Source: Rhodothermia bacterium (GTDB lineage Bacteria > Bacteroidota > Rhodothermia > Rhodothermales > UBA2364). From it: 64,000 nucleotides of DNA. Positions within the stretch are counted from its first letter, which is position 1. Every line of letters begins with the position of its first letter. The stretch lies in contig JAFLBZ010000014.1 of assembly GCA_017303715.1 (NCBI GenBank), positions 3,708 through 67,707 of the forward strand, given 5' to 3'. A model generated the notes under the pieces. That model searched no databases. It was given only the letters and a program-made list of their open reading frames with translations, and had not been told where the DNA came from. Of this stretch, positions 1 through 64,000 are shown piece after piece. The translations under genes were made by a program, and so were the position numbers.

Positions 1-153
1 TGCGGAAGTAACGGCTTGTGTTCCCAAAAGGTTACAAGGCATTAAGGTTCACCGTATCTTATTATTGACAAAGGGCTTTTTACGTTGTAAATATCGTTGT
101 ATCCAGTATATAGACACCTTGCCCTAAATCATTAATGATCTTATCTTTGGAGA

Positions 154-852
154 ATGAAAATGCGTAAATTAGTGTTCTTGTTTGTTGTTATGGCATCTCT
201 ACCGGGGTGTTATCTCTTTAAAAAACAAACAACTTATTATGGGATCTCTACCGATGCAAAAAATATTGTATTTGTGATGGACATCTCTGGCAGCATGGAA
301 GGTAAAAACGAAGGCGGCCTTTCGGGGCGTGCAACAGCCGCCGCCGCAAATGCGGGCGCAAATGTTGTGGAAAGAACCGTTGGCGGAAGGTTAGGAAATC
401 TTGCTGGAAGCCAAATCCGGAAACAAACCACCAAATTAGGCTCTGCCAAAAGGGAACTCATCCCAACGATCAAAGGATTGACCGAATCCACGCAATTCTC
501 GGTGCTAATTTTTGAAGATAAAGTCAAATCTTGGCGCACAGCTCCAGTAACAGCCTCCGCTACGAACAAAAATTTGGCGGCTGTTTATATTGACGCCGTA
601 CAATCCGGTGGCGGAACTTCCGCAAAAGCAGCCTTAGAGCAAGCATTCCGCATTGGGGGAATAGATGCCATTTTCTTTGTGACCGATGGCCAACCAACGG
701 ATGCAAGTGCGCAAGAAATCTTAAACTTGGTGGCCTCGAAAAACCGTTCTAAAAAAATTGTGATCAACTGTATTGGGATCGGAGACGACCAAGATGAGCA
801 GTTCTTGCGCCAACTTGCGGCGGCTAATAATGGGCAGTACTTCAAAAAGTAA
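154..852 (+). CDS. von Willebrand factor type A (vWA) domain lipoprotein
   Basis: 232-aa ORF. Signal peptide ends in the lipobox LPGC. MIDAS-like DISGSM motif, then GGGTS and FFVTDGQPTD, as in vWA folds. Confidence 0.75.
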   Translation: MKMRKLVFLFVVMASLPGCYLFKKQTTYYGISTDAKNIVFVMDISGSMEGKNEGGLSGRATAAAANAGANVVERTVGGRLGNLAGSQIRKQTTKLGSAKRELIPTIKGLTESTQFSVLIFEDKVKSWRTAPVTASATNKNLAAVYIDAVQSGGGTSAKAALEQAFRIGGIDAIFFVTDGQPTDASAQEILNLVASKNRSKKIVINCIGIGDDQDEQFLRQLAAANNGQYFKK

Positions 853-1108
853 ACAAATTGCACGTATTAAACACCTAAATAAATGGGGTATATCATTCGA
901 TGTACTCCATATATTTTTTATAAAAAGACCAATACTCCTAATTATTTATAGATATTCAAGTATTCCCCGAAAATCTATTGATAATTCAAAGGTTTTTCTT
1001 TGGAAGATGGGCGTTTCTGGTTGATTATACTTGATCTACAATCCCTGCAAACGTTTTTTCAACTGATGGGTCTATACCCTTAACATTCGACAAAACCCTT
1101 TTAACAAC

Positions 1109-4100
1109 GTGGATAATTTAGGTTATAACACTGGGTATATCGAGGAACTATATAGCCAGTACCTCCAGAACCCGCAGTCCGTAAGTGGCGTTTGGCAGGA
1201 GTTCTTTAAAGACTACCGTCCAGAAGCTACCACACAGGCAAGCGCACAATCACGTGCCGCATATGAAACGGCTGTTGCTACACAAGAGCAAAAGGTTGTT
1301 ACGCAAGACGAGAAGAAAGGCATAGCCCCACCACCGACGCCTCCAGCATCCAAACAAACAGGGCGAGCGATCAGTTATCCGCCGCTACCGCCAGCGAGTG
1401 AGACGGTCTGGCTCAAAGGCGCACCTGCACGCTTGGCAACCAATATGGAGGACAGCCTTTCGGTACCAACGGCAACCTCTTTTTATACGGTTCCTGTAAA
1501 ATTGATGGCAGAGAATCGTCGGTTGATCAACGAGTTCCAGCGAACACGCGGTGGGGCGAAAGTCTCTTTTACCCACCTCATTGCATACGCAATGGTTCAA
1601 GCGCTTAAGAAGTATCCCAATTTATACACCGCTTACCGCTTTGAAGGCGAAAAACCTTGGCATGTTAAGCCCGGGGGCATTAACCTTGGGATTGCGGTGA
1701 GTACCACAAACAAGGACGGTAGTTCGGCTTTGGTGGTTCCGAACATCAAAAATGCAAACGAAAAGAATTTTGCCGCCTTTGTAGGCGCCTTTGATGACCT
1801 GACTAAGCGAGCACGCCAGGGAAAGTTGACGCCCGAAGATTTTGCAGGGACGACGGCCTCACTCACCAATCCGGGGATGATCGGCACGTTTGCTTCTGTA
1901 CCCCGATTAATGGTTGGGCAAGGATTGATTTTGGCTACTGGAGCCATCACTTATCCACCGGAATACCTTGCGCTTCCGCCAGATGAGCTAAGTAGAATGG
2001 GGATTTCTCAGGTAATGGGGCTTACTTCCACGTATGACCATCGCATTATCCAAGGAGCCGAAAGTGGTGCCTTTCTGGCGTACATCGCCAAGTTGCTCCT
2101 TGGGGATGAAAAGTTTTACCACCAAGTTTTCCGCGACTTAGGGCTGGCGCAATTACCGTTCTCATTGGCGACTGACTCAACCTCTGGCGTTGGACGCGGA
2201 ACCTATCATTCCGAGCAAGAGCTTATTAGAAAGCAAGGGCGCGTTATTCAAATGATCCGGGCTTATCGTTGGCGTGGACACCGCTTGGCGGATGTAAATC
2301 CGCTGTGGTATGATCCGCAGTACATTCCGGATTTGGATCAAGCAGAATATGGGCTTTCGATCTGGGATTTAGACCGCTCTTTCTTCTCCGACGGGCTTGG
2401 GGGGAAAGACGAGATGACGCTAAGGGAGATTTTGGACACCCTTTGGGAAACCTACACCCGTAAAGTGGGCGTAGAGTTCATGCACATTGCAGACCCCATC
2501 GAGAAAAAGTGGCTCCAAGACCGAATAGAGTCGCACCGAATGCAAGATCCACTTAGCAATGCCCAAAAAGTCCGAATATTGGATCGTTTAAATGCGGCAG
2601 AAGCATTAGAGAATTTTATCCATACCAAATACATCGGCCATAAACGGTTTTCTCTGGAAGGTGGCGAAACCATGATTCCCATCTTAGACCGTATTCTATG
2701 TGATGCAGCCGATCAAGAAGTGAAGGAAGTGGTGATTGGTATGCCGCACCGTGGGCGCTTGAATGTGCTGACGAATATTCTAAACAAGCCTTATGAGCGC
2801 CTCTTCCGCGAGTTTTCCGGAACCATTGATCCAAATACCATGCACGGATCGGGCGACGTAAAATACCACTTAGGGACTTCCGGAACCTTTGTCGCACCAT
2901 CTGGATCGGAGGTGAATGTGCGCTTGTGTGCCAACCCAAGCCACTTAGAAGCCGTCGGGCCAGTCGTGGAAGGTATGGCGAGGGCCATCCAAGAAATGTA
3001 TTGGGTGGAAGAACACAATAGCAACGTAAACTTCGACCGTGTTCTGCCTATTCTTATCCATGGTGATGCGGCTTTTGCAGGCCAAGGCGTCGTGGCAGAG
3101 ACGTTCCAAATGAGCCAATTGAATGGATACCGCACTGGCGGAACAATCCACGTCATTGTGAACAACCAAATTGGGTTCACCACCAACCCAGAAGATGCAC
3201 GTTCCAGCCAGTATGCCTCAGACATGGCCCTGATGATCCAAGCACCTGTTTTGCGGGTAAACGGAGATGATCCCGAAGCCTGTGTACGTGTCGCACGGCT
3301 TGCAATGGATTACCGACAGGTCTTTAACAAGGACATTGTGATAGACATGGTGTGTTACCGGAAATATGGGCACAATGAAGGTGACGATCCGAGCTATACA
3401 CAACCCCTGATGTATGAGCAAATTAAGCGAAAACGCTCCGTCCGGAATGTATATTTGGAGCTGCTCGTCCGACGTGGAGACCTGACCATAGAGCAAGCCG
3501 AAGCCGCCATGAATGCTTTTCAGGCGACACTACTCTCGGCCTTCGATCGTACCAAAGAATTGCAAGGCTCCAGCGAAAAACCTGCACCCAAACCGCCTTA
3601 TCAATTCCAATACGATACCCGTATTCCAAAAGAGACGGTGGATTTGATCGTCAAAAATCTTTCCGTGTGGCCATCCGGTTTTAATGTACATCCTAAACTA
3701 AAGAACCAATTCCTGAAGCGGGAAAAGACGTATCAAGAAAATGGTACGATAGATTGGGCTTTGGGCGAAGCCCTTGCATTTGGGGCGCTGCTTCTGGAAG
3801 GGCATAAAGTGCGGATTAGTGGCGAGGACTCCCAGCGTGGAACGTTTAGCCATCGCCATTCAGTTTTGCACGACATGACCAATAAAGGTGTGTATGTACC
3901 ACTAAACCATCTCGCCGAAGACCAGGCATCCTATACGGCGTTCGACTCTTTCCTTTCAGAGTATGCGGTCTTGGGATTCGACTATGGATTCTCGGTGGCA
4001 GATCCTTCTTCCTTAACCATCTGGGAAGCACAATTTGGTGACTTTTTTAACGGCGCACAAATTATTTTCGATCAGTTTATCGCCGCCGCCGAGGCGAAAT

Positions 4101-4798
4101 GGAACCAACATTCCGGCTTGGTTTGTTTGTTACCACATGGTTACGAAGGACAAGGCCCAGAACATTCCTCTGCACGTCTTGAACGATTCTTGCAAGCCTG
4201 CGCCGAGGAAAATATCCAAGTTTGCAACTTCACCACACCTGCAAACTACTTCCACGCCCTTCGTCGGCAGGTGAAAATGAAGGTGAAGAAGCCCCTGATT
4301 GTGATGTCGCCGAAGAGTTTGTTAAGACATAAATATGTGGTCTCAAAGCCAGAAGAGTTTACAGGCGGAACCTTCCTCCCCCTAATTCCTTCAATCGCCA
4401 ATACAGAAGATGCAGAAAGACTGGTTTTGTGTAGTGGAAAAGTCTATTTCGATTTGGTTGAACGTATCGAGGCCGAAGGTGGCACGCTCTCCGGTGCAAA
4501 AGTGGCCATTGCACGCTTAGAGCAATTTTATCCATTCCCTGAAGCCGATGTCTTGGCCGAGGTTAAACGGTATAAAAATGCAAAAGAAGTGCTTTGGGTA
4601 CAAGAAGAGCCAGAAAACATGGGCGCTTGGCGGTTTATCCAGTCATACCTAAATGCGGTCATTGCAAAAGGCAATAAAAAGGCCAAAACGGCTCGGTATG
4701 TAGGCCGTGTGGCTTCGGCCAGTACAGCAGCCGGATTGGCCCAAGTACATGCCAGCGAACAAAACGCTATTGTCACCGAGGTGTTAACTATCGGTTAA
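1109..4798 (+). CDS. sucA: 2-oxoglutarate dehydrogenase E1 component, long Kgd/OdhA-type form with an internal E2-like acyltransferase catalytic domain
   Basis: 1229-aa ORF with a GTG start. N-terminus NTGYIEELYSQYLQNPQSVS is typical of SucA. Residues about 100-330 carry an acyltransferase catalytic-domain signature (TSTYDHRIIQGAESGAFL). The rest is E1o-like (GMPHRGRLNVL, HGDAAFAGQGVV, NNQIGFTT). Confidence 0.9.
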   Translation: MDNLGYNTGYIEELYSQYLQNPQSVSGVWQEFFKDYRPEATTQASAQSRAAYETAVATQEQKVVTQDEKKGIAPPPTPPASKQTGRAISYPPLPPASETVWLKGAPARLATNMEDSLSVPTATSFYTVPVKLMAENRRLINEFQRTRGGAKVSFTHLIAYAMVQALKKYPNLYTAYRFEGEKPWHVKPGGINLGIAVSTTNKDGSSALVVPNIKNANEKNFAAFVGAFDDLTKRARQGKLTPEDFAGTTASLTNPGMIGTFASVPRLMVGQGLILATGAITYPPEYLALPPDELSRMGISQVMGLTSTYDHRIIQGAESGAFLAYIAKLLLGDEKFYHQVFRDLGLAQLPFSLATDSTSGVGRGTYHSEQELIRKQGRVIQMIRAYRWRGHRLADVNPLWYDPQYIPDLDQAEYGLSIWDLDRSFFSDGLGGKDEMTLREILDTLWETYTRKVGVEFMHIADPIEKKWLQDRIESHRMQDPLSNAQKVRILDRLNAAEALENFIHTKYIGHKRFSLEGGETMIPILDRILCDAADQEVKEVVIGMPHRGRLNVLTNILNKPYERLFREFSGTIDPNTMHGSGDVKYHLGTSGTFVAPSGSEVNVRLCANPSHLEAVGPVVEGMARAIQEMYWVEEHNSNVNFDRVLPILIHGDAAFAGQGVVAETFQMSQLNGYRTGGTIHVIVNNQIGFTTNPEDARSSQYASDMALMIQAPVLRVNGDDPEACVRVARLAMDYRQVFNKDIVIDMVCYRKYGHNEGDDPSYTQPLMYEQIKRKRSVRNVYLELLVRRGDLTIEQAEAAMNAFQATLLSAFDRTKELQGSSEKPAPKPPYQFQYDTRIPKETVDLIVKNLSVWPSGFNVHPKLKNQFLKREKTYQENGTIDWALGEALAFGALLLEGHKVRISGEDSQRGTFSHRHSVLHDMTNKGVYVPLNHLAEDQASYTAFDSFLSEYAVLGFDYGFSVADPSSLTIWEAQFGDFFNGAQIIFDQFIAAAEAKWNQHSGLVCLLPHGYEGQGPEHSSARLERFLQACAEENIQVCNFTTPANYFHALRRQVKMKVKKPLIVMSPKSLLRHKYVVSKPEEFTGGTFLPLIPSIANTEDAERLVLCSGKVYFDLVERIEAEGGTLSGAKVAIARLEQFYPFPEADVLAEVKRYKNAKEVLWVQEEPENMGAWRFIQSYLNAVIAKGNKKAKTARYVGRVASASTAAGLAQVHASEQNAIVTEVLTIG

Positions 4799-4919
4799 AG
4801 TCGCCACCATACGATTTCGCCAGTGGTTCTTACTGATGTTTGTCGCCGCGACAACAGATTGCAAAAACGCTTCACGCCAAACCTTGGCGCTTACAAAATG
4901 CGAACAAGCGTACAAGAAG

Positions 4920-4957
4920 GCACATGGTTTTAGCACATAAGCCATGTGTCTTTTTAT
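4920..4957 (+). terminator. rho-independent terminator candidate after sucA
   Basis: Stem gcacatgg (4920-4927) pairs with ccatgtgt (4942-4949, one G-T wobble) and is followed by a T-run, ctttttattt. Confidence 0.55.
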
Positions 4958-5156
4958 TTGGGTTCGTATCATCGAGTTGAGGTGTCAATTCTCACGCTTT
5001 TTAAGCGGCGTGTGTATTTTTCCTGAATCAAAGCAAGGCATCCGTCCAGAAAAGAAAATTCAGAAACCCTTTTTATTTACGATGGTATTTATAAAGTTAA
5101 ACAGCCTGATTCTTATTTGGGTTCATTTTTACCACTCCACACAAATCCTTTCTACC

Positions 5157-5765
5157 ATGAAAAACATGCTTTTGGGCGCATTTGCCCTTCTCTTAAGTTT
5201 GTCGCCATCTGCCAGTGCCCAATTTGGGATTGAAGGTGGCTTAACGTTCAATCAACTTTCTGACGCAAAAGTCAACAATGTCGAAAAGTCCTTTGAAAGT
5301 GCGCAAGGGAAACACTTGGGTATTTTTTACGGTATGGGCCGCAATGTAGGGCTACGACTTGGTGTACGGTACTCGGATGCAGAGGGGCTTTACAAAGGCT
5401 TGTCTTCTGGAAATACGGATGGCTTCAAGGCGAATTTTGTTGAATTTCCTGTAGATCTTCGGCTTCGCGTAAACACACCTTTATTAAAGCCATATCTGGT
5501 TGCAGGCCCATTGTTTCGGGTGGCTGCTGGATCGGATGATGAGGACTTTAAAGAGGCTGTAAAATCCTTGAACGTGGCCGCAAGTGTCGGTGGAGGCGTA
5601 GAACTACGTCTTGGAGGGCTTAGCCTGTATCCAGAAATCAATTATACCGTCGGAGTTTCTTCCTTCTTAAAAACGGGCGCAACCATTGGCGGGGTTTCGG
5701 TAAATGCAGAAGACAACAGCCAACTCAATCAATTTGTCATCAAATTGGGGATCGGATTCCATTAA
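5157..5765 (+). CDS. outer-membrane beta-barrel protein (porin-family/OmpA-like barrel)
   Basis: The ORF track starts at 4944, but the ATG at 5157 gives a clean signal peptide, MKNMLLGAFALLLSLSPSASAQ. Alternating beta-strand pattern with a C-terminal aromatic residue (GIGFH). Confidence 0.7.
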   Translation: MKNMLLGAFALLLSLSPSASAQFGIEGGLTFNQLSDAKVNNVEKSFESAQGKHLGIFYGMGRNVGLRLGVRYSDAEGLYKGLSSGNTDGFKANFVEFPVDLRLRVNTPLLKPYLVAGPLFRVAAGSDDEDFKEAVKSLNVAASVGGGVELRLGGLSLYPEINYTVGVSSFLKTGATIGGVSVNAEDNSQLNQFVIKLGIGFH

Positions 5766-5797
5766 TCGTATCCTAAAATGCGCGTTGTAGCGTTGAA

Positions 5798-5822
5798 AAG
5801 CCTCCGTAAATGCGGGGGCTTT
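5798..5822. terminator. hairpin between convergent genes (bidirectional terminator candidate)
   Basis: aagcctccg / cgggggctt stem with a taaatg loop, located between the stop at 5765 (+) and the stop at 5826 (-). Confidence 0.45.
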
Positions 5823-5825
5823 GCC

Positions 5826-6212
5826 TTATGGGGTGTGGAATTTCCGAATGGAGAAAGATAAAACGAACATCCAAAGCGCAATAATGGAGAGGCCGCCTAC
5901 TTCTCGCTCAACCTCGATCACGGCGTCCGTCATTTTCCACGATTCAAACATACGGCCCCAGTCAGCTTTCCCAACAAAAATGGGAGCGATATCTGTAGCC
6001 CACAAAAGTGCCGTCCCCGCTATGAGCAAAGGGAACCACCAACGCAACTGGCCACGCCCAGCCAATATACAGGTGATGGCTGCGAGCAGGTAAATAACCG
6101 CCCATCCAATCGGATCGGGATCGTTGTATTGTAGAATAGCAGAAACAATGAATAAAAACGCAAAAACCAAATTGGCTATATGCAATCGTTTGGGGAAAAG
6201 GGTTATGGACAT
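5826..6212 (-). CDS. small integral membrane protein (TMEM220-like, 4 predicted TM segments)
   Basis: The ORF runs 5826..6293. The internal ATG at 6212 (MSITLFPKRL...) starts directly at the first hydrophobic helix. The family assignment is from memory only. Confidence 0.5.
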   Translation of the reverse strand: MSITLFPKRLHIANLVFAFLFIVSAILQYNDPDPIGWAVIYLLAAITCILAGRGQLRWWFPLLIAGTALLWATDIAPIFVGKADWGRMFESWKMTDAVIEVEREVGGLSIIALWMFVLSFSIRKFHTP

Positions 6213-6555
6213 AAGAAGGCTGGTTTGAATGGAAATGGGGGCACATCTAAGATAAGAAAAGGGCCTCCGGTCTGCAACGAAGGCCCATGTCATTAAGGTC
6301 TGTCCGACACCACCGCCTTCGTCGAATCAGACACATAAAATGTGACGGTACTTAGATGCAAGAACCAATGCGTTACGTTTAATCATTTCTTCGCCGGCTT
6401 CCAAAAAATGTATGCACCACCCGCTAAAAGAATAAATCAACTTTAGAATTGGGTAATTCCTGTGAAACTTAAATAAGGTCTTGAATTACGCTTCTTTTTT
6501 TTGTTAATTAAAGGGCTTGAATAACAATATGTCATAACCAAAACCTCAAAAAACC

Positions 6556-6756
6556 TTGGTAGGGATCAAAATTCGGGAAAACGAGTCTATTGACCGTGCC
6601 CTTCGCCGCTTTAAACGCACCATCAACCGTAGTAAAGTACTCCGTATCTATCGCGATACCCTCGCTTACACAAAGCCTTCGGAAACGAATCGCTTGGCTC
6701 GTCAGAAGTCGGATCGTGTGGCACGTAAAAATAGCCGCGAAGAGTTTGAGTTTTGA
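6556..6756 (+). CDS. rpsU: 30S ribosomal protein S21
   Basis: 66 aa with a TTG start. VGIKIRENESIDRALRRFKRTINRSKVLRIYR... matches the S21 family pattern. Confidence 0.9.
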   Translation: MVGIKIRENESIDRALRRFKRTINRSKVLRIYRDTLAYTKPSETNRLARQKSDRVARKNSREEFEF

Positions 6757-6802
6757 TGTCGTAGGATGTGTCTTCTCGACATATTCGTAGAATGATGATA
6801 TT

Positions 6803-6835
6803 AGGCAATCTTTTTGATTGCCTTTTTTGTTTTCC
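6803..6835 (+). terminator. rho-independent terminator after rpsU
   Basis: Perfect 8-bp stem aggcaatc / gattgcct, loop ttttt, then ttttttgtttt. Confidence 0.7.
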
Positions 6836-6937
6836 AAAAACTTAGATTCTCATGAGAATTTGAAGCACAGCTGCTTAACAAGCCTATGTGATCGTATCTT
6901 ATAAAGATTTTCATCTTAAGTGAAAAAATAGATTTCT

Positions 6938-9784
6938 ATGGGTTTAGCCGATATATTCCAGAAATTAAGTCCCCATGCTCGAACTTCAATCCAACCCGCT
7001 CGGATATTGGATTTTGTATGGTTCCGATTGGAGATGTCGCCCGGAGCAGGCGGAACATTGTGCATTTTAGACCCTGATTACAAACCGTTATCCTATTTAC
7101 CCGATTATTTGGGCTTTGAAGGGCCGACAAGACAAGTCCTAAAAACCTTGACTTATGCCTTCGACAACGAAGCGAAGCATTACGATTGGGAGGACGTTTG
7201 GGCAGAGAACAAAAAAGGAGCCATCGGTGAACCAGCCCGATCTTATCCGATTGACCAAGTGCCCTTGGTTTTGGCGTATTTAAAAGGGTCAAACCTTTTG
7301 TTGAACCCAGACCATTTACCGATCGAATTTGCGGCAGAAAAAGGAAAATTGGAGTTACACCTTACAAAGAAGGCGGAAAGTGAAGACTGGGTGTCTAAAG
7401 TGGTACTTCGGGAAGGTCAAAAAAAGTTAAAGTCGTCCAAAGTGGTGAGCGAGGGTTGGGTATTGGTGAAGAATACCCTTTATGAAATCCAACCACTTGG
7501 CCCGTCTTGGAAAGCCATTACGCACTTGCAAACCGTACTTCAGCAAAATGATATACATCCCTTTTTGTGTATTTTATTTTCTTTGTCACAACAACTTGAA
7601 TTGAAATGGGAAGGATACCAAACCCGTTGGGAAAAGTTGCTCAAGGTACGCACCGGCCTTTTTTTTGATCGTGTGGACATGTTCGATGCCCTACATCTTA
7701 GGATTGCTCCAGCCATTCCGGAACAAGTATTACCCGGAAGTGTTTCGGCATTGGTCAATGTCTCGGTTAAAATTGATGAGTTGTCGCGCCGTATTGTCGT
7801 TCGCCCCATACAGATGGAGTCTCATGCGGAGGTGTTTCGGGTGTTAGAAAACCTCTTAAATAAACTGCACCGTTCGTTGGTCAAGGTGGGGAAACCAGAT
7901 TCTGATTTTATACGGGAAGGGGAAACGCTCATCATAGAAAAAGCATTGGCGCAAGAGTTTGTATATAAACATTTACATGGCTTGGTTCAGACCTATCCAG
8001 TATTTGGTGCAGAAAAGCTACGTTCGTATCGAATCAGGTTTGTTATGCCTACCTTAGAAATGCGTTTAAACAGTGGGATAGATTTCTTAGAGGGCGATGC
8101 CTTACTAAACTTTGAAGGAGAACGCTTCTCGCTGTTCGATGTGCTTAACGATGTGCATAAAACAGGCTATGTCCAACTGAGTGATGGATCACAGGCTTTG
8201 ATTAATGAGGCTTATATCCGAAAATTAGAACGTATTTTCACCAAAATAAACAAAGATGGTGTAAAAATCTCCTTTTTTGATTTACCGCTTGCGGCCTCGC
8301 TTTTGGAACAACAAGTTGGCGATGCCCCCCCAATGCCGCAGGTATGGTCGGTGTATGAAGGCTTTAATTCCGTACAAGACCGAATGTGTGAGATCCCGCA
8401 ATTTCTAGGAAGTTTACGGCCTTATCAGGCCTATGGTGTGTGTTGGATGGATTATTTGCGGGAACATAAATTGGGTGGTTGTTTGGCAGATGACATGGGT
8501 TTGGGAAAAACGGCTCAAACCATTGCCTTGCTTAGCAAGGTTTATCCCGCTGAAGAAAAACCAACCTTGGTTGTTATGCCTACAAGTTTGTTGTTTAACT
8601 GGGAGGCCGAGCTTGAGAAGTTTAATCCCGCGCTCCGGTTTTACACCTATTACCGCCAAAACCGAGATTTGACCGAAGCATGCAAACACGAAGTGATTCT
8701 AACGACTTATGGTATGTTGCGGAGCGACATCGAGGCATTCAAGGAAATTACGTTTCATTACGTTGTATTGGATGAGTCGCAGAACATCAAGAACCTACAA
8801 TCTCAGGCAGCAAAAGCCGCCCTCTTGCTCAAGGCGGAGGTTCGTTTGGCACTTTCTGGAACTCCGATCGAGAACAACTTGGGCGAATTGTATGCACTAT
8901 TCCGGTTCTTGAACCCCTCCATGCTGCGTAGTGAGCAGGAGTTTACCGAGCGCTATGCCACACCAATTCAGAAATTGCAAGACGAGGAGGCGGCGCAAGA
9001 ACTCCGGCGCAAGATATACCCGTTTATCCTTCGTCGCCTAAAGCGTGAGGTCGCCAAAGAGTTGCCAGAACGGATAGACCAGACCTTGTTGGTGGAGATG
9101 AATGACGCGCAACGTAGCTATTACGAACGGCGGCGGCGGTACTACGTGGAAGCCATCCGGAAACAAGTTGCACAAGAAGGTCTTCAGAAAACGCAATTTT
9201 ATATTCTTCAAGCCTTGAATGAGTTGCGCCAAATCGCAAGTATTCCAGAGGCGAAAACAGATGGCCGAATCCGTTCCCCAAAGCGCAATGTGCTAATGGA
9301 ACAATTAACAGAAGCCGCGATGAATGGGCATAAATCCTTGGTGTTTACCCATTATTTAGCCGCTGTAGAGGCCATCGGAGACGAACTGGAGCAAGCTGGA
9401 ATCCCCTACGTAAGCATGACGGGCGCAACTTCCAATAGACAGGAGTTGGTCAAGAAATTCCAAGAAGATGAAGAAACAAAAGTTTTTGTTATGACGCTAA
9501 AAACAGGCGGAACGGGTCTAAATTTGACTGCTGCCGACCATGTTTTTATTTTTGACCCTTGGTGGAATACCGCAGCCGAACAACAGGCTATAGACCGAAC
9601 ACACCGAATCGGACAGGATAAAACGGTTTTTAGCCACAAGTTGATTACCAAAGGGAGCATTGAGGAGAAAATTTTGCAACTACAACAGCAAAAACAATCT
9701 TTGGTCGAGGCCATCATTAGTGCCGAGGAAGGAAGGCTCAAATCTCTATCCGAAGAAGATATCTTGTTTATTTTTGGAAACTAA
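6938..9784 (+). CDS. SNF2/RAD54-family helicase with a roughly 480-aa N-terminal region of unknown function
   Basis: 948 aa. Motifs LADDMGLGKTAQTIALL (I), VLDESQNIKN (II), LSGTPIENNL (III) and GGTGLNLTAADHVFIFDPWWNTAAEQQAIDRTHRIGQ (V/VI). Confidence 0.9.
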   Translation: MGLADIFQKLSPHARTSIQPARILDFVWFRLEMSPGAGGTLCILDPDYKPLSYLPDYLGFEGPTRQVLKTLTYAFDNEAKHYDWEDVWAENKKGAIGEPARSYPIDQVPLVLAYLKGSNLLLNPDHLPIEFAAEKGKLELHLTKKAESEDWVSKVVLREGQKKLKSSKVVSEGWVLVKNTLYEIQPLGPSWKAITHLQTVLQQNDIHPFLCILFSLSQQLELKWEGYQTRWEKLLKVRTGLFFDRVDMFDALHLRIAPAIPEQVLPGSVSALVNVSVKIDELSRRIVVRPIQMESHAEVFRVLENLLNKLHRSLVKVGKPDSDFIREGETLIIEKALAQEFVYKHLHGLVQTYPVFGAEKLRSYRIRFVMPTLEMRLNSGIDFLEGDALLNFEGERFSLFDVLNDVHKTGYVQLSDGSQALINEAYIRKLERIFTKINKDGVKISFFDLPLAASLLEQQVGDAPPMPQVWSVYEGFNSVQDRMCEIPQFLGSLRPYQAYGVCWMDYLREHKLGGCLADDMGLGKTAQTIALLSKVYPAEEKPTLVVMPTSLLFNWEAELEKFNPALRFYTYYRQNRDLTEACKHEVILTTYGMLRSDIEAFKEITFHYVVLDESQNIKNLQSQAAKAALLLKAEVRLALSGTPIENNLGELYALFRFLNPSMLRSEQEFTERYATPIQKLQDEEAAQELRRKIYPFILRRLKREVAKELPERIDQTLLVEMNDAQRSYYERRRRYYVEAIRKQVAQEGLQKTQFYILQALNELRQIASIPEAKTDGRIRSPKRNVLMEQLTEAAMNGHKSLVFTHYLAAVEAIGDELEQAGIPYVSMTGATSNRQELVKKFQEDEETKVFVMTLKTGGTGLNLTAADHVFIFDPWWNTAAEQQAIDRTHRIGQDKTVFSHKLITKGSIEEKILQLQQQKQSLVEAIISAEEGRLKSLSEEDILFIFGN

Positions 9785-9845
9785 GCATAAAAATATAAAC
9801 AGCCAAGCCAATTTTATTGTTTCAGAAATTTAATTACAATCTAAA

Positions 9846-11657
9846 ATGGAAAAAAAAGAAGCACCAAAAGACATTATTGCAAAAGAAATATTTGAGGCTG
9901 TATCTCTTGATGGACTAAAGGCTTTTTATGAAAGCTTTATTGTCCCATTTATAACATCCGATTCTGGGAAAAAATTTCGAGAAAATAATTCTTTTTTACT
10001 TAAAAAGATTAGCCTTAGCAGTAAAAAAACAATTGCAGAAATAATTGGAACGATTTTTGGAGATCAGGAATACTTTTCGCAATTCTACCATTTTTCGCCA
10101 AAGGATTTACAAACAATAATTTATCAACTCGTTTGGTTTAATGCTCAATATATTAAACATTTAGAAGCCAAATTTTCATTTAAAATAAGTGTAAATGAAA
10201 AAAGAATGTTTTATGCAAAAATACAAGATAAATATCTTTTTTTTTCCGATAAAAATCATCATCAATATTCAGGTAGCTACTACTTTCTTCAGCTCAAAAA
10301 AGGTATTAGGGCTGTTTTGCAGGAGTGGTTTAGGGAACTCTTACCTAATAAACTACAAGGCCATACCGAAGCGGAATTTACTGATTGTTTAGAAAAACAC
10401 AATATGGAAAGAGAGGGGCAGGCACTTTCGCAAATTACAACTTTGGTAACATACTTTAATGAATGTAAAATCAATAGAACGGCAGCCGGTAAAATTTCAG
10501 CTTCAACACTAAAAGAACTTAAAAAAGTAGGTAATATACAAGAATTATATCCATCCGAAAAAGGGGCACTTGGTCTTGCAATGACCAACTTAATCGCCAA
10601 CTTTTTCTCCTTGTTAACACTAAACAACAGCCTAAGTAACCCTTTGGTATTGACTAAATATATCGTAGATTCTTGGATGTTTATCCGTGACGATCTCATC
10701 CAAAGTATTTACTTACCTTATGTGACTCGATCTTATCATTCTAATAAATCCAGCAATTTAATTACCGAATATATATTTAACTCTATACAAGAATTAAATA
10801 AAGACACATGGTATTCGATAAAAGAATTTACGAACTATATTTATTTTACGAACCAAAATTTCTTTAATTATATAGACTCCTTTTATATTTTAAATATTCA
10901 ATTAATACAAAAGAATAATAATAAGAATGAATTTGATCATTATCTATCGGATGTTCGGCCACATCAAGTGATTGACATACTTGCAACACCAATAATAAAG
11001 AATTTCTTTGCGATAATGGCGACATTAGGTTTAGTAGAACTTGTCTATTCCAAGCCAAACAACCAAGATTTTCGCATAAAAGGACAAGAATATTTGAGTG
11101 TTTTTGATGGTCTTCAATATGTTCGGTTAACGGATTTGGGATTGTTTATTTTGGGCAAAACAAAAGACTATGAATATAAAAAAGAAATTGTTTTATCGGA
11201 AAAAGTCACTATTGAGTTAGACCCCAATTTTTTATTAATAAGCCTTTCCAAGCCTGATGTCGTAAAAGAAGCCCTCTTGCGTAGGTTTGCTGAAAAAGCT
11301 ACCTCGTGCCGTTTTAAGGTGAGTTTTCGGAGTTTTCTTAAACAATGCAGTACACCAGAAGATGTAAAAGCACAGGTAAAGGAATTTGAGAAAAGCGTTG
11401 CGCCCGCCGCCGAGTGGCCACCGAATTGGCAAGCCTTCATGGAGAAGGTGCAACAAAAATTGCGCCCTATCCGGCTCATACCCAATTATCTGGTGTTTAA
11501 GTTGGAAGATGATCCAGAATTGTTACAGGTTTTCCAGAGCGATCCGGTGCTTTCAAAGTTGATTTTGCGTGCTGAAGGGCGGCATATTTTGGTAGAACAA
11601 AGCCGCACTTCCGAATTGAAAGGCCGTTTGGGGCTTTTGGGCTACATCATGCCATAA
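9846..11657 (+). CDS. hypothetical protein; markedly AT-rich for its first ~1.4 kb, with a C-terminal ~130 aa faintly resembling XPB-N-terminal/helicase-associated domains
   Basis: 603-aa uninterrupted ORF, 61 nt after the SNF2 gene and 16 nt before the nuclease gene. I recognised no catalytic motif. The domain resemblance is from memory and weak. Confidence 0.55.
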   Translation: MEKKEAPKDIIAKEIFEAVSLDGLKAFYESFIVPFITSDSGKKFRENNSFLLKKISLSSKKTIAEIIGTIFGDQEYFSQFYHFSPKDLQTIIYQLVWFNAQYIKHLEAKFSFKISVNEKRMFYAKIQDKYLFFSDKNHHQYSGSYYFLQLKKGIRAVLQEWFRELLPNKLQGHTEAEFTDCLEKHNMEREGQALSQITTLVTYFNECKINRTAAGKISASTLKELKKVGNIQELYPSEKGALGLAMTNLIANFFSLLTLNNSLSNPLVLTKYIVDSWMFIRDDLIQSIYLPYVTRSYHSNKSSNLITEYIFNSIQELNKDTWYSIKEFTNYIYFTNQNFFNYIDSFYILNIQLIQKNNNKNEFDHYLSDVRPHQVIDILATPIIKNFFAIMATLGLVELVYSKPNNQDFRIKGQEYLSVFDGLQYVRLTDLGLFILGKTKDYEYKKEIVLSEKVTIELDPNFLLISLSKPDVVKEALLRRFAEKATSCRFKVSFRSFLKQCSTPEDVKAQVKEFEKSVAPAAEWPPNWQAFMEKVQQKLRPIRLIPNYLVFKLEDDPELLQVFQSDPVLSKLILRAEGRHILVEQSRTSELKGRLGLLGYIMP

Positions 11658-11673
11658 CTTTTGCATTGTATTT

Positions 11674-13395
11674 GTGTCACTTTTAGCCAACCATACCTTT
11701 GTTGTATTTGATACCGAAACGACGGGAATGAAGCCCGACGAAGACCGAGTTATTGAGATCGGGGCGGTCAAATTGGTCAATGGCGAGGAAGTGGCTCGCT
11801 TTTCGCAACTCATTAATCCGGGACGCTTTATCCCGAAGTTCATTACCGAGATCACAGGCATAAGTACGGCAATGTTGGTGGATCAGCCGCCACCAGAAGT
11901 GGTGTTGATGGATTTTTTGGCCTTTGCCGGAGATGCCGTATTGGTAGCGCACAACTTGTCTTTTGATGATGGCTTTATCTCGGCGGAGTTGGAGCGGGCG
12001 GAATTACCTGCTTTGGAGCATAAAAAATTATGTACGCTACGCCTTGCCCGTAGGTTGTTGCCGCGCCTGCCTTCGCGGGGTTTAAAAAACCTCGCAAATC
12101 ATTTTGGGATCCGGATTGTGCGGCATCACTGTGCGACAGCCGATGCGGAAGCCACCGCAAAAATCTTTGTCCAACTTGTGCGGTCGTTAGAAACCGAATT
12201 TCACGTCGCCACCATAGACGATGCGGTACGATTCCAATACAAATCCTATGCACAAACGAAGGGCGAACCGAAGCACATATCGGGTATCCGCGAAAAAATC
12301 CTGCCTCAAATCCCAGAGTTACCGGGCGTGTACCGGATGTATGATCGTTCTAAACGGTTAATCTATGTTGGAAAGGCCAGAAGGCTACGGGATCGGGTCA
12401 CTTCGTATTTCCGTGCCATCGAGAACCACCCCAAAAAAACGCAAAATTTGGTACGTGAAGTCCGCGACATCAAATGGGATGTGCTTCCATCCGAGTTAGA
12501 CGCCTTATTGATGGAGTCTAAGCTGATCAAACAGCACTTGCCGAAGTTTAATCGGGCATTGGTTCGGTACAAAAATGCACCATTTCTTTGTCTAAACAGC
12601 CACCTTGCCTTCCCGACGATTGGTTGGAAGTATGTGGTCCAAAACGACGGGGCAGAGTATTTTGGGCCACTTGCCAACCGAGAACAAGCGGAGCAAACAA
12701 TGGAATGGATCAACCATTTGTTTCGCCTAAGAGAATGTGACGAGGTTACGTTTAGCCGCAGACAGGTTTGTATCTACCACGAAATGGGTCGCTGCGAAGG
12801 ACCTTGTGCCAAGCCAGACGCCGCACGAGTTTATCCGGAACATGTGCAAATGGTACGTAACTTTTTGCTGGGCGAGAACGAGAGCGTCCGGCTGACCCTT
12901 GAACATAAAATGAAAAAAGCCGCGTCCACCTTGGCCTTCGAGGAGGCACGCGGATATCGGGATCAGTTGCAAATGTTCGATCGGATTCTGCAGGGGAGAA
13001 AACACATGGCGGCTCCGGTGCGGGAACACAATGGCGCTTTTGTCTTGTGGGAAGACCGTGCATTGTTGGTACATCTCGTCCGTTTTGGGAAAAAGGCAGA
13101 AACCCTAAGGTTTAGTGCGGAGGGGTGGCCAACCGAGCAGGTTCAAAATTTACTTGCTGCGGTTGTGGCCGATCATTTTTCGGAAGATCGTGTACCACCG
13201 GAACGTTATGGTCAAAAAGAGGTGGACGAAATCCGTATTTTGGCGCATTGGATGTACTGTAATCGTGGGCGATTTCATCAAATTCCCTTTACACGCGGGA
13301 TGTCTTTGTCCGATTTTCTCTTGCGTATCCGTGAAGTTCTGGAGCAAGTAAGAACGGCTCCCGCGCTTCCACCAACTGATTTTTCATCGAAGTAA
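11674..13395 (+). CDS. DEDDh 3'-5' exonuclease (DnaQ/epsilon-like) fused to a GIY-YIG/UvrC-N-terminal (Cho-like) nuclease
   Basis: Exo motifs VFDTETTGM, AHNLSFD and HHCATADAEATAK. GIY-YIG region GVYRMYD...LIYVGKARRLRDRVTSYF. UvrC-type Cys segment CIYHEMGRCEGPC. Confidence 0.85.
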   Translation: MSLLANHTFVVFDTETTGMKPDEDRVIEIGAVKLVNGEEVARFSQLINPGRFIPKFITEITGISTAMLVDQPPPEVVLMDFLAFAGDAVLVAHNLSFDDGFISAELERAELPALEHKKLCTLRLARRLLPRLPSRGLKNLANHFGIRIVRHHCATADAEATAKIFVQLVRSLETEFHVATIDDAVRFQYKSYAQTKGEPKHISGIREKILPQIPELPGVYRMYDRSKRLIYVGKARRLRDRVTSYFRAIENHPKKTQNLVREVRDIKWDVLPSELDALLMESKLIKQHLPKFNRALVRYKNAPFLCLNSHLAFPTIGWKYVVQNDGAEYFGPLANREQAEQTMEWINHLFRLRECDEVTFSRRQVCIYHEMGRCEGPCAKPDAARVYPEHVQMVRNFLLGENESVRLTLEHKMKKAASTLAFEEARGYRDQLQMFDRILQGRKHMAAPVREHNGAFVLWEDRALLVHLVRFGKKAETLRFSAEGWPTEQVQNLLAAVVADHFSEDRVPPERYGQKEVDEIRILAHWMYCNRGRFHQIPFTRGMSLSDFLLRIREVLEQVRTAPALPPTDFSSK

Positions 13396-14280
13396 ATGTT
13401 TGGCGAACCTATTTTCCAGCCTCAATTTGTAGGCATCAATGGCGTTGTGCTTCCGGCAAGTGAGGCCAAAATTCATATCACAGATTTGGCCTTCCTACGC
13501 GGGTATGGCATTTTTGATTTCCTGCGTGTTGCGTCTGGCGTTCCTATGTTTATGGAGCGCTATTTGGCCCGTTTTAAGCATTCGGCGGCTTTGTTGGGGT
13601 TGGAAATTCCGCTTTCGGAGCCTGCACTTATTGCACACCTCTACGAATTGATTGCCGCAAATGGCCATCCAAAGTCTGGCCTAAAGTTGGTGTTAACAGG
13701 TGGGTATTCCTTAGATGGCTACCAACCCACATCTCCCAATTTGGTTGTGATGGACGTACCCTACCCTATGCCTAAACCCCAACAATACAGCGAGGGCGTC
13801 TCGTTAATTACCCATTCCTACGTCCGCGAGATCCCAGAAGCCAAAACACTCAATTATATCGTACCCATTCGGGCATTACCGCAAATAAAAGCCGCCAATG
13901 CCTTTGATGTTTTGTATGTTGATGGCAATGGCTGGATTACCGAATCGTCGCGCTCAAACTTTTTTTTGGTGACGTCCGATGGTACGGTGGTTACGCCCAA
14001 TGAACGCATCTTGGCGGGCGTAACACGAAGCGTGGTCTTAGAATTGGCGGAAGCGTCCTTTAAGGTGGAAACGCGGCCTGTCCATCGGGACGAATTGGCA
14101 ACTGCGCAGGAGGCTTTTATCACGTCCACGACCAAAGGGGTTTTGGGTGTAGTACAGGTTGATGGTCAAATTATTGGCGATGGCAAAGTGGGTGACGTCT
14201 GTAAGATGTTACACCATGCGTTTTTGGCCTTCAGCAATGCGTATTTGGAAGATGCTAAGCAATTACTTATGGAGGATTAG
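13396..14280 (+). CDS. class IV aminotransferase (branched-chain/D-amino-acid aminotransferase or aminodeoxychorismate-lyase family)
   Basis: 294 aa. The fold-type IV pattern (RGYGIFD, LTGG, EAKTLNY, ESSRSNFF, GVTR) suggests this family. The start abuts the upstream stop. Confidence 0.75.
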   Translation: MFGEPIFQPQFVGINGVVLPASEAKIHITDLAFLRGYGIFDFLRVASGVPMFMERYLARFKHSAALLGLEIPLSEPALIAHLYELIAANGHPKSGLKLVLTGGYSLDGYQPTSPNLVVMDVPYPMPKPQQYSEGVSLITHSYVREIPEAKTLNYIVPIRALPQIKAANAFDVLYVDGNGWITESSRSNFFLVTSDGTVVTPNERILAGVTRSVVLELAEASFKVETRPVHRDELATAQEAFITSTTKGVLGVVQVDGQIIGDGKVGDVCKMLHHAFLAFSNAYLEDAKQLLMED

Positions 14281-14474
14281 TTTTGATCCTATCTTTATAT
14301 ATTTCAAATACTTAAGAAAAGAAAAGTGTATTCTTCATGAACGTCCCAAGTCCATTAATAGTTAATATGGTTAAAATATATTGTGAACGGGTGGTGAATG
14401 AATTTATCTTATGCCTTTCCTTTTAAGGAATTTATTCCCTTTATCCTTTTAACCTTACCCAACTTTTTAATCCA

Positions 14475-15851
14475 ATGTCCATTTTTTCCAGTAAAAACGT
14501 TAGCCGACTAACGCTTGTGGCGGCACTTGGCTATTTTGTGGATGTTTATGACCTCCTGTTGTTTAATGTCATTAAGGGTGATAGTCTAAAAGACCTTGGG
14601 CTTGCGGGTATCGAGAACGAGGCCGCTTTGCTCAACTTCCAAATGTTCGGGATGTTGTTAGGCGGCATCATGTGGGGGATTTTGGGAGATAAAAAAGGAC
14701 GTGTAACGGTACTTTTCGGCTCTATACTCACCTATTCAATTGCTAATTTGGCCAATGCTTTTGTGGTCGGGTTTTGGGATTATGCCTTGTGGCGGTTTAT
14801 TGCCGGATTCGGGTTGGCGGGCGAGTTGGGGGCTGGCGTGACCTTGGTTTCCGAGACCATGGAGAAGGAGAAACGAGGGATTGGGACGATGATTATCGTT
14901 TCTTTTGGCGTTTTGGGCGCTGTTGTGGCCGTTTTAGTGCATGAGGCGCTTGGATGGCAAAATGCCTTTATCGTGGGCGGGGTCATGGGACTTGCCTTGT
15001 TACTTCTACGAGCGGGCGCTTTAGAGTCTGGCATGTTTGAAGGGATCAAAAAATCCGACGCCGTAAATCGAGGAGACTTTTTTCACCTCATCACACAAGA
15101 TAAAACCATCCGTAGGATTTGGGAGGTCTTGTTACCTGTTTCGTTGCTTGCGTTCGTGCTAAGTTTTCTGTTGCCCGCATACAGCACCTTGTACCGCACC
15201 ATTTTTGGCATCTTAGGTATTGGTATTGTGGTGCAAATGGTACGAGATGCACGCTTCCGAAAATATATGTATTGTATTTTATTGGGGATGCCCATTTGGT
15301 TCGTTATTGGGATTTTGGTCTCCTTCTCCAATCGTTTTGCGGTGGTAACAGGGGTTACGGGAGATATTTTAGTGCCTACAGCCGTTGCCTTCTGCTATTT
15401 AGGACTCTCGATGGGGGATTTTGCTTCCGGTTTATTGAGCCAAAAACTCCGTAGCCGCAAAAAAGCTATTTTAGCCTTTTTGGGATTAATGACTGTCGTA
15501 GTGCTGGCCTTTTTGTTCTTGCGTGGCCTTAGCCCGACGGTTTATTACACGCTTTGTTTTCTATTGGGTTTTTCAGCGGGATATTGGGCAATTTTCGTCC
15601 AAAATGCCTCCGAGCAATTCGGAACCAACTTGCGCTCTACGGTTACGAACACCGTGCCCAATTTCGTAAGAGGGGGCTTGGTGGCCATGTCGGCGGCGTT
15701 TTTGGCACTCATCCCCAATCCTAAAGTGCCGGATATGTACTTTATCCACTCGGCGCTTATTGTGGGGGGCGTGGTGATTATAATTGCCTTGTTCTCAACG
15801 TGGGCTATTCAGGAAACTTTCTCGAAAGACTTGGACTACGTGGAGGAATAA
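14475..15851 (+). CDS. MFS transporter
   Basis: 458 aa with about 12 hydrophobic segments. GDKKGR motif in the loop 2-3 position. Confidence 0.8.
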   Translation: MSIFSSKNVSRLTLVAALGYFVDVYDLLLFNVIKGDSLKDLGLAGIENEAALLNFQMFGMLLGGIMWGILGDKKGRVTVLFGSILTYSIANLANAFVVGFWDYALWRFIAGFGLAGELGAGVTLVSETMEKEKRGIGTMIIVSFGVLGAVVAVLVHEALGWQNAFIVGGVMGLALLLLRAGALESGMFEGIKKSDAVNRGDFFHLITQDKTIRRIWEVLLPVSLLAFVLSFLLPAYSTLYRTIFGILGIGIVVQMVRDARFRKYMYCILLGMPIWFVIGILVSFSNRFAVVTGVTGDILVPTAVAFCYLGLSMGDFASGLLSQKLRSRKKAILAFLGLMTVVVLAFLFLRGLSPTVYYTLCFLLGFSAGYWAIFVQNASEQFGTNLRSTVTNTVPNFVRGGLVAMSAAFLALIPNPKVPDMYFIHSALIVGGVVIIIALFSTWAIQETFSKDLDYVEE

Positions 15852-15875
15852 CCGCCGTATTTTTGACGTACTTTG

Positions 15876-15908
15876 AGGGTTGCCTATAGGGCGACCCTTT
15901 TTGTTTTG
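15876..15908 (+). terminator. rho-independent terminator after the first MFS gene
   Basis: agggttgcc / ggcgaccct stem (one G-T), loop tatag, then tttttgtttt. Confidence 0.6.
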
Positions 15909-16006
15909 TGCCAAAAATACAATAGAACGAATGGGCTTTGAAGTTTGTGGGACGAAAAAAAATGAGCAAAAAACTTGAACAATCGCTTCTTTAGAATCAC
16001 TGCGTT

Positions 16007-17242
16007 ATGGCTTTCAAGATTGAACAACAAAAGGTAGCAAGGCGAATTACCCTTGTAGCAGCACTGGGGTATTTTGTGGATGTCTTTGATATTGTTTTGT
16101 TTAACATCGTTAAAACGGATAGCCTGCGCGATCTTAGGGTGCTGCCGGAGCATATGCTGGTGTACGAAGTGGGGTTGCTAAATTGGCAATTGGGTGGCAT
16201 GTTGGTCGGTGGCCTGATGTGGGGAATTTGGGGCGATAAAAAAGGGCGGCTTTCGGTATTGTTTGGCTCCATCATTACCTATTCATTGGCCAATATCTTT
16301 AATGCGTTTATTACCGATGTGGCTTGGTATGCGCCGTTGCGGTTTTTGGCTGGTGTGGGCTTGGCCGGCGAACTCGGAGCGGGTGTAACCTTGGTGGCCG
16401 AAACAATGGAACGGGAAAAAAGAGGCATCGGAACCATGATGATTACCGCTGTTGGGGTTTTGGGGGCGGTTTGTGCGGCTTTGGTGGGTAAGATAATGCA
16501 CTGGCAAACGGCTTATCTCATTGGCGGGTTTATGGGGCTGGCCTTGCTGTTCTTGCGGGCAGGAACCTTGGAGTCCGAGATGTTTGAGCGACTGCTGTAC
16601 AATCCCGACATCAAAAAAGGCAGTTTATGGCTTATTCTTAGGGATAAACAAAGGCTGCTGCGGTATGTTTGGGTGGTGATGATTGGCTTGCCCGTGTGGT
16701 TTTTGGGTGGAATTGTGGTTCCACAAGCCCACCGATTTGGGGAGGCTTTGGGGGTTACAGGGCCAATTTTCGTGAATGATGCTGTGATTGTTTTTTATTT
16801 GGGCATTGCCTTAGGTGATTTGCTAAGTGGTGGCCTAAGCCAGTGGTTTAAGAGTCGGAAAAAAGTTCTCATTGGGTTCCATGTGGTTTCCTTTCCGTTA
16901 TACACCTTGCTTTTTGCAACATTCGGGTTATCCCCTACGCTTTTTTATATGGTCTTGTTTTTATTGGGTGTAACGTGTGGTTTTTGGGCGGTTTTTATCT
17001 CGATGGCCGCCGAGCAATTCGGAACCAATATCCGCTCTACCGTCACGAATACCGTTCCCAATGTAGTGCGCGGTCTTACCATTCCCATGACTGGCGTCTT
17101 TTTGTGGGTCTTGCCCATCGTACATGGAAGTATGGTGCTGGCTGCGGCTTGGGTGGGCTATGGAGTCTTGGCGATCGCTTTGGTGGCAACCCTACAAGTG
17201 GAAGAAACGTTCTCCAAAGACCTTAACTATGTTGAGAAGTGA
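16007..17242 (+). CDS. MFS transporter (paralogue of the upstream gene)
   Basis: 411 aa. Near-identical stretches to the neighbour (LVAALGYFVDV.D..LFN, GDKKGR, AEQFGTNLRSTVTNTVPN, ETFSKDL.YVE). Confidence 0.8.
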   Translation: MAFKIEQQKVARRITLVAALGYFVDVFDIVLFNIVKTDSLRDLRVLPEHMLVYEVGLLNWQLGGMLVGGLMWGIWGDKKGRLSVLFGSIITYSLANIFNAFITDVAWYAPLRFLAGVGLAGELGAGVTLVAETMEREKRGIGTMMITAVGVLGAVCAALVGKIMHWQTAYLIGGFMGLALLFLRAGTLESEMFERLLYNPDIKKGSLWLILRDKQRLLRYVWVVMIGLPVWFLGGIVVPQAHRFGEALGVTGPIFVNDAVIVFYLGIALGDLLSGGLSQWFKSRKKVLIGFHVVSFPLYTLLFATFGLSPTLFYMVLFLLGVTCGFWAVFISMAAEQFGTNIRSTVTNTVPNVVRGLTIPMTGVFLWVLPIVHGSMVLAAAWVGYGVLAIALVATLQVEETFSKDLNYVEK

Positions 17243-17384
17243 GGACAAGTCGGCGGTCTTCACATCTGGCAAGCAACTCGGTTGCAAAATGGATTTTAAA
17301 TTGTTGTTTTAAAACGATCTCTACGGGGCGGGGTTGCACGCAAGGCTAAAAGCAATAGCTTGCCAGAGACGAGAAGTAAAGCGA

Positions 17385-18183
17385 TTAACTCCGTCCTTCA
17401 GGGCGGAGGCATCAAGCAAGAACTACGCATAATGCGATATTAACTCCGTCCTTCAGGGCGGAGCAGTAGGCCCGGAAATAGCCTTGGGCTTTAGCCCTGA
17501 ACGGTGGTAAAAGGCGAATGCCGTGCGCTGGAAACGGTTTTCTACGAAGATGTCACCCCTACGGGGCTTTTCTTTTCGTTTGATGTCGGCTTTCTACGAA
17601 GATGCCACCCCTACGGGGCTTTTCTTTTCGTTTGATGTCGGGTTTCTACGAAGATGTCACTCGCTGGGGCTGGGTTGTGCGTTATCATGGCTAAAGCCGG
17701 AAGGGGTGGCCGTTGCACACAGCCCCACGCTGAAGCATGGGGTTAATATGAAGCCGGAGAACAGGGGACAACGTTGCTCGTCTGAATGTGGACGTAAAGC
17801 AAGCAAAAACAATGATTAACGAAACAGCAATGTCGTCCTTCAGGGCGGGGTAGTAGGCTCCGAAATAGCCTTGGGCTTTAGCCCTGAACGATCCCCAACA
17901 TGTATGCCGTGCGCTGGGAATGGTTTTCTACGAAGATGTCACCCCTACGGGGCTGGGCTTTGCGTTTGATGTCGGCTTTCTACGAAGATGCCACCCCTAC
18001 GGGGCTTTTCTTTTCGTTTGGAATGGTTTTCTACGAAGATGCCACCCCTACGGGGCTTTTCTGTTCGTTTGGAATGGCTTTCTACGAAGATGCCATCTCG
18101 CTGGGGCTGGGTTGTGCGTTATCATGGCTAAAGCCGGAAGGGGTGGCCGTTGCACACAGCCCCACGCTGAAGCATGGGGTTAA
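17385..18183 (+). repeat. mosaic hairpin-repeat array A (two tandem composite elements holding 3 and 4 copies of a ~52-bp unit)
   Basis: Core unit tttctacgaagatg[c/t]cacccctacggggcttttcttttcgtttgatgtcggc starts near 17538, 17591, 17643, 17924, 17977, 18027 and 18079. Each composite is preceded by the hairpin ctccgtccttcagggcggag plus agtaggc.cggaaatagccttgggctttagccctgaacg. Each ends with catggctaaagccggaaggggtggccgttgcacacagccccacgctgaagcatggggttaa. Confidence 0.9.
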
Positions 18184-18391
18184 AACAATGCCAGCAACTT
18201 TTTGAACTCGGCGGCCATGCAAAATGGCAGCCATACAAAATTTATGCAACCCACCACAGGCGACAATCTGGTTAACCCATAACACCCTTTATTTTTTAAA
18301 AAGTCTTGCAAATGAGACCATAAACCCATACCATTGCATGGTATATTACAAGATAAAAATGGCAAGGCATACCTTTTAAAAAATCCATTCT

Positions 18392-20290
18392 ATGAATCGG
18401 GAAGAGATATTTGTTGAAAACAAACGGCGGAATACAGAAGCACTGCCGTTGGGAACCATTCTTTGTGGACGCTACGAGGTGGGGCGTGTCTTAGGGCGCG
18501 GCGGTTTTGGCGTTACTTATCTCGCATGGGATCAACGCTATGAGGTTGAGGTGGCCATCAAAGAATTTTTCCCCAGTCCGAACGAAACCGGAATAGACCG
18601 CAAGGTGCAAAATGGACAAATCTTACCGGATTTAGACGTCCCCAATCGGAATATCCGTTTGGAAAATGGCCAAGTGGAACCCTTCTCGCGTCTGTTTGCA
18701 CGGGAAGTGGCAAATTTTCAGGCAGAGGCCAAGAAAATGGTCGGATTCCGGAAAATAGCCAATATCGCAACCGTAATAGACGACTTTACCGCACACAATA
18801 CCGCCTATTATGTGATGGAGTTCTACAAAGGGGAAACCCTGTGGGACGTTTGGGAAAAGGCAGATATGCAGCCTTGGTCTTTAAATAACGTGCTCAAGGT
18901 GTTGTTTCCCATGATAAAGGCACTCGAAAAAGTTCATGCAAAAGGACTGGTACACCGAGACTTTAAGCCACAAAACGTCTTGATTTGCAACGATGAGGAA
19001 GACGAAGTGGTTTTGATTGATTTTGGTCTGGCCAAGGCATTGGGCAATAGTGGCCTGATTAGTACCAAGGGGGAATTGGGAACGCCCTTGTATGCACCCT
19101 ATGAACAGCAAAGCCGGATACACAACCATGGGCCATATAGCGATGTCTATAGTGTTGCAGCCACATTTTACCAACTGTTAACCGGGGAACTGCCCAGTCT
19201 ATCGAAAGACCGCGAAGAATACGGGCGAGCGGGATATACCGACCCAATGGTCTTCCCCGAAAAAGGACTACCCAAGGGGCTAAAAAAAGTCTTGGATAAA
19301 GCCATTGCCATTTATCCAAATGACCGCTACCCAACCATGCAGGCATTTCGTGAAGCCATTGAAAATTGCCTTGGCGCCAGCGAAGAACGCTTTTTGAAGG
19401 ACATCAAAGAAGTGCTTGCCAAACCTATTGCCCCACCAAAGCCTATTGTCCCGCCCGCCAAACCCGCGCCAGAACACCGCCCGCTACAGGCCGGAGACCG
19501 CATGGTACACACCTTGGGTGGCGTAACTTTTGCCTTCCGATATTGCCCACCGACAGCAACACCCTTTATGATGGGGGATGCAACATGGGACGACGCAAAA
19601 CCCCACAAGGTACAACTGACCAAGGGTTTTTGGATGGCCGAGACCCCGATTACACAAGAGCAGTTTGCCATATTTGTACATGAGAAGAAATACCAAACAC
19701 AGGCCGAACGAGAGGGTGGTGCTTGGATATGGAATGGAAGTGAGTTCATTAAAGACCCTAAAGCAGAATGGCGAACGGTATATCCCGGTCCCAAACGCCC
19801 AGTGGTAGCGGTCTCTTGGAACGATGTAAATGCTTTTTGTGACTGGCTCTCGGAGCGATTGGGGGTGGAAGCGGCATTACCCACCGAGGCGCAGTGGGAG
19901 TATGCAGCGCGTGCAGGGGGCAAGGGAATGTATGGGCTTAACCACAAAAAACAAGAAATCACAGAAGCAACTCTCGCAGAAGTGGCTTGGTTTGGAAAAT
20001 CACTTGAAATAGGGACCAACGAGGTTGGGAAACTAAACCCCAATGCGTTTGCCTTGTATGATATGCTGGGCAATGTTTGGGAATGGTGTAGGGATGTATT
20101 TGACTCTGATTTTTATCAAGACAATCAAAAAGATCCTGTAAGTTTAACAAAAAATTCATCTGACCGTGTTGTTCGTGGGGCTTCGTTTAACGACTACTGG
20201 CGATACTTGCGTGTTGGGTTTCGTAGCCTCAGCTTCGATAATTTCAGGAACGATAAGCTCGGATTTCGCCCCCAATACATTAAGATTTGA
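18392..20290 (+). CDS. Ser/Thr protein kinase fused to an FGE-sulfatase (SUMF1-like, C-type-lectin fold) domain; DGR target protein
   Basis: 632 aa. Kinase motifs GRGGFGVTY, VAIKEF, HRDFKPQNVL, DFGLAK. Pro-rich linker KPIAPPKPIVPPAKPAP. FGE-type motifs SWNDVNAFCDWL, LPTEAQWEYAARAG, GNVWEWCRD. No TM segment seen. The last ~45 codons are the VR. Confidence 0.9.
   Translation: MNREEIFVENKRRNTEALPLGTILCGRYEVGRVLGRGGFGVTYLAWDQRYEVEVAIKEFFPSPNETGIDRKVQNGQILPDLDVPNRNIRLENGQVEPFSRLFAREVANFQAEAKKMVGFRKIANIATVIDDFTAHNTAYYVMEFYKGETLWDVWEKADMQPWSLNNVLKVLFPMIKALEKVHAKGLVHRDFKPQNVLICNDEEDEVVLIDFGLAKALGNSGLISTKGELGTPLYAPYEQQSRIHNHGPYSDVYSVAATFYQLLTGELPSLSKDREEYGRAGYTDPMVFPEKGLPKGLKKVLDKAIAIYPNDRYPTMQAFREAIENCLGASEERFLKDIKEVLAKPIAPPKPIVPPAKPAPEHRPLQAGDRMVHTLGGVTFAFRYCPPTATPFMMGDATWDDAKPHKVQLTKGFWMAETPITQEQFAIFVHEKKYQTQAEREGGAWIWNGSEFIKDPKAEWRTVYPGPKRPVVAVSWNDVNAFCDWLSERLGVEAALPTEAQWEYAARAGGKGMYGLNHKKQEITEATLAEVAWFGKSLEIGTNEVGKLNPNAFALYDMLGNVWEWCRDVFDSDFYQDNQKDPVSLTKNSSDRVVRGASFNDYWRYLRVGFRSLSFDNFRNDKLGFRPQYIKI
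20156..20279 (+). repeat. DGR variable repeat (VR)
   Basis: 124 bp collinear with 22116-22239. All mismatches correspond to A in the template copy. The core boundary 20162-20279 is firm. The first 6 bp are less certain. Confidence 0.9.
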
Positions 20291-20300
20291 CAATTTTACT

Positions 20301-20326
20301 TTTTTAAAATTTATAAATTTTAAAAA
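20301..20326. repeat. perfect 26-bp A/T palindrome immediately downstream of the VR and target stop codon
   Basis: tttttaaaatttataaattttaaaaa is its own reverse complement. It lies 11 nt after the stop at 20290. Confidence 0.85.
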
Positions 20327-20357
20327 TTTTTTACATTTTTCCAAATGTTAAATTCTT

Positions 20358-20714
20358 ATGAATCCGAATACTCAACCCGTTGTTATTCTTACGAAGTGGT
20401 ACGACTTTGTGTTTTGGATGACACAGAAGGTGCAGCATTACCCTAAGTCCTATAAATATACGCTGGGAGACCGGATTCAAACGCAAATGTTAGACATCTT
20501 GGAAATGTTTGTTGTTGCCCAATACAATAAGGAACAACGAAAACAAACCCTACGACACATCAATATTGCGATCGAAAGACTGCGATATTTAATTAGGTTG
20601 TCAAAAGACCTTCATTGTTTATCAATGGCACACTATGAGTTTGCCGCAAAGCAAATGTTGGAATTAGGAAAAATGGTTGGAGGTTGGGAAAAGCAATATG
20701 CCACGACAATTTAG
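20358..20714 (+). CDS. avd: Avd-like four-helix-bundle protein (DGR accessory variability determinant)
   Basis: 118 aa. Helical and basic, with the pattern W..F..W......PK..KYTLGDRI......IL typical of the four-helix-bundle/Avd family. Sits between the VR and the RT and overlaps the RT start. Confidence 0.8.
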   Translation: MNPNTQPVVILTKWYDFVFWMTQKVQHYPKSYKYTLGDRIQTQMLDILEMFVVAQYNKEQRKQTLRHINIAIERLRYLIRLSKDLHCLSMAHYEFAAKQMLELGKMVGGWEKQYATTI

Positions 20715-22099
20715 CAATTTGTATCCTGATATATGTACTTTTGAAAATCTATGGAAAGCGTTTCGTTATGCTCGGCGTGGGAAGCGTCATAAGCTCGAAG
20801 TCTCGATGTTTGAGCAAGACTTAGAGCGACATCTTTTCGAGATTCAGGAGGCATTAATCTCGCATAATTTCCATTTTCAAGGTTATCGTTCGTTCATCAT
20901 TACAGATCCTAAGGAGCGAGTTATTTCTGCTGCCCCCTTTCGGGATCGGGTTGTACATCATGCCATTTGCAATGTATTGGCTCCTTTAATGGATATGGCT
21001 CTTTTGGAGAATGTATATGCCTGCCGAACGGGTAAGGGTACCCATTTGGCCATTAAAAAAGCTGTGTCCTAAAAGGATTTTAATGCTTAAACGTGCGTTA
21101 TGGGTTAATGAAGTGGAAGCCTACAAAAGCCATTCCCTGCCTCAAGAGCGTCATGTAAGAACTCATGGGATTGCATAAATTCCGGTTTTACAAGGGTTTG
21201 TTCTACTTTTTAATGAGCGGTAAAGCCCCGTAGGGGTGATATCTTACTAGAAATCGGTTTCCAAATGCACAACAAAGCCCCGTAGGGGTGACATCTTTAC
21301 ATGACGAGGAAAAGCTGGTTGATCGTACCAAAGCCATCAATGTTGGCAGAGTCAGCCGAAATCCGGTGGCTGATCTATCCGACTGATTTTTCTAAGGGTC
21401 GCCCTGCCATTATTGGACAACACATCATACTATAAGATAGAGGCGATCACAATAACGAAGCTGTCTAATAGGTTTTTAGATGATCAGGTAATGGGTTTGA
21501 TCTCGAAGTTATTAGCAACATACCATTCCGATATATCCTACTATTTTCGTTTCCCGCAGGATAATTTGTTTGATGCGGCACGTCCAAGAGGATTGCCCAT
21601 TGGAAACTTAACCAGCCAATGGTTTGCAAATTTTTATCTCAATTCTATTGACCGCTTGATTAAGCAAAAGTTGAAATTACCCGGTTACGTCCGCTATATG
21701 GATGATTTTGTCCTATTTGCGGATTCTAAAGAAGACCTTTTTCATGCACAAGAAGAGGTAAAAAAAGCATTGAGTTTACTTAGGCTCCAACTTAATGATA
21801 AAAAAACGCAGATATTTCCAGTGAAAAATGGATTTCCCTTTTTGGGGCTTTACTTACGGCAAGATCGCCTACGTATTTTAAGAAATAACCTCAAGAGCAT
21901 AAAGCAAAGGCTTAGGCATCAAGCAAAAAAAATGCGAAGAGATCAAAATCTACAGCATGTAACACAATCTCTTCAAGCATGGACTGGATATTATGGACGG
22001 AAGCAGTTTCAATACATCTTCGATGAAATTCTTTCTAAACAGAGTTTTTACCGCGATGATTTAAAACAATGCTTCACCTTCACCTTAACTTATGGCTAA
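20698..22099 (+). pseudogene. DGR reverse transcriptase, reading frame interrupted (two ORF pieces, 20677/20698-21072 and 21413-22099)
   Basis: The N-terminal piece has FENLWKAFRYARRGKR, ISAAPFRDRVVHHAICNVL and ACRTGKGTH. The C-terminal piece has RGLPIGNLTSQWFANFYL (DGR-type motif 4) and YVRYMDDFVLF (YMDD). The pieces are in different frames and are separated by 340 nt containing stop codons and repeat units. Confidence 0.8.
21073..21300 (-). mobile_element. insertion within the RT gene carrying two inverted copies of the dispersed hairpin repeat (MITE-like)
   Basis: aaagccccgtaggggtgatatctt (21222-21245) and aaagccccgtaggggtgacatctt (21274-21297) are reverse complements of the array core aagatg.cacccctacggggcttt. 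The spacer ctagaaatcggtttccaaatg resembles the reverse complement of the array spacer. The RT N-terminal frame reopens at 21292. The exact ends are not determined. Confidence 0.55.
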
Positions 22100-22115
22100 A
22101 GGGATTTACCGATAG

Positions 22116-22239
22116 AAATCTAACCGTGTTGTTCGTGGGGCTTCGTTTAACAACAACAAGCAAAACTTGCGTGTTGGGTATCGTAACAACAACAACGATA
22201 ATAACAGGAACAATAAACTCGGATTTCGCCCCCAATACA
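22116..22239 (+). repeat. DGR template repeat (TR)
   Basis: Non-coding copy of the VR, 17 nt after the RT stop. It is adenine-rich with AAC-type codons in the VR frame (caacaacaagcaaaac, aacaacaacaacgataataac). Homology ends at 22240 (C versus T in the VR). Confidence 0.9.
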
Positions 22240-22337
22240 CAAAACATAAATCTCTCCTAACGGTTTGTGCTATGTGTGGTGTGTGTTTTGTCGCTTACGG
22301 GTTACAAAAGTGAGCCATTGTTGTATAGGTAAATTCC

Positions 22338-22370
22338 TGCTTCGACGAAAGTCGAGGCAAAGTTCTTTTT
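22338..22370 (+). terminator. GAAA-tetraloop hairpin plus T-run downstream of the TR (terminator or DGR RNA 3' structure)
   Basis: tgcttcgac-gaaa-gtcgaggca gives a 9-bp stem with one G-T, followed by aagttcttttt. Confidence 0.5.
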
Positions 22371-22416
22371 GGCCCTTATCCTTCGAGATCGGGGCCATTT
22401 TTTAATCCCCAATCGT

Positions 22417-23322
22417 ATGCCGCAGCAAAACCAAGATCAACGTCCCCAAGTATCTGCCCTTGTGTCTGCCCTTTTGCAAGCAATGGAATCCGGCCAAGAA
22501 GTCTATATTGCCAATCTCAAGGCAGTGGTTCCACATTGTTTTAGGATCCATATGCACCATGAAGCCTACGACCAGATGCGCCCCCACTTCACACATTTTA
22601 AGGTTATTGCGATGCAAGAGCTTGATAAGCGTTTAGAGGCTTTGAAAAAACAAGGCATCGGTGATTTTTGGGCTAAAATATGGCGTTTGATACGGGGTGT
22701 TGTCCTCAAACAGCCTTTACCGAAATTGGAAATCTCGACATTGGGGCGATGGGAAATAGAGGTGATTCAGGCATTTGACCTTGATTTGCCGATGGGGTAT
22801 TTGCGCGTGGAGGCTGGTTTTTCCTCGATTGGTAAGCCCAGCTCCCTTTCCGAATCGGTGTTTATGGGCGCTCAAACCAAAGGATTGTCTTTTATGGTAC
22901 AGGGAGATCAAGCCCTAAAAACGGCTCCCTTGGCTGGCGGCATGGCCGCAACAAGTCCATCACCACAAACCGAAGAAGATGTTTTTGCTACCTTGTCTTG
23001 GATGAACCCAGCCACCCAGTCCGAGCAACAATTTCACATCAAAACGCCCTACTTGGCCATTGGGCGGGAAGGTGCATCGGATGCGGAGTACGCACATCTG
23101 CCCGTCCTCCGGCTTTCGGGTGTTCCTGCGGAAATCTCAAGGGTACATGGCTATTTTCAGTATAAGGCCACAGAAGGCACGTTCCGCTTTAAAAACTTGG
23201 GACTACATGGCACAACCATCCTGCCACCCGCCAGAGAAACGGAGGACGGATGGGCGATTCTTGCCCCTAATTGTAGATTGTGTTTAGGAAATAAGTTGTT
23301 TGTGGATTTTGCTCAACGATGA
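22417..23322 (+). CDS. FhaA-like protein: DUF3662-like N-terminal region plus a C-terminal FHA domain
   Basis: The ORF track starts at 22369 (TTG). The ATG at 22417 (MPQQNQ) is preferred. The N-terminal part has VPHCFRIHMHHEAYDQM, resembling the DUF3662 VPN.F.V.LS..DY motif. The C-terminus has FHA-like YLAIGREGASD...ISRVHGYFQY...FRFKNLGLHGTTI. Confidence 0.65.
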   Translation: MPQQNQDQRPQVSALVSALLQAMESGQEVYIANLKAVVPHCFRIHMHHEAYDQMRPHFTHFKVIAMQELDKRLEALKKQGIGDFWAKIWRLIRGVVLKQPLPKLEISTLGRWEIEVIQAFDLDLPMGYLRVEAGFSSIGKPSSLSESVFMGAQTKGLSFMVQGDQALKTAPLAGGMAATSPSPQTEEDVFATLSWMNPATQSEQQFHIKTPYLAIGREGASDAEYAHLPVLRLSGVPAEISRVHGYFQYKATEGTFRFKNLGLHGTTILPPARETEDGWAILAPNCRLCLGNKLFVDFAQR

Positions 23323-23399
23323 AGGGGGATTTTTGCAGGGTTTTAGGACTTTGTTGGGTTGTGATGAGGTTGGTGGTTGGCTTGGGCTATGCACCGCTT

Positions 23400-23885
23400 A
23401 TTACCCGTCGTAGGAAGATGCCACCCCGCTGGGGCTTTTCTTTGTACCGGGAATGGTTTTCTACGAAGATGCCACCCCTACGGGGCTTTCCTTTTCGTTT
23501 GATGTCGGCTTTCTACGAAGATGTCACCCCTACGGGGCTGGGCTTTGCGTTTGATGTCGGCTTTCTACGAAGATGCCACCCCTACGGGGCTTTTCTTTTC
23601 GTTTGATGTCGGCTTTCTACGAAGATGCCACCCCTACGGGGCTTTTCTTTTCGTTTGATGTCGGCTTTCTACGAAGATGTCGCTCGCTGGGGCTGGGTTG
23701 TGCGTTTGATGTCGGGTTTCTACGAAGATGCCATCTCGCTGGGGCTGTGCTTGGTCATGGCTAAAGCCGGAAGGGGTGGCCGTTGCACACAGCCCCACGC
23801 TGAAGCATGGGGTTAATATGAAGCCGGAGAACAGGGGACAACGTTGCTCGTCTGAATGTGGGCATAAAGCAAGCAAAAACAAATC
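23400..23885 (+). repeat. mosaic hairpin-repeat array B (7 copies of the ~52-bp unit plus the same terminal module)
   Basis: Units start near 23409, 23457, 23510, 23562, 23614, 23666 and 23717. The terminal module catggctaaagccggaaggggtggccgttgcacacagccccacgctgaagcatggggttaatatgaagccggagaacaggggacaacgttgctcgtctgaatgtgg is nearly identical to 17688-17800. Confidence 0.9.
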
Positions 23886-24033
23886 CAAATGCCACATTAA
23901 CGCCGTCCGTTTATATGAAAAGTACATCAGGAAATTAACGGTACAAAGTGTCCCGTAAACCACTCTAATCGGCGGACATACCGATGATGCACATAGTTTT
24001 GAGGAAATTAAATAGGGATTAGGTGATTTTATT

Positions 24034-24067
24034 CAAAAAACAAGGCTCCCCAAAACTTTGAGAAGCC
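24034..24067 (-). terminator. terminator candidate after the VKOR-DsbA gene
   Basis: On the minus strand, ggcttctc / ggggagcc forms a stem (two G-T pairs) followed by ttgttttttg. Confidence 0.4.
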
Positions 24068-24091
24068 CAAATGGTTTGCCTGAAAAAGCCC

Positions 24092-25387
24092 TTATTTTTT
24101 TACAGCTGCACGGCTCAACTCTTCACGGACAATCCGGCGGAGGACATCTAAGTTCCCCCATTGATCCACCAAGCGGCCATTTACGTAAACGGAAGGCGTA
24201 CTGTTAACACCCGCTTCTTTCCCGCGTTCAATATCGGCCTGAACAAGTTGTGTGGTTGCTTGGTTGGACATACACGCATTAAAGGTATTGGCGTCTAAGC
24301 CCAAATTTTGGACTTCTCGTGCAAGGACAGATTCGCCCAAGACTTCTTGGTTGTCGAATAGTGCCTTGTGCATTTCCCAGCCTTTACCTGCATTGGCGGC
24401 ACAGAAGAAGGCTTTGGCTGAGGGGCCAGCAAACGAGTGGATTTGGCTTTGTAGATTGGGGTTGATGGTATTGTCTAAGGGGTAATTCTGAAAGCGGAAA
24501 CTTACATATTTCCCAAATTCGGAGACAATAGACTCAATGCGGTCACGAGCCACCTTGCAGGCAGGGCATTGGAAGTCTGCAAATTCTACAATAGTGACTT
24601 TGGCATCCTTGTTGCCTTTTACCAATGTATTTGGGGCAAAGGAAACAGGGAGCGGTTCTTGTTTAAAGTGTTGTTGAACAGCCCGCAAAACAGCGGCTTC
24701 CGAGTTGGTATCTGCGGCATTTGCTTGCTCTTGTTTCCGTTGGTAATTGCTGAAGTACAAAAACGAAAATCCGTAAACAAATAAGGTGAGTACTATGGGC
24801 GTAACGACTGCGGGTTGATAGGAAAAGTTGGTTGTGTTACGCCGAATTGCACCAAAGAAACCGGAAAAATACGCTCCTAAACCTTCTGTTCTGACGAGGG
24901 AGAGGATCAAAAAGACCAGAATAGCGCCATTTATGACGTACATCCCAATACAAAGTGGGCAAGCAATGCCCATTTGCATCAACTGTGTGGCCTTGAACAT
25001 GGAAAACAACACGGCCAGCAAAGAAAGTATAATGCCCACCACAACAGCCGAAGCGCCTTTTTCCTTTTTGTTGAAAAGGGCGATGATGGTCAGCACCAAA
25101 ATGCTAAAATAGAACGCTGCTCCCCAAGCCGCGACAGGAATGCCCAGCATATAAGCACTTTCTGAAGCATAGACCGGCTCGCAAGTGATCCATTCATTCA
25201 CCGTACACCCCAGTGAGCGCGTCAGACGATTTTCTATTCCGAGGGTGATAAAGGTGGCGTCGAGGGCAACATAAATTCCGGCAACTACCGCTGCAAGTAC
25301 AGCCCAAAGCGCCCAAGCCTTGAGCAGCGGTTCCGTTACGGGGATGCGTTTGTGGCCACCTTGTGTTTTCTGAACTGTTTTTGACAT
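24092..25387 (-). CDS. vitamin K epoxide reductase (VKOR) domain fused to a DsbA/thioredoxin-like domain
   Basis: 431 aa. The N-terminal polytopic region has loop cysteines (CTVNEWITC) and an in-helix CPLC. The C-terminal Trx-fold has FADFQCPACK and the usual GVNSTPSVYVNG. Confidence 0.85.
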   Translation of the reverse strand: MSKTVQKTQGGHKRIPVTEPLLKAWALWAVLAAVVAGIYVALDATFITLGIENRLTRSLGCTVNEWITCEPVYASESAYMLGIPVAAWGAAFYFSILVLTIIALFNKKEKGASAVVVGIILSLLAVLFSMFKATQLMQMGIACPLCIGMYVINGAILVFLILSLVRTEGLGAYFSGFFGAIRRNTTNFSYQPAVVTPIVLTLFVYGFSFLYFSNYQRKQEQANAADTNSEAAVLRAVQQHFKQEPLPVSFAPNTLVKGNKDAKVTIVEFADFQCPACKVARDRIESIVSEFGKYVSFRFQNYPLDNTINPNLQSQIHSFAGPSAKAFFCAANAGKGWEMHKALFDNQEVLGESVLAREVQNLGLDANTFNACMSNQATTQLVQADIERGKEAGVNSTPSVYVNGRLVDQWGNLDVLRRIVREELSRAAVKK

Positions 25388-25549
25388 CGTTCCTTAAAGT
25401 TGATTTGGAAAAAAGTTTTTAAAATTACGCCGTTAATGCGCTCATACCAAATTGAATTCCTTATGGATCGGTGTAAATGTCGGCAACTTTCTTGTATATT
25501 AAAAGGTTACACATGCCAAAAGCGCTAAACCCTTTATCCAAATTTTGAT

Positions 25550-26308
25550 ATGGCAGAAGAACTGAGCATACCTGAACAACTGAAAGCCCTGATCCGCCTA
25601 CAATATATTGATGGACGGATAGACCAAATGCATAAATTACGGGGAGATTTGCCGGATGAAATCCGTGACTTGGAAGACGAACGTGTTGGGCTACAAAGAC
25701 GAATTGATAAATACCAACAAGAAAAGCAAGATGGAGAATTGGAGCGCAAACGGATTCAATTCGACCAGCTTGAGAGCCAGTCGCTGATAGAGCGGTATCA
25801 GAAACAGCAAAACCAGGTGCGTAACAATCGTGAATATGACGCATTGACCAAAGAAATTGAGGTACATCGCCAGCGTATTCAAGAATCTAACTTTAGAATG
25901 GAAACGCTAAAACAACGGGACGAGGCCAATGCCATTGCATTAGAACACGTGCTTGGACGGATGGAGCAGTTGGACAATATGGTTGATGGCAAGAAGGACG
26001 AGCTAAATGCGGTAATGGAAGATACGCGCCATGAGGAAGACGCCCTCTTGGAACGGCGTGCCAGTTTAGAATCTGCGATTGATGCCCGCTATCGAATGGC
26101 ATATAATCGTCTCCGCAGCCGTCTTCGTGATGGACGTGCCGTCATTGCCATCGAAAGAGGTGCTGCCGCTGGTTATGCAGTTCCGACTCAACGACAGGTC
26201 GAGATCCGGCAACGGAATAAAGTCATCGTTTGTGAACACAGTGGCCGGATTATTGTAGATCAAGACCTCTTCCGAGAGACGGTAGAGGAAATGGGCACTG
26301 CCGAATAA
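25550..26308 (+). CDS. COG1579/DUF164-family coiled-coil protein with a degenerate C-terminal zinc ribbon
   Basis: 252 aa. L.AL..LQ.ID..ID and long heptad coiled coils. At the C-terminus, where family members carry C..C...C..C, the sequence reads AAGYAVP...VIVCEHSGRIIV with only one Cys. Confidence 0.65.
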   Translation: MAEELSIPEQLKALIRLQYIDGRIDQMHKLRGDLPDEIRDLEDERVGLQRRIDKYQQEKQDGELERKRIQFDQLESQSLIERYQKQQNQVRNNREYDALTKEIEVHRQRIQESNFRMETLKQRDEANAIALEHVLGRMEQLDNMVDGKKDELNAVMEDTRHEEDALLERRASLESAIDARYRMAYNRLRSRLRDGRAVIAIERGAAAGYAVPTQRQVEIRQRNKVIVCEHSGRIIVDQDLFRETVEEMGTAE

Positions 26309-26725
26309 GTATCCAGCCGGACCATCGCCCGATAATTGCGGGAGGAAAGTCCGAACACCATAGGGCAACATGCTTCCTAACGGGAAGGCAACTGCTTGTT
26401 AAAGTTCTTTTGCAAGCGGTTGACAGCAAGTGCAACAGAAAATATTCCCGCCGATGGCCTTTCGGGGTACAGGTAAGGGGTGAAATGGTAGGGTAAGAGC
26501 CTACCAGCACATTGGGTGACCATTTGTGGCTGGGCAAACCTCATGTGGTGAAAGACCAAGCAGTGTAAGTTGCCCCTAAAGGGTGACACGGGCGGCCCGT
26601 CCGGAACTCCTTACACGGGTAGGTTGATAGAGGCGGTCAGTGATGGCCGTCCCAGATAAATGATGGTCTCCCCATTTCGAGCGACCATAAGTGGGCAGAC
26701 AGAATTCGGCTTATAGGCTGGACAT
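26309..26725 (+). ncRNA. rnpB: RNase P RNA, bacterial type A
   Basis: Conserved blocks gggaggaaagtccgaacac, gcaacagaaaa, ggtaaggggtgaaatggtagggtaagagcctaccag and agacagaattcggcttataggctgga. The 5' tccagcc pairs with the 3' ggctgga (P1). The ends are good to about +/-5 nt. Confidence 0.9.
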
Positions 26726-26739
26726 CGTGGTCGTATTTC

Positions 26740-26775
26740 CGAGGCATCCAAGTGGGATGCCTCGACTTGTTTTAG
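26740..26775 (+). terminator. rho-independent terminator after rnpB
   Basis: cgaggcatcc / ggatgcctcg is a perfect 10-bp stem with loop aagtg, followed by acttgtttt. Confidence 0.7.
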
Positions 26776-27040
26776 GATTGCTGAAACCGCTTTTTTGCTT
26801 GGTTTAAGTCGTAAAGGCGTGAGAGTTGCCAATAAACAGCGTGTAATATTTAAAGAAATCATAAATCCATTTTTCTCTTATACACGGTGTTTATTGAATT
26901 TAGAAAAAAACTTCGTAAAAGAAGCACATTTGTGGTTTGGTAATACTTGTAATTTATGTTGATCACCACCAAGTTGCGAAAATTATACACCAAACACAGG
27001 CCACAGATTGGTCTTGTGAGACCTTAATTTGCGTTAACCC

Positions 27041-27406
27041 ATGCACTTACCTGAAAGCTATATTCCCATTATTTTGCAATCTATTGTTGCAATTGGATTT
27101 GTCTTAATCAGTTTGCTCATTACGCACATTTTGGGGCCTAAACGGGGCGGTGTTCGAAAAGAAGATGCCTTTGAATGTGGAATTGAAAGCGAGGGCGATG
27201 CCCGTTTCCCCATTTCTATTAAATATTTTATGACGGCTATCCTCTTCGTCCTTTTTGATGTGGAGGTTATTTTCTTTTATCCTTATGCGGTTAATTTTAG
27301 GAGTATGGGGATGGAAGGATTTATGGCCGTGTTACTGTTTGTGTCCGTTTTTCTGATGGGATTTTATTATGTCCTTCGGAAAGGTGCTTTTGAGTGGGAT
27401 AAATAG
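27041..27406 (+). CDS. nuoA: NADH-quinone oxidoreductase subunit A
   Basis: 121 aa with 3 TM segments. FECGIES motif. First gene of the nuo cluster. Confidence 0.9.
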
Positions 27407-27429
27407 TTTTTTCCTCAATCATTACCCCC

Positions 27430-27978
27430 ATGATCAAACAAAAACCAACCTTTGTTGAGCGTCCTGAAGGCTATGTGGGCGAAGGTTTTTTTGCCACCAA
27501 CATCGAGAAGGTGATTGGTCTGGCCCGTGCAAACTCGCTCTGGCCATTGCCCTTTGCGACCTCGTGTTGTGGCATTGAGTTTATGGCAACGATGGGTGCA
27601 AACTACGACTTGGCACGCTTTGGAGCGGAACGCCTTAGTTTTTCCCCAAGACAGGCTGATTTGTTGATGGTGATGGGGACGATTGCCAAGAAAATGGCTC
27701 CGGTCTTGCGTCAGGTTTATGAGCAAATGGCTGAACCCAAATGGGTCATTGCTGTTGGTGCTTGTGCCTCTTCTGGCGGGATTTTTGATACCTATTCGGT
27801 ACTTCAAGGCATAGACAAGGTAATTCCGGTGGATGTATATGTGCCCGGATGTCCGCCAAGGCCCGAACAAATCATAGATGGTGTCATGAAAATTCAGGAA
27901 TTGGTCAAGAACGAGTCCTTGCGCCGCCGCCAATCCGAGGAATATCGCCACCTATTGGCCTCTTATAAAATTGATTGA
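27430..27978 (+). CDS. nuoB: NADH-quinone oxidoreductase subunit B
   Basis: [17 protein letters not shown] and VPGCPPRPE (N2 cluster ligands). Confidence 0.95.
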
Positions 27979-28514
27979 TTTCTAACCCAAAAACGATGCC
28001 TTTACCGATGTCTGGACTTACCAACCCAATCGTTTTGGAGCAGATACAACAGCAATTCCCCGATGCCGTACTGAACGTCTCGGAGCCGTTTGGATTGCTG
28101 ACCTTAGAGCTTAAGAAGCAGGACGTTTTGCCTGTGATGGCTTTTTTGCGCAACACACCAGCGTTGGATTTTTGCTTTTTAACGGATCTTTGCGGCGTGC
28201 ATTTTCCCGATCAACACCAACGTGAGTTGGGCGTGGTATATCACCTGCATAGCTTGGTGAACAATGTACGGGTACGGATAAAGACGTTTTTTCCTGAAAA
28301 AGCGCCTAAAATGCCCTCCGCTACCACACTCTTTGCAGCGGCTAATTGGATGGAACGCGAAACGTATGACTTCTATGGCATCGTGTTTGATGGTCATCCA
28401 GACTTACGACGCATCCTGAATGTGGACGAAATGGACTACTTCCCGATGCGAAAAGAATACCGTTTAGAAGATGGAACCCGTACCGATAAAGATGACCGCT
28501 ACTTTGGCCGATAA
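27975..28514 (+). CDS. nuoC: NADH-quinone oxidoreductase subunit C
   Basis: 30-kDa subunit pattern [26 protein letters not shown]. The alternative ATG at 27996 is at least as likely as the TTG at 27975. Confidence 0.9.
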
Positions 28515-28534
28515 CGTACCCAATCCTTATTATT

Positions 28535-29746
28535 ATGTCTTTGGCACAGCCTAATTATTTCTCGGCACAAGACACCATAGATGGTGAATTGGCCACCCTA
28601 AACTTAGGCCCTACACACCCCGCTACACATGGTGTTTTTCAGAATGTTCTCAAGGTGGACGGCGAACGGATTTTTAGTGCCGAGCCAACCATTGGGTATA
28701 TCCACCGTGCTTTCGAGAAAATCGCAGAACGGCGTCCGTATTACCAAATCACTCCTCTGACTGATCGGTTGAACTATTGTTCATCGCCGATCAATAATAT
28801 GGGTTGGTGGATGACAGTAGAGAAATTGATAGGGGTAGAACTGCCCAAGCGTGTGGACTATATGCGGGTGATTGTGATGGAATTGGCTCGTATTGCCGAC
28901 CATTTGATCTGCAACTCGGTGGTAGGGGTGGATACGGGGGCACTGACGGGTTTTACTTATATGTTCCAAGAGCGGGAGCGGATTTATGAGATGTATGAAC
29001 AGGTTTGTGGCTCGCGTCTCACCACCAATATCGGAAGAATTGGAGGTTTTGAACGGGACTTCGACAAGGTTTTTTACTACAAATTGCGTTCGTTTCTTAA
29101 AGAATTTCCGACTCGGTTTGATGAGTTTTGTCGGTTGTTGGAGCGGAACCGCATCTTTATGGATAGAACGATCAATGTAGGTGGAATTTCGGCGGAGCGT
29201 GCTTTGAGCTATGGCTTTTCGGGCCCTAATCTTCGGGCGGCCGGGGTGGATTATGATGTACGGGTTATGAATCCGTACTCCTCTTATGAAGATTTTGATT
29301 TCATTATTCCGATTGGCGACAACGGTGATACCTATGATCGGTTTATGGTGCGCCAAGAAGAAATCCGCCAAAGCCTGAACATCATCGAGCAAGCGCTTGA
29401 GAACCTCCCAGAAGGGCCGTTTCATGCCGATGTTCCCGACTTTTATCTGCCGCCGAAAAATGAGGTGTATCACAACATGGAGGCATTGATCTACCACTTC
29501 AAAATTGTAATGGGCGAGACCCCTGTTCCCGTTGGCGAGGTTTATCATGCCGTTGAGGGGGCAAATGGTGAATTGGGTTTTTACTTGATCAGCGACGGCG
29601 GGCGGGCACCTTATCGGTTACACTTTAGACGGCCTTGTTTTATCTATTACCAAGCCTTTCCGGAAATGGTACAAGGGGCTATGATCTCGGATGCAATTCT
29701 CACCATGTCTTCGCTTAATGTGATTGCCGGAGAATTAGATGCTTAA
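28535..29746 (+). CDS. nuoD: NADH-quinone oxidoreductase subunit D
   Basis: 49-kDa subunit. LNLGPTHPATHGV, and the C-terminal end is IAGELDA. Confidence 0.95.
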   Translation: MSLAQPNYFSAQDTIDGELATLNLGPTHPATHGVFQNVLKVDGERIFSAEPTIGYIHRAFEKIAERRPYYQITPLTDRLNYCSSPINNMGWWMTVEKLIGVELPKRVDYMRVIVMELARIADHLICNSVVGVDTGALTGFTYMFQERERIYEMYEQVCGSRLTTNIGRIGGFERDFDKVFYYKLRSFLKEFPTRFDEFCRLLERNRIFMDRTINVGGISAERALSYGFSGPNLRAAGVDYDVRVMNPYSSYEDFDFIIPIGDNGDTYDRFMVRQEEIRQSLNIIEQALENLPEGPFHADVPDFYLPPKNEVYHNMEALIYHFKIVMGETPVPVGEVYHAVEGANGELGFYLISDGGRAPYRLHFRRPCFIYYQAFPEMVQGAMISDAILTMSSLNVIAGELDA

Positions 29747-30296
29747 TATAAATCCAATAGAAATAATGGTCTATAAACCAATCTGTTTTTCGGAAGAACG
29801 CCTCGAACAGGTTCGGAAGATCGTGGCACAATTCCCAGAAGGCCGTCAAAAAAGCGCCTTGATCCGTGTATTGCACATGGCGCAAGAAGACTTTGGGGGG
29901 CACTTATCGGTAGAGGTGATGGACTATGTGGCCGAGCTCCTTTCTATTACGCCGATCGAGGTGTACGAGGTGGCGACGTTTTACACGATGTTCAACCTGA
30001 AGCCCGTAGGGAAGTACATGCTGGAGGTTTGTCATACGGGGCCGTGTATGCTACGTGGGGCAGATAAGACCTTGGCCTATCTCCAGAAAAAACTGAATGT
30101 TGTTGTAAATGAAACCACCGAAGATGGCTTCTTTACGCTAAAAACTGCCGAGTGCTTAGGTGCTTGTGGGTATGCACCGATGATGCAATGCGGTGAGCAT
30201 TATTATGAAAACCTGACCGAAGAAAAAATTGATGCATTGATCGAGGCTTGGCGACACAATCCAATGCCACCTAAGGCCTGGGAGAAGGTAGATTAG
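29739..30296 (+). CDS. nuoE: NADH-quinone oxidoreductase subunit E
   Basis: 24-kDa 2Fe-2S subunit. CHTGPCMLRG and ECLGACGYAPMM. Confidence 0.9.
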   Translation: MLNINPIEIMVYKPICFSEERLEQVRKIVAQFPEGRQKSALIRVLHMAQEDFGGHLSVEVMDYVAELLSITPIEVYEVATFYTMFNLKPVGKYMLEVCHTGPCMLRGADKTLAYLQKKLNVVVNETTEDGFFTLKTAECLGACGYAPMMQCGEHYYENLTEEKIDALIEAWRHNPMPPKAWEKVD

Positions 30297-30304
30297 GCAA
30301 AAAT

Positions 30305-30610
30305 ATGCGAGACTTTTCCCAAATAGTACCCAAATTGTCCAAGGCCATGTATCCTTTATTTTCTCCTGTTTTGGAGCAAAAAAAGTGGGTAGATGCACAA
30401 AGACCTTTGGACAAAGATGTAGAGGGAAAAGTCCTACAGAAATTGCGATTAGAATGGAATGATAACTCCAATGCCATTCTAACGATGGGTTATCAAGATG
30501 CCGAAACGCCAGAAAAGGTAAAAACTTTAAAACGTATCGTAGGAAAGTATTTATTGGATTACATAACACAGCAGACCACACCAGACCAATATACAGAAAA
30601 TGGCCCGTAA
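30305..30610 (+). CDS. small hypothetical ORF inserted between nuoE and nuoF (possible Fic-family N-terminal fragment)
   Basis: 101 aa, visibly more AT-rich than the flanking nuo genes, overlapping the nuoF start by 11 nt. LRLEWNDNSNAI...ET resembles the pre-Fic-core segment (..SNAIEGN.LT..ET), but no HxFx(D/E)GNGR core is present. Confidence 0.35.
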   Translation: MRDFSQIVPKLSKAMYPLFSPVLEQKKWVDAQRPLDKDVEGKVLQKLRLEWNDNSNAILTMGYQDAETPEKVKTLKRIVGKYLLDYITQQTTPDQYTENGP

Positions 30611-31955
30611 AATCCTGTTAGAACATGCCCATGTGGCCGGTATTGAAGGTTACGACGTTTATCGGAAGATGGGCGGTTATCGCTCGGTCGAGAAGGCGTT
30701 AAAAACCATGACCCCCGAAGAGGTGGTGGACGAAGTGAAGCGCTCCGGTTTGCGGGGACGTGGTGGCGCGGGCTTTCCCACTGGCATGAAGTGGAGTTTC
30801 CTCGCAAAACCCGAAGGCATACCGCGCTACCTGCTTTGCAATGCGGACGAGTCGGAGCCGGGGACGTTTAAAGACCGATATTTAATGGAGAAAATCCCAC
30901 ATTTATTGGTAGAGGGGATGGTTACCTCTAGTTTTGCGCTGGGAGTTCATACGGCTTATATCTACATTCGGGGTGAATATAAGTGGATCGTCAAGATTTT
31001 GGAGAAAGCCATAGCCGAGGCATATGCACATGGTTGGTTAGGTGAAAATATCTTAGGGACGGGGTATTCCTTAGACTTGTACGTTTCTCCGGGAGGTGGA
31101 GCTTACATTTGTGGCGAAGAAACGGCCTTGATCGAGTCTTTAGAAGGTAAGCGTGGGAACCCGCGCATTAAGCCGCCATTTCCGGCAGTGAAGGGACTTT
31201 GGCAAAGCCCGACTGTCGTGAACAACGTGGAAACCTTGGCGACGGTTCCGGCGATTGTGAATGAGGGTGGGGAGGCATATGCCGAGATTGGTGTTGGGCG
31301 GAGTACTGGAACCAAGTTGATCTCGGCCTGTGGAAATCTGAACAAACCCGGTGTGTATGAAATTGAAATGGGCGTGCCGGTAGAGGAATTTATTTTCTCG
31401 GATGAATATTGTGGCGGGATTCCTGATGGGAAGCGTTTTAAGGCGTGTGTGCCGGGAGGCTCTTCGGTTCCAATCCTACCTGCAGACCTGATGCTCAAGA
31501 CGGCAAAAGGAGAAGACCGCGTGATGACCTATGAATCGCTCTCCGATGGTGGATTTGTTTCTGGTACGATGCTTGGTTCGGGTGGATTTATTGTCTTCGA
31601 CGAAGACCAGTGCATCGTGCGGAATACCTATACCTATGCGCGGTTTTATCACCACGAGTCTTGCGGCCAATGTTCGCCATGCCGCGAGGGAACGGGCTGG
31701 ATGGAAAAGGTACTACACCGTCTTGAATATGGGCATGGCCGCGAACACGATTTAGACTTATTGGTGGACATCTCGAAAAAAATCGAAGGCAACACCATTT
31801 GTCCGTTGGGCGATGCGGCTGCATGGCCTGTTGCTGCCGCCATTCGTCACTTCCGCGAGGAGTTCGAGTGGCACGTCCGATATCCACAAGAGGCCCTCGT
31901 CCGTAACTATGGTCTGGGGCGTTTAGAACATTATTATGGTGCAGTGGGTGTTTAA
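30600..31955 (+). CDS. nuoF: NADH-quinone oxidoreductase subunit F
   Basis: GLRGRGGAGFPTGMKW (FMN/NADH site) and ESCGQCSPCREG (N3 cluster). Confidence 0.95.
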   Translation: MARKILLEHAHVAGIEGYDVYRKMGGYRSVEKALKTMTPEEVVDEVKRSGLRGRGGAGFPTGMKWSFLAKPEGIPRYLLCNADESEPGTFKDRYLMEKIPHLLVEGMVTSSFALGVHTAYIYIRGEYKWIVKILEKAIAEAYAHGWLGENILGTGYSLDLYVSPGGGAYICGEETALIESLEGKRGNPRIKPPFPAVKGLWQSPTVVNNVETLATVPAIVNEGGEAYAEIGVGRSTGTKLISACGNLNKPGVYEIEMGVPVEEFIFSDEYCGGIPDGKRFKACVPGGSSVPILPADLMLKTAKGEDRVMTYESLSDGGFVSGTMLGSGGFIVFDEDQCIVRNTYTYARFYHHESCGQCSPCREGTGWMEKVLHRLEYGHGREHDLDLLVDISKKIEGNTICPLGDAAAWPVAAAIRHFREEFEWHVRYPQEALVRNYGLGRLEHYYGAVGV

Positions 31956-31998
31956 TTTACCCTGTGCCACAAAAAACAACCTGTAAACCACACAAATT

Positions 31999-32949
31999 AT
32001 GCTCAAAGTCACGATAGACGGCATTGAGACACAGGTAAAGTCGGGTACAACCATTTTGCAGGCTGCCCGACAAATTGCCACCGAACATCCAGAACACAGC
32101 CATGTTGTGCCGCCGGCGATGTGTTATTATACCCCATTAGAGGGAAGCGGTGGAAAGTGCCGGACGTGTATTGTGCGGGTAAGCCAAGGCTCCGAAAAAG
32201 ACCCGCGCCCTATGCCAAAGCCGGTTGCCTCTTGTCAGACACAAGTGATGGATGGCATGGTGGTCGAAAATACCACCAATCCAGACCTCTTGGCGGCGCG
32301 GAAAAGCGTAGTGGAGTTATTGCTGATTAACCATCCATTGGATTGTCCGGTTTGTGACCAAGCGGGCGAGTGCCATTTGCAGGATTTGGCCTTTGAACAT
32401 GGCGCAGCAGAAACCCGATACGAGGAAGAACGCCGTACCTTCGAGCGTATAGACATCGGGTCGCACATTCAACTACATATGACGCGCTGCATTTTGTGCT
32501 ACCGCTGTGTTTATACGGCCAATCAACTAACCGACGAGCGGGTACATGGCGTCTTGTTCCGAGGGGATCGCGCCGAAATAGGGACGTACATCGAGCAGGC
32601 CATAGACAACGATTTCTCCGGCAATGTGATTGATGTTTGTCCTGTGGGCGCCCTTACCGACAAAACATTCCGCTTCCGAAGCCGCGTTTGGTTTACACGG
32701 CCTTTTGATGCGCACCGAGCATGTGATAAATGTTGTGGAAAAGCGGTACTTTGGATGGCGGGAGACGAGGTTTTGCGTGTGACGGCACGGAAAGATGCCT
32801 TTGACGAGGTGGAGGAATTTATCTGCAACGAATGTCGGTTTGATCATAAAGTGAAAGATGACTGGACTGTCGAGGGGCCACGTACCATCAACCGCCATTC
32901 GGTGATTTCCGCCAATAAGTATAAAGCCAAAGACAAAACGGTGGTCTGA
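31999..32949 (+). CDS. nuoG: NADH-quinone oxidoreductase subunit G, short form (Fe-S N-terminal module only)
   Basis: 316 aa. 2Fe-2S CYY...GKCRTCIV, HPLDCPVCDQAGECHLQD, CILCYRCV and CPVGAL. There is no molybdopterin-like C-terminal domain. Confidence 0.85.
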   Translation: MLKVTIDGIETQVKSGTTILQAARQIATEHPEHSHVVPPAMCYYTPLEGSGGKCRTCIVRVSQGSEKDPRPMPKPVASCQTQVMDGMVVENTTNPDLLAARKSVVELLLINHPLDCPVCDQAGECHLQDLAFEHGAAETRYEEERRTFERIDIGSHIQLHMTRCILCYRCVYTANQLTDERVHGVLFRGDRAEIGTYIEQAIDNDFSGNVIDVCPVGALTDKTFRFRSRVWFTRPFDAHRACDKCCGKAVLWMAGDEVLRVTARKDAFDEVEEFICNECRFDHKVKDDWTVEGPRTINRHSVISANKYKAKDKTVV

Positions 32950-32971
32950 TCCACCAAAATCAAGACAACCC

Positions 32972-33970
32972 ATGCCACTCTATTTAATCATCGAAAAAAG
33001 TGCGCTTGTGCTTTTCCTGTTCGCCGTGACCATGGGCGTAGCGGCCTATTCCACTTGGGCAGAGCGTAAGATTGCCGCCTTTTTACAGGATCGCTTGGGG
33101 CCAAACCGTGCTGGCGTTTTTGGCTTGTTACAACCCCTTGCAGATGGTGTTAAGATGTTTATGAAGGAGGAATTTATCCCTTCCAATGCCGAAAAGTTGT
33201 TGTTCATTGCCGGGCCGGGCTTGTTTATGTTTACGGCACTTATGACTGGAGCTGTGATCCCTTGGGGGCCAAATTTGCAAATTGCCGACTTGAATATCGG
33301 GATTTTGTATGTTTTGGGTTTTGTCTCTGTAGGGGTTTATGGCATCATGATTGGGGGATGGGCCTCCAACAACAAGTACTCCTTATTCGGTGCTATTCGG
33401 GCTTCTTCCCAAATGATTAGCTACGAATTGGCGATGGGCTTGGTGGTGATTGCGATTATCATGCTTACCGGATCGTTAGACCTGAAAGCCATTGCCGAGC
33501 AACAAAAGGGCTTTAATTGGAACATCATTTACCAGCCATTTGGGTTTCTTATTTATTGCATTACGGCCTTGGCGGAGTGTAACCGTGCGCCTTTTGACCT
33601 CCCAGAGTGCGAAACCGAGTTGGTGGGTGGGTTCCACACTGAGTATAGCTCCATGAAGTTGGGCTTTTACCTTTTTGCCGAGTACATCAATATGTTTATT
33701 TCGGCGGCGGTGATCTCTACGCTCTATTTGGGGGGCTACAACATGCCGGGTTTAGATTATAGCACGATGAACCCGATTATGGGCAATGCCATAGCTTTTT
33801 TGGTACTGTTCACCAAAACCTTACTTGGTGTTTTTGTCTTTATTTGGGTTCGTTGGACGATTCCTCGGTTCCGCTACGACCAATTGATGCACTTGGGTTG
33901 GAAGATTTTAATCCCCCTTGCCATCTTCAATATGTTGCTCACCGGAGCAGGCGTATTGATCTTTGGGTAA
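32972..33970 (+). CDS. nuoH: NADH-quinone oxidoreductase subunit H
   Basis: WAERKIAAFLQDRLGPNR, plus APFDLPECETELVGGFHTEYS. Confidence 0.95.
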   Translation: MPLYLIIEKSALVLFLFAVTMGVAAYSTWAERKIAAFLQDRLGPNRAGVFGLLQPLADGVKMFMKEEFIPSNAEKLLFIAGPGLFMFTALMTGAVIPWGPNLQIADLNIGILYVLGFVSVGVYGIMIGGWASNNKYSLFGAIRASSQMISYELAMGLVVIAIIMLTGSLDLKAIAEQQKGFNWNIIYQPFGFLIYCITALAECNRAPFDLPECETELVGGFHTEYSSMKLGFYLFAEYINMFISAAVISTLYLGGYNMPGLDYSTMNPIMGNAIAFLVLFTKTLLGVFVFIWVRWTIPRFRYDQLMHLGWKILIPLAIFNMLLTGAGVLIFG

Positions 33971-34033
33971 GCCATCATCATGCGCAACAACCGTATTTCT
34001 GGTGTTTTTAAATAGGAATAACCTTCAAACGGT

Positions 34034-34597
34034 ATGCAAAAACTAACCAATCGGTCTAAAAAAGTCTCGAACAAAGAAATGTCCTTGTTAGAGAAAGCAT
34101 ATGTTCCGGCCATTGTGGGTGGAATGGGCATAACGCTCAAGCACTTTTTCAAAAAGAAGAGCACCGTTTCTTATCCGGAGCAAGAGCGGACGTTTAGCCC
34201 GGTTTATCGTGGCCGTCATGTATTAAAGCGCGACGAGAATGGCGCCGAACGCTGTACCGCTTGTGGATTATGTGCGGTTGCTTGTCCGGCGGAGGCTATC
34301 ACGATGACCGCTGCCGAGCGCAAGAAAGGCGAAGAAAACCTGTATCGGGAAGAGAAATATGCAGCCGTTTACGAGATTAATATGTTGCGTTGCATCTTTT
34401 GTGGCCTCTGTGAAGAAGCCTGTCCCAAAGAAGCGATTTTCCTCACCCCAAATATTACCCCCGCTTATTACGACCGTCAAGACTTTGTTTATGGCAAAGA
34501 TATGTTGGTAGAAGGTCTCGCAACCGAAGACCGCGTGGATGTAAGCAAGCGTCAATCGTGGCGGGATAACCTCGAAAGCACGGAAAAACACCCTTAA
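34034..34597 (+). CDS. nuoI: NADH-quinone oxidoreductase subunit I
   Basis: Two 4Fe-4S motifs, CTACGLCAVACP and CIFCGLCEEACP. Confidence 0.9.
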   Translation: MQKLTNRSKKVSNKEMSLLEKAYVPAIVGGMGITLKHFFKKKSTVSYPEQERTFSPVYRGRHVLKRDENGAERCTACGLCAVACPAEAITMTAAERKKGEENLYREEKYAAVYEINMLRCIFCGLCEEACPKEAIFLTPNITPAYYDRQDFVYGKDMLVEGLATEDRVDVSKRQSWRDNLESTEKHP

Positions 34598-34601
34598 TCT
34601 G

Positions 34602-35126
34602 ATGGAACTCATCTTCTTTTTTGTAATGGCGGTTTTATCGGTGCTGACTGCATTGGCCGTCGTGTTCTCCAAAAGCCCCGTTCATAGTGTGCTAAGCCTG
34701 ATTGCCACGTTCTTTCTGCTTTCGGGGCAGTATGTGTTGCTGAATGCACAATTTGTTGCCATTGTAAACCTGATTGTATATGCTGGGGCTATTATGGTCT
34801 TGTTTTTGTTTGTTTTAATGCTGCTTAACCTAAAAGACGAAGCCGAGCCGCAAAAGTCTAATCTGGTACGGATTTCGGTTACACTCTCGGCAGGAATGTT
34901 GCTTCTTACGCTTGTGGGTTCATTGCGAGGCGCAATTCAACTGCCTCCATCTCTGGCAAGTTCGGCAACGGTTGGCTTGGTCGAGAACTTGGGTAAAATT
35001 CTGTTCACAGATTTTGTGGTTCCTTTCGAGATTGCCTCCATCCTCTTTATTGCAGCCATGGTGGGCGCAGTTTTGATTGGTAAACGCAATAAAGCCCAAG
35101 ACACAGAACCGCTAACCACTTTTTGA
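34602..35126 (+). CDS. nuoJ: NADH-quinone oxidoreductase subunit J
   Basis: 174 aa, 5 TM, positioned between nuoI and nuoK. VYAGAIMVLFLFV motif. Confidence 0.85.
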   Translation: MELIFFFVMAVLSVLTALAVVFSKSPVHSVLSLIATFFLLSGQYVLLNAQFVAIVNLIVYAGAIMVLFLFVLMLLNLKDEAEPQKSNLVRISVTLSAGMLLLTLVGSLRGAIQLPPSLASSATVGLVENLGKILFTDFVVPFEIASILFIAAMVGAVLIGKRNKAQDTEPLTTF

Positions 35127-35168
35127 ACATAGATCACCTGCGGTATGTATCCGCCAACCGATGCAAGT

Positions 35169-35489
35169 ATGTTACAAAGTATCAATTCCATCCCTATCGA
35201 GTACTACCTTATTCTGAGCAGTGTTCTGTTCTCAATTGGTGTTCTGGGGGTGATGATCCGCCGAAATGCCATTGTGGTGCTGATGTGTATTGAGCTTATG
35301 CTGAATGCCATAAACCTCTTGTTGGTGGCTTTTTCCACCTATTTGGGCGATGGCCATGGGCAAGTTTTTGTGTTCTTTATCATGGTTGTGGCTGCTGCCG
35401 AAGCCACTATCGGGCTTTCCATTTTGGTGCTCATTTATAGAAACACCAAAGGCGTGGACATTCATCAGTTGGATCATTTAAAACACTAA
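35169..35489 (+). CDS. nuoK: NADH-quinone oxidoreductase subunit K
   Basis: The ORF starts at 35145. The ATG at 35169 (MLQSINSIPIEYY) gives the usual length of about 106 aa. Contains CIELMLNAINL and AAAEATIGL. Confidence 0.9.
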   Translation: MLQSINSIPIEYYLILSSVLFSIGVLGVMIRRNAIVVLMCIELMLNAINLLLVAFSTYLGDGHGQVFVFFIMVVAAAEATIGLSILVLIYRNTKGVDIHQLDHLKH

Positions 35490-35529
35490 GGTATCGGTAA
35501 AATTCCCGCCTTCCATACAAAATTGGTTT

Positions 35530-37404
35530 ATGCAACAGATCATTCCTTTGATTCCGGCCTTACCTCTGCTTGGCTTCCTCTTAAATGGATTGGCCGGAAA
35601 GAAAATGGGCAAAAACGTTGTGGGTGCTTTGGCTACAGGTGTAGTAGCCGCGTCTTTTTTGCTTACGATTGGGCTTTTTGTCATGCTTCTCGGAAATCCA
35701 GAACCCTTGCAAAACAACTTGTTTACGTGGTTACAAGTGGGTAGCCTGCAAGTAGAATTTGGCTTTTTAGTGGATCGGCTGTCCGTTTGGATGATGCTCA
35801 TCATTACGGGGGTGGGGACACTCATCCACCTCTATTCCATTGGTTATATGCACGAGGACGAAGGTTTCCATAAGTTTTTTGCGTATCTCAACCTCTTCAT
35901 TTTTGCCATGTTGCTTTTGGTGATGGGCAATAACTTTCTGATGATGTTCTTTGGTTGGGAGGGCGTAGGACTTTGTTCTTACTTGCTGATTGGGTTTTGG
36001 TACACCAAACGCGACTATGCCGATGCCGCTCGGAAAGCATTCATTATGAACCGCATCGGAGACTTGGGTTTGTTGCTTGGGATTTTCTTGATCTTCCAAC
36101 AGTTTGGCAGTATTGCTTATGCGGATGTCTTTGGAAGTGCTGGACTTGTGGATCCGACCTCCATTGGTTTAATTACCTTATTGCTGTTTGTAGGGGCGAT
36201 GGGGAAAAGCGCACAAATCCCACTTTATACGTGGTTGCCGGATGCAATGGCGGGGCCAACCCCTGTTTCTGCCTTGATCCACGCCGCAACGATGGTAACG
36301 GCTGGGGTTTATCTGGTGGTTCGAGCCTCGGCCTTATACGATTTAGCGCCAGATGTTTTGACCGTTATTGCTTGGACTGGTTTGGCAACCTCCATTTTTG
36401 CTGCGCTCATTGGATTGGGGCAAAACGACATCAAAAAGGTCTTGGCGTACTCTACCGTGTCGCAGTTGGGGCTGATGTTTGTGGCAGCGGGTGTCGGAGC
36501 CTATGGCTCGGCGATGTTCCACCTGACGACCCATGCGTTTTTTAAAGCACTCTTGTTCTTGGGAGCTGGAAGTGTAATCCATGCCATGAGCGGCGAGCAA
36601 GATATTCGGAGAATGGGTGGCTTGCGGAAAACACTTGGAACCACCCATTGGACATTTCTCTTTGGAACATTGGCCATTATTGGGATATTTCCATTTGCAG
36701 GCTTCTTCTCGAAAGACGAACTTTTGGCCCAAGTTTTTGAACATAGCCCGCTGATGTGGGCACTTACGCTTTTTAGTGCCGCCCTAACGGTGGTGTATAT
36801 GGTTCGGATGTACACCCTTACGTTTTGGGGCAACTTCCGAGGAAGCAAACACCAAGCCGAACACCTGCACGACTCGCCATCGGTGATGACGATTCCGCTC
36901 ATGGTTTTGGCTGTTTTGTCCTTGACCAGTGGCTTTCTGAACCTACCTGCCTTTACCCATGCGCAGTGGTTTTCTGGGTATCTGACCCCATTATTGGGTG
37001 AGGCAGTCCACACAATGAGCGTTTCTACCGAGATTGCGCTCTTGGGCATTGCTTTTATGGTTGCGGTTGGCTTAGGATTGTGGGTGTGGAAACATTACCA
37101 AAAACCAGAACAAGTACCCGCTGAGGACGAAGCCATTTCCGGTTTTGCGAAGCTCACCGGCAACAAGTTTTATGTGGACGAACTGTATAACGCCGTTTTT
37201 ATACGCCCAATCGAGTGGTTTTCCCGATTGCTCTACACGATTGTAGATGCAAAAGTAATTGATGGCTTGGTGAATGGAATGGCCACGCTGGTCAGTCAAT
37301 TAGGTTTTGGCCTGCGCCAAATACAGTCGGGTAAAATCGGGACGTATTTGTTTCTGATGGTGGCAGGCTTGGTACTCCTCCTTCTATTTAACGTAATCTG
37401 GTAA
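35530..37404 (+). CDS. nuoL: NADH-quinone oxidoreductase subunit L
   Basis: 624 aa antiporter-like subunit. FFGWEGVGLCSYLLIGFW, and GKSAQIPLYTWLPDAMAGPTPVSALIHAATMV. Confidence 0.95.
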   Translation: MQQIIPLIPALPLLGFLLNGLAGKKMGKNVVGALATGVVAASFLLTIGLFVMLLGNPEPLQNNLFTWLQVGSLQVEFGFLVDRLSVWMMLIITGVGTLIHLYSIGYMHEDEGFHKFFAYLNLFIFAMLLLVMGNNFLMMFFGWEGVGLCSYLLIGFWYTKRDYADAARKAFIMNRIGDLGLLLGIFLIFQQFGSIAYADVFGSAGLVDPTSIGLITLLLFVGAMGKSAQIPLYTWLPDAMAGPTPVSALIHAATMVTAGVYLVVRASALYDLAPDVLTVIAWTGLATSIFAALIGLGQNDIKKVLAYSTVSQLGLMFVAAGVGAYGSAMFHLTTHAFFKALLFLGAGSVIHAMSGEQDIRRMGGLRKTLGTTHWTFLFGTLAIIGIFPFAGFFSKDELLAQVFEHSPLMWALTLFSAALTVVYMVRMYTLTFWGNFRGSKHQAEHLHDSPSVMTIPLMVLAVLSLTSGFLNLPAFTHAQWFSGYLTPLLGEAVHTMSVSTEIALLGIAFMVAVGLGLWVWKHYQKPEQVPAEDEAISGFAKLTGNKFYVDELYNAVFIRPIEWFSRLLYTIVDAKVIDGLVNGMATLVSQLGFGLRQIQSGKIGTYLFLMVAGLVLLLLFNVIW

Positions 37405-37410
37405 TTTCCA

Positions 37411-38871
37411 ATGGCCACCGTGTCTCTCCTTATCTTTGGTCTCCCGCTGGTAGCTGCTTTTGTCGTTTTCTTCACAAAGGGTAAGGTAGCCCGTTTTGCG
37501 GCCCTCCTTTCGGCGGTACTGACCCTTTCTTGCACGTTGTTGCTTTGGGCAATGTTTGATTCCACCAAGACGTTAGAGGTCATCAGACTACCTTGGATTT
37601 CGTCTCTCGGCATAGGTTTTTCTATGGCATTGGATGGGTCGGGTTTGCTCATGGTCTTGCTTACAAACCTGCTGCTCCCCTTTATTTTGCCTGTGGCATG
37701 TAGCCAAAACACCGAAAAGGAATCCGCACTCTTGGGCTTGATTTTGGTGATGCAATTCGCTCTTATTGGGGTGTTTATGGCATGGGATGGCTTCTTGTTC
37801 TATGTTTTCTGGGAGTTAGCCTTGATTCCCATTTACTTTATCGCCGCCATTTGGGGCGGGGAGAAGCGTCAACGGATTACCCTTAAGTTCTTTATTTACA
37901 CTTTTGCAGGTAGTTTGCTCATGTTGCTTTCGATCTTGAGCGTATATTTCTTTACGCAAGGCGTAGATGGGAAGCATAGTTTTGATTGGGCTGCAATGCA
38001 ACAAGCAAACCTCCCGCCATACATCGCACCTTGGGTACTGCTGGGCTTCTTTGCGGCATTTGCGGTCAAAATTCCGATTTTCCCCTTCCATACTTGGCAG
38101 CCGGATACCTATACCGTTGCGCCCACCGCCGGAACCATGTTACTCGCGGGGATTATGCTCAAGATGGGGCTTTTTGGGGTTTACCGCTGGATGATGCCCA
38201 TTGCCGCCGAAGGTTTGCCGTACTACCAAGATTGGTTTCTGACCTTGGCCATCATTGGAGCCTTGTTTGGAGCCATCATCGCGATTAAACAAGATGACCT
38301 AAAGCGCTTGGTGGCATATTCCTCACTCTCGCATGTGGGCTTGATTGCCGCAGGGTTGTTTGTGGGTAATGAGTCGGGCGTGCAAGGTGCATTGGTACAA
38401 ATGCTGAACCACGGCATCAATGTGGTGGGGATGTTTTATGTGGTACATTGGATTGAACGCCGCACTGGAACGCGCTCCCTCGAAAATTTGGGCGGATTGG
38501 CCGCGAAAACGCCTCGTTTTGCCATTTTGTTTATGATTGTTTTGCTGGGGTCTATTGCTGTCCCATTAACAAATGGCTTTGTGGGTGAGTTTTTGTTGCT
38601 CAATGGCCTTTTCCAGTACAACGCTTGGATGGCCGTGTTTGCCGGACTTAGCATCATTTTTGGAGCCGTGTACATGCTCCGCGTCTATCAAATGGTGATG
38701 TATGGCACGCTAAAAGCCGCTACTGCGGATGTAGAAGACGTCGGGAAATTGGATACAATCCTGTTAGCACCGATGGCCTTTTTAATCCTTCTCTTTGGGG
38801 TCTATCCACAACCTTTGTTTAACCTGACTGCCAAGTCCGTTGAGAAATGGTTAGCCCTTTTGGGCGGCTAA
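37411..38871 (+). CDS. nuoM: NADH-quinone oxidoreductase subunit M
   Basis: 486 aa. FYVFWELALIPIYF, KIPIFPFHTWQPDTY, and AYSSLSHVG. Confidence 0.95.
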   Translation: MATVSLLIFGLPLVAAFVVFFTKGKVARFAALLSAVLTLSCTLLLWAMFDSTKTLEVIRLPWISSLGIGFSMALDGSGLLMVLLTNLLLPFILPVACSQNTEKESALLGLILVMQFALIGVFMAWDGFLFYVFWELALIPIYFIAAIWGGEKRQRITLKFFIYTFAGSLLMLLSILSVYFFTQGVDGKHSFDWAAMQQANLPPYIAPWVLLGFFAAFAVKIPIFPFHTWQPDTYTVAPTAGTMLLAGIMLKMGLFGVYRWMMPIAAEGLPYYQDWFLTLAIIGALFGAIIAIKQDDLKRLVAYSSLSHVGLIAAGLFVGNESGVQGALVQMLNHGINVVGMFYVVHWIERRTGTRSLENLGGLAAKTPRFAILFMIVLLGSIAVPLTNGFVGEFLLLNGLFQYNAWMAVFAGLSIIFGAVYMLRVYQMVMYGTLKAATADVEDVGKLDTILLAPMAFLILLFGVYPQPLFNLTAKSVEKWLALLGG

Positions 38872-38901
38872 ACATCCAACCCATTTTTTTGAATTATAGA
38901 C

Positions 38902-40287
38902 ATGAAAGCAATTATCATTTTGTTTGCAACCGCAATGGTGGTGCTTTTTACGGGGATTTCCGGTAAAAGGACGTGGTTGCTTCCGCTCTCGGTGGTGGGG
39001 TTGTTGGGTGCATTGGCCTCCTTGGTGTCCGATGCCTTTTTGCCCATCCTCTCCTATGGTGGGATGGTACGGTTCGATGGCTTTGGATTGGCGTACTCTG
39101 GCCTTGTAATTGGTGCAGCCACACTCATTTTTTTATTGTCTGGGGACTTTTATCGTGGCCTAAAACACACCTTGGCGGATCATTATGGCCTCTTGCTCTT
39201 TAGCTTAACGGGCGCATTGTGTATGTTCTCGTTCGAGCATATGGTCATGCTCTTTTTAGGCATCGAGATTTTGTCAATACCACTCTATGTAATGGCAGGT
39301 AGCCGCATGGATGACCTGAAGTCATCGGAGGCCGCCCTGAAGTACTTTCTGATGGGTTCTTTTGCCACAGGGATACTATTGTTCGGTATTACCTTGGTCT
39401 ATGGCGCAACGGGAGAATTTGAAATTACCAAAATTCAACAAGCCTTAGACGTGAAAAAAGTTTATTCCATGCCACTGTTTAATACAGGTCTTCTCCTCAT
39501 CATTGCGGGATTGAGTTTTAAAGTCTCCGCAGCGCCATTCCATTTCTGGAGTCCAGATGTGTATGAAGGAAGTCCTTCTTTGGTAACGGCGTATATGGCA
39601 ACCATTGTGAAAGCGGCAGGATTTGGAGCTTTTTACAAACTATTTGTCTTGGGTTTTGGCCCAGAAACACCCTATTGGTCTATGACTATTGCCGTGCTTG
39701 CGGCACTTACGATGACGGTGGGGAACATCACCGCCGTTATGCAAAATAACTTCAAACGGATGATGGCATATTCCAGTATTTCGCACGCCGGTTATCTCAT
39801 GCTGGGACTTTTAAGTGGAAGTGCGGGTAGTCAAGGCATTTTCTTATACCTAATGGCGTATGCAGTTGCAACCATTGCGGCGTTCTCTGTTTTTATGTTC
39901 GTCAACCGTGAAGATGATCTTGAGGGCGGTAAATTCTCGGCTTTTGCAGGCTTAAACAAAATAGATCCCCTTGCAGCGTTTGTGATGGCCCTTAGCATGG
40001 TTTCTCTTGCTGGAATCCCAATCACTGCCGGCTTTTTTGGGAAGTTTTTCCTATTCGCCGGGGCTTTTGGAGGATTTCCGTGGTTGGTAGGAATCGCCGT
40101 CATTAATTCTGCCATTAGTATCGCCTATTACTTCCGTGTGATTGTGGAAATGTATATGAATGATGCAAAGGGGGAATTGTCTTTTACTACTACACCCAAG
40201 GTGTATCGCTTGGTGATGGTACTGGCCGCCATTGTGTTGCTGGGGCTGGCCTTTATACCCGATCAAGTTCTGGCACTTGTTCCATAA
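38902..40287 (+). CDS. nuoN: NADH-quinone oxidoreductase subunit N
   Basis: 461 aa. GIEILSIPLYV, AAPFHFWSPDVYEG, and AYSSISHAGY. Confidence 0.95.
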   Translation: MKAIIILFATAMVVLFTGISGKRTWLLPLSVVGLLGALASLVSDAFLPILSYGGMVRFDGFGLAYSGLVIGAATLIFLLSGDFYRGLKHTLADHYGLLLFSLTGALCMFSFEHMVMLFLGIEILSIPLYVMAGSRMDDLKSSEAALKYFLMGSFATGILLFGITLVYGATGEFEITKIQQALDVKKVYSMPLFNTGLLLIIAGLSFKVSAAPFHFWSPDVYEGSPSLVTAYMATIVKAAGFGAFYKLFVLGFGPETPYWSMTIAVLAALTMTVGNITAVMQNNFKRMMAYSSISHAGYLMLGLLSGSAGSQGIFLYLMAYAVATIAAFSVFMFVNREDDLEGGKFSAFAGLNKIDPLAAFVMALSMVSLAGIPITAGFFGKFFLFAGAFGGFPWLVGIAVINSAISIAYYFRVIVEMYMNDAKGELSFTTTPKVYRLVMVLAAIVLLGLAFIPDQVLALVP

Positions 40288-40356
40288 GACTTGTCCACGG
40301 TAGCCACTTGTGCTATATTTGTACCTCTTGTTTCCCTGCTATCCTTTGGTGCGTGT

Positions 40357-40668
40357 ATGGCCGGCCTTATTCCTGATTATGCCCATTTAGACCTGATTTC
40401 CCGCCACTTTAAGGCCCTTGGGGAGCCATCTCGGTTGTTGATTTTGGACTTGTTACACCGAAATGGCGAACTGAATGTACAGGAGTTGATGGAGGCCAGT
40501 GGGCTGCGTCAAGCAAACTTGAGCAAACACTTAGGCATCCTTTTGGATACTGGAATTCTTAAACGGCGAAAAGAAGGCGTAATGGCATTTTATTCCATTC
40601 AAGACAAGAGCGTACAAGGCTTGTGCCTCTTGGCATATAACCGCCTCATGCTTAACCGACGCGGTTAA
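40357..40668 (+). CDS. ArsR/SmtB-family winged-helix transcriptional regulator
   Basis: HFKALGEPSRLLILDLLHRNGELNVQELMEASGLRQANLSKHLGILLDTGILKRRKEG. The ORF opens at 40291 (TTG), 4 nt after nuoN. The ATG at 40357 is preferred. Confidence 0.8.
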   Translation: MAGLIPDYAHLDLISRHFKALGEPSRLLILDLLHRNGELNVQELMEASGLRQANLSKHLGILLDTGILKRRKEGVMAFYSIQDKSVQGLCLLAYNRLMLNRRG

Positions 40669-41385
40669 TCAGCGGACAACGGCCATCGTTGCAACTCGTA
40701 CTTCCGATGCACCTGCTTCAAAAAGCGGAATGGCCGCCGCCGCTAAGGTTGCGCCAGTGGTGAGTATATCATCCACCAATAAAATTCGTTTCCCCACCAT
40801 TTCTTCGGGCCGAAGCACTTTAAATGCCCCAGAAACATTTGCCCAACGGCTTTGGACGTCCAACTTGGTTTGACTTGTGGTGGAACGGCTCCGGACGAGG
40901 TTGCCCTCTTCTACTGCAAGGCCCAAGACGTGTGACATGCCTTTTGCCAGTTCCGTGCTTTGGTTATACCCTCGTTCAATTTGACGCAACCGCGAAAGTG
41001 GAACCGGAACCAAAACCTCCGCCTTCCAGTCCCCAGCCATTTCTAAAAGGTGATTTCCAAGCAAAGACCCAATATAGCGCCCAATTCGAGGGCGATTTCG
41101 GTATTTTAGCGCATGTTGCAACTTCTGAACAGTTCCACCAGCATCAAACATCCAAAGCGAGAAACCCGTTTCTAACCGTGCCTCGGAACGCCACTGGGTT
41201 TGTAAATGGGTCTGAATAACCTCCATAGACGGATGTTCAAGGGTGCGCAGGCAGGATATACACAGAAATGGAGTTGATTCCGTGAGAGGTTGTCCACACC
41301 CATTACACAAAGGCGGAAAAACCCAATGGCCAATCCCGTCAAGAATAGGTTGCCCAACATGGAAAAAGTTTTGAAGATACTGCAT
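40669..41385 (-). CDS. comF: ComF-family phosphoribosyltransferase-domain protein
   Basis: 238 aa. N-terminal Cys pairs (CNGCG...CISC) and the C-terminal PRT motif ILLVDDILTTGATL. Confidence 0.8.
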   Translation of the reverse strand: MQYLQNFFHVGQPILDGIGHWVFPPLCNGCGQPLTESTPFLCISCLRTLEHPSMEVIQTHLQTQWRSEARLETGFSLWMFDAGGTVQKLQHALKYRNRPRIGRYIGSLLGNHLLEMAGDWKAEVLVPVPLSRLRQIERGYNQSTELAKGMSHVLGLAVEEGNLVRSRSTTSQTKLDVQSRWANVSGAFKVLRPEEMVGKRILLVDDILTTGATLAAAAIPLFEAGASEVRVATMAVVR

Positions 41386-41499
41386 GAATTATATTAGGAT
41401 AGGACGAATGTGGAAATTCAGAAGCTTTGTAATTCATAATTTGATGACTAAACTTGTCTGACAAGAATAGTTGTCAAATCATAACCCCTAAAAGCACCT

Positions 41500-41739
41500 A
41501 TGCCTCGAATCCGCCGTGGAATGCTGGTCAAAAACCTGTTAGAGCACTCCATCGAAATCAAACTTTCCGCCCGTACATTGCTCTTGGAGGCCGGAGAGGA
41601 AGCCATTGTGACCCCCGGAGAAGCCCGTGAAGAGAACCTTCGAGAACACCTCCAACTCAGAACGGTAGCCGTTGTTAGACCCTCGACCGCCGAGGAGGAA
41701 GCACACGTTGCGCGTGCCATGCGCCAAAGTCATCATTAA
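41500..41739 (+). CDS. hypothetical small protein
   Basis: 79-aa ORF, 18 nt upstream of the glycosyltransferase gene, with a charged, non-repetitive sequence. An overlapping antisense ORF (41448..41720) is less plausible. Confidence 0.4.
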   Translation: MPRIRRGMLVKNLLEHSIEIKLSARTLLLEAGEEAIVTPGEAREENLREHLQLRTVAVVRPSTAEEEAHVARAMRQSHH

Positions 41740-41757
41740 TAAACATAGTCTAAGTAA

Positions 41758-42894
41758 ATGAAAATCCTGATCTTAGAGCCATATTACGGACGTTCTCGAA
41801 AGCGATTTTTGGAAGGCTTGGTAGCGCATTCTCGCCACGAAACACAGGTCATTTCAATGAGTGCCCGTTATTGGCAGTGGCGCTTGCAAGGCGGGGCCGT
41901 CACCTTAGCGAATAAGGCCATCGAGACCTTGGAGAATGGCTTCTCGCCCGATGTGGTTTTTGCCTCGGACATGGTGAATCTTGCCGCCTTCAAAGCCCTA
42001 ACAAACGGGCGTTTTACGGGGATTCCTATGGTGATGTACTTTCATAACAACCGCTTAACCTACCCGCTATCTCCTGCCGAACACCGAGATCCCGCATTTG
42101 GATATATCAATTATCTATCGGCATTGGTGGCGGATCAGTTGGTGTTTAATTCACAGTCGCATTTGCAAGAATTTACCGATGCGCTTCCGGCATTTTTGGG
42201 GACATATCCCGACTATACCCACCTGGAAAAAACGCAGGAAATCCGCCAAAAAAGCCGTGTCCTCCATCGTGGAATTTCGCTTAAGCAGTTTGATGCCTTT
42301 TCGGATGCCGCCGAGCCAATCAATTGGGGTGTGGGCATGAAGCCGCCGATCATTCTATGGAACCACCGATGGGAGTACGACCAAAACCCACACGCTTTTT
42401 TCCGCTTGCTCAACCGTTTGGACGATGTAGGTTGTAAGTTTCGCTTGATTTTGGCAGGAGAACACTTTAACGAGGCGAACGAGTTTGGGCAGTCTTTTTC
42501 GCGTTTTGCAGACCGCATCTTGCATTATGGCTATGCCGAGGATAGTGAAGAATATGGGCGTTTGCTCCAAAGAGCGCATTTGGTGGTCTCTACTGCCGTC
42601 CACGAGTTTTTTGGGGTGACCCTTTTAGAGGCTATTTACTGCGGTTGCCATCCGTTGTTGCCTAATAAACTGACTTATCCAGAATTGCTACCCAGCGCAT
42701 TGCATAGACCACTGCTCCATGCTCCAACGCTTTATCAAAACGAGGATGATTTGTTCGATATCATGCAAAGTATCCTAAAAGGCCAAGAAAGACCTTTGCC
42801 CCAACAAACCCTCCGCAGCATCCCTGAACACTTAGACTGGAAAACCCAAATCCGGGCGTTTGATGCGCTTTTTGAAGAGATCGCACCAACTTGA
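41758..42894 (+). CDS. DUF3524-containing group-1 glycosyltransferase (homologue of eukaryotic GTDC1)
   Basis: 378 aa. ILILEPYYGRSRKRF, YFHNNRLTYP and FGYINYLSALVADQLVFNS parallel my recollection of human GTDC1 (ILIIEAFYGGSHKQL, YFHENQLIYP, YGYNQILSCLVADVVVFNS). Confidence 0.7.
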   Translation: MKILILEPYYGRSRKRFLEGLVAHSRHETQVISMSARYWQWRLQGGAVTLANKAIETLENGFSPDVVFASDMVNLAAFKALTNGRFTGIPMVMYFHNNRLTYPLSPAEHRDPAFGYINYLSALVADQLVFNSQSHLQEFTDALPAFLGTYPDYTHLEKTQEIRQKSRVLHRGISLKQFDAFSDAAEPINWGVGMKPPIILWNHRWEYDQNPHAFFRLLNRLDDVGCKFRLILAGEHFNEANEFGQSFSRFADRILHYGYAEDSEEYGRLLQRAHLVVSTAVHEFFGVTLLEAIYCGCHPLLPNKLTYPELLPSALHRPLLHAPTLYQNEDDLFDIMQSILKGQERPLPQQTLRSIPEHLDWKTQIRAFDALFEEIAPT

Positions 42895-42969
42895 AAGGAA
42901 CCTGTAAGAATTGTTCCCGCCATTTTTTTGTAAAAGCATGATATAAAAAACTATAAATATCCTCAAAAC

Positions 42970-43680
42970 ATGATCAAAGAAAAGGTGCTCGTTGCCTATG
43001 AAGCTATGGCTGAAAAATACAATGAGTTAATAGACCATAAACCACATAATGCCTATTACGATAGGCCCAATACACTGCAGCTTTTGCCAGAAGTGAAAGG
43101 GAAAACAATTCTTGATGCTGCTTGTGGGCCGGGAAAATATGCGGAGATTTTAATGGAAAAGGGCGCAAATGTATTTGGATTTGATATTAGCCCCAAAATG
43201 ATTGACTTGGCCAATGAAAGAAACCAAGGTCGAGGGCGTTTTTTTGTACATGATGTACAAGACCCACTCTTTATGGTCGAAGATAAAAGTTGCGACCATA
43301 TTTTGTGTGCATTGGCACTACATTACATAGAGGATTGGAACCCAACCATGAAGGAGTTTCATAGGGTGTTAAAAGACAATGGCTCACTCGTTTTATCTAT
43401 CGAACACTCCTTTAACGATTATCTTTTTTTTAAATCGAAAAAATACTTCGAAATAGAGAACGTAAGGTGTACTTGGAAAGGTTTTGGAAAGCCCGTTGAA
43501 GTCAATAGTTATAGAAGACCGCTCCAAGAATCTATTGCACCACTGACCAATAATGGTTTTTATATTGATAAATTGGTCGAACCCAAACCAACAAAAGAAT
43601 TTGAGAAATTAGACCCAAGACATTTTAAAGAACTCAATGACTTTCCTGCATTTATGTGCATTCGTGCTGTGAAGAAATAA
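42970..43680 (+). CDS. class I SAM-dependent methyltransferase
   Basis: Motif I ILDAACGPGKY and post-I FGFDISPKM, with the Methyltransf_11-like layout. Confidence 0.8.
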   Translation: MIKEKVLVAYEAMAEKYNELIDHKPHNAYYDRPNTLQLLPEVKGKTILDAACGPGKYAEILMEKGANVFGFDISPKMIDLANERNQGRGRFFVHDVQDPLFMVEDKSCDHILCALALHYIEDWNPTMKEFHRVLKDNGSLVLSIEHSFNDYLFFKSKKYFEIENVRCTWKGFGKPVEVNSYRRPLQESIAPLTNNGFYIDKLVEPKPTKEFEKLDPRHFKELNDFPAFMCIRAVKK

Positions 43681-44052
43681 ATGGATAGTGGGGTTTAAGC
43701 TATGTTTGGTTAGCAATATACGCCTTGTAGAAAGTTCCCGCTCCGATGACGCTAAAACCCGATGAAGCTACATCTGGTCGAACAATCTTGGTCGTGTGCA
43801 AAAGTTGATTGCCAATAGTGTGATAGAACCGGCTTTCCTATTAGATATATAAGGCGAGGATGGGAAATTGGTTATGTTCAAGAAAAGCTACTAAACGCCA
43901 AAGCAAGTCCCGAACAATACTTTGTACGGGTTTCTGGATGAAGTTTGTTTTGTTATAGACCTTCGAGTGCTTCATGCACTAAATGGGATTCTGATTACTT
44001 CGCAGTATAGTCGCATAAAAAGACATCTGGAGGTAGGCACTAAAAGGTGGTG

Positions 44053-45027
44053 TCACTCAATAACAAATGAGGCCACCTGGTAGCCTGCAAAGATGCCTAA
44101 TCCATTTTTAATATTGGATTCTATGGGCAATATACCTGAAAAAATATCTGAACTATATAACTCTTGTCTTAAGCTTGTTGAGAAATATTGGTACATGCTT
44201 TCCTCCATCGTATAAAGTAAAATCCGTTGTCGGGCTGGTTTGACTTCCTTGGCAAAACTACTCCCTTGTACACTAAACGAAACCGATGTCCCTCCCCCCC
44301 TAAATAGGTCATCCGGAAAAGCCAAAAAAACATACCTAACGCCACCAGCTTCGGTATCAAATTGGTTGCGTTCCCAGAAATTAAGCCCCGATTTTAAAAC
44401 AGAATCATCTGTTCTGATGGATGAAATCCCAATCTCCCGAAAAGACCCCTTATGTTCTTCCTCCGATACGACCTTAAGCATATAATAATTGTTTTCTGTA
44501 GGATCATCTTTAAATGAAAAGGTAACATGATATAAAGGAAACCCATCAATCTGGGTCGCTTCTTTTCGGTAAGAGATATCGCCAATTGAAATAGGCGCAG
44601 GAATTTGGCCCTCTGCTTCAACGGTAGAAAGCCCATCTGCCATTACTTTAATGCTATATTTTTGCTTTGACCTTGGAAAAAGGCTTGGCAAGGTATAGCA
44701 AGGGATTGAGTTTGGGTTAATGGCATAGTTGTAAACCTGTATTTGCCGCTCCTCATATGGTAAAGTTGCCCGTAGAGTTCCATTTTCATACAAAAGCACT
44801 TTCGCATCCTTGATAAAGTGGTCTGTATTGGTAGCGCTTAAATGATTGTTTTGGATCCAAGCAGGTACATTTTTGGAAACAAAAACTTGCCACTCCTGAT
44901 TTTCCGTAAATAAGGCATTTACGGTAATTTGCGGCTTATAAGCAGGTTTGAATTCCTCAGAAACTTGGAAGTCACACGAGACCTGCAAAAACGAAATCAG
45001 TAATACAATGAGGTTTTTCATGTTCAT
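44053..45027 (-). CDS. DUF4249-like lipoprotein (partner of the upstream TonB-dependent receptor)
   Basis: 324 aa. The signal peptide ends LQVSC. The start overlaps the receptor stop by 4 nt. The family call rests on the typical Bacteroidota gene pairing and on size. Confidence 0.55.
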   Translation of the reverse strand: MNMKNLIVLLISFLQVSCDFQVSEEFKPAYKPQITVNALFTENQEWQVFVSKNVPAWIQNNHLSATNTDHFIKDAKVLLYENGTLRATLPYEERQIQVYNYAINPNSIPCYTLPSLFPRSKQKYSIKVMADGLSTVEAEGQIPAPISIGDISYRKEATQIDGFPLYHVTFSFKDDPTENNYYMLKVVSEEEHKGSFREIGISSIRTDDSVLKSGLNFWERNQFDTEAGGVRYVFLAFPDDLFRGGGTSVSFSVQGSSFAKEVKPARQRILLYTMEESMYQYFSTSLRQELYSSDIFSGILPIESNIKNGLGIFAGYQVASFVIE

Positions 45028-47390
45028 AGCTTAAAATTATATGAGACAAAAGGCAACACCGGAAATAAGGATATTTTTTTATAAACTTGAGCACCATTTC
45101 CTATTGGTTGTAAAAAAATAAAAAAGGGATTTTTCTTGTTGTACACGTTATATAGCCCTATAGATATCACTTGTTCCCCCCATTTTTTGGACTTAGTCCA
45201 ATTCAAACCAAGATCCATTCGATGGTAGTTTGGCATTCTAATACCGTTTCTGCTAGGATACGAAAAATAACGAGGGGACAAGCCATGCTCGAGAAAGTCC
45301 CTTAAGAATGCTGGAGTAAAAATTGACTCTGGAAAGGTTGCGGCATTTCCTGTATTAAAGACCCAGTTCAAAGAAATATCCAATCCTTTTTTGAGCGTAT
45401 GATTTAAAACCAACGATAAATCATGTCTTCTATCATAGGTGAAAGGAAATTTTTGCCCTTGATTGATCGCTGTAAATTGCCGATTGCTCCATGAAAGGGT
45501 ATAACCGAACCAGCCGGTTGTCTTGCCTTCCTTTTTTTGAAGAAAGAACTCAATGCCATATCCTTCCCCTGTCCCTTGGGTCACATTGTCCTGCCAATCG
45601 CGATCATAATTGGTCATGAAACTTGCCCCTTCTTTATATTCAGTTGTGTTATATAGTTTTTTGTAATAAGTTTCCATACTAAACTCGTACTCATCCTTTA
45701 AGTGGGATACCCCAAGAGCAGCCTGCCAAGAGGATTGAGGTTTTACATTTTTAGTTGCAGGCAGCCATAAATCTGTAGGTAAACCAATTCCATTATTGGT
45801 TAAAAGATGGATATGCTGCTCCATCGTAGCAAAAGACCCTTTAAGTGCCCATTGCCCTAGTTTATAACGCCCAGAAAAACGGGGTTGAAAGGAGGAAAAA
45901 ACAGTGTCTTCTACTTTATATTGAACCCAGTGCACCCCTAAATTCATTTTCAAGTTAGTTGTAGCTCTAAAATCATTTTCGATATACTCAACTGTTGTTC
46001 GTGAAGAGATATTTGCCTGCTTTTTTTGAAAGCTTACTGCCGATGTTGCGTCATCCGAATAAGTATTGTTATATGTATAAATACCGGGGTGAAATAGGTG
46101 GTTAATGAAACGAAAACCGAAGCGGATATTATGATTAGGGTTGGGGATATATTGGAGGTCAGTTTTATATCCGATATCCCGAACAGATGATGCGTAAAAT
46201 GAATTGGAATGTTGTGTTATATTTGAAGAATATTCTGAAAAGTCACTTTGATTCAGTAAGTTATATTGACTGTAATTTAGAATTGTATTTAAAAATAGTT
46301 TCGGAGAGATGATATAATTCCACCTCAAAGTTGAGGTCAGGTTTTTCCACTCAAGTCCAGCATTTTCTTGTTTATCAATAAATAAATCTTTTTTTGAATT
46401 TTGTATATTCAGCTTGTCTTTCCCCCAATATACGCTTGCAAATAAATGATGCCGATAATTGGGCTTATAGTTTATCTTTGCATTTAAATCTCCAAAATAA
46501 TAGCTTGGAATGATTTTATTCCCACTGGAGCTTTCTTGAAGTTTATAAATAGGTGTTAAAAAAGCATCAATATACGTTCGCCTAAAAGATAAAATATAAC
46601 TTGATTTTTCCTTAAGAATCGGTCCTTCTAAAGTAGCCCTTGAAGCCACCAGACCAATAGAGCCTGTGAGTTTTGTCTTGTGCATATCGCCTTCTTTCAT
46701 GGTAATATCCAATACAGAAGATAATCTTTCGCCATAGCGTGCTGGAAAACCACCTTTTATTAAAGAAATATTTTGAATGGCATCTGCATTAAAAACAGAA
46801 ACAAATCCGAAAAGGTGCGCTGCATTATACACGGTTGCATCATCCAACAAAATCAAGTTTTGATCTGCTCCACCACCGCGAACATAAAACCCAGCCGTTC
46901 CCTCATTCCCAGCTTTTACCCCCGGCAAGGTTTGAATAGCCTTTAACACATCTGTTTCGCCCAAGAGGAGGGGGATTTTCTTGATTTGCTCAATGCTTAG
47001 ATCCAGCACCCCCATTTGTGTGGTTTCTAAAATATTAGGAGTTGCATTAATTTCTACATCTGTAGATGTCGTTATATTTTCTTTCAGCTTTATAATAAGG
47101 TGAGTATCTTTGGTTAACTCTATTGGAATGGATTGGGTTGCATATCCCAAATACGAAACCATCAAGTTCAAGTGTTGGGGCGGAAGAGTAATGCTGAAAA
47201 AACCGTATTTATTGGAGACAGTGCCCAGTTTGGTATCCCTTATGATAAGAGTTGCTCCTGGTAAGCGCTCCCCACTTGCCAAATCTTGGATGTATCCACT
47301 GATGGTATATCGCTGTGAGTTTTGCTGCGCCTCGGCTGAAAATGAAAAAATGCTTGTCAATAAAATTAAAGAAATACGAGAAAAGTTCAT
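45024..47390 (-). CDS. TonB-dependent receptor with an N-terminal CarboxypepD_reg-like domain
   Basis: The ATG at 47390 gives the signal peptide MNFSRISLILLTSIFSFSAEAQ. The CarboxypepD_reg segment is YTISGYIQDLASGERLPGATLII. The plug has DVLKAIQTLPGV. A long beta-barrel follows. Confidence 0.85.
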   Translation of the reverse strand: MNFSRISLILLTSIFSFSAEAQQNSQRYTISGYIQDLASGERLPGATLIIRDTKLGTVSNKYGFFSITLPPQHLNLMVSYLGYATQSIPIELTKDTHLIIKLKENITTSTDVEINATPNILETTQMGVLDLSIEQIKKIPLLLGETDVLKAIQTLPGVKAGNEGTAGFYVRGGGADQNLILLDDATVYNAAHLFGFVSVFNADAIQNISLIKGGFPARYGERLSSVLDITMKEGDMHKTKLTGSIGLVASRATLEGPILKEKSSYILSFRRTYIDAFLTPIYKLQESSSGNKIIPSYYFGDLNAKINYKPNYRHHLFASVYWGKDKLNIQNSKKDLFIDKQENAGLEWKNLTSTLRWNYIISPKLFLNTILNYSQYNLLNQSDFSEYSSNITQHSNSFYASSVRDIGYKTDLQYIPNPNHNIRFGFRFINHLFHPGIYTYNNTYSDDATSAVSFQKKQANISSRTTVEYIENDFRATTNLKMNLGVHWVQYKVEDTVFSSFQPRFSGRYKLGQWALKGSFATMEQHIHLLTNNGIGLPTDLWLPATKNVKPQSSWQAALGVSHLKDEYEFSMETYYKKLYNTTEYKEGASFMTNYDRDWQDNVTQGTGEGYGIEFFLQKKEGKTTGWFGYTLSWSNRQFTAINQGQKFPFTYDRRHDLSLVLNHTLKKGLDISLNWVFNTGNAATFPESIFTPAFLRDFLEHGLSPRYFSYPSRNGIRMPNYHRMDLGLNWTKSKKWGEQVISIGLYNVYNKKNPFFIFLQPIGNGAQVYKKISLFPVLPFVSYNFKL

Positions 47391-47507
47391 TACTAAATTC
47401 AATTTATTTAAAATTAGAGCCACACTACATCTAAACGTAGTATGGCTCTGTTTATTGTGTAAAAAATACAAGGTCAAAATCCTTCAACTGCAACCTTATA
47501 GAGGCAC

Positions 47508-48393
47508 TTAGTCCACATAATTAAGGCTACATGAACGAGTGCCACTCTGGAGAGAAGCCGTATGGTTTGTGTTCATATTTACACCAAAGGTATCAGACCA
47601 GCTATACATCCCAAGCTTTGTAACTTCCCCATCGGTATCGGTATCACTCCCTGTGCCTGGTAGGACAAATGGGCCAAGAGGTAATCCGTTATGGTATGTC
47701 GTCATACTACCTGAAACAGACACATATACATTGTTGAGATGCTCAGAAGTCTCCTCCCAACTAATCCCGCCAAATAATCTATTCCGACCTTTCTGCCAGT
47801 ATGTCTTAGCCCCTGCTTCCTGATACACTCCGTAATTTGTGTTGAACGCCAACCCTAACATTCGATAGAGTTGGTTATTAATTCTATAATTTACAGGGGT
47901 TCCTTCACACCTTTTACTCCCCGATAAAATCTTGGTTTCTTTTTTGATTTTACCTTGTGTCTTAGCGAGTCCATCGCTTTTGTAAACAGATGCTTCATAT
48001 TCTGTTACGATACCTTCGGAAATAACATAAACGCTGTTTCCAATTTGAATTTCCCCATTCTTGTTCAATACCGACTTAAATTGATCACTCATAGGCCAGT
48101 TCTTTAAAGGATGGACTTCATTTTCGGAATTCTTCATTTGCACAAGAGACGCTCTAAGAGAAGTAAACGCTGCCCCCTTATTTTCATGAATTGTATTCTT
48201 TGCAAAAAGCGATTGCATATAGCTTTGAAAGGAAAGTTGGTCATTAAAGGATAGGCGACCATCTACAATATTAGGGAAAACGTTAGACTTGCTATTTTTC
48301 TTCTTCTTTTAAAAGCGAATCGCAGCCAGAATAAAGAAAGAAAATAGCGAGTAGGCATAAAAGCCTCGTAAGAGAAGTAGGTTTTTTGTTCAT
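47508..48393 (-). pseudogene. lipoprotein gene split by a frameshift in an A-rich tract (33-codon signal-peptide ORF plus a 236-aa body)
   Basis: Minus-strand ORF 48393..48292 encodes MNKKPTSLTRLLCLLAIFFLYSGCDSLLKEEEK-stop (lipobox YSGC). The frame of the 236-aa ORF (47508..48218) is open upstream to 48308 (KKKKNSKSNVFPNIVDGRLSFNDQLSFQSYMQSLF...). The two frames overlap across ttaaaagaagaagaaaaatag. Confidence 0.65.
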
Positions 48394-48563
48394 AGTACAA
48401 TGATAATAAATAATAAATAATGGATAAAATGAAGTTTATTTTATACTTCATGGTAAAACTAAGTATTAAAATCTTTTTTTTGAAAAATAATGAAAATGCT
48501 ATTTTATTTTAAGGTTGTATTGATTTGATTTAGATACTTTTAAGTAAAACACATAAGACCGCT

Positions 48564-49556
48564 CTACCCAAAATCCAAGACGACAGTGCCGAGGGAGAGG
48601 CCAGCGCCACTGCCCAAGAGTAGGATTTTTTTGCCCTTAGGGGTAAATCCGTTCTGGAATAAGGTGGCAAGACCCAATGGAATGGAGGCGGAAATGCAGT
48701 TACCGTAACAATGTAGTGTTTCAACCACTTTAGAAGTGTCCACACCAAAATGTTGTAGAAAATAGGTGTTACCGTATTTGCTGGTTTGGTGGAGGATGAT
48801 GTGGTCATAGTCATGAAGTGAGGTTTGGCTTGCGGATTCGAGGTTCTGTACAAAAGCGTCTAAGTGCTTTGTCGTTAGTCGTATCAGGTTTTTGCCATCC
48901 ATACTAAAATAATATCCCGGATTTTCGGCGGTTTCTTGCGTCCCTCGATTGACCGCACCCCCGATCGCTAAATGGGCTTGCATGGCTCCCGAAGGAAAGT
49001 TTTGGAAGTTGGTATAAATGGGCTGGTAGCCCTCTACTTCGCTCGCTTCCAGAATCACCGCTACTGCGGCATCTCCAAATAAGCCAAATACTTTTTCATC
49101 TTTTGGCGTTAGGGCTTTTGAAGCAATCTCGGAGGAGACCAAGGCAATCCGCTTATATCGGCCTGATTGGAGGTATAAATGCGCTATGTCTAATCCATTC
49201 AAAAAGCTGAGGCAGGTGCTATCCACATCAAAGCATGGGAACGTTACGCGGTCATCGGTGAGTTTGGACTTCATGATGACGGAATTGTGTGGAATGGGGT
49301 AATCGAAAGAGCCGCTGGCCGAGATCAGCAAGTCTAAATCTTGGGGAACTAATTGGGCTTGTGCCAATGCAGCTTTTAAGGCTCGTGTCCCCATTTCGCA
49401 AATGGTTTCCTCCTCCGAAACATGGTGTCTGAACTGCACCCCCGTATTTTTTTCGATCCGGCCTTCACGTCCGTTTGCCAAGCGGTCTAAAGTGGTGGAG
49501 GCGATTTGGTTTTGGGGCAAATAGGTGGCAATGGCTGCAATTTTGATCCTCATCAA
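48564..49556 (-). CDS. beta-ketoacyl-ACP synthase III-like (FabH/thiolase-fold) condensing enzyme
   Basis: 330 aa. Active-site Cys context FDVDSTCLSFL, then HQTSK (His) and GNCISASIP (Asn), the KAS III triad pattern. Confidence 0.85.
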   Translation of the reverse strand: MMRIKIAAIATYLPQNQIASTTLDRLANGREGRIEKNTGVQFRHHVSEEETICEMGTRALKAALAQAQLVPQDLDLLISASGSFDYPIPHNSVIMKSKLTDDRVTFPCFDVDSTCLSFLNGLDIAHLYLQSGRYKRIALVSSEIASKALTPKDEKVFGLFGDAAVAVILEASEVEGYQPIYTNFQNFPSGAMQAHLAIGGAVNRGTQETAENPGYYFSMDGKNLIRLTTKHLDAFVQNLESASQTSLHDYDHIILHQTSKYGNTYFLQHFGVDTSKVVETLHCYGNCISASIPLGLATLFQNGFTPKGKKILLLGSGAGLSLGTVVLDFG

Positions 49557-50836
49557 CAGATCCGTTTAATTTTGCGTAGTTTAGTTCCCGCTTCTTGCAC
49601 CACACGGTTTTCGACGTGATAGACCACGCCTTCAATCCCAAATTCGCCAAAGAGGGTGTCTAAGGTAGTGATAAAGCGGTTTTTGATTTCCTCGAAGGTT
49701 TCGGGCGTGCAAGCAATTCCCAGCTCCAAGTGATCGGATGCCGTTTGTACGATGCGGTATTGGGTAAACGCATTGGTAATCTGGGCGATGCGCCGCGCAA
49801 TTAGATCAGGATATACGCGAATATTCTTAAAAATCAATACATCGTCGTCCCGCCCAATGATGCGTTCAATCGCCATACGTGCTGTTCCACAAGGGCAAGG
49901 CGTTGTTCGGATTTGCAAGACGTCATTCAACTTGTATTTTACGATAGGCTGGCTTGCCCGCGAAAAATCGGTGACAATCGGATAAAACCGCGTTTCGTCG
50001 AGCCACTCTTGCCCGAAGTGGATAAAGTCTTCGTTCAGGTGCATGGTTCCATGGGCACAAGTTACACCCAAGAACCCTTCTGTACATTGATAGACTTCGG
50101 TGATGGTTGTCTGAAAAGTGGTTTCGATCAAGGATTTATCGGCTTCGTGGAGTACTTCGGCAAAGGAGATCACTTGTTTGGGCGCAATGGCAAGGCGTTT
50201 TTCGATCTGGGCTTGGGCAATATCCACTAAGAGTGAAGGCTGTGAAGCCAATATGTCCGGTTGGTATTCGGCGAGTTCTGTCAATAATACAGGCAAGGGT
50301 TTAAAAAGGTCGAAATATCGAAATTGGAAAAGCGAGGATTGCACGGAAGCATATAAATTGCTGTTGGCCCGAAGGAAAAACGCCACTTTTTGTTTTTGGA
50401 ACAGTTTAGGTCTTATAACCCGCTGCATGACCAAAGCTACCCATTTGGCCCGTTCGTCCTCCGACACCAAAAAAATACCTCGTTTGCCGCTTGTGCCTGT
50501 CGAAAGGCCAATGGTAATGCCATTAATTTCGGTTTTAAAATCGCGGCTTTTTTCTGCTTGAAGCGCAACGTTAAGTGCCTCTTCTTTCCGAATTTGGCAG
50601 GTATTGATTTTGTCGAAGTGGGCCATAAATTCGGTTTTGGTGATTTGTGGCACGGCTTCCCAATCGAAGGTTCGTCCGTTGAAAAAACGGGCATAAAAAG
50701 GGGATTTGCGTAAAACCCGTTGGGCAAAATCTGCTAATTTTTGCGTTTGATAACGCGCTAAAGCCTTTCGCGAACCAAAACGGGGTAAGAACGCATTTTT
50801 CAACCAATAAAACACGACTTTTAATTTAAAGCGCAT
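49553..50836 (-). CDS. F390-synthetase-related / PaaK-like adenylate-forming enzyme
   Basis: The ATG at 50836 (MRFKLKVVFYW) is preferred over 50935. Contains GLSTGTSGKRGIF (P-loop-like) and TTPCPCGTARMAIERIIGRDDDVLIF, typical of this family. Confidence 0.7.
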   Translation of the reverse strand: MRFKLKVVFYWLKNAFLPRFGSRKALARYQTQKLADFAQRVLRKSPFYARFFNGRTFDWEAVPQITKTEFMAHFDKINTCQIRKEEALNVALQAEKSRDFKTEINGITIGLSTGTSGKRGIFLVSEDERAKWVALVMQRVIRPKLFQKQKVAFFLRANSNLYASVQSSLFQFRYFDLFKPLPVLLTELAEYQPDILASQPSLLVDIAQAQIEKRLAIAPKQVISFAEVLHEADKSLIETTFQTTITEVYQCTEGFLGVTCAHGTMHLNEDFIHFGQEWLDETRFYPIVTDFSRASQPIVKYKLNDVLQIRTTPCPCGTARMAIERIIGRDDDVLIFKNIRVYPDLIARRIAQITNAFTQYRIVQTASDHLELGIACTPETFEEIKNRFITTLDTLFGEFGIEGVVYHVENRVVQEAGTKLRKIKRIC

Positions 50837-51668
50837 GGCAAACGTGCTTAAGGGTTTCGGGACAATGGGTAAACAAAATTTTAAAATCGGGGTGCGCTTC
50901 TTCAAACCGCCGGATTTTGGCTTGCGTCTCCACAAAATCCGTCCATGAATCGAAAAAGAGTTTGACTACGCTGCGGGGCAAAATGCCAGTATGGTAACTG
51001 TCGTAAGCCCACGAAGCATCTGTACCAAAGAAGATTTTTTGGCCTTCATGCGCAAAAATAAAGCCCAACATTCCCCGTGCATGCCCCGGAAGTTTTACCA
51101 CCTGAAAAGCCGTTTGCTGAAAAAGGCTCCAGACTTCCAAGCCTTCTTCGGTGATGGTTGATCCATCGGCAAGGGCTTCTAAAGGTTGGAGGCGCTCGGC
51201 AAAATCATCGGGTAATAAGCCATGCAAAATGCCCTTTTTTACAGCTTTAAACCCCGAAAGGGCTTGTACTTCTGCCAGAGCTGCTGTACTGCATATGAAT
51301 GTTGCTTGGGGAAAATCTTTTAGTCCGGCAATATGGTCTCCATGAAAATGGGAGATCAAAATATAGCGGATGTCTTCCGGAGCTAAGCCTTTTTGAGCCA
51401 AAATAGCCTTGGCCGTTTCTTCATTCTGTAAAAACATAGGGGTCATCCACCGATACAAACGAGCCGGAAACGGTTTGGTGGCGCGGATAAATTCGGGGCT
51501 ATATCCCGTATCCACCATTACATACCCCACGTTGGGCAGGTGGAGCAAGGCCCAAACCGCATAAAACGAGGTCTTACCACGTCCTGTTTTGGGATTGGCC
51601 ACCGCTGCATGGGCAACACAATACCCCGATGCAAAAAAGTCGAGGCTCAGGTCTGGGTTTTGTGCCAT
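50826..51668 (-). CDS. MBL-fold metallo-hydrolase
   Basis: 280 aa. HFHGDHIAGL (HxHxDH), with later His and Asp residues. Confidence 0.85.
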   Translation of the reverse strand: MAQNPDLSLDFFASGYCVAHAAVANPKTGRGKTSFYAVWALLHLPNVGYVMVDTGYSPEFIRATKPFPARLYRWMTPMFLQNEETAKAILAQKGLAPEDIRYILISHFHGDHIAGLKDFPQATFICSTAALAEVQALSGFKAVKKGILHGLLPDDFAERLQPLEALADGSTITEEGLEVWSLFQQTAFQVVKLPGHARGMLGFIFAHEGQKIFFGTDASWAYDSYHTGILPRSVVKLFFDSWTDFVETQAKIRRFEEAHPDFKILFTHCPETLKHVCHAL

Positions 51669-52648
51669 GCTACATACTCGTCTATGCCTTCAAATGTGTT
51701 CATCACTGGTTGGTATTGGAGGCGTTCTTGTGCTTTGGAGATGTCTAAGGTCAGGTTCACAAAGAGAATCCCCACACCATAACGTGTTAAGGTCGGTTCT
51801 TTATGCGGATGGAAGGTTTTGGCGATGTTTTCCAATAAACTACCAGCAAAAAGCGCCACGCCTTTTGGGATTTTGCGGCTTGGTGGCTGTAAGCCCAATT
51901 GGGTTAAGGCATACTTCAAGGCTTCCCAAAAGTTTTGGGGTTGGCCATCGGTAATATTGTAGGCTTCTCCATAGGCTTCAGCGTCAGCCCGTAGGCAGCA
52001 CGCAATGGCTTCAATTACATTACGGGCACTGGTTAGGTCACAAATATTTTCGCCATCACCAATTATTTTAAGCCGCCCTTTATGATAGGCTTCCAAAACA
52101 CGTGGCAAAATCACGGTATCTTCGGCGCCAATAATGGCACGGGGGCGCAAGGCAATTGTTTCAATGCCTTTTCCGTTCATCTCCAATACGATTTGCTCTG
52201 CCTTCAGTTTGGTCTTGGCATAGGCATTGACCATCTTGGCGGGCAAAGGATCGGATTCCTTCACGCCAAAACGGTCGGTAAAATCGAAATAAATGCTGGG
52301 AGTGGAAATGAAAATAAAACGCTGCACCCCGTTTTTTAAGCTGGCCTTGAGCAAGGTCTCGGTGGCGACAATATTGGCTTGATGAAAGGCTTCATAGGCT
52401 CCAAATGGTGCGGAAAGCGCGGCACAATGTACCACAGCCGCTGCATTGTGGGTCAGTTGGTCACAAAAAACCGCATCGGTTAGGTCACCTGCCAAAAAGT
52501 GACAGCCTGCGGCCATGAGTTCTTCGGCGCGATGTGTCCTTCTTGAAGTGGCCAGAACGTTGTATTCGGGCAGGTTGGCCGCAAAGTGCTTTGCCACTCG
52601 TCCGCCCAGAAATCCCGCAGCCCCTGTAATCACCATGTTTTGGGTCAT
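51647..52648 (-). CDS. NAD(P)-dependent epimerase/dehydratase / 3-beta-HSD-family oxidoreductase
   Basis: The start is preferred at 52648 (MTQNMVITGAAGFLGGRV, Rossmann GxxGxxG). A YAKTK catalytic YxxxK is present. Confidence 0.85.
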   Translation of the reverse strand: MTQNMVITGAAGFLGGRVAKHFAANLPEYNVLATSRRTHRAEELMAAGCHFLAGDLTDAVFCDQLTHNAAAVVHCAALSAPFGAYEAFHQANIVATETLLKASLKNGVQRFIFISTPSIYFDFTDRFGVKESDPLPAKMVNAYAKTKLKAEQIVLEMNGKGIETIALRPRAIIGAEDTVILPRVLEAYHKGRLKIIGDGENICDLTSARNVIEAIACCLRADAEAYGEAYNITDGQPQNFWEALKYALTQLGLQPPSRKIPKGVALFAGSLLENIAKTFHPHKEPTLTRYGVGILFVNLTLDISKAQERLQYQPVMNTFEGIDEYVAWHKTQT

Positions 52649-52753
52649 CTTAGTACCAAGTCTAAGGATCAAAAAGTTTTCGTAACGCTACGAAAATTTG
52701 TACTTCCATAAACTAAGGCAAGGGCTTAAATCCCCCAAGTTTTCCTTGTCTAT

Positions 52754-52879
52754 ATTTTACCTGACCTCTAAATGATTTTACCTGACCTCTAAATGATTTT
52801 ACCTGACCTCTAAATGATTTTACCTGACCTCTAAATGATTTTACCTGACCTCTAAATGATTTTACCTGACCTCTAAATG
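52754..52879. repeat. perfect tandem repeat, 6 x 21 bp (attttacctgacctctaaatg)
   Basis: Counted directly. Units start at 52754, 52775, 52796, 52817, 52838 and 52859 with no mismatches. The array lies about 80-230 nt upstream of the minus-strand operon start. Confidence 0.95.
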
Positions 52880-53068
52880 TCTATTGACGTTGCCTACGAT
52901 GCCGAGTTTTTTAAGGCGACCAAAAAACAAGCTAAGATTGTGGAGGCGCGCTTGTGATGGTGTAATGGAAAAAAGGCTAATTAGAAGAGGCTAATTTATT
53001 CAATACCCATAGCTTAATGGTTTTAAGTCACGTTCGCATTAAGGGCAAATGAGATTAAAAGATTGGCT

Positions 53069-53845
53069 TTAAGAGGGTGTAGAAACTTGTACGCCTGCTT
53101 CGCGGAGGTAGGTCACAATGCTCTCGGCGATAACCTCGGCGGTTTTGTTTTGTCCCATTTCGGAATTGATGAAAAGGGCGTCGAACATATTCGTGAGGGA
53201 AGCCATCTGAATGGTCACTGCTGGAACTTCGCTAAACCAAGAACTTCGGTCTAAGGCTGCACTTGGGATGTCTCTTTCCGGTGATAGGTCATTGGCCTGC
53301 ATCATGTCCTTCAGGGATGCTCTAAGGTTTTTATCCAGAATATAGGCGGCTTTTTGGCTTAGACCTACAAGTCCCTGAGAGGCTGCCTTCTCGGACTTAA
53401 ATCGGTCTGCATAAAAAACAGTAAAACCACTTCCTACACCAGAGTTCACATCTAACCGCACCAATAAGTGGGCTTGGTTGCGGTTTGCAATCGCTGCTCG
53501 CTCTGCTGGAGAGACGATATCATCCATATCATTGCGTGAAAGCAACACCGAGACCTTGTAACGGTCGTTCAAAATTTCAGATACACGGCGTGCTATTTCC
53601 CAATTGGTCTTGAGCGGAAAGGTGTCGTTGATGACCTGCCGCCCGTCGTTGTCCTTGAGAGGGTAATTGGGATCTAAGACTACTTGAATGGGTTGTTTGG
53701 GTTGTAAAAACGTAAGTAACGTTTCTGCATAGTAGAATGAGCCGCCGATGAGAAGAAATATGCTAAAGACAATAATCCAACGAGACCAACGCGGTGACGT
53801 TACCAGATCTGCATTGTCGGTAATTGTCCGGTGAGAAACAGCCAT
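53069..53845 (-). CDS. membrane-anchored amidase_3 (N-acetylmuramoyl-L-alanine amidase)-like protein with substituted metal-ligand positions
   Basis: 258 aa with an N-terminal TM anchor. Family-like blocks VVLDPNYPLKDNDG (usually IDPGHGG.D.G), WEIARRVSEIL, LLVRLDVNSG (usually SIHAN) and PAVTIQMASLTNMFDALFINS...QNKTAEVIAESI. Confidence 0.6.
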   Translation of the reverse strand: MAVSHRTITDNADLVTSPRWSRWIIVFSIFLLIGGSFYYAETLLTFLQPKQPIQVVLDPNYPLKDNDGRQVINDTFPLKTNWEIARRVSEILNDRYKVSVLLSRNDMDDIVSPAERAAIANRNQAHLLVRLDVNSGVGSGFTVFYADRFKSEKAASQGLVGLSQKAAYILDKNLRASLKDMMQANDLSPERDIPSAALDRSSWFSEVPAVTIQMASLTNMFDALFINSEMGQNKTAEVIAESIVTYLREAGVQVSTPS

Positions 53846-53896
53846 TTTTACTTGTTTCAGGTGGTGGAGGTAAGAACTATACTAAACCTTACGTCT

Positions 53897-54286
53897 TTAT
53901 TTTTTGTTTCTTAGCCAGCTAAGACCGGAAAGGAGCATTATACTTGTTCCTACAATGGTTCCAGAAATAGATGTGGGAAAGCCTGTAACAGCGCCGGCCA
54001 TTATTGCTTTCAGTAAACTGGTGCGCTTAGGGTCTCCTTCTCGTTTATACTGGAAATAAAAAACGCCCAAAGCAGCCCCCAAAAAGCCGATTGTCATGCT
54101 TAAGGGTAAACTAAGCCCCAAGGAAAAGAACTCGCTTCCGAAGAGGAGGTTGTCTAATAATAAGATCAAACCGCCACTAAATGGGCTTAGGTAGTTCTTT
54201 TTTACCGAAGGGGTAGAGGTCGGAGTGTCCAGTTTTTGTGGAGATGGTACTGCTTCTATATGTTTAGGGTGCTGTGTATTCGCCAT
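53897..54286 (-). CDS. hypothetical membrane protein
   Basis: 129 aa with three hydrophobic segments after a polar Pro/Ser/Thr-rich N-terminus. Confidence 0.5.
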   Translation of the reverse strand: MANTQHPKHIEAVPSPQKLDTPTSTPSVKKNYLSPFSGGLILLLDNLLFGSEFFSLGLSLPLSMTIGFLGAALGVFYFQYKREGDPKRTSLLKAIMAGAVTGFPTSISGTIVGTSIMLLSGLSWLRNKK

Positions 54287-54989
54287 TGTTCATTTTGTCT
54301 AATTCTTTTACAAAAAACTGACGGGTTTTTTCGGTCAATTCGTTTACATGTTTCGCCTCTAAACCAGCGGTCGGGATAGGAGGGTAGCATTTCAGAATAA
54401 TTTCACCAGCATGAAGACGGTTGAAGTTCAGACGGTTACTATAAGTTGAACTTAACACGGGAACGAGAGGAACCTGTGCCTCTATGGCTGTGAAAAAAGC
54501 ACCTTTCTTAAAAGCCCCTAAGCCTCGTCCACGGCTTCGGGTTCCTTCTGGAAACATGGCTAAGGAGATGTTACGGTCTTGGATTTGTTGTGCCGCTTGC
54601 CCCATGCGCGAGGTGGACTTGGAGCGGTTTTGGCGGTTGAGGATAACATTGCCGGCCAACCAATAGACCAAACCGAAAATTGGAATATAGATGATCTCTT
54701 TTTTCCCAACCGAGACCGTCCGCTTGGGGACAAAGGAACCCCATAAAAACATGTCCCAGTTGGATTGGTGGTTGCCGATAATGATGTTGGGCTGTTGCTG
54801 GGTAATGTATTCAGGATTAATCATGCGCACGCGAATGCCCAAGATACGTTTAAAGCCGTTTCCTAAAAGGCGTGCAAGAACATAGGTGTTTTCAGGATTT
54901 ACGGGGCGAAAGAGGCAATAAAAAATCCCCAGAAACGACACGATTGCGCTATAAAGCCCAAAAACAACCAAACGCGGGTACTTTAGCAT
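54264..54989 (-). CDS. plsC: 1-acyl-sn-glycerol-3-phosphate acyltransferase
   Basis: GNHQSNWD (HX4D) and MFPEGTRS motifs. Confidence 0.85.
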   Translation of the reverse strand: MLKYPRLVVFGLYSAIVSFLGIFYCLFRPVNPENTYVLARLLGNGFKRILGIRVRMINPEYITQQQPNIIIGNHQSNWDMFLWGSFVPKRTVSVGKKEIIYIPIFGLVYWLAGNVILNRQNRSKSTSRMGQAAQQIQDRNISLAMFPEGTRSRGRGLGAFKKGAFFTAIEAQVPLVPVLSSTYSNRLNFNRLHAGEIILKCYPPIPTAGLEAKHVNELTEKTRQFFVKELDKMNNGEYTAP

Positions 54990-55029
54990 AAGGAAATTAG
55001 CATAAGGAAAAAGGTTGAGGGATAACGCC

Positions 55030-55989
55030 TTATTTTGTCAAGGCATCTAGTTGCTGCATGAGGTCTGGCGTCAGTTTAGGTAATACATCTAAGGCCCGAA
55101 GATTCTCGGTTAGTTGGCCTACCCGCGAAGCACCCAGAATTACGGTGCTTACATTTGGGTTCTTGAGACACCACGCAATGGACAAATGGCTCATGGGTAT
55201 GCCGGCTTCGTTGGCCAATTTCTCGATGGCAATGGTTTTGTTCAAATTGTTTTGCTGCATCATCAAATCGCGCAACCACCCCAAGTCTTTGTTTGTAACG
55301 CGAGCATCTTCTGGAATGCCGTTGTTGTATTTTCCGGTAAGGAGGCCAGAAGCCAAGGGAGACCAAATGGTCGTGCCCATCTTATAGGTTTGGAAAAGGT
55401 GGGCGTACTCTTGCTCCATGCGTTTGCGAGACAAGAGGTTGTATTGGGGCTGCTCCATCACCGGAGCGATCAAGTGGTCGCGGGCAGCCACAAGATGCGC
55501 CTCCATAATCAGGTCTGCGGGCCATTCAGAGGTGCCCCAGTAAAGAATTTTGCCCTGCTGGATGAGGTGGGTCATCGTCCATACAATTTCCTCCATAGGC
55601 GTCTCTGGGTCTGGCCGATGGCAGAAATAGAGGTCTAAATAATCCACTTGTAGGCGTTTGAGGGCTGCATGGCAGGCTTCGACCAAGTGCTTCCGGCTGA
55701 GTCCGGTTTGGTTGGGCAATTTACCACCATCTCCAAAAAACACCTTGCTGGAGACCATATATGAAGAACGATCCCAGTTTTGGTTGTGGAGGATGCGTCC
55801 CATAACCCGTTCCGAGTTTCCATTTGCATAGCCTTCTGCATTGTCAAAAAAATTCACGCCGGCTTCATAGGCATGAACCATAAGGGCTTCTGCCACATCA
55901 TCCGAGATTTGATTGCCAAAGGTGAGCCATGAGCCAAGGGAAAGGGCACTTACTTTTAGGCCCGATTTGCCGAGTTTGCGGTATTCCAT
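55030..55989 (-). CDS. aldo/keto reductase (Kv-beta-like subfamily)
   Basis: 319 aa. MEYRKLGKSGLKVSALSLGSW, FDNAEGY, YLDLYFCHRPD, and WGTSEW. Confidence 0.85.
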   Translation of the reverse strand: MEYRKLGKSGLKVSALSLGSWLTFGNQISDDVAEALMVHAYEAGVNFFDNAEGYANGNSERVMGRILHNQNWDRSSYMVSSKVFFGDGGKLPNQTGLSRKHLVEACHAALKRLQVDYLDLYFCHRPDPETPMEEIVWTMTHLIQQGKILYWGTSEWPADLIMEAHLVAARDHLIAPVMEQPQYNLLSRKRMEQEYAHLFQTYKMGTTIWSPLASGLLTGKYNNGIPEDARVTNKDLGWLRDLMMQQNNLNKTIAIEKLANEAGIPMSHLSIAWCLKNPNVSTVILGASRVGQLTENLRALDVLPKLTPDLMQQLDALTK

Positions 55990-56071
55990 ATGGTATATAA
56001 AAGTGTGTTAAGTGCAAAAAATATAAAGGTATAAGTAATTGGAAAGTCAACAAAAATGAAGAACCAACGCT

Positions 56072-56362
56072 TTAAATAGCATCAGGGGCCTCTTTTAGGT
56101 AGTGGTCAATTCTGGTTTCGATCTCGTTTTTCAACCAAGCATCTGTTACAGGAACATAAAAGGGGATTTTTGCCGTTATTTTTAATTTTTGCGCATCAAA
56201 GACCACAGTTCCATCAATACCCATTTTGTTAAAATGCACAGTATCGCCTTTCCAAGTAGTGGTCAGTTCCAACTCCGCCGATAGTTTGTGAATCACATAT
56301 TGCATTTTTTTGCGCATTTGCTCCAAGGTATAAGAATGGGAGCGCTCAATGACGATTGCCAT
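56072..56362 (-). CDS. polyhydroxyalkanoic-acid-system-family small protein
   Basis: 96 aa. The pattern I.ERSHS......+.....I...L..E......W.G.T..F...G..G......Q.L.I.AK. matches my recollection of this family. Confidence 0.55.
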   Translation of the reverse strand: MAIVIERSHSYTLEQMRKKMQYVIHKLSAELELTTTWKGDTVHFNKMGIDGTVVFDAQKLKITAKIPFYVPVTDAWLKNEIETRIDHYLKEAPDAI

Positions 56363-56440
56363 AGGGAAAAGGTTTTGGTTAGGGGAATTGGTGAATATAC
56401 GGACACAAAGACGAATTACCTGCTTGACATAAGGGGAATT

Positions 56441-57658
56441 TTAGCCGAACGTAATAAAGTATTGCAATACTCCTGTAATAAACCCTAATATACCACCAAT
56501 CATGATGAGTTTGGTTTCGTCTTCTTGAAAGGCTGGCCGGAGGAAATCTTGGAACGAGGTGGAAGAAAGTTCTTTTACACGGGTAGAAAGCATGTTTTTG
56601 AGCAAATTGGCTTCTTGGCGCTTAAACTCGGTATCCCCCAAGGCAGAGGCCGTAAGCGAAATCACACGGTCGGATGCGGCTTCTTTCATATGGATATAAT
56701 GTTCCAAGCCCACGACCCATTGGACGACGGGCTTGGCAATTCCGGCGACGTCATCCACTATATTCCGGATGTAGGTTCGGATGATAATTTGCGTTCGATC
56801 GGATTTTGGGCCATAGAGTAGGTTCTGGATTACATTTTCGACGGTCAGAATATCGTTTGCAATAATCTCAGACCATGTGACGGCGACCGAGGGCTGTCTC
56901 TTGAGGAAAAGCCCTTGTAGGACATAAGACCCAATCTGAATGGGGTTTAGCGGCTGGAATATAATCCGTAGGGCTACCCAGTTGGTCGCAAATCCTACGA
57001 AAATACCCCAAACGGGCAGTTGCCACCAAGCTGGATAGAGCCACCAAGCCAGCATTTGTAACAAACCAAAGAAGAAGCCAAGTACGGCTCCTGAATAGAT
57101 GATAAAGTCGAATTCTTTTTGACCACAGGAGAGAAAAATCCGATTAATAATCGAACGGTCTTTTAAAACCTGATGCAGAACCAAGTGATGGACGTCCAAT
57201 ATTTGTTCTACATTCAAAGAGATGTCTTGCATCATCCGATGGACGGTAGCGGGAAGTTGCAGGCGTACTTCCTCAATAATGCGGTTTTTCGCTACTTCAG
57301 GCAGCACTTCCCAGACAGTTGGGTTTTCACGTAGGATGATTTCTTCGATATAGAAAGGCAGTTGGCGATCAATGATGGTGGCGATATGTGCTGCAATTTT
57401 ATCGGGATCCATTGCATTGAACAGTTCTTTCACTGTTCCCACCTTGTTCAACGTGTTATTGGTGGTAATACGGGCCATTTTCTCGGCTCTTGCAGGCAGA
57501 ATGCCGACCCAGCCCAGAAATGGCGGTTTCCCAATCGGTTTTATCGGATAAAAAAGCATCTGGATGGCGATCCAATTGGTGAACCAACCCACAAATGCTG
57601 CTACAAAGGGGATGCTAAAATATTGCCAGAAGGCGGGGTTGCTCAATACATCGAGCAT
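56441..57658 (-). CDS. DUF445-family membrane protein
   Basis: 405 aa. N- and C-terminal TM helices with a long soluble middle. FVAAFVGWFTNWIAIQMLFYP resembles the DUF445 N-terminal signature. Confidence 0.6.
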   Translation of the reverse strand: MLDVLSNPAFWQYFSIPFVAAFVGWFTNWIAIQMLFYPIKPIGKPPFLGWVGILPARAEKMARITTNNTLNKVGTVKELFNAMDPDKIAAHIATIIDRQLPFYIEEIILRENPTVWEVLPEVAKNRIIEEVRLQLPATVHRMMQDISLNVEQILDVHHLVLHQVLKDRSIINRIFLSCGQKEFDFIIYSGAVLGFFFGLLQMLAWWLYPAWWQLPVWGIFVGFATNWVALRIIFQPLNPIQIGSYVLQGLFLKRQPSVAVTWSEIIANDILTVENVIQNLLYGPKSDRTQIIIRTYIRNIVDDVAGIAKPVVQWVVGLEHYIHMKEAASDRVISLTASALGDTEFKRQEANLLKNMLSTRVKELSSTSFQDFLRPAFQEDETKLIMIGGILGFITGVLQYFITFG

Positions 57659-57739
57659 ATTGGGTGATGGAAAGCAGGGTTATGAAGGTCGCAATAAGGT
57701 CGTATATAATTAAGGATGTTAAAAATACAAAAGAGTTGA

Positions 57740-58480
57740 TTATCGGAAAAGGAAAAGTTGCGATAAGTTGACCTCAACATTCAGGGATATGTGTGAGACC
57801 TGATAAATTTGCCGTCCTTGTACACCCGGAGTGAAGACGGAAATTTGGAATGGGAACAACAAACCCTTAACGTCCCTGTAATCGCTAAACCACGTTGCCA
57901 CGACCGATCCATCGTTCAAAGGAGTTTCTGTGGCAATCAAGAGTAGGTTTTGGCGATCGTAATAGCGGGTGAAGGTGTTGTTTTTGCGGGCGTAAACTAC
58001 CTTGAATACCCGTTTGTTGTTGAAAAAAGTTCGTTCAAATTGCATAATTTCCACGTCTTCGTCTTCTAATAAGGCGAGTTCTTCTTTGGCTTGTAACAGA
58101 GAAAGCCCATCATCTTTTGGAACCAACGATTTTTTACCGTCTTGTTCGATCCATGCCTTCTCTGGCGTATAGCGTAGTTTATACGTTTCGCGGATACCAC
58201 CATTCAGGACTTGCTGTTCCACATAGCGGTAGCCGGGGAATTTGGAAATGGAAATCCGGAGTCCTTCCAAGTCGGTTTCGTCAATCTTGCCGGAAATTTG
58301 GGCTTCCAAACGAATGGAGTTTACCTGACGCCAGCGTTCTTCGCCGCCCGTAATATCCAAGTTTGCCCGAAACAAGTCTTCGGCACTGTCTAAGTAATAG
58401 GTGCGGGTTTGTGCATGAAGCGATAGCGGGAGAATGGCGAATACCAAAATCTGCTTTAGGAAAGTACGAAAGAGATACAT
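57740..58480 (-). CDS. hypothetical secreted protein
   Basis: 246 aa. Signal peptide FAILPLSLHAQ. No motif recognised. Confidence 0.5.
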   Translation of the reverse strand: MYLFRTFLKQILVFAILPLSLHAQTRTYYLDSAEDLFRANLDITGGEERWRQVNSIRLEAQISGKIDETDLEGLRISISKFPGYRYVEQQVLNGGIRETYKLRYTPEKAWIEQDGKKSLVPKDDGLSLLQAKEELALLEDEDVEIMQFERTFFNNKRVFKVVYARKNNTFTRYYDRQNLLLIATETPLNDGSVVATWFSDYRDVKGLLFPFQISVFTPGVQGRQIYQVSHISLNVEVNLSQLFLFR

Positions 58481-58486
58481 TATATA

Positions 58487-60385
58487 TTATAGGGTCTTAG
58501 GTTCATCATTAAATGTGCAATGAACGGGAGGAGTCCATTGCCATATGGCGTTACAAAGCCGAATTTCGTCTGCTTGTACCAAATCCTCAAGCGTGAGGTC
58601 TGCCTCGCTTGCCTTGGTGTGAGGTTGTGCCAGCACAAATTGCCGATATATCCCCGGTAATGCACCCGATTGGCATCTTGGTGTGAGCCAATGGCCATTC
58701 TTTCGGATAAAAATAGTTGAACGCGAGCCTTCCGTAACCAAGTTATCTTCATTGAGGAAAATGACCTCAAAGAATCCGGCCTTTACTGCACGGGCATACT
58801 CAGCTTCGTAGAGGGATCGCTGTGTGGTTTTATGTTGATAAAACGGATCTGAAGCGGATGTTCGTACAGGGGAGATACAAATTTTAGGTGGATTTTGCCA
58901 TTGGGGCTGTTGTGCGATGGGCTGTGCGGTGTACTTGAAGTGACCATGTTCGTTAAGCGATATGCGTAAACGAGTGGGTTTTTGGGGTTTTTCGGTAGCG
59001 ATAAATGTCTCAATAACTTCAAGGAAGTGTTGTTTTTGGAATGGGATCTGGAAATAAGCCGCCGATTTTTCCATACGTGCTACATGATAAGGGAGCAGGG
59101 GAGCACCATTGTCCCAGCGCATGGTTTCGAAAAGTTCGATCGGTTTTGCGGGTGGGTCGGTTAAAAATCGGGCTTTTAGCAAGCATTCGTCATACTCGTC
59201 GCTGGCGTTGGAATCCCAGACCACGCCGCTTCCTACACCTAAACTGCCTTTGTCGTGTTGTATAGTAATCGTCCGTATTGCTACACTGAAAACGGCTTTT
59301 TGGTTTGGTGAGACGTAGCCAATTGCGCCACAATATAGGCCACGCGGGTTTGGCTCAAGGGCGGCGATCCGTTGCATAGCACGTTGTTTGGGCGCACCTG
59401 TTACCGACCCACAAGGAAACATTGCTTTAAATATCTTGGAATAAGGCGTGTTTTCCACCAATTTTCCTGTGATAGTAGAGGTCATTTGGTGAAGGCTACG
59501 GTAGGTTTCGATGTCGAAAAGGGATTGAGTGAGGACACTCGCGGGTTCACAAATCTGTGAAAGATCATTACGGAGAAGATCCACGATCATGAGGTTTTCC
59601 GCACGGGATTTCTCGTCGTTTTGTAAATACTGGGTTTGTAAAAGGTCTTCTGCAACGTTCCGGCCCCGTTGAGTGGTTCCCTTCATCGGACGTGTGGTAA
59701 TCTTTTGGCCGTCTATCTCAAAAAAAAGTTCTGGGGAAAGGCTCAGGAATGTCTCGGTTTCGGTTTGGAGGAAGGCACTATACCCCACTGCCTGCTTCTG
59801 GCGGAGGCTTTTATAAAAAGCAAAAACATCTCCCTCAAAATCAAATTGCATTTGTCCGGTGAGGTTGATTTGATAAACATCTCCTTCTTGGATGAGGGTG
59901 CGAATTTTCTCAATTTGCTGGGTGTACGGTACTCTTGACCAACTAAATACTGGCCTTCCGGCATAAAATGGAGCTTCATGTGTTGCGTCAAATGCTCGTT
60001 GAGGTCTTGTATAAACGCCAAACCATGCCAAAGTCTCTGGCAAAACAGGCTTTGGCGATACCGAGACAAAGGCGTACCCTGCTTCATAACTCAAAAATCC
60101 GGCAACAAAATAACCATTATTAACTGCCCGATCCACCTCTTCGAGAAGGGGAACTACTTGGTCTAAGTGGGTTGCCTTCAGTTGCGCAATAGGGTTTTGA
60201 AAGCATAAAAGACGATCCCCTTGGGCCAATGGATGGGTGGTCTCAAGTAGAATCGTTCCCGGAAGATGTGTCATACCCGCTTTTTTTTCATAATTTAAGC
60301 GCAGGAGCAGCCTTTTTTGAAGTTCTTCGTTTAGATTCAGCAGAGGATATTGTGGGATAAAAAAAGAGCCGATGTGGCTCCACAT
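58487..60385 (-). CDS. pabB: aminodeoxychorismate synthase component I fused to an aminodeoxychorismate lyase-like (class IV) domain
   Basis: Chorismate-binding blocks (YQINLTGQ, LSPELFFE, MKGT..RG, FPCGSVTGAPK, RGLYCGAIGY), then a C-terminal fold-type-IV region (NEDNLVTEGSRSTIF, GALPGIYR). An alternative start at 60274 is possible. Confidence 0.85.
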   Translation of the reverse strand: MWSHIGSFFIPQYPLLNLNEELQKRLLLRLNYEKKAGMTHLPGTILLETTHPLAQGDRLLCFQNPIAQLKATHLDQVVPLLEEVDRAVNNGYFVAGFLSYEAGYAFVSVSPKPVLPETLAWFGVYTRPQRAFDATHEAPFYAGRPVFSWSRVPYTQQIEKIRTLIQEGDVYQINLTGQMQFDFEGDVFAFYKSLRQKQAVGYSAFLQTETETFLSLSPELFFEIDGQKITTRPMKGTTQRGRNVAEDLLQTQYLQNDEKSRAENLMIVDLLRNDLSQICEPASVLTQSLFDIETYRSLHQMTSTITGKLVENTPYSKIFKAMFPCGSVTGAPKQRAMQRIAALEPNPRGLYCGAIGYVSPNQKAVFSVAIRTITIQHDKGSLGVGSGVVWDSNASDEYDECLLKARFLTDPPAKPIELFETMRWDNGAPLLPYHVARMEKSAAYFQIPFQKQHFLEVIETFIATEKPQKPTRLRISLNEHGHFKYTAQPIAQQPQWQNPPKICISPVRTSASDPFYQHKTTQRSLYEAEYARAVKAGFFEVIFLNEDNLVTEGSRSTIFIRKNGHWLTPRCQSGALPGIYRQFVLAQPHTKASEADLTLEDLVQADEIRLCNAIWQWTPPVHCTFNDEPKTL

Positions 60386-60452
60386 TCCACACCGGCTGTC
60401 CCACCATTATGTTTTAAAGACGTGTAGATAAGAGAAAGGTCTAAAGCAACTA

Positions 60453-62489
60453 TTGCTTTGCGTATTAAGTTTAAAAAAGTTAAGAACTGTTTGTCACAAA
60501 ATTGTCACAAAATTGTTGCAAAATTATAATTTCGGAAGCGCTTCCGAAAAAAATGATCTTCAGCGAATCCTGAAAGAAGTCTGGGGTTTTGAAGCCTTGC
60601 GGATAGGTCAAGAGGAAGTGGTGCGCAATGTGGTCGCGGGGCACGACGTCTTGGCCGTTTTACCAACAGGTGGCGGTAAATCACTCTGTTATCAACTGCC
60701 GGCGTTGTGGTACCCTGATGGGTTAACGCTGGTTGTTTCGCCATTAATCGCGCTGATGCAAGACCAAGTACAGCAGTTGCAAGACCGAGGTGTACGTGCG
60801 GCAGCCCTTCATAGCGGGTTAAAGCACCACGAAATAGACCAGATTTTGACGAATGCAGAGCATGGTTTGCTCCGGCTCTTGTATGTATCTCCGGAGCGTT
60901 TAAAAACCGAAATGTTCCTGATGCGGGCTTCTCGTTTGGCGGTTCGGCTATTGGCGGTTGACGAGGCGCATTGTATTTCTGAATGGGGCGAGCATTTCCG
61001 GCCAGCTTATCGTTTGATCAAAGAAACAAGAGAGGCTTTGGGTATGCCACCCATAATAGCAGTTACGGCCACTGCTACGCCCATTGTTCGCAAAGAAATT
61101 CGGACGTATTTAGGGCTTACCGAGCCCAAGGAAATTGTCAATGGCTTCGATCGTCCAAACATTAGTTGGAGTGTTTTTAAGACCGACCGGAAACGGGAAA
61201 AAGTGAGTGACATTATAAACAAGGTGGCCGGAAATGGAATTATTTATGCCAGTACTCGGCAACGGGTAGAGGAGTGGGCAACATGGTTACGTGATGAGGG
61301 GATTGCCGCCGAGGCATACCATGCTGGAATGTCGAACGTGTTGAGAGAGAAGGCGCAAGAGGCTTGGATGCGGGGGAAGGCACGTATTATGGTGGCAACC
61401 AATGCGTTTGGAATGGGTATAGACAAGCCAGATGTTCGCTTTGTGGTTCATGTGGATTTACCGGCAACGATCGAGGCGTACTATCAAGAAGCTGGTCGCG
61501 CTGGACGTGATGGGCAAAAAAGTTTTGCGATTTTGCTCTGGGATCAGCAGGATGTGAAAATACAAGAGGGCATGATCGAAGAAGGATATCCCTCGGCAGC
61601 AGACATTCAAAAGGTGTATGAAGGATTTTGTGCATTGGCACAAGTGGCAATTGGTTCGCTTCCCGATGCGCCCTTGATGGTACAGATGGAGCGATTACAA
61701 GAGGTTTCTGGATTTTCCGCCACCAAAATTCGACAGGCCCTGCAAAGTTTAGTGCATCATTCGGTACTACGGTCGGTACCAGTGCGCAAAAATCAGGGAC
61801 AAATCCGGTTTTTACAACCTATCGAAACCATAAGGGGTTATGCGCAAACGCTGGAAAACGAGAAACTTGGGGCTTTTTTACTGACGATACTTAGATCGGT
61901 GAATGCGGAAGCTTTTTCGGGTTGGTACGGGTTGGATGTTTCTATTTTGGCTAAAAGAACAGGATTGTCTAATGAGCGGGTGGAAAAAGGGCTGTACTTT
62001 TTTGCATCGCGTAGCCTCCTTGCTTGGGTTCCGGCAGATGGTGCCCTCCGGTTTGAGCTTGCGGAGGCACGAACGGAGCGCTTGCTTTTGGCGGTTAACG
62101 AACTCACTGCCTCTAAAAAGAGGGCTTTGGTACGGCTAAAACACATGATTCGATTTGCGAAGCATGTTGGATGCCGTCGCTATTTCCTGCTTTCGTACTT
62201 TGGCGAGCGGGCTTCTTTGAATTGCGGAAAGTGTGACCATTGTTTGGGGAGGCATAAACCAGAGGCTATAACACCCGATGATGAGCCGCATCTAAAGCAA
62301 ATTTTACGATATGCTGCCGATCAAACGCCGCAAGAAGTATGGGACGCATTTCGGGAACTCCCCGATGGGCGGGTAGAGGGGCTTGTCGAGTGGCTTTTGC
62401 ATGAAGGATGGGTGGGGGTTAAGGAACCGCTTCGAGGGACATTTCATCTTACAGCTAAAGCATTGAAAAAAATGGATTGGTGGAAGTAA
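60453..62489 (+). CDS. recQ: ATP-dependent DNA helicase RecQ
   Basis: PTGGGKSLCYQLPAL, VDEAHCISEWGEHFRPAY, ATATP, YYQEAGRAGRDG, and the zinc/RQC region CRRYFLLSYFGE...CGKCDHC. The start is uncertain. The TTG at 60453 is the ORF-track call, and TTG at 60513 or 60516 is equally possible. Confidence 0.9.
   Translation: MLCVLSLKKLRTVCHKIVTKLLQNYNFGSASEKNDLQRILKEVWGFEALRIGQEEVVRNVVAGHDVLAVLPTGGGKSLCYQLPALWYPDGLTLVVSPLIALMQDQVQQLQDRGVRAAALHSGLKHHEIDQILTNAEHGLLRLLYVSPERLKTEMFLMRASRLAVRLLAVDEAHCISEWGEHFRPAYRLIKETREALGMPPIIAVTATATPIVRKEIRTYLGLTEPKEIVNGFDRPNISWSVFKTDRKREKVSDIINKVAGNGIIYASTRQRVEEWATWLRDEGIAAEAYHAGMSNVLREKAQEAWMRGKARIMVATNAFGMGIDKPDVRFVVHVDLPATIEAYYQEAGRAGRDGQKSFAILLWDQQDVKIQEGMIEEGYPSAADIQKVYEGFCALAQVAIGSLPDAPLMVQMERLQEVSGFSATKIRQALQSLVHHSVLRSVPVRKNQGQIRFLQPIETIRGYAQTLENEKLGAFLLTILRSVNAEAFSGWYGLDVSILAKRTGLSNERVEKGLYFFASRSLLAWVPADGALRFELAEARTERLLLAVNELTASKKRALVRLKHMIRFAKHVGCRRYFLLSYFGERASLNCGKCDHCLGRHKPEAITPDDEPHLKQILRYAADQTPQEVWDAFRELPDGRVEGLVEWLLHEGWVGVKEPLRGTFHLTAKALKKMDWWK
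60491..60523 (+). repeat. three tandem 11-bp repeats (ttgtcacaaaa x2, then ttgttgcaaaa) at the 5' end of recQ
   Basis: Read directly. The period is one helical turn. The repeats lie inside the ORF-track N-terminal extension of recQ, so they are probably promoter or operator sequence rather than coding. Confidence 0.6.
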
Positions 62490-62755
62490 ATGGTGTCCGG
62501 TTTCAGGTGCTCCCATTCTTATTGGGACAAAGTGGCTAACTGGCACATGTAACCGAAGCCAAAGCGTTAAAATCTAACGACGTTTTCGTTTGGCAACTCA
62601 CGAGATTTCTAAATTAGAGGATTTGAAAGGTATTTGTGCCTATGGTAAGGAAATTCTGTGATGTGTTTCTTTAGGAAATAAGCTTAATTTGAAGGATTTA
62701 ATTCGTTTAATAACAATAATTTAGTGTGGTTAATGGTTGTTAAGTTGTGGACGAT

Positions 62756-62793
62756 CAAGTGAGAATGATGAAAACAAGTGAGAATGATGAAAA
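62756..62793. repeat. tandem duplication, 2 x 19 bp (caagtgagaatgatgaaaa)
   Basis: Read directly in the ~600-bp AT-rich intergenic region. It is flanked by 17-bp direct repeats taataacaataatttag at 62709 and 62851. Confidence 0.85.
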
Positions 62794-63103
62794 AATCTTG
62801 TGATTGTAAATTCAGCGGAAATTAGGCCAATTTATAGGTTTTAAATTTATTAATAACAATAATTTAGAACCCTAAACTTACGCTGAAGAGAAATCTTCGT
62901 GCCTGATGTGTATAAGTCCTTGTTAGGATTAGGATACATTATTCCTTGTACATATGAACTATATTTTAGATGTTCTGACGAAGATGATTTGATCTTACAC
63001 ATTCTTTTCACCAAGAAATCCCAAAAATATGGTAATTTCCACGTCAATCCGCAGAACAACATTACGCTTTTTGGCTTTTGGAGACCCCAATATCAACTTT
63101 TCC

Positions 63104-63580
63104 ATGCGTTTTTTGGTGGTTTTTTTCATGGTGGGGCTATTTCTGACTGGGTGTCAGCGTACACAAAAATTGAACAAGCCGGAGGTGGGTATAGTGTCCG
63201 TGAAAGACGTTCTTCCTGAAATGCCTTCTTCTCCACAGTCACCAAAGCCTGTGAAAGCCAACAAGAATGAGACAGAAAAGCCAAAAAATGTTTATTCGGA
63301 GACGGCCAAAACCACCGATGGGACTAAATATGGCCAACCGGAGGCGGGAATGGCGCTTCTGCGGATAACCGTTGCCGATGTTTCGGGTACGCCCGTTCGG
63401 GCGACAATTGCTTTTGAGCGGGGGATAACCTATGGATACCGGCTTTTTAGGCAGGTTCCACCCGGTGTTTATCGCTTGGAGGCTATGGCTACGGGCTATA
63501 AGCCGAAACGTCAAACGATTACTGTTTTGTCTGGCCAAGTGGTGAACCAAACATTATTCCTTGAAAAAGAAAAGCTATAA
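63104..63580 (+). CDS. lipoprotein with a carboxypeptidase-regulatory-like (CarboxypepD_reg) domain
   Basis: The ATG at 63104 gives MRFLVVFFMVGLFLTGC (lipobox). The C-terminal part has LRITVADVSGTPVRATIAF...VPPGVYRLEAMATGYKPKRQTITV. Confidence 0.65.
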   Translation: MRFLVVFFMVGLFLTGCQRTQKLNKPEVGIVSVKDVLPEMPSSPQSPKPVKANKNETEKPKNVYSETAKTTDGTKYGQPEAGMALLRITVADVSGTPVRATIAFERGITYGYRLFRQVPPGVYRLEAMATGYKPKRQTITVLSGQVVNQTLFLEKEKL

Positions 63581-63599
63581 GTCATTAATTTATAAAGAT

Positions 63600-64000
63600 A
63601 TGATTCGTGAATTTCTGGGAATATTCCCAACGTTTAACGACAAGAACTGGATAGCTCCATCGGCGGATGTGATTGGTGATGTGGTGCTTGGAGAAGAAAG
63701 TAGCATTTGGTTTAATGCCACCGTTCGAGGAGATGTGAACCGTATTCGGATCGGGGACTTCTCGAATGTGCAGGACAATGCCGTAGTACATGTTACAAAC
63801 CGAACAGCACCAACAAAAATTGGCAATTACGTAACTGTTGGGCATAGTGCGGTGGTACATGGCTGCACGATAGAAGACAATGTTTTGGTTGGCATGGGAG
63901 CCATTATATTGGATCATGCCATTATTGGTCGAGACTCGATTGTGGGTGCAAAAGCATTGGTTACGAGCCGGACGGTCGTTCCGCCGCGATCCTTAGTCGT
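63600..64000 (+). CDS. gamma-carbonic-anhydrase-like / hexapeptide-repeat protein (YrdA/PaaY family), 3'-truncated by the window edge
   Basis: Not in the ORF track because it has no stop in the window. My translation from the ATG at 63600 is MIREFLGIFPTFNDKNWIAPSADVIGDVVLGEESSIWFNATVRGDVNRIRIGDFSNVQDNAVVHVT...IGNYVTVGHSAVVHGCTIEDNVLVGMGAIILD. Confidence 0.8.
   Translation, partial: MIREFLGIFPTFNDKNWIAPSADVIGDVVLGEESSIWFNATVRGDVNRIRIGDFSNVQDNAVVHVTNRTAPTKIGNYVTVGHSAVVHGCTIEDNVLVGMGAIILDHAIIGRDSIVGAKALVTSRTVVPPRSLV

Follow-up and report, generated by a model that had tools for sequence, protein, structure and literature searches.

Short hairpin modules reiterated between two genes raise the question of whether they belong to a mobile family, arose by local duplication or serve the genes beside them. 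In a 64-kb window from a Rhodothermia bacterium (the whole stretch of DNA analyzed here, 64,000 nt), such modules occupy the 1149-nt gap between the stop codon of an MFS gene at 17242 and the start codon of a kinase gene at 18392. The region is probably a mosaic cluster of REP-like, non-autonomous repeats, in which the core of one module, module iii, is tied to subclass 1.2 of the Y1 transposases.

A preliminary description of this DNA proposed that the gap of about 1.1 kb was built of four reiterated modules following the order i-ii-iii(n)-iv twice, and all modules were recovered where they had been placed. The two composite arrays span 17384-18183 on the plus strand, to which all features below belong unless stated otherwise, and 100 dinucleotide-preserving shuffles gave an expected count of 0.00 for each of the module patterns i, ii, iii and iv. 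The copy numbers first given were also reproduced. Module i is present three times, as two exact copies of the hairpin CTCCGTCC-TTCA-GGGCGGAG with an 8-bp stem and a TTCA loop (17389-17408 and 17444-17463) and as a diverged third copy that opens the second composite (17834-17849). The first copy has no GTAG after it, the second is followed by CA and then GTAG (17466-17469), and a GTAG also accompanies the third (17853-17856). Module ii occurs twice, at 17464-17503, where it contains the mini-hairpin GGGCT-TT-AGCCC, and in the second composite at 17852-17890. A stretch of about 20 nt in module ii is complementary, in inverted form, to the beginning of module iv (CCTTnnGCTTTAGCCnTGA), with 16 of 20 bases agreeing by eye and 14 nt at 93% in a repeat search, and this shared inverted repeat brackets the tandem units of module iii.

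Module iii itself was found in the announced three plus four copies. Array A1 (17539-17684) holds two full units (17539-17590 and 17591-17642) and a degenerate third from 17643 with the hairpin CTCGCTGGGG, scoring 36.7, 35.8 and 19.4 bits with a covariance model, and array A2 (17925-18121) holds three full units starting at 17925, 17977 and 18028 and a degenerate one at 18079. Tandem Repeats Finder reported periods of 52 and 51 for module iii with scores of 231-272. Module iv, correctly described as a hairpin in both composites, is 100% identical between its two copies (17660-17747 and 18097-18183). Delimited more narrowly, at 17685-17747 and 18122-18183, it joins an inverted degenerate unit that pairs with the last unit's tail, its GGAAGGGGTGGC being the reverse complement of GCCACCCCTTCC, to a downstream hairpin, CCCCACGCT-GA-AGCATGGGG, at 17723-17742 in the first copy. 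The stretch behind that copy (17748-17826) shares 65 nt at 96.9% identity with the end of a further array, A3, discussed below. The open reading frames over the arrays (17523-17819 and 17900-18205), annotated in the metagenome-assembled genome (MAG) as the 'hypothetical proteins' J0L94_08325 and J0L94_08330, had no match but one another in a set of 5.8 billion clustered proteins, which fits the original reading of them as translated repeats.

The dominant unit, module iii (51-52 nt), joins a core of 26-27 nt to a spacer that is variable and T/G-rich. The core comprises (T)CTAC, 9 nt (nnAGATRYC) and a G+C-rich hairpin of 4-5 bp with a TAC loop, and the tetranucleotide CTA[CT] is conserved 9 nt 5' of the stem in every module iii unit. 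This core recurs in Bacteroidota, Poribacteria, Verrucomicrobiota, Ignavibacteriales, Rhodothermia and other phyla. A 19-nt core query found 41 loci in species-representative genomes, against about 17 chance matches expected by our own estimate, and many of them extend to the full head and hairpin; the 19-mer scan is weak by itself, so the case was built on the longer head motif, on tandem occurrence and on the association with a gene. Tandem long-form units were present in ten independent sources, with spacings between neighbors of the same orientation clustering at 25 nt and 49-52 nt, and some arrays run at a 25-nt period with zero spacer. Dispersal was seen in another genome, a Sphingobacteriales MAG (JADJTE01) with 10 loci. 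Neither the spacer nor the U-tract is conserved across genomes, metagenome contigs scanned for exact matches to the window-type unit and viral contigs scanned with a broad unit pattern each gave 0 matches, and modules i, ii and iv were found in no other genome.

The stem of module iii covaries strongly. For 145 units picked by the head motif alone, the cells of the 5-bp stem were paired in 80.7% of cases compared with 63.4% in shuffles, double-change cells numbered 140 compared with 44.5 (none of 500 shuffles reached the observed value), and the covariation score was 0.431 compared with 0.14 in shuffles and 0.07-0.23 with slid partners. The middle pair occurs as GC, CG, UA, UG and AU and carries a mutual information of 1.08 bits. 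The hairpin of the window units has just four Watson-Crick pairs because of an A.C mismatch at its base. Between head position 4 and position 8, the mutual information was only 0.275 bit.

The gene association was recognized from an open reading frame of 152-158 aa that lies between inverted units at the loci L036 and L004 (both Poribacteria) and L010 (Bacteroidota). Its products matched Pfam Y1_Tnp (PF01797) with an E value of about 1e-26 and NCBIfam IS200 (NF033573) with 71-77 bits, above the cut-off, and scored 32.2 bits against the 80-bit cut-off of the NCBIfam RAYT model (REP_Tyr_transpos). With a length of about 150 aa and the signatures DH[IV]H, WQ and YI(K/R)NQ(K/E)(E/K)HH (Y---Q--HH), the unit-flanked protein is assignable by its motifs to TnpA-Y1 subclass 1.2 of Quentin et al. 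2018 (PMC6006769). An independent protein-first test was made with 80 metagenome loci encoding homologues at 58-70% identity. A minus-strand unit lay within 400 nt upstream of the Y1 gene in 46 of 75 loci, a plus-strand unit lay downstream in 43 of 74, and 36 loci had units on both sides, all of these counts being lower bounds since the unit detector demanded a perfect stem. The modal distances to the gene were 52-54 nt upstream and 57-72 nt downstream, and unit density was 2.28 per kb near Y1 and 0.052 per kb further off, a 44-fold difference. The flanks align as inverted repeats of about 80 nt, each a doublet of tandem units at about 50-nt spacing, with the CTAC/GTAG heads toward the Y1 gene and the hairpins outward. 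A covariance model built from the Y1-flanking units returned 15 matches in the window at E <= 0.025, plus one weak match, all at one locus.

That locus is larger than was first described. The preliminary description placed the repeats upstream of the target of the diversity-generating retroelement (DGR) and missed both a third array and two minus-strand units in the reverse-transcriptase (RT) gene; instead, the repeats bracket the entire DGR and interrupt it. Pfam matches and TR/VR comparison delimit the DGR at 18392-23322, with a target gene encoding a kinase and an FGE-sulfatase domain (18392-20290) that contains the VR (20163-20279), bAvd (20358-20714), an RT gene in two fragments (20698-21070 and 21431-22099), the TR (22123-22239) and a conserved ORF without a Pfam match (22369-23322). 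TR and VR differ at 17 positions, every one of them an adenine in the TR. Downstream of the last ORF lies array A3 (23411-23882), in which six to seven module iii units, one with a GCT loop, four full (23458, 23510, 23562 and 23614) and two degenerate (23666 and 23717), precede module iv (23755-23817) and the 65-nt post-iv stretch (23818-23882). A1 and A3 are 97-100% identical across modules iii and iv and the post-iv stretch, and such near-identical arrays form long direct repeats around the DGR. The scanned neighbors of the arrays were MFS transporters, the DGR and a VKOR-DsbA fusion, and within the 64-kb window modules iii and iv are confined to the DGR locus.

Comparison with a sibling contig (L130), whose RT gene is intact and whose flanks are 100% and 99.5% identical to the window, showed that a unit-bearing minus-strand segment of 360 nt (21071-21430) stands in place of 50 nt of the RT gene. 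The lost 50 nt encode RT motif A (LKMDIKKYF), and the copy-bearing segment has destroyed the RT gene in the window strain. Within other foreign sequence, the segment holds a tandem pair of minus-strand module iii units (21219-21253 and 21271-21305; 52-nt period), which are diverged, score 31.0 and 28.7 bits and are about 75-80% identical to the array units in the opposite orientation. Its presence is polymorphic between near-identical strains. The event exchanged 50 nt for 360 nt and left scrambled junctions, a replacement rather than a clean insertion, so recombination could be its cause. A 'DFSK' stretch in the interruption was considered as a frameshifted motif A and rejected, as it belongs to foreign sequence and motif A itself is deleted relative to the intact sibling gene.

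Recent change, seen above in the RT gene, extends to array size in related strains. Samples that contain this Rhodothermia population include SRR13786854, SRR13786856, SRR5576004 and ERZ795037. A relative that is 85% identical (L131) has single units at the position of A3, and array copy number varies between relatives. About 85 kb of related-strain loci contained no module iii copy except three beside the same DGR. The short-read contigs of related strains end at the array edges, and DGR-free strains sought through contigs with the flanking MFS and VKOR genes gave only contigs that stop there. Every unit seen across roughly 150 kb from this lineage lies at or beside the DGR, so dispersal within this genome is only putative. 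The check proposed at the outset for a dispersed family came out mixed: module iii is present in many other genomes and in three places in this locus, whereas elsewhere in the 64 kb and in the related loci no copies were seen beyond the three just mentioned, and modules i and ii occurred nowhere else.

This confinement is what would be expected if module iii were a local minisatellite, that is, a relic amplified by slippage, unequal crossing-over or gene conversion without a transposase acting in the lineage, whose likeness to Y1-flanking units would stem from old ancestry or from the arrival of the units with a horizontally acquired DGR island. The identity between A1 and A3 is as recent duplication or gene conversion predicts, and the Avd-RT segment has a G+C content of 0.39-0.42 compared with 0.45-0.50 in its surroundings. 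Neither the window nor the related-strain loci yielded a Y1 gene, so any cognate enzyme in this lineage is hypothetical, and a search with the Y1 protein of L010 returned 25 matches of which none was named Rhodothermia. Simple slippage fails to explain the RT-gene copies, which are inverted, diverged and polymorphic, and in other genomes the link of the family to a transposase is clear. The minisatellite reading is unlikely, and it overlaps the preferred one because array growth by recombination suits both.

A second alternative is that the repeats are functional accessories of the DGR, acting as cis elements bound by RT or Avd, as expression signals of the target gene or as recombination sites for the cassette. 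In this lineage the units do keep to the surroundings of the DGR, lying upstream of its target, behind the post-TR ORF and at the corresponding place in L131, and the direct repeats bracket the cassette. In tblastn searches of the 41 unit-bearing loci, none encoded a relative of this RT or Avd, and the sole match to a DGR protein was to the FGE-sulfatase domain of the target in one of them (L031). The units are tied to Y1 genes instead, their copy number differs between relatives, and one copy-bearing segment inactivates the RT gene, all of which makes a service to the DGR very improbable.

Marginally less probable still is the reading of the modules as transcribed RNA elements, whether an array of small RNAs, terminators or attenuators in the gap from the MFS gene to the kinase gene. 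The covarying stem includes G-U pairs, a U-rich tract follows the hairpin in the window units, and modules i and iv form stable RNA hairpins. For the first copy of module i the folding energy is -6.5 kcal/mol for DNA (z -3.0) and -14.5 kcal/mol for RNA (z -4.1), and for 17660-17750 it is -17.9 kcal/mol for DNA (z -2.0). Single 52-nt units folded no better than shuffles (z 0 to -1), promoter-like and terminator-like sites were not enriched over shuffles, the U-tract is not conserved in other genomes, and the units occur there in both orientations flanking a transposase gene. Rfam 15 at the gathering threshold found only RNase P RNA in the whole window (26309-26729), and at E <= 10 only three chance-level matches (E 2-3) in 17200-18450, in line with the initial remark that the sequence family was not recognized. 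A cyanobacterial source with HIP1 or NsiR1-like sRNA arrays was considered as a separate candidate and rejected, with GCGATCGC occurring once, as chance predicts, and the encoded proteins bearing the name Rhodothermia. A CRISPR-like or other guide-RNA array has a negligible probability in spite of the regular spacing of a short hairpin-containing repeat, since within an array nearly the same sequence separates each core from the next, a lack of spacer diversity that refutes this reading, some arrays have a 25-nt period without any spacer, and no cas-like genes were among the scanned neighbors.

The module iii arrays belong to a widespread family that flanks a Y1 gene elsewhere, so the likeliest view of them is as selfish, non-autonomous DNA that has accumulated in tandem on either side of the DGR and once inside it. 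The core would be the recognition module of HUH/Y1, IS200-like transposases of about 150 aa. If it acted as IS608 TnpA and E. coli TnpA-REP do, such an enzyme would bind the hairpin in single-stranded DNA, may cut 9 nt 5' of it, at the conserved tetranucleotide or close by, and could move or copy units in trans. Each unit starts with the same tetranucleotide and its loop repeats it (C-TAC), so reinsertion beside an existing unit would build arrays; aided by slippage or unequal recombination, this would yield the head-to-tail arrangement at a fixed period and suggests a self-targeting route to tandem repeats. The window arrays, with no Y1 gene in 64 kb, are orphans. Their visible effects are the loss of the DGR RT gene as a case of gene inactivation, the direct repeats around the DGR, spurious ORFs that enter annotation as false 'hypothetical proteins', and predictable breaks in short-read assemblies.

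For module iii, the REP-type reading offered at the outset is borne out by the CTAC/GTAG tetranucleotide, the covarying stem and the inverted copies around Y1 in other genomes. The likeness to REPs and REPtrons, such as the REP/BIME sequences of E. coli, the REPINs of Pseudomonas and the GTAG-tagged families of Di Nocera et al. 2013 (PMC3733652), extends to the short G+C-rich hairpin, the extragenic clusters, the lone small HUH/Y1 gene between inverted copies and the occasional insertion into genes, and the 26-27-nt core agrees with the definition of a REP as a palindromic unit of 20-40 nt with compensatory changes. There are also differences. The REP tetranucleotide GT[AG]G/C[TC]AC lies 0-2 nt from the foot of the hairpin, whereas in module iii it is 9 nt off and the stem has only 4-5 bp, and unlike REPs the units are mostly head-to-tail at a period of 25 or about 51 nt. 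The RAYT of REPtrons is a class 2 protein with a Y...NP motif, whereas the unit-flanked Y1 protein has Y..NQ..HH and falls below the RAYT cut-off. With BIMEs the region shares a mosaic of more than one type of hairpin repeat and conserved linker modules in an intergenic position, but a BIME in the strict sense, as had been suggested, does not fit: BIME REPs alternate in orientation, whereas the full units of A1, A2 and A3 are all on the plus strand and only the last, degenerate unit is inverted as a cap. As to the suggested MITE-type nature, neither target-site duplications nor clean MITE ends were seen; modules ii and iv share the inverted repeat of about 20 nt described above, and the single dated event is the replacement in the RT gene, with its loss of 50 nt.

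The resemblance to IS200/IS605 elements resides in an IS200-type TnpA (HUH plus catalytic Y, about 150 aa; DHIH, YIRNQ) and in a hairpin with a tetranucleotide some way 5' of it. At the left end of IS608, TTAC lies about 19 nt 5' of the hairpin, and both end hairpins are on the same strand without inverted repeats. Unlike these elements or their miniature derivatives (PATEs), the Y1 genes studied here are flanked by inverted repeats of about 80 nt, and these flanks point away from the gene, which places it outside either putative mobile unit. TIRtrons with their TIRYT proteins (Di Nocera et al. 2013, PMC3733652) are comparable in having a Y1 gene with terminal inverted repeats at a fixed distance, and their repeats are described there as moderately abundant families in dimers or clusters. 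The window sequence GGGGTGAC fits the TIRtron motif GGGGWSAS as given in that paper. The TIRYT proteins aligned in its Additional file 5 are all of the Y...NP type and not Y..NQ..HH.

In the survey of Quentin et al. 2018 (PMC6006769), subclass 1.2 is a low-copy, IS200-like group that is listed as 'REP: no', generally lacks terminal IS200-type structures and is found mostly in Cyanobacteria and Bacteroidetes, whereas here its genes regularly lie between inverted CTAC-N9-hairpin doublets. A literature search found nothing on the hairpin sequence or on later work on subclass 1.2. A bolder proposal, which we put forward tentatively and at slightly less than even chances, is that subclass 1.2 is the hub of a widespread, unreported REPtron-like system, whose 25-27-nt units multiply mainly head-to-tail at a period of 25 or about 51 nt, each recreating its CTAC target, and that the window arrays are offspring of it that remodel a DGR. 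If so, a Y1 subclass reported without a DNA partner would gain a candidate for one together with a testable activity, and REP-type biology would reach past Proteobacteria to Bacteroidota, Rhodothermia, Poribacteria, Verrucomicrobiota and others.

Module iii may not be the only REP-like component of the mosaic. In the second copy of module i, the order of hairpin, two bases and GTAG is the layout of the canonical GTAG-1 and GTAG-2 REPs as presented in PMC3733652, and judged by this arrangement module i with its GTAG looks like a second, canonical GTAG-tagged REP.

The repeat array between the MFS gene and the kinase gene is real, and its core is a REP-like repeat associated with a Y1 transposase. 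The 1149-nt gap from the MFS stop codon (17242) to the kinase start codon (18392) is filled by reiterated modules in the order i-ii-iii(n)-iv, twice in tandem, as a preliminary description had stated and as sequence, repeat and pattern searches bore out; fewer than one occurrence of each module pattern is expected in shuffled sequence. The module i hairpin, CTCCGTCC-TTCA-GGGCGGAG, was indeed found three times, with perfect copies at 17389 and 17444 and a diverged one at 17834, and module ii twice, while the 3 + 4 copies of module iii (hereafter the unit, 51–52 nt) proved to be two full and one degenerate in array A1 (17539–17684), then three full and one degenerate in array A2 (17925–18121). 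Both gap copies of module iv are identical. Overlooked in that description were a third array, A3 (23411–23882), about 5 kb downstream, in which modules iii and iv appear again, and a pair of diverged minus-strand units (21219–21305). The rest of the 64-kb window held no further module iii or iv, even when a covariance model of the unit was run with filters off; one weak hit of that model at 37022–37053 (16 bits, E 0.12), composed of TTCTACCGAGAT and then a poor hairpin, is probably due to chance. For the two ORFs over the arrays, annotated in the Rhodothermia MAG as "hypothetical proteins" J0L94_08325 and J0L94_08330, a search of 5.8 billion protein clusters gave no relatives, which fits their earlier reading as translated repeats.

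Module i at 17444–17469 consists of the hairpin, two bases and GTAG (diverged version at 17834–17856), the same layout as that of the canonical GTAG-tagged REP (PMC3733652). Within module iv, a degenerate unit in inverted orientation can pair with the tail end of the final direct unit (−17.9 kcal/mol as DNA, z −2.0) and is followed by a second hairpin, and an inverted repeat of ~20 nt common to modules ii and iv brackets the tandem units. Modules i and ii did not occur elsewhere in the sequences compared, and module iv recurred in A3 only. The module iii hairpin of the window has just four Watson-Crick pairs, the folding of whole window units was no better than that of shuffled sequence, and an Rfam search of the region matched no family. 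In addition, the unique stretch between A2 and the kinase start codon carries two copies of a 16-nt direct repeat, GGCAGCCATACAAAAT (18210–18241), which may be an operator or belong to the promoter.

When the 19-nt hairpin core was searched for in species-representative genomes, 41 loci came up, a count that means little by itself because ~17 were expected by chance according to our own estimate. The flanking sequence was more informative: in loci from Bacteroidota, Poribacteria, Verrucomicrobiota and Ignavibacteriales, the match extended to a common core of (T)CTAC, nnAGATRYC and a hairpin (5-bp stem, TAC loop, return stem), which was frequently tandem with a period of ~50 nt. For 145 units picked on the head motif alone, four of them from the window, the 5-bp stem was paired in 80.7% of cells versus 63.4% in shuffles, and double-change cells numbered 140 versus 44.5, a value reached by 0 of 500 shuffles. 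The covariation score was 0.431 for the real structure and 0.07–0.23 with slid partners, and the middle stem pair occurred as GC, CG, UA, UG and AU. The covariance model built from these units, with the four window rows in its training set, returned 15 window matches at E ≤ 0.025. An exact scan of assembled metagenome contigs found no unit of the window type, and ~85 kb of related-strain loci, including ~20 kb past the two ends of the window, held no unit except three beside the same DGR (diversity-generating retroelement) in the related strain L131.

Clustering the ORFs of unit-bearing loci yielded one recurrent small protein, encoded exactly between inverted units in two Poribacteria loci (L036 and L004) and one from Bacteroidota (L010). 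Judged by sequence models, it is a Y1/HUH transposase, with matches to Pfam PF01797 (E about 1e-26) and the NCBIfam IS200 model (71–77 bits) and a score of 32 bits against the RAYT model, whose cut-off is 80. To avoid motif-first bias, a second search was begun from the protein, and a metagenome scan gave 80 loci (L050–L129) with homologues at 58–70% identity. A minus-strand unit was present within 400 nt upstream of the Y1 gene in 46/75 loci and a plus-strand unit downstream in 43/74, with both sides occupied in 36, at modal distances of 52–54 nt and 57–72 nt, respectively. Unit density reached 2.28 per kb near the gene versus 0.052 per kb in the farther flanks, all these counts and densities being lower bounds since the detector demanded a perfect stem. 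On alignment, the flanks form inverted repeats of ~80 nt (e.g. L061, L069 and L118). Each is a tandem doublet: the outer unit bears the GTAG head, and the inner one is a hairpin with GRCATMTTC after it, ~10 nt ahead of the start codon, through which translation of the transposase could be regulated. The Y1 gene of metagenome locus L096 has six units on one side (2524–2699), spacerless and with a 25-nt period, and five units with a 51-nt period on the opposite side (3271–3501). Its arrays, like those in L036, L022 and L027, terminate in a bare head, CTACAAAGATGCCG, lacking a hairpin. Neither the window nor the related-strain loci contain a Y1 gene.

This system behaves like a REPtron, a Y1 gene flanked by inverted REPs, but differs from REP/RAYT systems in two respects: 9 nt separate the module iii tetranucleotide from the stem, and the transposase that the units flank is not a class-2 RAYT. 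Its motifs DHIH, WQ and YIRNQEKHH assign it to TnpA-Y1 subclass 1.2 (PMC6006769); Y...Q..HH was present in 78/80 homologues, although the search patterns partly enforced it, whereas a Y...NP motif is common to every TIRYT protein of Di Nocera et al. (PMC3733652). In Quentin et al. 2018, subclass 1.2 is described as a low-copy group that usually lacks terminal IS200 structures, is listed as "REP: no" and comes chiefly from Cyanobacteria and Bacteroidetes; their REP search demanded GT[AG]G at the hairpin foot (PMC6006769) and would thus miss CTAC–9 nt–hairpin units. No later paper dealing with subclass 1.2 turned up in the literature collection searched, and the tie between the units and this subclass appears unreported.

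The hairpin is constrained by structure and carries a conserved tetranucleotide, and the units sit in a fixed inverted arrangement about a Y1 gene, grow in tandem and are polymorphic between strains. In the mechanism proposed, the Y1 enzyme would bind the hairpin in single-stranded DNA, cut at or near CTAC, which opens each unit while the hairpin loop likewise reads C-TAC, and move units in trans. Were units to reinsert next to existing ones, with slippage and unequal recombination contributing, head-to-tail arrays with a constant period would result. Di Nocera et al. describe head-to-tail REP dimers as rare (PMC3733652).

The DGR enclosed by the arrays (18392–23322) is complete, with a reverse transcriptase (RT) gene that is broken in this strain. 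It comprises the target gene with kinase and FGE-sulfatase domains (18392–20290), bAvd (20358–20714), RT gene fragments with motif A deleted (20698–21070 and 21431–22099), the variable repeat (VR, 20163–20279) and the template repeat (TR, 22123–22239). TR and VR differ at 17 positions, every one an adenine in TR, indicating that the DGR has been active. Directly downstream of TR, a conserved ORF of 317 aa without a Pfam match (22369–23322), kept in both relatives L130 and L131, may be either a DGR accessory or another target gene. Farther along, 26309–26729 encodes a class A bacterial RNase P RNA (238.5 bits).

L130, a Logan contig of a sibling strain with 100% identity to 20373–21070 and 99.5% to 21431–23484, encodes an intact RT of 364 aa. 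Compared with it, 360 nt in the window (21071–21430) replace 50 nt coding for RT motif A, LKMDIKKYF, a replacement with scrambled junctions and not a clean insertion. The two minus-strand units lie within this segment, which also holds a second repeat family, CCGAAATCCGGTGG ... GATTTTTCTAAGGGYCGCCYTGCC ... ACTATAA, found as well in an intergenic region of L131 (9076–9260). The units are most likely selfish repeats, yet the family is broad, its enzyme is testable and the disruption of a DGR is caught here. At the place of A3, with its 6–7 units, L131 (~85% identical to the window) has single units. A1 and A3 are 97–100% identical over module iii, module iv and the stretch after it (17523–17826 and 23440–23882), so that long direct repeats bracket A2, the whole DGR and the 317-aa ORF; past A3, ATTAACGCCGTCC (23896–23908) matches the left arm of hairpin i only. 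Such a layout suggests insertion or duplication of the cassette through recombination within the arrays. Short-read contigs of related strains stop at the edges of the arrays, near 17377 and 23878. In one related strain (L043, 5548–6405), an IS66-family transposase insertion (DDE_Tnp_IS66 + DUF6444) separates ygbB from the DUF4252 gene; in another (L044) it is absent.

Follow-up and report, generated by a model that had tools for sequence, protein, structure and literature searches.

A diversity-generating retroelement with a kinase target and a polymorphic reverse transcriptase, most likely inactivated in this genome, in a Rhodothermia-class bacterium

The 64-kb stretch of DNA analysed here, from a Rhodothermia-class bacterium and called the window below, carries a genuine diversity-generating retroelement (DGR), as a first-pass annotation had proposed for a locus of the order VR-avd-RT-TR. 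The classification is borne out by adenine-specific VR/TR differences, an Avd protein above the NF033474 cutoff, a reverse transcriptase (RT) of the DGR kind, a B2 gene order, population variation at TR adenines only and concerted evolution of TR and VR. Taken as a whole, we read the locus with good confidence as a chromosomal B2 DGR whose RT has been inactivated in this genome, in a population that is polymorphic and has a Bordetella-like intact form. The core features are as follows.

18392..20290, plus strand: DGR target gene, 632 aa (Pfam Pkinase 2.3e-31, FGE-sulfatase 1.4e-49)
20158..20279, plus strand: VR (mutagenised span 20162-20257, constant end 20258-20279)
20358..20714, plus strand: avd, accessory variability determinant, 118 aa (Pfam bAvd 1.3e-21; NCBIfam NF033474)
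22118..22239, plus strand: TR (36 adenines in its mutagenised span)

Gapless pairing at an offset of 1960 aligned 20158-20279 (VR) with 22118-22239 (TR) over 122 nt with 18 mismatches. The upstream copy forms the final ~45 codons of the ORF at 18392-20290; the downstream copy is non-coding and begins 19 nt past the RT stop. TR has an A at 18/18 mismatches, where VR has T (9), G (8) or C (1), while 24 TR adenines are the same in VR. No mismatch occurs at a C, G or T of TR anywhere in the 122-nt alignment, and placing all 18 on the 42 adenines among 122 positions has a probability of P = 2.4e-10. The earlier claim that the copies differ only at template adenines thus holds base by base, with none of the differences at non-adenine template positions that it had named as counter-evidence, and the homology stops at 20280/22240, as first described. 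Two further A-to-N differences that had been counted on extending the alignment 6 bp upstream fared less well. At 20156/20157, all VR haplotypes and also the sister lineage have TC, opposite AA in both TRs; this pair more likely marks the border of the homologous region than it reflects mutagenesis. Translated in the target frame, TR reads K-S-N-R-V-V-R-G-A-S-F-N-N-N-K-Q-N-L-R-V-G-Y-R-N-N-N-N-D-N-N-R-N-N-K, in agreement with the Asn/AAC-rich template noted before. Within its mutagenised span, 34/36 adenines lie at codon position 1 or 2 and 13 codons are AAY, giving a theoretical repertoire of ~10^20 protein variants. The final 22 nt of VR (20258-20279, CTCGGATTTCGCCCCCAATACA) are identical to TR and form an IMH-like constant end. 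Just beyond VR lies one further element.

20301..20326, unstranded: AT-only perfect palindrome (self-match; 11-bp stem, 4-nt loop)

It sits 21 nt 3' of VR (DNA fold z = -2.4) and is a candidate target-site hairpin or cruciform, or a transcription signal.

The first-pass annotation had suggested examining whether population variation is confined to positions opposite TR adenines. Contigs of this population from other metagenomes carry VR haplotypes whose differences lie only opposite TR adenines (18/18), and TR is identical (L001, L005, L006, L007 and L008). Over 3.1 kb, the window and contig L004 show 29 differences; VR, 122 nt long, accounts for 18 of these, each one facing a TR adenine (Fisher p = 3e-19). 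VR/TR mismatches in three related lineages are likewise A-to-N only (18, 22 and 20). Between sister lineages, TR itself differs at six positions, and each VR has the base of its own TR at 6/6. These observations support TR-to-VR information flow and concerted TR/VR evolution between lineages. An ordinary duplication, diverged by chance or general mutational bias with no retroelement involved, has nothing in its favour beyond the existence of the repeat. Its probability is negligible and we reject it, given the adenine restriction (P = 2.4e-10), the directional asymmetry with A always in the non-coding copy, the population differences at the same positions only, the concerted evolution of TR and VR, and the dedicated Avd and DGR-type RT encoded between the copies.

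The Avd protein scored 101.8 bits against NF033474 (DivGenRetAVD, a DGR-specific NCBI model; cutoff 80). Intact RT alleles are present in the population (see below), and the best solved relative of their product (P0001) is 8ub7_A (4.6e-44), rather than a group II intron or retron enzyme, the placement that had been named as contrary to a DGR. From its length of 328 aa, the sequence around D138 and nine entries, we infer that 8ub7_A is the Bordetella phage bRT. For P0001, matches to group II RTs reached 2e-18, those to retron Ec86 RTs about 4e-4 and those to chains deposited as 'retron-type' down to 4e-16; P0001 also fell under the curated cutoffs of the group II, retron and DRT models. The order target-avd-RT-TR corresponds to architecture B2. 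Both this architecture and Ser/Thr-kinase targets with a C-terminal FGE/CLec domain are known types, already described (PMC5758913, PMC7517822).

The target protein, which matches MBN8588317.1 of a Rhodothermia bacterium MAG at 100% identity, consists of an N-terminal Hanks-type Ser/Thr kinase with the motifs VAIK(54), HRDFKPQN(188) and DFG(210), then a Pro-rich linker and, at the C-terminus, an FGE-sulfatase/CLec-fold domain. As it has neither a TM segment nor a signal peptide (maximum Kyte-Doolittle 1.33, 19-residue window), the kinase is predicted to be cytoplasmic. Cyanobacterial DGRs diversify Ser/Thr-kinase proteins with a C-terminal CLec domain (Vallota-Eastman et al. 2020, PMC7517822), kinase-domain targets form class b12 of Wu et al. 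2018 (PMC5758913), and Pkinase-CLec targets occur in Thiohalocapsa PB-PSB1 (PMC10907252). The present locus shares with these the N-terminal Hanks-type kinase, the C-terminal FGE/CLec domain with VR at its extreme C-terminus and the AAY-rich TR design. It differs in its phylum (a Rhodothermia-class MAG), in its single target, with no paralog family within the window, in a polymorphic RT knock-out in the population, and in a conserved FhaA-like FHA gene adjoining the target; FHA is nowhere mentioned in PMC7517822.

22417..23322, plus strand: conserved neighbour, divergent FhaA-like, 301 aa from ATG, with a C-terminal FHA (phosphothreonine-binding) domain

A homologue of this ORF adjoins the kinase-FGE gene in three lineages. 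The ORF itself has no significant Pfam FHA match, and the assignment is transitive, via remote profile matches, 10/10 of which have Pfam FHA over cutoff, and via a structure model of pLDDT 58, for which Foldseek ranks FHA domains and the N-terminal domain of Rv0020c (2lc0, probability 0.96) highest. Weak FhaA_N matches (Pfam) and invariant GR, SxxH and N-x-G columns were also found. With an FhaA_N-like N-terminus and a C-terminal FHA domain beside a Hanks-type kinase, the arrangement resembles Mycobacterium tuberculosis FhaA (Rv0020c)/PknB. The similarity to FhaA is very low, seen only via remote profile matches, and the linker and size differ; the kinase carries a hypervariable sensor domain instead of the PASTA domains of PknB. 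Given the conserved adjacency, the FhaA-like protein is a plausible partner through which the kinase probably signals.

TR is flanked by putative RNA elements.

22100..22114, plus strand: pre-TR duplex strand (AGGGATTTACC.ATA) of a long-range RNA duplex enclosing TR
22240..22363, plus strand: conserved spacer-like RNA region 3' of TR (duplex strand 22324-22338)
22371..22403, plus strand: terminator-like GC hairpin, then a T-run (kept in L002)

The region 22240..22363 has about 92% identity to its sister-lineage counterpart (RT third codon positions: 70%) and contains a GAAA-capped hairpin (22338-22359) followed by AAAG. Across four sequences, in a register chosen by the analyst and anchored by invariant motifs, 97.7% of cells in the duplex 22100-22114/22324-22338 are paired, compared to 36-61% in slid controls, and 6/11 pairs are doubly compensated. 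Single duplex energies were not significant versus shuffles. Covariation thus supports a TR-enclosing duplex followed by a hairpin and adenosines, an arrangement that matches the phage 'cPRT Stop'. The hairpin at 22371..22403 likely marks where the avd-RT-TR transcript ends.

The prototype DGR, that of Bordetella bacteriophage BPP-1 (mtd-avd-TR-brt), shares with this locus adenine-specific TR-to-VR substitution, a CLec-fold domain whose C-terminus holds the VR, an avd gene, an RT whose nearest solved relative is the 328-aa 8ub7_A, a constant GC-containing 3' end of VR and TR, and a duplex of stretches that lie upstream of TR and downstream of it before a tetraloop hairpin and adenosines. GNRA-capped hairpins 3' of TR are also reported as prevalent in cyanobacterial DGRs. 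Unlike the phage system, the present DGR is chromosomal, has TR after the RT instead of between avd and RT, targets a predicted cytoplasmic kinase instead of a tail-fibre receptor-binding protein, has IMH and IMH* identical over 22 nt, has an AT-only instead of a GC-rich inverted repeat after VR, and has a disrupted RT. Combining the anatomy of the locus with the Bordetella phage paradigm suggests how the intact form may work. The avd-RT-TR transcript would terminate near 22400; 22100-22114 would pair with 22324-22338, placing the tetraloop hairpin and adenosines next, as a cPRT Stop equivalent; an RT-Avd complex would reverse-transcribe TR with misincorporation opposite adenines; and the cDNA would replace VR (20158-20279), with the 22-nt constant 3' end serving as its anchor. 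Up to 19 codons of the ligand-binding FGE/CLec domain of the kinase could thereby be rewritten.

Between the repeats, this genome has the RT as two fragments in different frames (ORFs 20698-21072 and 21413-22099).

20698..21070, plus strand: RT gene 5' fragment, 124 codons (RT profile positions 2-124)
21071..21452, unstranded: 382-nt segment replacing 75 nt of RT coding sequence (junctions set against intact L001 and L005)
21453..22099, plus strand: RT gene 3' fragment (profile positions 147-353; IGNLTSQ and YMDD, without motif A)
17413..18275, unstranded: upstream repeat block of two tandem composite units
23402..23908, unstranded: downstream repeat block, a 52-nt array and a 167-nt element, bracketing the cassette

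The IGNLTSQ and YMDD motifs reported in the first-pass annotation are present in the 3' fragment, but the RT, which it had treated as intact, is split; profile coverage in the window is limited to 2-124 and 147-353. A stop at 21070-21072, where the insertion starts, ends the 5' fragment. The non-coding segment comprises a unique left arm (21071-21221), two 52-nt repeat units (21222-21297) and, to the right of these, a second unique arm (21298-21452). The lost 75 nt encode LMKKHQWVLKMDIKKYFYTIDHEIL, which includes motif A with the catalytic Asp; this stretch aligns to 'LKSD' of bRT and contains the equivalent of D138, a catalytic residue of the Bordetella phage enzyme. In the intact alleles L001 and L005 (RT of 364 aa), the sole difference from the window is 75 nt in place of 382 nt, at identical junctions.

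Each unit of the upstream block comprises a 91-nt element, an array of the 52-nt repeat and a 167-nt element, with repeats oriented opposite to the copies inside the RT. Repeats of the segment recur 3 kb to either side and short-read contigs often end there, as a repeat-induced mis-join of the MAG within the 52-nt repeats would have it. Such an artefact is extremely improbable and was rejected, since six independent contigs from at least five assemblies (Logan and SPAdes assemblers) reproduce the junctions. Independent assembly recovered the interrupted allele in L003, L004, L006, L007 and L009, and L006, at 99.97% identity with the window, covers both junctions. In ERZ795037, contigs end precisely at both junctions. 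The population holds intact as well as interrupted RT alleles. The occurrence of both alleles in the same sample set with identical junctions, the interrupted one on two backgrounds, and the inverted 52-nt repeats on both sides of the cassette could also point to a removable segment, a self-splicing intron or programmed DNA switch that still permits a full-length RT. We consider this very unlikely. A profile search found no RT-like coding and none of the lost 75 nt within the 382 nt, so motif A could not be regained by excision or splicing; in addition, the RT halves are in different frames, the segment has no RNA fold signal (z = -0.11) and no Rfam match even at E <= 1, and no recombinase gene lies nearby. 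The RT of this copy is thus most likely dead, knocked out by loss of the motif A Asp and a shifted frame when the repeat-bearing segment replaced the 75 nt, and VR is most likely frozen here in its present state.

Two VR haplotypes (window/L003 versus L004/L009), 18 TR-adenine positions apart, are linked to the same interrupted allele, a pattern that fits population recombination and would also fit diversification after the interruption. The latter would take a compatible RT acting in trans, from a second DGR in the genome or a co-resident element. The perfect retention of TR, its flanking RNA elements and avd in interrupted alleles is in keeping with such an RT, and of the genomes that carry a DGR, about 10% carry more than one (PMC5758913). 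We nevertheless regard continued diversification in these cells as unlikely, because the 64-kb window contains no second RT, each VR haplotype recurs unaltered in several independent samples, as expected if frozen, and recombination, visible in the mosaic L005 (target-gene SNPs in common with L004, RT-5' sequence with the window), can alone join one RT allele to different VRs. A degraded DGR is exemplified by Anabaena sp. 90, an RT-only remnant with transposases on both sides (PMC7517822). There, as in the locus described here, a DGR component was hit by mobile or repetitive DNA; here, in contrast, VR, avd, TR and the RNA elements are intact, the damage amounts to one 75-to-382-nt replacement, and the same population has intact alleles. 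Since intact RT alleles coexist and TR and the RNA elements are retained, DGR activity could be regained through recombination.

The variable repeat (VR), at the 3' end of the target gene, and the template repeat (TR), downstream of the reverse transcriptase (RT) gene, align without gaps over 122 nt (20158-20279 against 22118-22239) at a fixed offset of 1960 nt, and their homology ends at 20280/22240. VR is rewritten from TR at adenines only. The two copies differ at 18 positions, at each of which the TR base is A and the VR base is T (9), G (8) or C (1); another 24 TR adenines are unchanged and no mismatch falls on a TR C, G or T. With 42 adenines among 122 positions, the probability of 18/18 random mismatches on adenines is 2.4e-10. 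The alignment confirmed the repeat positions, the adenine-only mismatches and the absence of any mismatch at template C, G or T up to 20280/22240 that a first-pass annotation had proposed; mismatches at non-adenine positions, which it had named as evidence against a diversity-generating retroelement (DGR), were looked for and none was found. Two extra A-to-N differences that it had claimed at 20156/20157 did not hold up, as TC stands opposite AA in all recovered VR haplotypes and in a sister lineage; these positions seem to mark the limit of homology and not mutagenesis.

VR corresponds to codons 589-630 of the target, approximately the last 42 codons of ORF 18392-20290, and TR is non-coding and starts 19 nt past the RT stop codon. 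Read in the target frame, TR has the residue pattern of the Asn/AAC-rich template described in the annotation: AAY codons (13) predominate, and of 36 adenines within the mutagenised span, 34 occupy the first or second codon position. With 19 variable codons, the theoretical repertoire of TR is about 10^20 protein variants. Both repeats are closed by 22 nt without mutagenesis, including a GC run (CTCGGATTTCGCCCCCAATACA); the VR copy equals the TR copy, with no distinct IMH*. VR is followed by a perfect, AT-only palindrome of 26 nt (20301-20326; 11-bp stem, 4-nt loop; fold z = -2.4). The identical 22-nt ends and the AT-only palindrome differ from the phage prototype, and both fall inside the range reported by Wu et al. 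2018 (PMC5758913), who described cases with identical VR and TR 3' ends and found GC-rich inverted repeats after VR in only 34% of DGRs. The sister lineage keeps only part of the palindrome, which lies between VR and avd (contig L002, ~150-185). When the window was searched for further targets, the A-masked TR pattern matched VR and TR only, and ORF 58487-60385, also of 632 aa, was rejected as a second target because it is unrelated.

The target ORF encodes a 632-aa protein identical to MBN8588317.1 from a Rhodothermia bacterium MAG. It has a protein kinase domain (2.3e-31) with VAIK, HRDFKPQN and DFG motifs, and an FGE-sulfatase domain (1.4e-49) at aa 392-626. VR is located in this C-terminal FGE/CLec-type domain, a variation-tolerant ligand-binding fold. 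Since no membrane-spanning hydrophobic segment was found in the target, the protein is probably cytoplasmic. The kinase domain also strongly matches the PADLOC models PD-T4-6 (a single-gene anti-phage kinase; best 4.9e-50) and MADS mad6, in a library without curated cutoffs. These matches may represent generic kinase similarity and offer a lead towards a defence-sensor reading of the kinase. The Avd-like gene claimed to lie between the repeats was verified as ORF 20358-20714, which scores 101.8 bits against NF033474, the NCBI DGR-specific equivalog (cutoff 80), and matches Pfam bAvd (1.3e-21).

The cassette stands in ordinary chromosome and not in a prophage, among genes for MFS transporters, an aminotransferase, VKOR-DsbA, RNase P RNA and nuo. 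The RNase P RNA (26309-26729; bacterial class A, 238.5 bits, full length) is the sole Rfam family at gathering threshold in the window, and no tRNA genes were found in the 64 kb. A perfect tandem repeat at 52754-52879 has six copies of a 21-nt unit (ATTTTACCTGACCTCTAAATG) that are 100% identical. The cassette neighbours are two MFS transporter genes in the window (14475-17242), a FecCD/ABC transporter operon in the sister lineage (contig L011, 6815-9700), and RsmB and aldehyde dehydrogenase genes in a third lineage (contig L018, 1-6709). No two of the three lineages share a neighbourhood, which points either to a mobile kinase-DGR module or to extensive genome rearrangement.

In the window the RT is split between ORFs 20698-21072 and 21413-22099, which do not share a frame, and every frame between them has stops. 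A homolog search with the joined halves recovered an intact 364-aa protein, P0001, with 94% identity over the joined query. P0001 is encoded on contig L001, which is of the same genome; L001 is identical to the window over 20373-21070 (100%) and nearly so over 21453-23484 (99.9%), and holds 75 nt where the window holds 382 nt (21071-21452). The whole cassette, with an intact RT and the same break points as L001, is also present on contig L005, which has in addition an odd G-to-T run at window 21844-21853. The missing 75 nt encode LMKKHQWVLKMDIKKYFYTIDHEIL, and with them motif A is lost. With a profile of 120 RT homologs, the window RT is matched only at positions 2-124 and 147-353; positions 125-146 are absent, and the same profile found no RT-like sequence inside the 382 nt. 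The lost 'LKMD' aligns to the 'LKSD' of the PDB entry 8ub7_A in which the final D is residue 138. The active-site residues of bRT, the RT of the Bordetella phage DGR, are D138, D215 and D216 (bioRxiv 10.1101/2023.10.23.563531). Since the lost motif aligns to the D138 site, the window RT lacks one of the three catalytic aspartates. The gene as read here is incomplete, with a predicted catalytic aspartate gone and the frame shifted.

The intact protein P0001 was used to place the RT within the wider family. Its best PDB match is 8ub7_A (328 aa; 4.6e-44), compared with 2e-18 or worse for group II intron RTs and about 4e-4 for retron Ec86 RTs. The entries 8ub7-8ube are probably the nine bRT-Avd-RNA complexes of bioRxiv 10.1101/2023.10.23.563531, judging by chain length, by the residues around D138 and by how many entries there are. 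P0001 scored 161 bits against the group II model TIGR04416 (cutoff 300) and 77 bits against the retron model NF038233 (cutoff 235), and was far under the NCBIfam curated cutoffs for the Drt and AbiA models. Rfam searches found no group II intron RNA and no retron RNA. All four RT relatives examined lie in avd-RT-TR cassettes with A-specific VRs. By these scores, the RT is assigned to the DGR kind and not to group II introns, retrons or defence RTs. The first-pass assignment stood as to type; what it had taken as one gene is split between two reading frames.

Misassembly does not account for the interruption. The interrupted allele was reproduced in five further contigs (L003, L004, L006, L007 and L009) that represent several read sets and include Logan as well as SPAdes assemblies, and L006 covers both junctions of the 382-nt segment. 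In ERZ795037, one contig stops exactly at 21070 and another begins exactly at 21453, as a mixture of alleles breaks contigs at both junctions in a de Bruijn graph. Intact and interrupted alleles coexist.

The non-coding stretch from the RT stop codon to ~22400 is ~92% identical between the window and sister lineages, with TR at 95% and RT third codon positions at 70%. In the consensus fold, 22100-22114, just upstream of TR, pairs with 22324-22338, and two hairpins follow:

Hairpins downstream of TR
22338-22359, GAAA-loop hairpin, then AAAG
22371-22403, terminator-like hairpin and T-run

This layout is common to the contigs L002, L020 and L021, and its position is conserved in four lineages; in every case the partner of the pre-TR strand adjoins an invariant CCTGCT motif on its 5' side. 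In an alignment of four sequences, anchored on invariant motifs and with the register chosen by the analyst, 97.7% of the cells of the 11-bp helix are paired and 6 of the 11 pairs have two-sided compensatory changes; sliding the register by 1-3 columns reduced pairing to 36-61%. Single-duplex energies of the TR-enclosing helix were not significant against shuffles; the case for the duplex rests on position and covariation. The duplex, stem-loop and adenosines match those of the 'cPRT Stop' element of the phage DGR RNA (an avd:Sp duplex along with a stem-loop and adenosines), which has been predicted in 207 DGRs (bioRxiv 10.1101/2023.10.23.563531). A predicted structured DGR RNA encloses TR, and the covariation-supported duplex extends the recently described cPRT-Stop architecture to this clade. 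A scan for sigma-70 promoters, ill suited to this phylum, gave no enrichment over shuffles and was set aside.

Comparison of contigs bore out the expectation that population variation in VR would be confined to TR adenines. Over 3.1 kb, 29 differences separate the window from L004; the 122-nt VR holds 18 of them (Fisher p = 3e-19), and 18/18 are opposite TR adenines. Three of the nine non-VR target-gene differences between these two (18397, 18889 and 19321) are Asn-to-Lys changes via T/C-to-A at codon position 3. Three VR haplotypes were found, with substitutions at TR-A positions only: that of the window, one shared by L004 and L009, and a third in L005 (contig coverage 2.5x), which is changed at TR-adenine positions and carries a 2-nt indel. 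TR is identical in every contig covering it. The indel in L005 (~1880-1900; window 20189-20205) adds a net 2 nt where TR has its AAC-AAC-AAC run, and the resulting frameshift gives a product of 653 aa. It could be DGR-generated, as indels of this kind were noted in Wu et al. 2018 (PMC5758913), or an error in the 2.5x contig.

The sister lineage (target P0122 86% and RT P0002 82% identical; contigs L011 and L002) possesses a TR/VR pair of its own, in which adenines account for all 18 mismatches. Its TR differs from that of the window at six positions, and at each of them VR bears the base of its own TR (6/6). The cassettes of two more distant RTs, P0003 (51%) and P0005 (45%), have the order target-avd-RT-TR and 22 and 20 A-to-N differences, respectively. 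The VR variation and the concerted change of TR and VR show past mutagenic homing in the lineage, not current activity here. Collectively, by its adenine specificity, RT, Avd, target fold, RNA and population variation, the element is a genuine DGR. No sister-lineage assembly runs from the target gene through to avd: six contigs (L011-L016) stop ~117 nt past the target stop codon and L002 begins ~200 nt before avd. The sister target protein, VR included, is identical in at least six samples.

The centre of the 382-nt segment (21222-21297) consists of two units of a 52-nt repeat, and both of its ~150-nt arms are unique in the window. Arrays of the 52-nt repeat in opposite orientation, at 17483-18120 and 23402-23758, bracket the cassette. 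None of the 12 copies of the unit (core AAAGCCCCGTAGGGGTGRCATCTT) in the 64 kb is more than 3.5 kb from the cassette.

Repeat elements around the cassette
17413-18275, composite repeat block upstream of the cassette; its unit is a 91-nt element, a 52-nt array and a 167-nt element
23402-23908, composite repeat block downstream of the cassette
17413-17503 and 17800-17890, 91-nt element
17672-17838, 18109-18275 and 23742-23908, 167-nt element

The 52-nt repeat was not found in the sister-lineage loci, where the repeats are absent altogether, and the 75-nt stretch is present in all RT homologs; the intact RT form is therefore ancestral. L009 has the left arm unchanged and a variant right arm (~85%, with an indel of 24 nt), so related copies of the segment exist somewhere. 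Searches of GTDB species genomes with the left arm and with the repeat/right-arm junction, and of JGI metagenomes with the repeat core and the A-masked TR pattern, returned nothing; as all four scans were empty, the species is evidently outside these collections.

The 382 nt give no RNA-fold signal (z = -0.11), match nothing in Rfam even at E <= 1 and have no coding potential on either strand. A self-splicing intron was rejected on the absent fold signal, the absent Rfam match and the 75 nt of missing exon. The segment has no clean insertion signature, since sequence was replaced. Nor does it have the marks of a known mobile element: 75 nt are replaced, the arms are single in the window and absent from GTDB species genomes, and the repeat core is missing from JGI metagenomes. 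By eye, the segment ends looked RT-like ('LMLKRALWV', 'LDNTSYYKIEAITI'). A reading of them as diverged RT coding sequence was rejected, as the profile HMM of 120 RT homologs did not match them and local DNA alignments did not exceed chance. The right arm was also considered as a minus-strand gene fragment, as its differences from L009 looked conservative; it has stops in all frames, and the two variants have no common frame. Our conclusion is that the damage to the RT gene came from a local, expanding repeat family. In the distant relative with RT P0005, an ORF with a weak Y1_Tnp (IS200/IS605-type) match stands directly downstream of TR, which is of interest in view of the damage done to the window RT by a repeat element:

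Y1_Tnp-like ORF of 165 aa
L021, 5578-6075
L022, 2943-3440

The interrupted RT allele is linked to two VR haplotypes. One explanation is that a trans-acting RT may diversify VR after the interruption, in which case VR diversification would go on in RT-broken cells; no second RT was found within the 64-kb window. Recombination in the population accounts most simply for one RT allele with two VR haplotypes. The window stands nearer to the intact L001 than to the interrupted L004, and L005 is a mosaic, with four target-gene SNPs in common with L004 but the RT-5' sequence of the window. The two RT-5' SNPs of L004 and L009 are derived and synonymous.

An ORF of 301 aa (22417-23322) lies after TR in the window and in the sister lineage (L002, 1957-2862). 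In the third lineage, a 63%-identical homolog (L018, 6969-7868) is immediately upstream of the kinase-FGE gene, which links the ORF to the kinase and not to the RT. Only five homologs were found among 5.8 billion proteins searched. The ORF itself has no significant Pfam match, FHA included, and three of the five family members have a weak FhaA_N match. A profile search of 1.8 billion representatives recovered 45 proteins, and all ten of the remote homologs scanned have Pfam FHA above cutoff at the position of the C-terminal domain. Across the family alignment, G216-R217, S241-x-x-H244 and N260-x-G262 do not vary. A single-sequence AlphaFold model was unusable (pLDDT 38). Foldseek with an alignment-based model (pLDDT 58) retrieved almost only FHA domains (best E 2.7e-3), as well as the N-terminal domain of M. 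tuberculosis FhaA. From these modelled and profile similarities, we read the ORF as a putative divergent FhaA-like phosphothreonine reader; adjacency and fold make it a likely signalling partner of the diversified kinase. To our knowledge, the function of DGR-diversified Ser/Thr kinases is still hypothetical in the literature. The FhaA-like neighbour, conserved in three lineages, gives such kinases a concrete candidate for a downstream partner.

On the Bordetella paradigm, RT-Avd would copy the structured avd-RT-TR RNA with misincorporation at adenines, and the mutagenised cDNA would replace VR. With the RT broken, the VR of this genome would be frozen. The variable FGE/CLec domain would sense an intracellular ligand and control or direct the kinase, as has been proposed for cyanobacterial homologs (PMC7517822), and the FHA protein would read the kinase output. 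We consider it improbable that the 382-nt cassette is no dead-end lesion but a recurrent or selected 'off' allele of the hypermutation system and that the kinase and its FHA neighbour form a two-gene sensor-reader module. Several observations are consistent with an 'off' allele: the same samples hold intact and interrupted alleles, the junctions are identical on two genetic backgrounds, two different VR haplotypes are linked to it, and avd, TR and the TR-flanking RNA elements are untouched. If this were true, either the 'off' allele would spread by recombination and lock favourable sensor variants, a population-level on/off control of the DGR, or the trans-acting RT considered above would keep diversifying VR where the RT is broken.

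The B2 architecture (avd-RT-TR) and the kinase plus CLec target class are both already described, and in these respects the DGR, though well supported, is ordinary, in a little-studied class, the Rhodothermia. What goes beyond the routine is the natural RT-null/intact polymorphism, the conserved, putative FHA partner and the RNA covariation. The polymorphism provides a haplotype-resolved contrast between RT-null and intact alleles in one population, with every other component identical, and raises the questions of whether VR diversity follows the intact RT allele and whether RT-null cells are 'locked' variants.

Follow-up and report, generated by a model that had tools for sequence, protein, structure and literature searches.

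A DGR-targeted kinase-lectin gene and an adjacent gene for a diverged FhaA-type protein in a Rhodothermia bacterium

DGR variable proteins that join a kinase to a CLec domain are known in cyanobacteria (Vallota-Eastman et al. 2020, PMC7517822), as the first-pass annotation of the DNA described here had noted, and kinase-CLec DGR targets correspond to target class 'b12' of Wu et al. 2018 (PMC5758913). The term 'FHA' was not found in the main text of PMC7517822 or PMC5758913, and no FHA partner is mentioned in the searchable DGR literature, in agreement with the annotation's view that such a partner had not been described. The 'Proteo1' STK family carries FGE-sulfatase (bioRxiv 10.1101/2025.01.12.632604). 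The same pair of domains defines the proteins that NCBI names 'bifunctional serine/threonine-protein kinase/formylglycine-generating enzyme family'; most of those sampled have neither a DGR cassette nor an FhaA-type neighbor within 7 kb. A second system relevant to this locus is the FhaA (Rv0020c)/PknB pair of Mycobacterium tuberculosis. FhaA is a substrate of PknB and binds phosphothreonine.

The locus lies in the window, the whole stretch of 64,000 nt that was analyzed (JAFLBZ010000014.1, positions 3,708 to 67,707, in the Rhodothermia bacterium assembly GCA_017303715.1). Its gene order is kinase-Avd-RT-TR-X, with Avd and RT placed between VR and TR (Table 1). The target resembles the cyanobacterial kinase-CLec DGR proteins in its N-terminal Hanks kinase, its C-terminal CLec/FGE domain with the VR and its presumed cytoplasmic signaling role, and the systems share Avd-type cassettes and the occurrence of both DGR-internal and remote targets. 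Unlike the cyanobacterial systems, which serve large paralogue families, this one belongs to the phylum Rhodothermota, has one target per locus, a conserved and dedicated FhaA-type neighbor and, in the window, a disrupted RT. Like mycobacterial FhaA, protein X consists of FhaA_N (PF12401/DUF3662), a disordered linker and an FHA domain at the C-terminus, and is the genomic partner of a Hanks kinase. It differs from actinobacterial FhaA in being far diverged and in lacking the PP2C, FtsW/RodA, PBP and FhaB operon context; moreover, its kinase is apparently soluble with a hypervariable lectin domain, whereas the PknB system has a membrane anchor with PASTA domains.

Table 1. Features of the locus, in window coordinates.
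Feature	Position	Strand	Evidence
Left bracket: two ~52-nt tandem-repeat arrays	17413..18275		repeat search, TRF
DGR target, predicted soluble Hanks Ser/Thr kinase + Pro-rich linker + FGE/C-type-lectin domain, 632 aa	18392..20290	+	Pfam, motifs
VR, coding for residues 589-630 on the lectin domain's C-terminal face	20158..20279	+	TR comparison
Avd accessory gene, 118 aa	20358..20714	+	PF22296 bAvd, NF033474
RT N-terminal fragment, stop codon after '...GKGTHLAIKKAVS'	20698..21072	+	match to L018 RT
383-nt segment replacing 76 nt of RT coding sequence	21070..21452		BLASTN vs L018, L003 alignment
RT C-terminal fragment, YMDD box	21453..22099	+	PF00078 RVT_1, match to L018 RT
TR	22118..22239	+	repeat search, VR comparison
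Nine-pair hairpin, GAAA loop, T-rich tail	22338..22359	+	terminator-like scan
X, diverged FhaA-type protein, 301 aa	22417..23322	+	profile search, hhalign, AF2
Right bracket: 52-nt repeat array + 167-nt unit	23402..23908		repeat search, TRF, motif matches

Pfam searches placed Pkinase at 107-319 of the target protein (E 2e-31; 109.6 bits, cut-off 31.7) and FGE-sulfatase at 392-626 (E 1e-49), the two being joined by the Pro-rich linker 'KPIAPPKPIVPPAKPAPEHRP'. The Hanks motifs are complete, namely GRGGFG (35-40), VAIK (54-57), HRDFKPQN (188-195), DFG (210-212) and APY (235), and 31 homologues share K57, H188, D190, N195, D210, F211 and E238 without exception. Judged by eye, the activation-loop Thr shows no obvious conservation (Thr-Lys in the window, Ser-Lys in P0053). 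By its motifs and Pfam match the protein is a Hanks-type Ser/Thr protein kinase of predicted activity, and the complete kinase, Pro-rich linker and FGE/CLec domain that had been read from the letters are all present. The absence of a signal peptide and TM helix, also noted at that stage, held in a crude hydropathy test: neither feature, nor any hydrophobic segment, was found, the top 19-residue Kyte-Doolittle mean being 1.33, in the DFG strand, and the N-terminus being charged. This hydropathy scan suggests that the protein is soluble and cytoplasmic. Homologues of the same kinase-FGE architecture number at least 1200 at E <= 1e-20 and come from many phyla.

Catalytic FGE enzymes have a cysteine pair in their C-terminal region (Cys336/Cys341 in human FGE). 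No cysteine is present in residues 593-632 of the window protein ('RVVRGASFNDYWRYLRVGFRSLSFDNFRNDKLGFRPQYIKI'), where those enzymes have the pair; 'FGE' is thus here the name of a fold, not of an activity. By analogy with other DGR targets, the domain would serve as a lectin-like binder.

Comparison of VR with TR showed 18 mismatches in 122 nt (85% identity). All 18 fall at TR adenines, and 17 affect the first or second position of a codon. VR sits at the C-terminus of the FGE-sulfatase domain, as in CLec/FGE-fold DGR targets, in line with its earlier placement on that domain's C-terminal face. In frame, TR contains 11 AAC and two AAT codons; by our arithmetic these 13 AAY codons alone permit about 10^15 lectin-face variants. 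The window TR is nearly identical to that of L003, from an 83%-related lineage. Variation was also observed between samples. The kinase orthologue P0050, which comes from other samples and is 97% identical, has 16 differing residues, of which 10 lie within 591-621; that is, 10 of about 31 VR residues differ, compared with only six of 588 elsewhere. Over a stretch of 4.5 kb that surrounds the gene, two loci from a 45%-related lineage (L008 and L010) are 100% identical outside VR, and all 21 differences between them are confined to the 117-nt VR. The kinase VR of this lineage thus varies between samples despite there being no cassette within 10 kb. Mutagenic retrohoming is ongoing at the species level, as seen in related samples rather than in the sequenced strain itself.

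The Avd protein was recognized by PF22296 bAvd (E 1e-21) and by NF033474 DivGenRetAVD (101.8 bits, cut-off 80). The RT gene of the window (20698-22099) is interrupted, an observation absent from the first-pass annotation. The sister contig L018 has an intact RT of 364 aa. The N-terminal fragment of the window gene matches its residues 1-124, and the C-terminal fragment (PF00078 RVT_1, E 2e-14), in a different frame, its residues 141-364. A BLASTN comparison of L018 with the window left L018 908-983 and window 21070-21452 unaligned. The missing 76 nt encode 'KMKKHQWVLKMDIKKYFYTIDHEIL' / 'VLKMDIKKYFYTIDH', which contains a catalytic motif, and the 383-nt segment in their place has stops in all frames and includes two 52-nt repeat units (21222-21297) in an orientation opposite to that of the flanking arrays (inverted repeats). 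Two contigs from other samples, L019 and L020, start at 21070/21074 and have the same segment at 99.9-100% identity. Within one population, RT is found intact (L018) or broken (window). From its sequence, the window copy is a DGR with a disabled RT, and since the replacement knocks the gene out, the window VR would be frozen unless RT is supplied in trans.

The module is bracketed by repeats. The left arrays have a period of 51-52 (TRF) and the core GCCCCGTAGGGGTGRCATC on the minus strand, with a 167-nt unit after each array. The right array has the same orientation, and its 167-nt unit shares 89% identity with the left one. Matches to the core motif number 12 in the window, against 0.01 expected, and all of them are around the module. 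Between TR and X lies a hairpin that is kept in L003 with a GTAA loop; it may act as a terminator or form the 3' end of the DGR RNA. With this hairpin and its T-tract between TR and X, co-transcription is uncertain in the window gene order.

Protein X had been described as a DUF3662-like domain followed by FHA. Direct Pfam and NCBIfam HMM scans gave no FHA and no FhaA_N/DUF3662 match, even at E = 10, a result that, taken alone, contradicts the description; remote-homology methods overturn it. A profile built from five close X homologues found 45 proteins. Among the 41 sequences that were aligned, Pfam detects FHA in 36 and FhaA_N (PF12401) in 31; the identity of X to detectable relatives is about 22%. 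[quoted passage not shown] The profile of these relatives in turn matches PDB FHA domains (E 2e-6), including the M. tuberculosis FhaA FHA structures 3po8 and 2lc1. The top PDB matches of the AlphaFold2 model of X (pLDDT 83.7) are FHA domains as well, with MDC1, Slr1951 and GarA found by Foldseek at probability 1.0 and TM 0.72-0.75. The resulting layout is FhaA_N-like at about 8-135, a low-confidence linker at about 140-190 and FHA at about 190-300. As seen by profile-profile and fold comparison only, X is a diverged FhaA-type protein (FhaA_N + FHA).

The canonical Rhodothermales FhaA-like genes, represented by MFQ5570220.1 ('FHA domain-containing protein', locus L016) and by L110, encode full-length homologues of X from the same order-level taxon (E 2e-13 against the X profile). 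Unlike X, their products are recognized by Pfam, and no DGR or lectin domain is nearby. In other Rhodothermales the FhaA-type scaffold belongs to operons of Pkinase, FhaA-like, PP2C, (kinases), FtsW/PBP and FHA genes, and this operon context indicates that Hanks kinases are the usual partners of proteins of this family. X is, on sequence grounds, most likely a diverged paralogue of this scaffold. X-clade proteins are very rare, with about seven clusters among 5.8 billion proteins.

G216-R217 and S241-R242-x-H244 of X are invariant, and R217, S241 and H244 are so across the 41 aligned sequences, the X clade included. However, the N-G loop of the X clade reads L263-H264-G265, where the canonical Asn is replaced by His264 and the preceding Thr/Ser by Leu263, and phosphothreonine binding could in consequence be weakened or lost. 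X might then be a phospho-independent partner, for instance one that acts as inhibitor, scaffold or pseudo-FHA by binding to the kinase or to the lectin domain. This clade-wide change, the degraded FHA signature and the lack of a direct Pfam match favor such a role. We nevertheless consider it unlikely, because the known phosphate contacts (Arg of G-R and Ser of S-x-x-H) and the structural His are among the invariant residues, and because relatives that Pfam calls FHA also differ at the 'N' position (consensus D-x-S-x-x-G-T). We infer that X is the phospho-reader output partner of the kinase, whose phosphorylation it would read or receive.

Linkage of X to the kinase was seen in relatives, as the first-pass annotation implied. 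Wherever the context is readable in related lineages, X adjoins an orthologue of the kinase-lectin gene (four lineages including the window). The 83-86% lineage has the window gene order, spread over two contigs of sample ERZ27233592. X is located upstream of the kinase at 133 nt in the 63% lineage and at 57-117 nt in the 45% lineage, and in the latter no Avd, RT or TR was found within 10 kb of the pair. Two gene orders therefore exist, with different flanking genes in each lineage, and no PP2C phosphatase was seen beside the pair in any of them. Only a small clade has the pairing: none of about 15 full-length kinase-FGE loci of other phyla has an FhaA-type neighbor within 7 kb. The terminator-like hairpin that separates TR from X would fit an unrelated neighbor, but a coincidental adjacency is improbable given that four lineages whose X proteins are 45-83% identical share it, that it occurs in two gene orders while every other neighboring gene differs, and that each of the few X clusters with readable context adjoins this kinase family.

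In both the window and the 83% lineage, X directly follows TR and seems to be inside the cassette, where it had been placed as a dedicated partner. It could thus be taken for a DGR accessory factor that aids retrohoming, like Avd, HRDC or MSL, rather than for a signaling partner. We give this explanation hardly any credence. X is upstream of the kinase in two lineages, in one of which it is kept beside the kinase with no cassette within 10 kb; its homologues belong to kinase/phosphatase operons free of retroelements, and it has no nucleic-acid-binding domain. X is accordingly a partner of the kinase, as claimed, and not a part of the retroelement.

The module may also be an intracellular immune or conflict sensor, in which the lectin domain recognizes phage or plasmid molecules and the kinase and FHA adaptor trigger a defensive or abortive response. 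This proposal is about the biological role and does not conflict with a phospho-relay mechanism. DGR-diversified FGE/CLec domains recur in predicted conflict systems (PMC7159879, PMC10907252). The PADLOC models PD-T4-6 (E 5e-50) and mad6 (8e-45) match the kinase domain strongly, and NCBIfam antiphage_MADS6 matches it at E 3e-39, although far below the cut-off. The different neighborhood in each lineage, the bracketing repeats and the presence of intact and broken RT in one population point the same way. However, the PADLOC and NCBIfam matches span the generic kinase core only, X has no PADLOC match, neither the module nor the genes right beside it have a toxin/effector, NTPase, caspase or TIR domain, and the closest relatives of X belong to cell-wall growth operons. 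We regard an immune role as possible but tentative.

Starting from the observed domain composition, VR/TR adenine pattern, VR variation between samples and kinase-X adjacency, we propose, with a probability of roughly 0.6, that the locus is a two-gene phospho-signaling module of Rhodothermia whose sensor is rewritten by a DGR. In this proposal the DGR (Avd, RT and TR) would swap the last ~40 codons of the lectin domain for adenine-mutagenized copies of TR, and the variable face would provide an enormous ligand-binding repertoire. Ligand bound to the variable domain would alter the activity or substrate choice of the kinase, which would phosphorylate threonine in its own chain and/or in X. With its Gly-Arg and Ser-x-x-His kept, the FHA domain of X would dock on that phosphothreonine, and the FhaA_N domain would convey the output. 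X would then be a candidate output partner for hypervariable DGR kinases.

Of 122 positions compared between the VR of the kinase-lectin gene and the TR, the template repeat, 18 differ. Each of these corresponds to an adenine of the TR, 17 are at the first or second codon position, and the TR includes 11 AAC and 2 AAT codons when read in frame. This confinement of the differences to adenines is the textbook DGR signature and is beyond chance. In the product of the gene, Pfam detects Pkinase at residues 107-319 (E 2e-31) and FGE-sulfatase at residues 392-626 (E 1e-49), and all the Hanks catalytic motifs were found in it (GRGGFG at residue 35, VAIK at 54-57, HRDFKPQN at 188, DFG at 210 and APY at 235). 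These results agree with the first-pass annotation, which had placed the VR in the C-terminal lectin face of a Hanks kinase. The highest mean Kyte-Doolittle hydropathy over 19 residues was 1.33 and the N-terminus is charged. Since no 19-residue segment is hydrophobic by this crude test, the protein is most likely soluble and cytoplasmic, as had been proposed from the apparent lack of a signal peptide or transmembrane helix. The lectin face of a soluble kinase that looks catalytically competent receives variation written by the DGR. After the VAIK lysine the kinase domain carries ~45 extra residues (about 58-106; window 18560-18710) before the Pfam match picks up again at profile position 43, and this insert is also kept in an orthologue that is 54% identical.

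Features of the kinase-DGR-X module and their window coordinates
Feature	Position	Strand	Description
Kinase-lectin gene	18392-20290	+	632 aa; Pfam Pkinase + FGE-sulfatase
VR	20158-20279	+	residues 589-630 of the kinase-lectin protein
Avd	20358-20714	+	above NCBIfam curated cut-off
RT gene	20698-22099	+	17-nt overlap with Avd
RT lesion	21070-21452		383 nt replacing 76 nt; stops in all frames; RT halves in different frames
Two 52-nt repeat units	21222-21297		inverted; inside the RT lesion
TR	22118-22239	+	
Hairpin	22338-22359	+	nine pairs, GNRA-type loop GAAA (GTAA in L003, the 83-86% lineage), T-rich tail; ~100 nt past the TR, ~60 nt before X
X	22417-23322	+	301 aa; strongly diverged FhaA-type
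52-nt tandem-repeat arrays	17413-18275 and 23402-23908		direct orientation to each other; bracket the module

The sister contig L018, in which X is identical and the DNA is 97-99% identical to that of the window, has an intact RT of 364 aa. The window RT lacks 76 nt present in L018 that encode 'KMKKHQWVLKMDIKKYFYTIDHEIL', by analogy an RT motif with a catalytic Asp. The RT gene of the window is broken. The split could be taken for an assembly artefact, an explanation that was rejected because two independent contigs from other samples, L019 and L020, carry the same 383-nt segment at 99.9-100% identity and start precisely at its junction (21070/21074). The lesion is thus genuine, a polymorphic allele within the population.

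The gene past the TR, X, had been read in the first pass as FhaA-like, with an FHA and a DUF3662 domain. Direct Pfam, NCBIfam and PADLOC scans returned no relevant match even at E = 10, only a chance-level one to DUF4689. A word-indexed search found only five homologues among 5.8 billion proteins, and the identical database protein is annotated 'hypothetical protein, Rhodothermia bacterium'. An exhaustive comparison of a five-sequence X profile with 1.84 billion representatives recovered 45 proteins, many of them in end-to-end alignments. Pfam FHA was recognized in 36, and FhaA_N (PF12401, formerly DUF3662) in 31, of 41 aligned sequences of the X clade and its distant relatives. When the X clade alone was compared with the 36 distant relatives, profile to profile, the match had 99.95% probability (E 8e-38) over 277 columns that include both domains. 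The five-sequence profile had no matches among PDB sequences, and the joint 41-sequence profile matched solved FHA domains, including that of M. tuberculosis FhaA ('TB39.8', 3po8/2lc1). The AlphaFold2 model of X built on the 41-sequence alignment has a pLDDT of 83.7 (38, unusable, from the single sequence) and consists of two folded domains with a low-confidence linker between them; all of its best PDB matches are FHA domains (MDC1, Slr1951 and GarA; probability 1.0, TM about 0.73). Residues G216-R217 and S241-x-x-H244, the phosphate-contacting FHA residues of known structures, are invariant in the alignment, but the Asn-Gly loop position is Leu-His-Gly in the X clade. On these grounds X is a strongly diverged FhaA-type protein for which phosphothreonine reading is plausible, not certain. 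The proposed domains are therefore supported by the profile comparison and the FHA-fold model, although direct HMM scans do not reveal them. Since standard annotation labels X 'hypothetical', remote-homology tools are required to detect partners of this kind. Thr154 of X (window 22876-22878), found in a G-x-x-T-x-R context just past the N-terminal domain, is conserved in at least 90% of the 41 FhaA-like sequences and is a candidate phospho-acceptor site.

The arrangement of X and the kinase-lectin gene was compared in relatives, which are named by their percent identity to the window. The 83-86% lineage has the window-like order, kinase / Avd-RT-TR-X, with an assembly break at the VR and different flanking genes on both sides. 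X precedes the orthologous kinase-lectin gene by 133 nt in the 63% lineage and by 57-117 nt in the 45% lineage (432-kb contig of ERZ926183), where Avd, RT and TR are all absent within 10 kb on either side of the pair. Both genes of a fifth lineage (54% kinase, 47% X) are found at the ends of separate contigs, each stopping in related repeats, a situation compatible with adjacency that does not prove it. X is linked to the kinase, not to the retroelement, and these gene orders indicate that a diverged FhaA-type gene co-inherits with the kinase-lectin gene. That X is an accessory gene of the DGR, or a chance neighbour, was rejected on this comparative context. Distant relatives of X recognizable by Pfam, one of them from Rhodothermales, sit in an operon of the classical kinase type (Pkinase, FhaA, PP2C, FtsW/PBP, FHA). 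This suggests that X is a paralogue recruited as a companion of the kinase-lectin gene. The outgroup was a sample of other phyla taken from a kinase-FGE alignment scan of genome contigs, with close Rhodothermia relatives not among the matches listed. No FhaA-type gene occurs within 7 kb of any of its ~15 full-length kinase-FGE loci among the matches listed; another FHA protein is found at two of them and an RT at one. Searching metagenomes with the X alignment contributed a single further locus, L108. The kinase-X pairing is clade-specific and confined to a small clade. The first-pass annotation had described a dedicated FHA partner inside the cassette and had asked for its linkage and co-occurrence to be checked across genomes. 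The linkage is borne out in the relatives. The observation of the first pass is confirmed. Its interpretation is supported once three points are amended: only remote-homology methods reveal the domains of X, the partner of X is the kinase and not the cassette, and the RT of the window is disrupted.

Across 4.5 kb around the kinase, two samples of the 45% lineage (L008 and L010) are 100% identical outside the 117-nt VR (12550-12666), which holds all 21 differences. Because the differences are all in the VR, the kinase of this lineage is best read as a remote target undergoing diversification. The TR was not found in the 20-kb loci of the X-then-kinase lineages, nor was the remote DGR located; the TR of a remote DGR for the L008 lineage would match 'CGTGTGTTRCGTGGTGGTTC...GGGTTTCGTCTCGCCAAG'. 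The 3′ end of the 45%-lineage VR and ~20 nt downstream are identical to those of the 63% lineage (L001 12723-12892), with proteins only about 50% identical. This VR type is 'RVLRGGSW...GFRLAKTL', versus 'RVVRGASF...GFRPQYIKI' in the window type. Compared with the window kinase, a 97%-identical one from other samples has 10 differing residues in the VR and only 6 elsewhere, so diversification in the window's species was recent. The VR of the window strain is probably frozen.

The core of the 52-nt repeat, GCCCCGTAGGGGTGRCATC, includes a small palindrome and has 12 matches in the 64-kb window versus 0.01 expected. All 12 are at the module arrays (17.5-18.1 kb and 23.4-23.7 kb) or in the RT lesion. 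Rfam gave no RNA-family match at E ≤ 0.1 in 17000-24500, the repeat included, and candidates for the repeat are a REP/MITE-like element, a recombination substrate or an island boundary. Downstream of the kinase gene, the 54% kinase lineage has a second FGE-domain fragment, of the window type (L022 10067-10836), which is cut within its first VR codons ('VVRGGSF') by ten copies of a related ~52-nt repeat. L108, the contig with the candidate X of that lineage (47% identical to window X), begins in similar repeats (1-143); it belongs to a related sample series, and its assignment to the 54% kinase lineage is not proven. Taken together, the truncation and the repeat start suggest that one repeat family remodels the kinase module in two lineages. 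The hairpin could terminate the DGR RNA, in which case X would need its own promoter in this gene order. A sigma-70 scan, using a model ill-suited to this phylum, gave no more matches than in shuffled sequence. Two paralogous multi-pass membrane transporter genes, MFS-like by eye, are in tandem (14475-15851 and 16007-17242) just upstream of the left array, and the region shows unusually high GC skew (0.16-0.19) and negative AT skew. A perfect 21-nt tandem repeat (ATTTTACCTGACCTCTAAATG; 6 copies, 100% identity) is located at window 52754-52879.

The kinase/FGE architecture is frequent enough to carry a standard NCBI name. DGR-diversified kinases have been catalogued since 2017-2020, and we know of no downstream signalling targets for them. 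Kinase-CLec proteins, named in the first pass as DGR targets in cyanobacteria, are the commonest class there (PMC7517822) and were also listed by Wu et al. (PMC5758913). Published hypotheses on the CLec domain of these kinases propose an autoinhibitory or substrate-selecting function and nothing beyond (PMC7517822). The term 'FHA' is absent from the main texts of PMC7517822, PMC5758913, PMC8144416 and PMC10907252, and PMC7159879 cites FHA solely among vWA-MoxR systems, where it occurs sporadically as an effector domain. Thus, as first supposed, the open literature searched contains no earlier account of an FhaA-type protein dedicated to a DGR-diversified kinase.

FhaA proteins are Hanks-kinase substrates and phosphothreonine readers. 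By analogy with FhaA/PknB, and with FHA domains generally, ligand binding at the variable lectin face would modulate the kinase. As in FhaA/PknB, phosphothreonine on the kinase or on X would then be read by the FHA domain of X, and its FhaA_N domain may mediate the output. The biological role of the module could be regulatory tuning, or it could be the recognition of invaders. Since the family of X is already known for kinase substrates and phosphothreonine readers, this conserved neighbour offers a specific and testable output: whether the kinase phosphorylates X, whether the FHA domain binds the phosphorylated kinase, and whether ligands bound by particular VR variants alter either. The clade supplies natural controls in its RT-intact and RT-broken alleles within one population and its cis-linked and remote-target arrangements. 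A bolder reading, to which we assign a probability of only about 15%, is that the pair forms a self-contained, mobile intracellular receptor-kinase-with-adaptor pathway. A DGR, acting in cis or in trans, would create its recognition surface somatically, and variants would be fixed per lineage by RT shut-off, here through the 52-nt repeat element that is associated with the module and also flanks it on both sides. If the self-contained pathway is real, the module would be a bacterial counterpart of a diversified antigen receptor equipped with its own phospho-adaptor, and X would be the first concrete component downstream of any DGR-diversified kinase.
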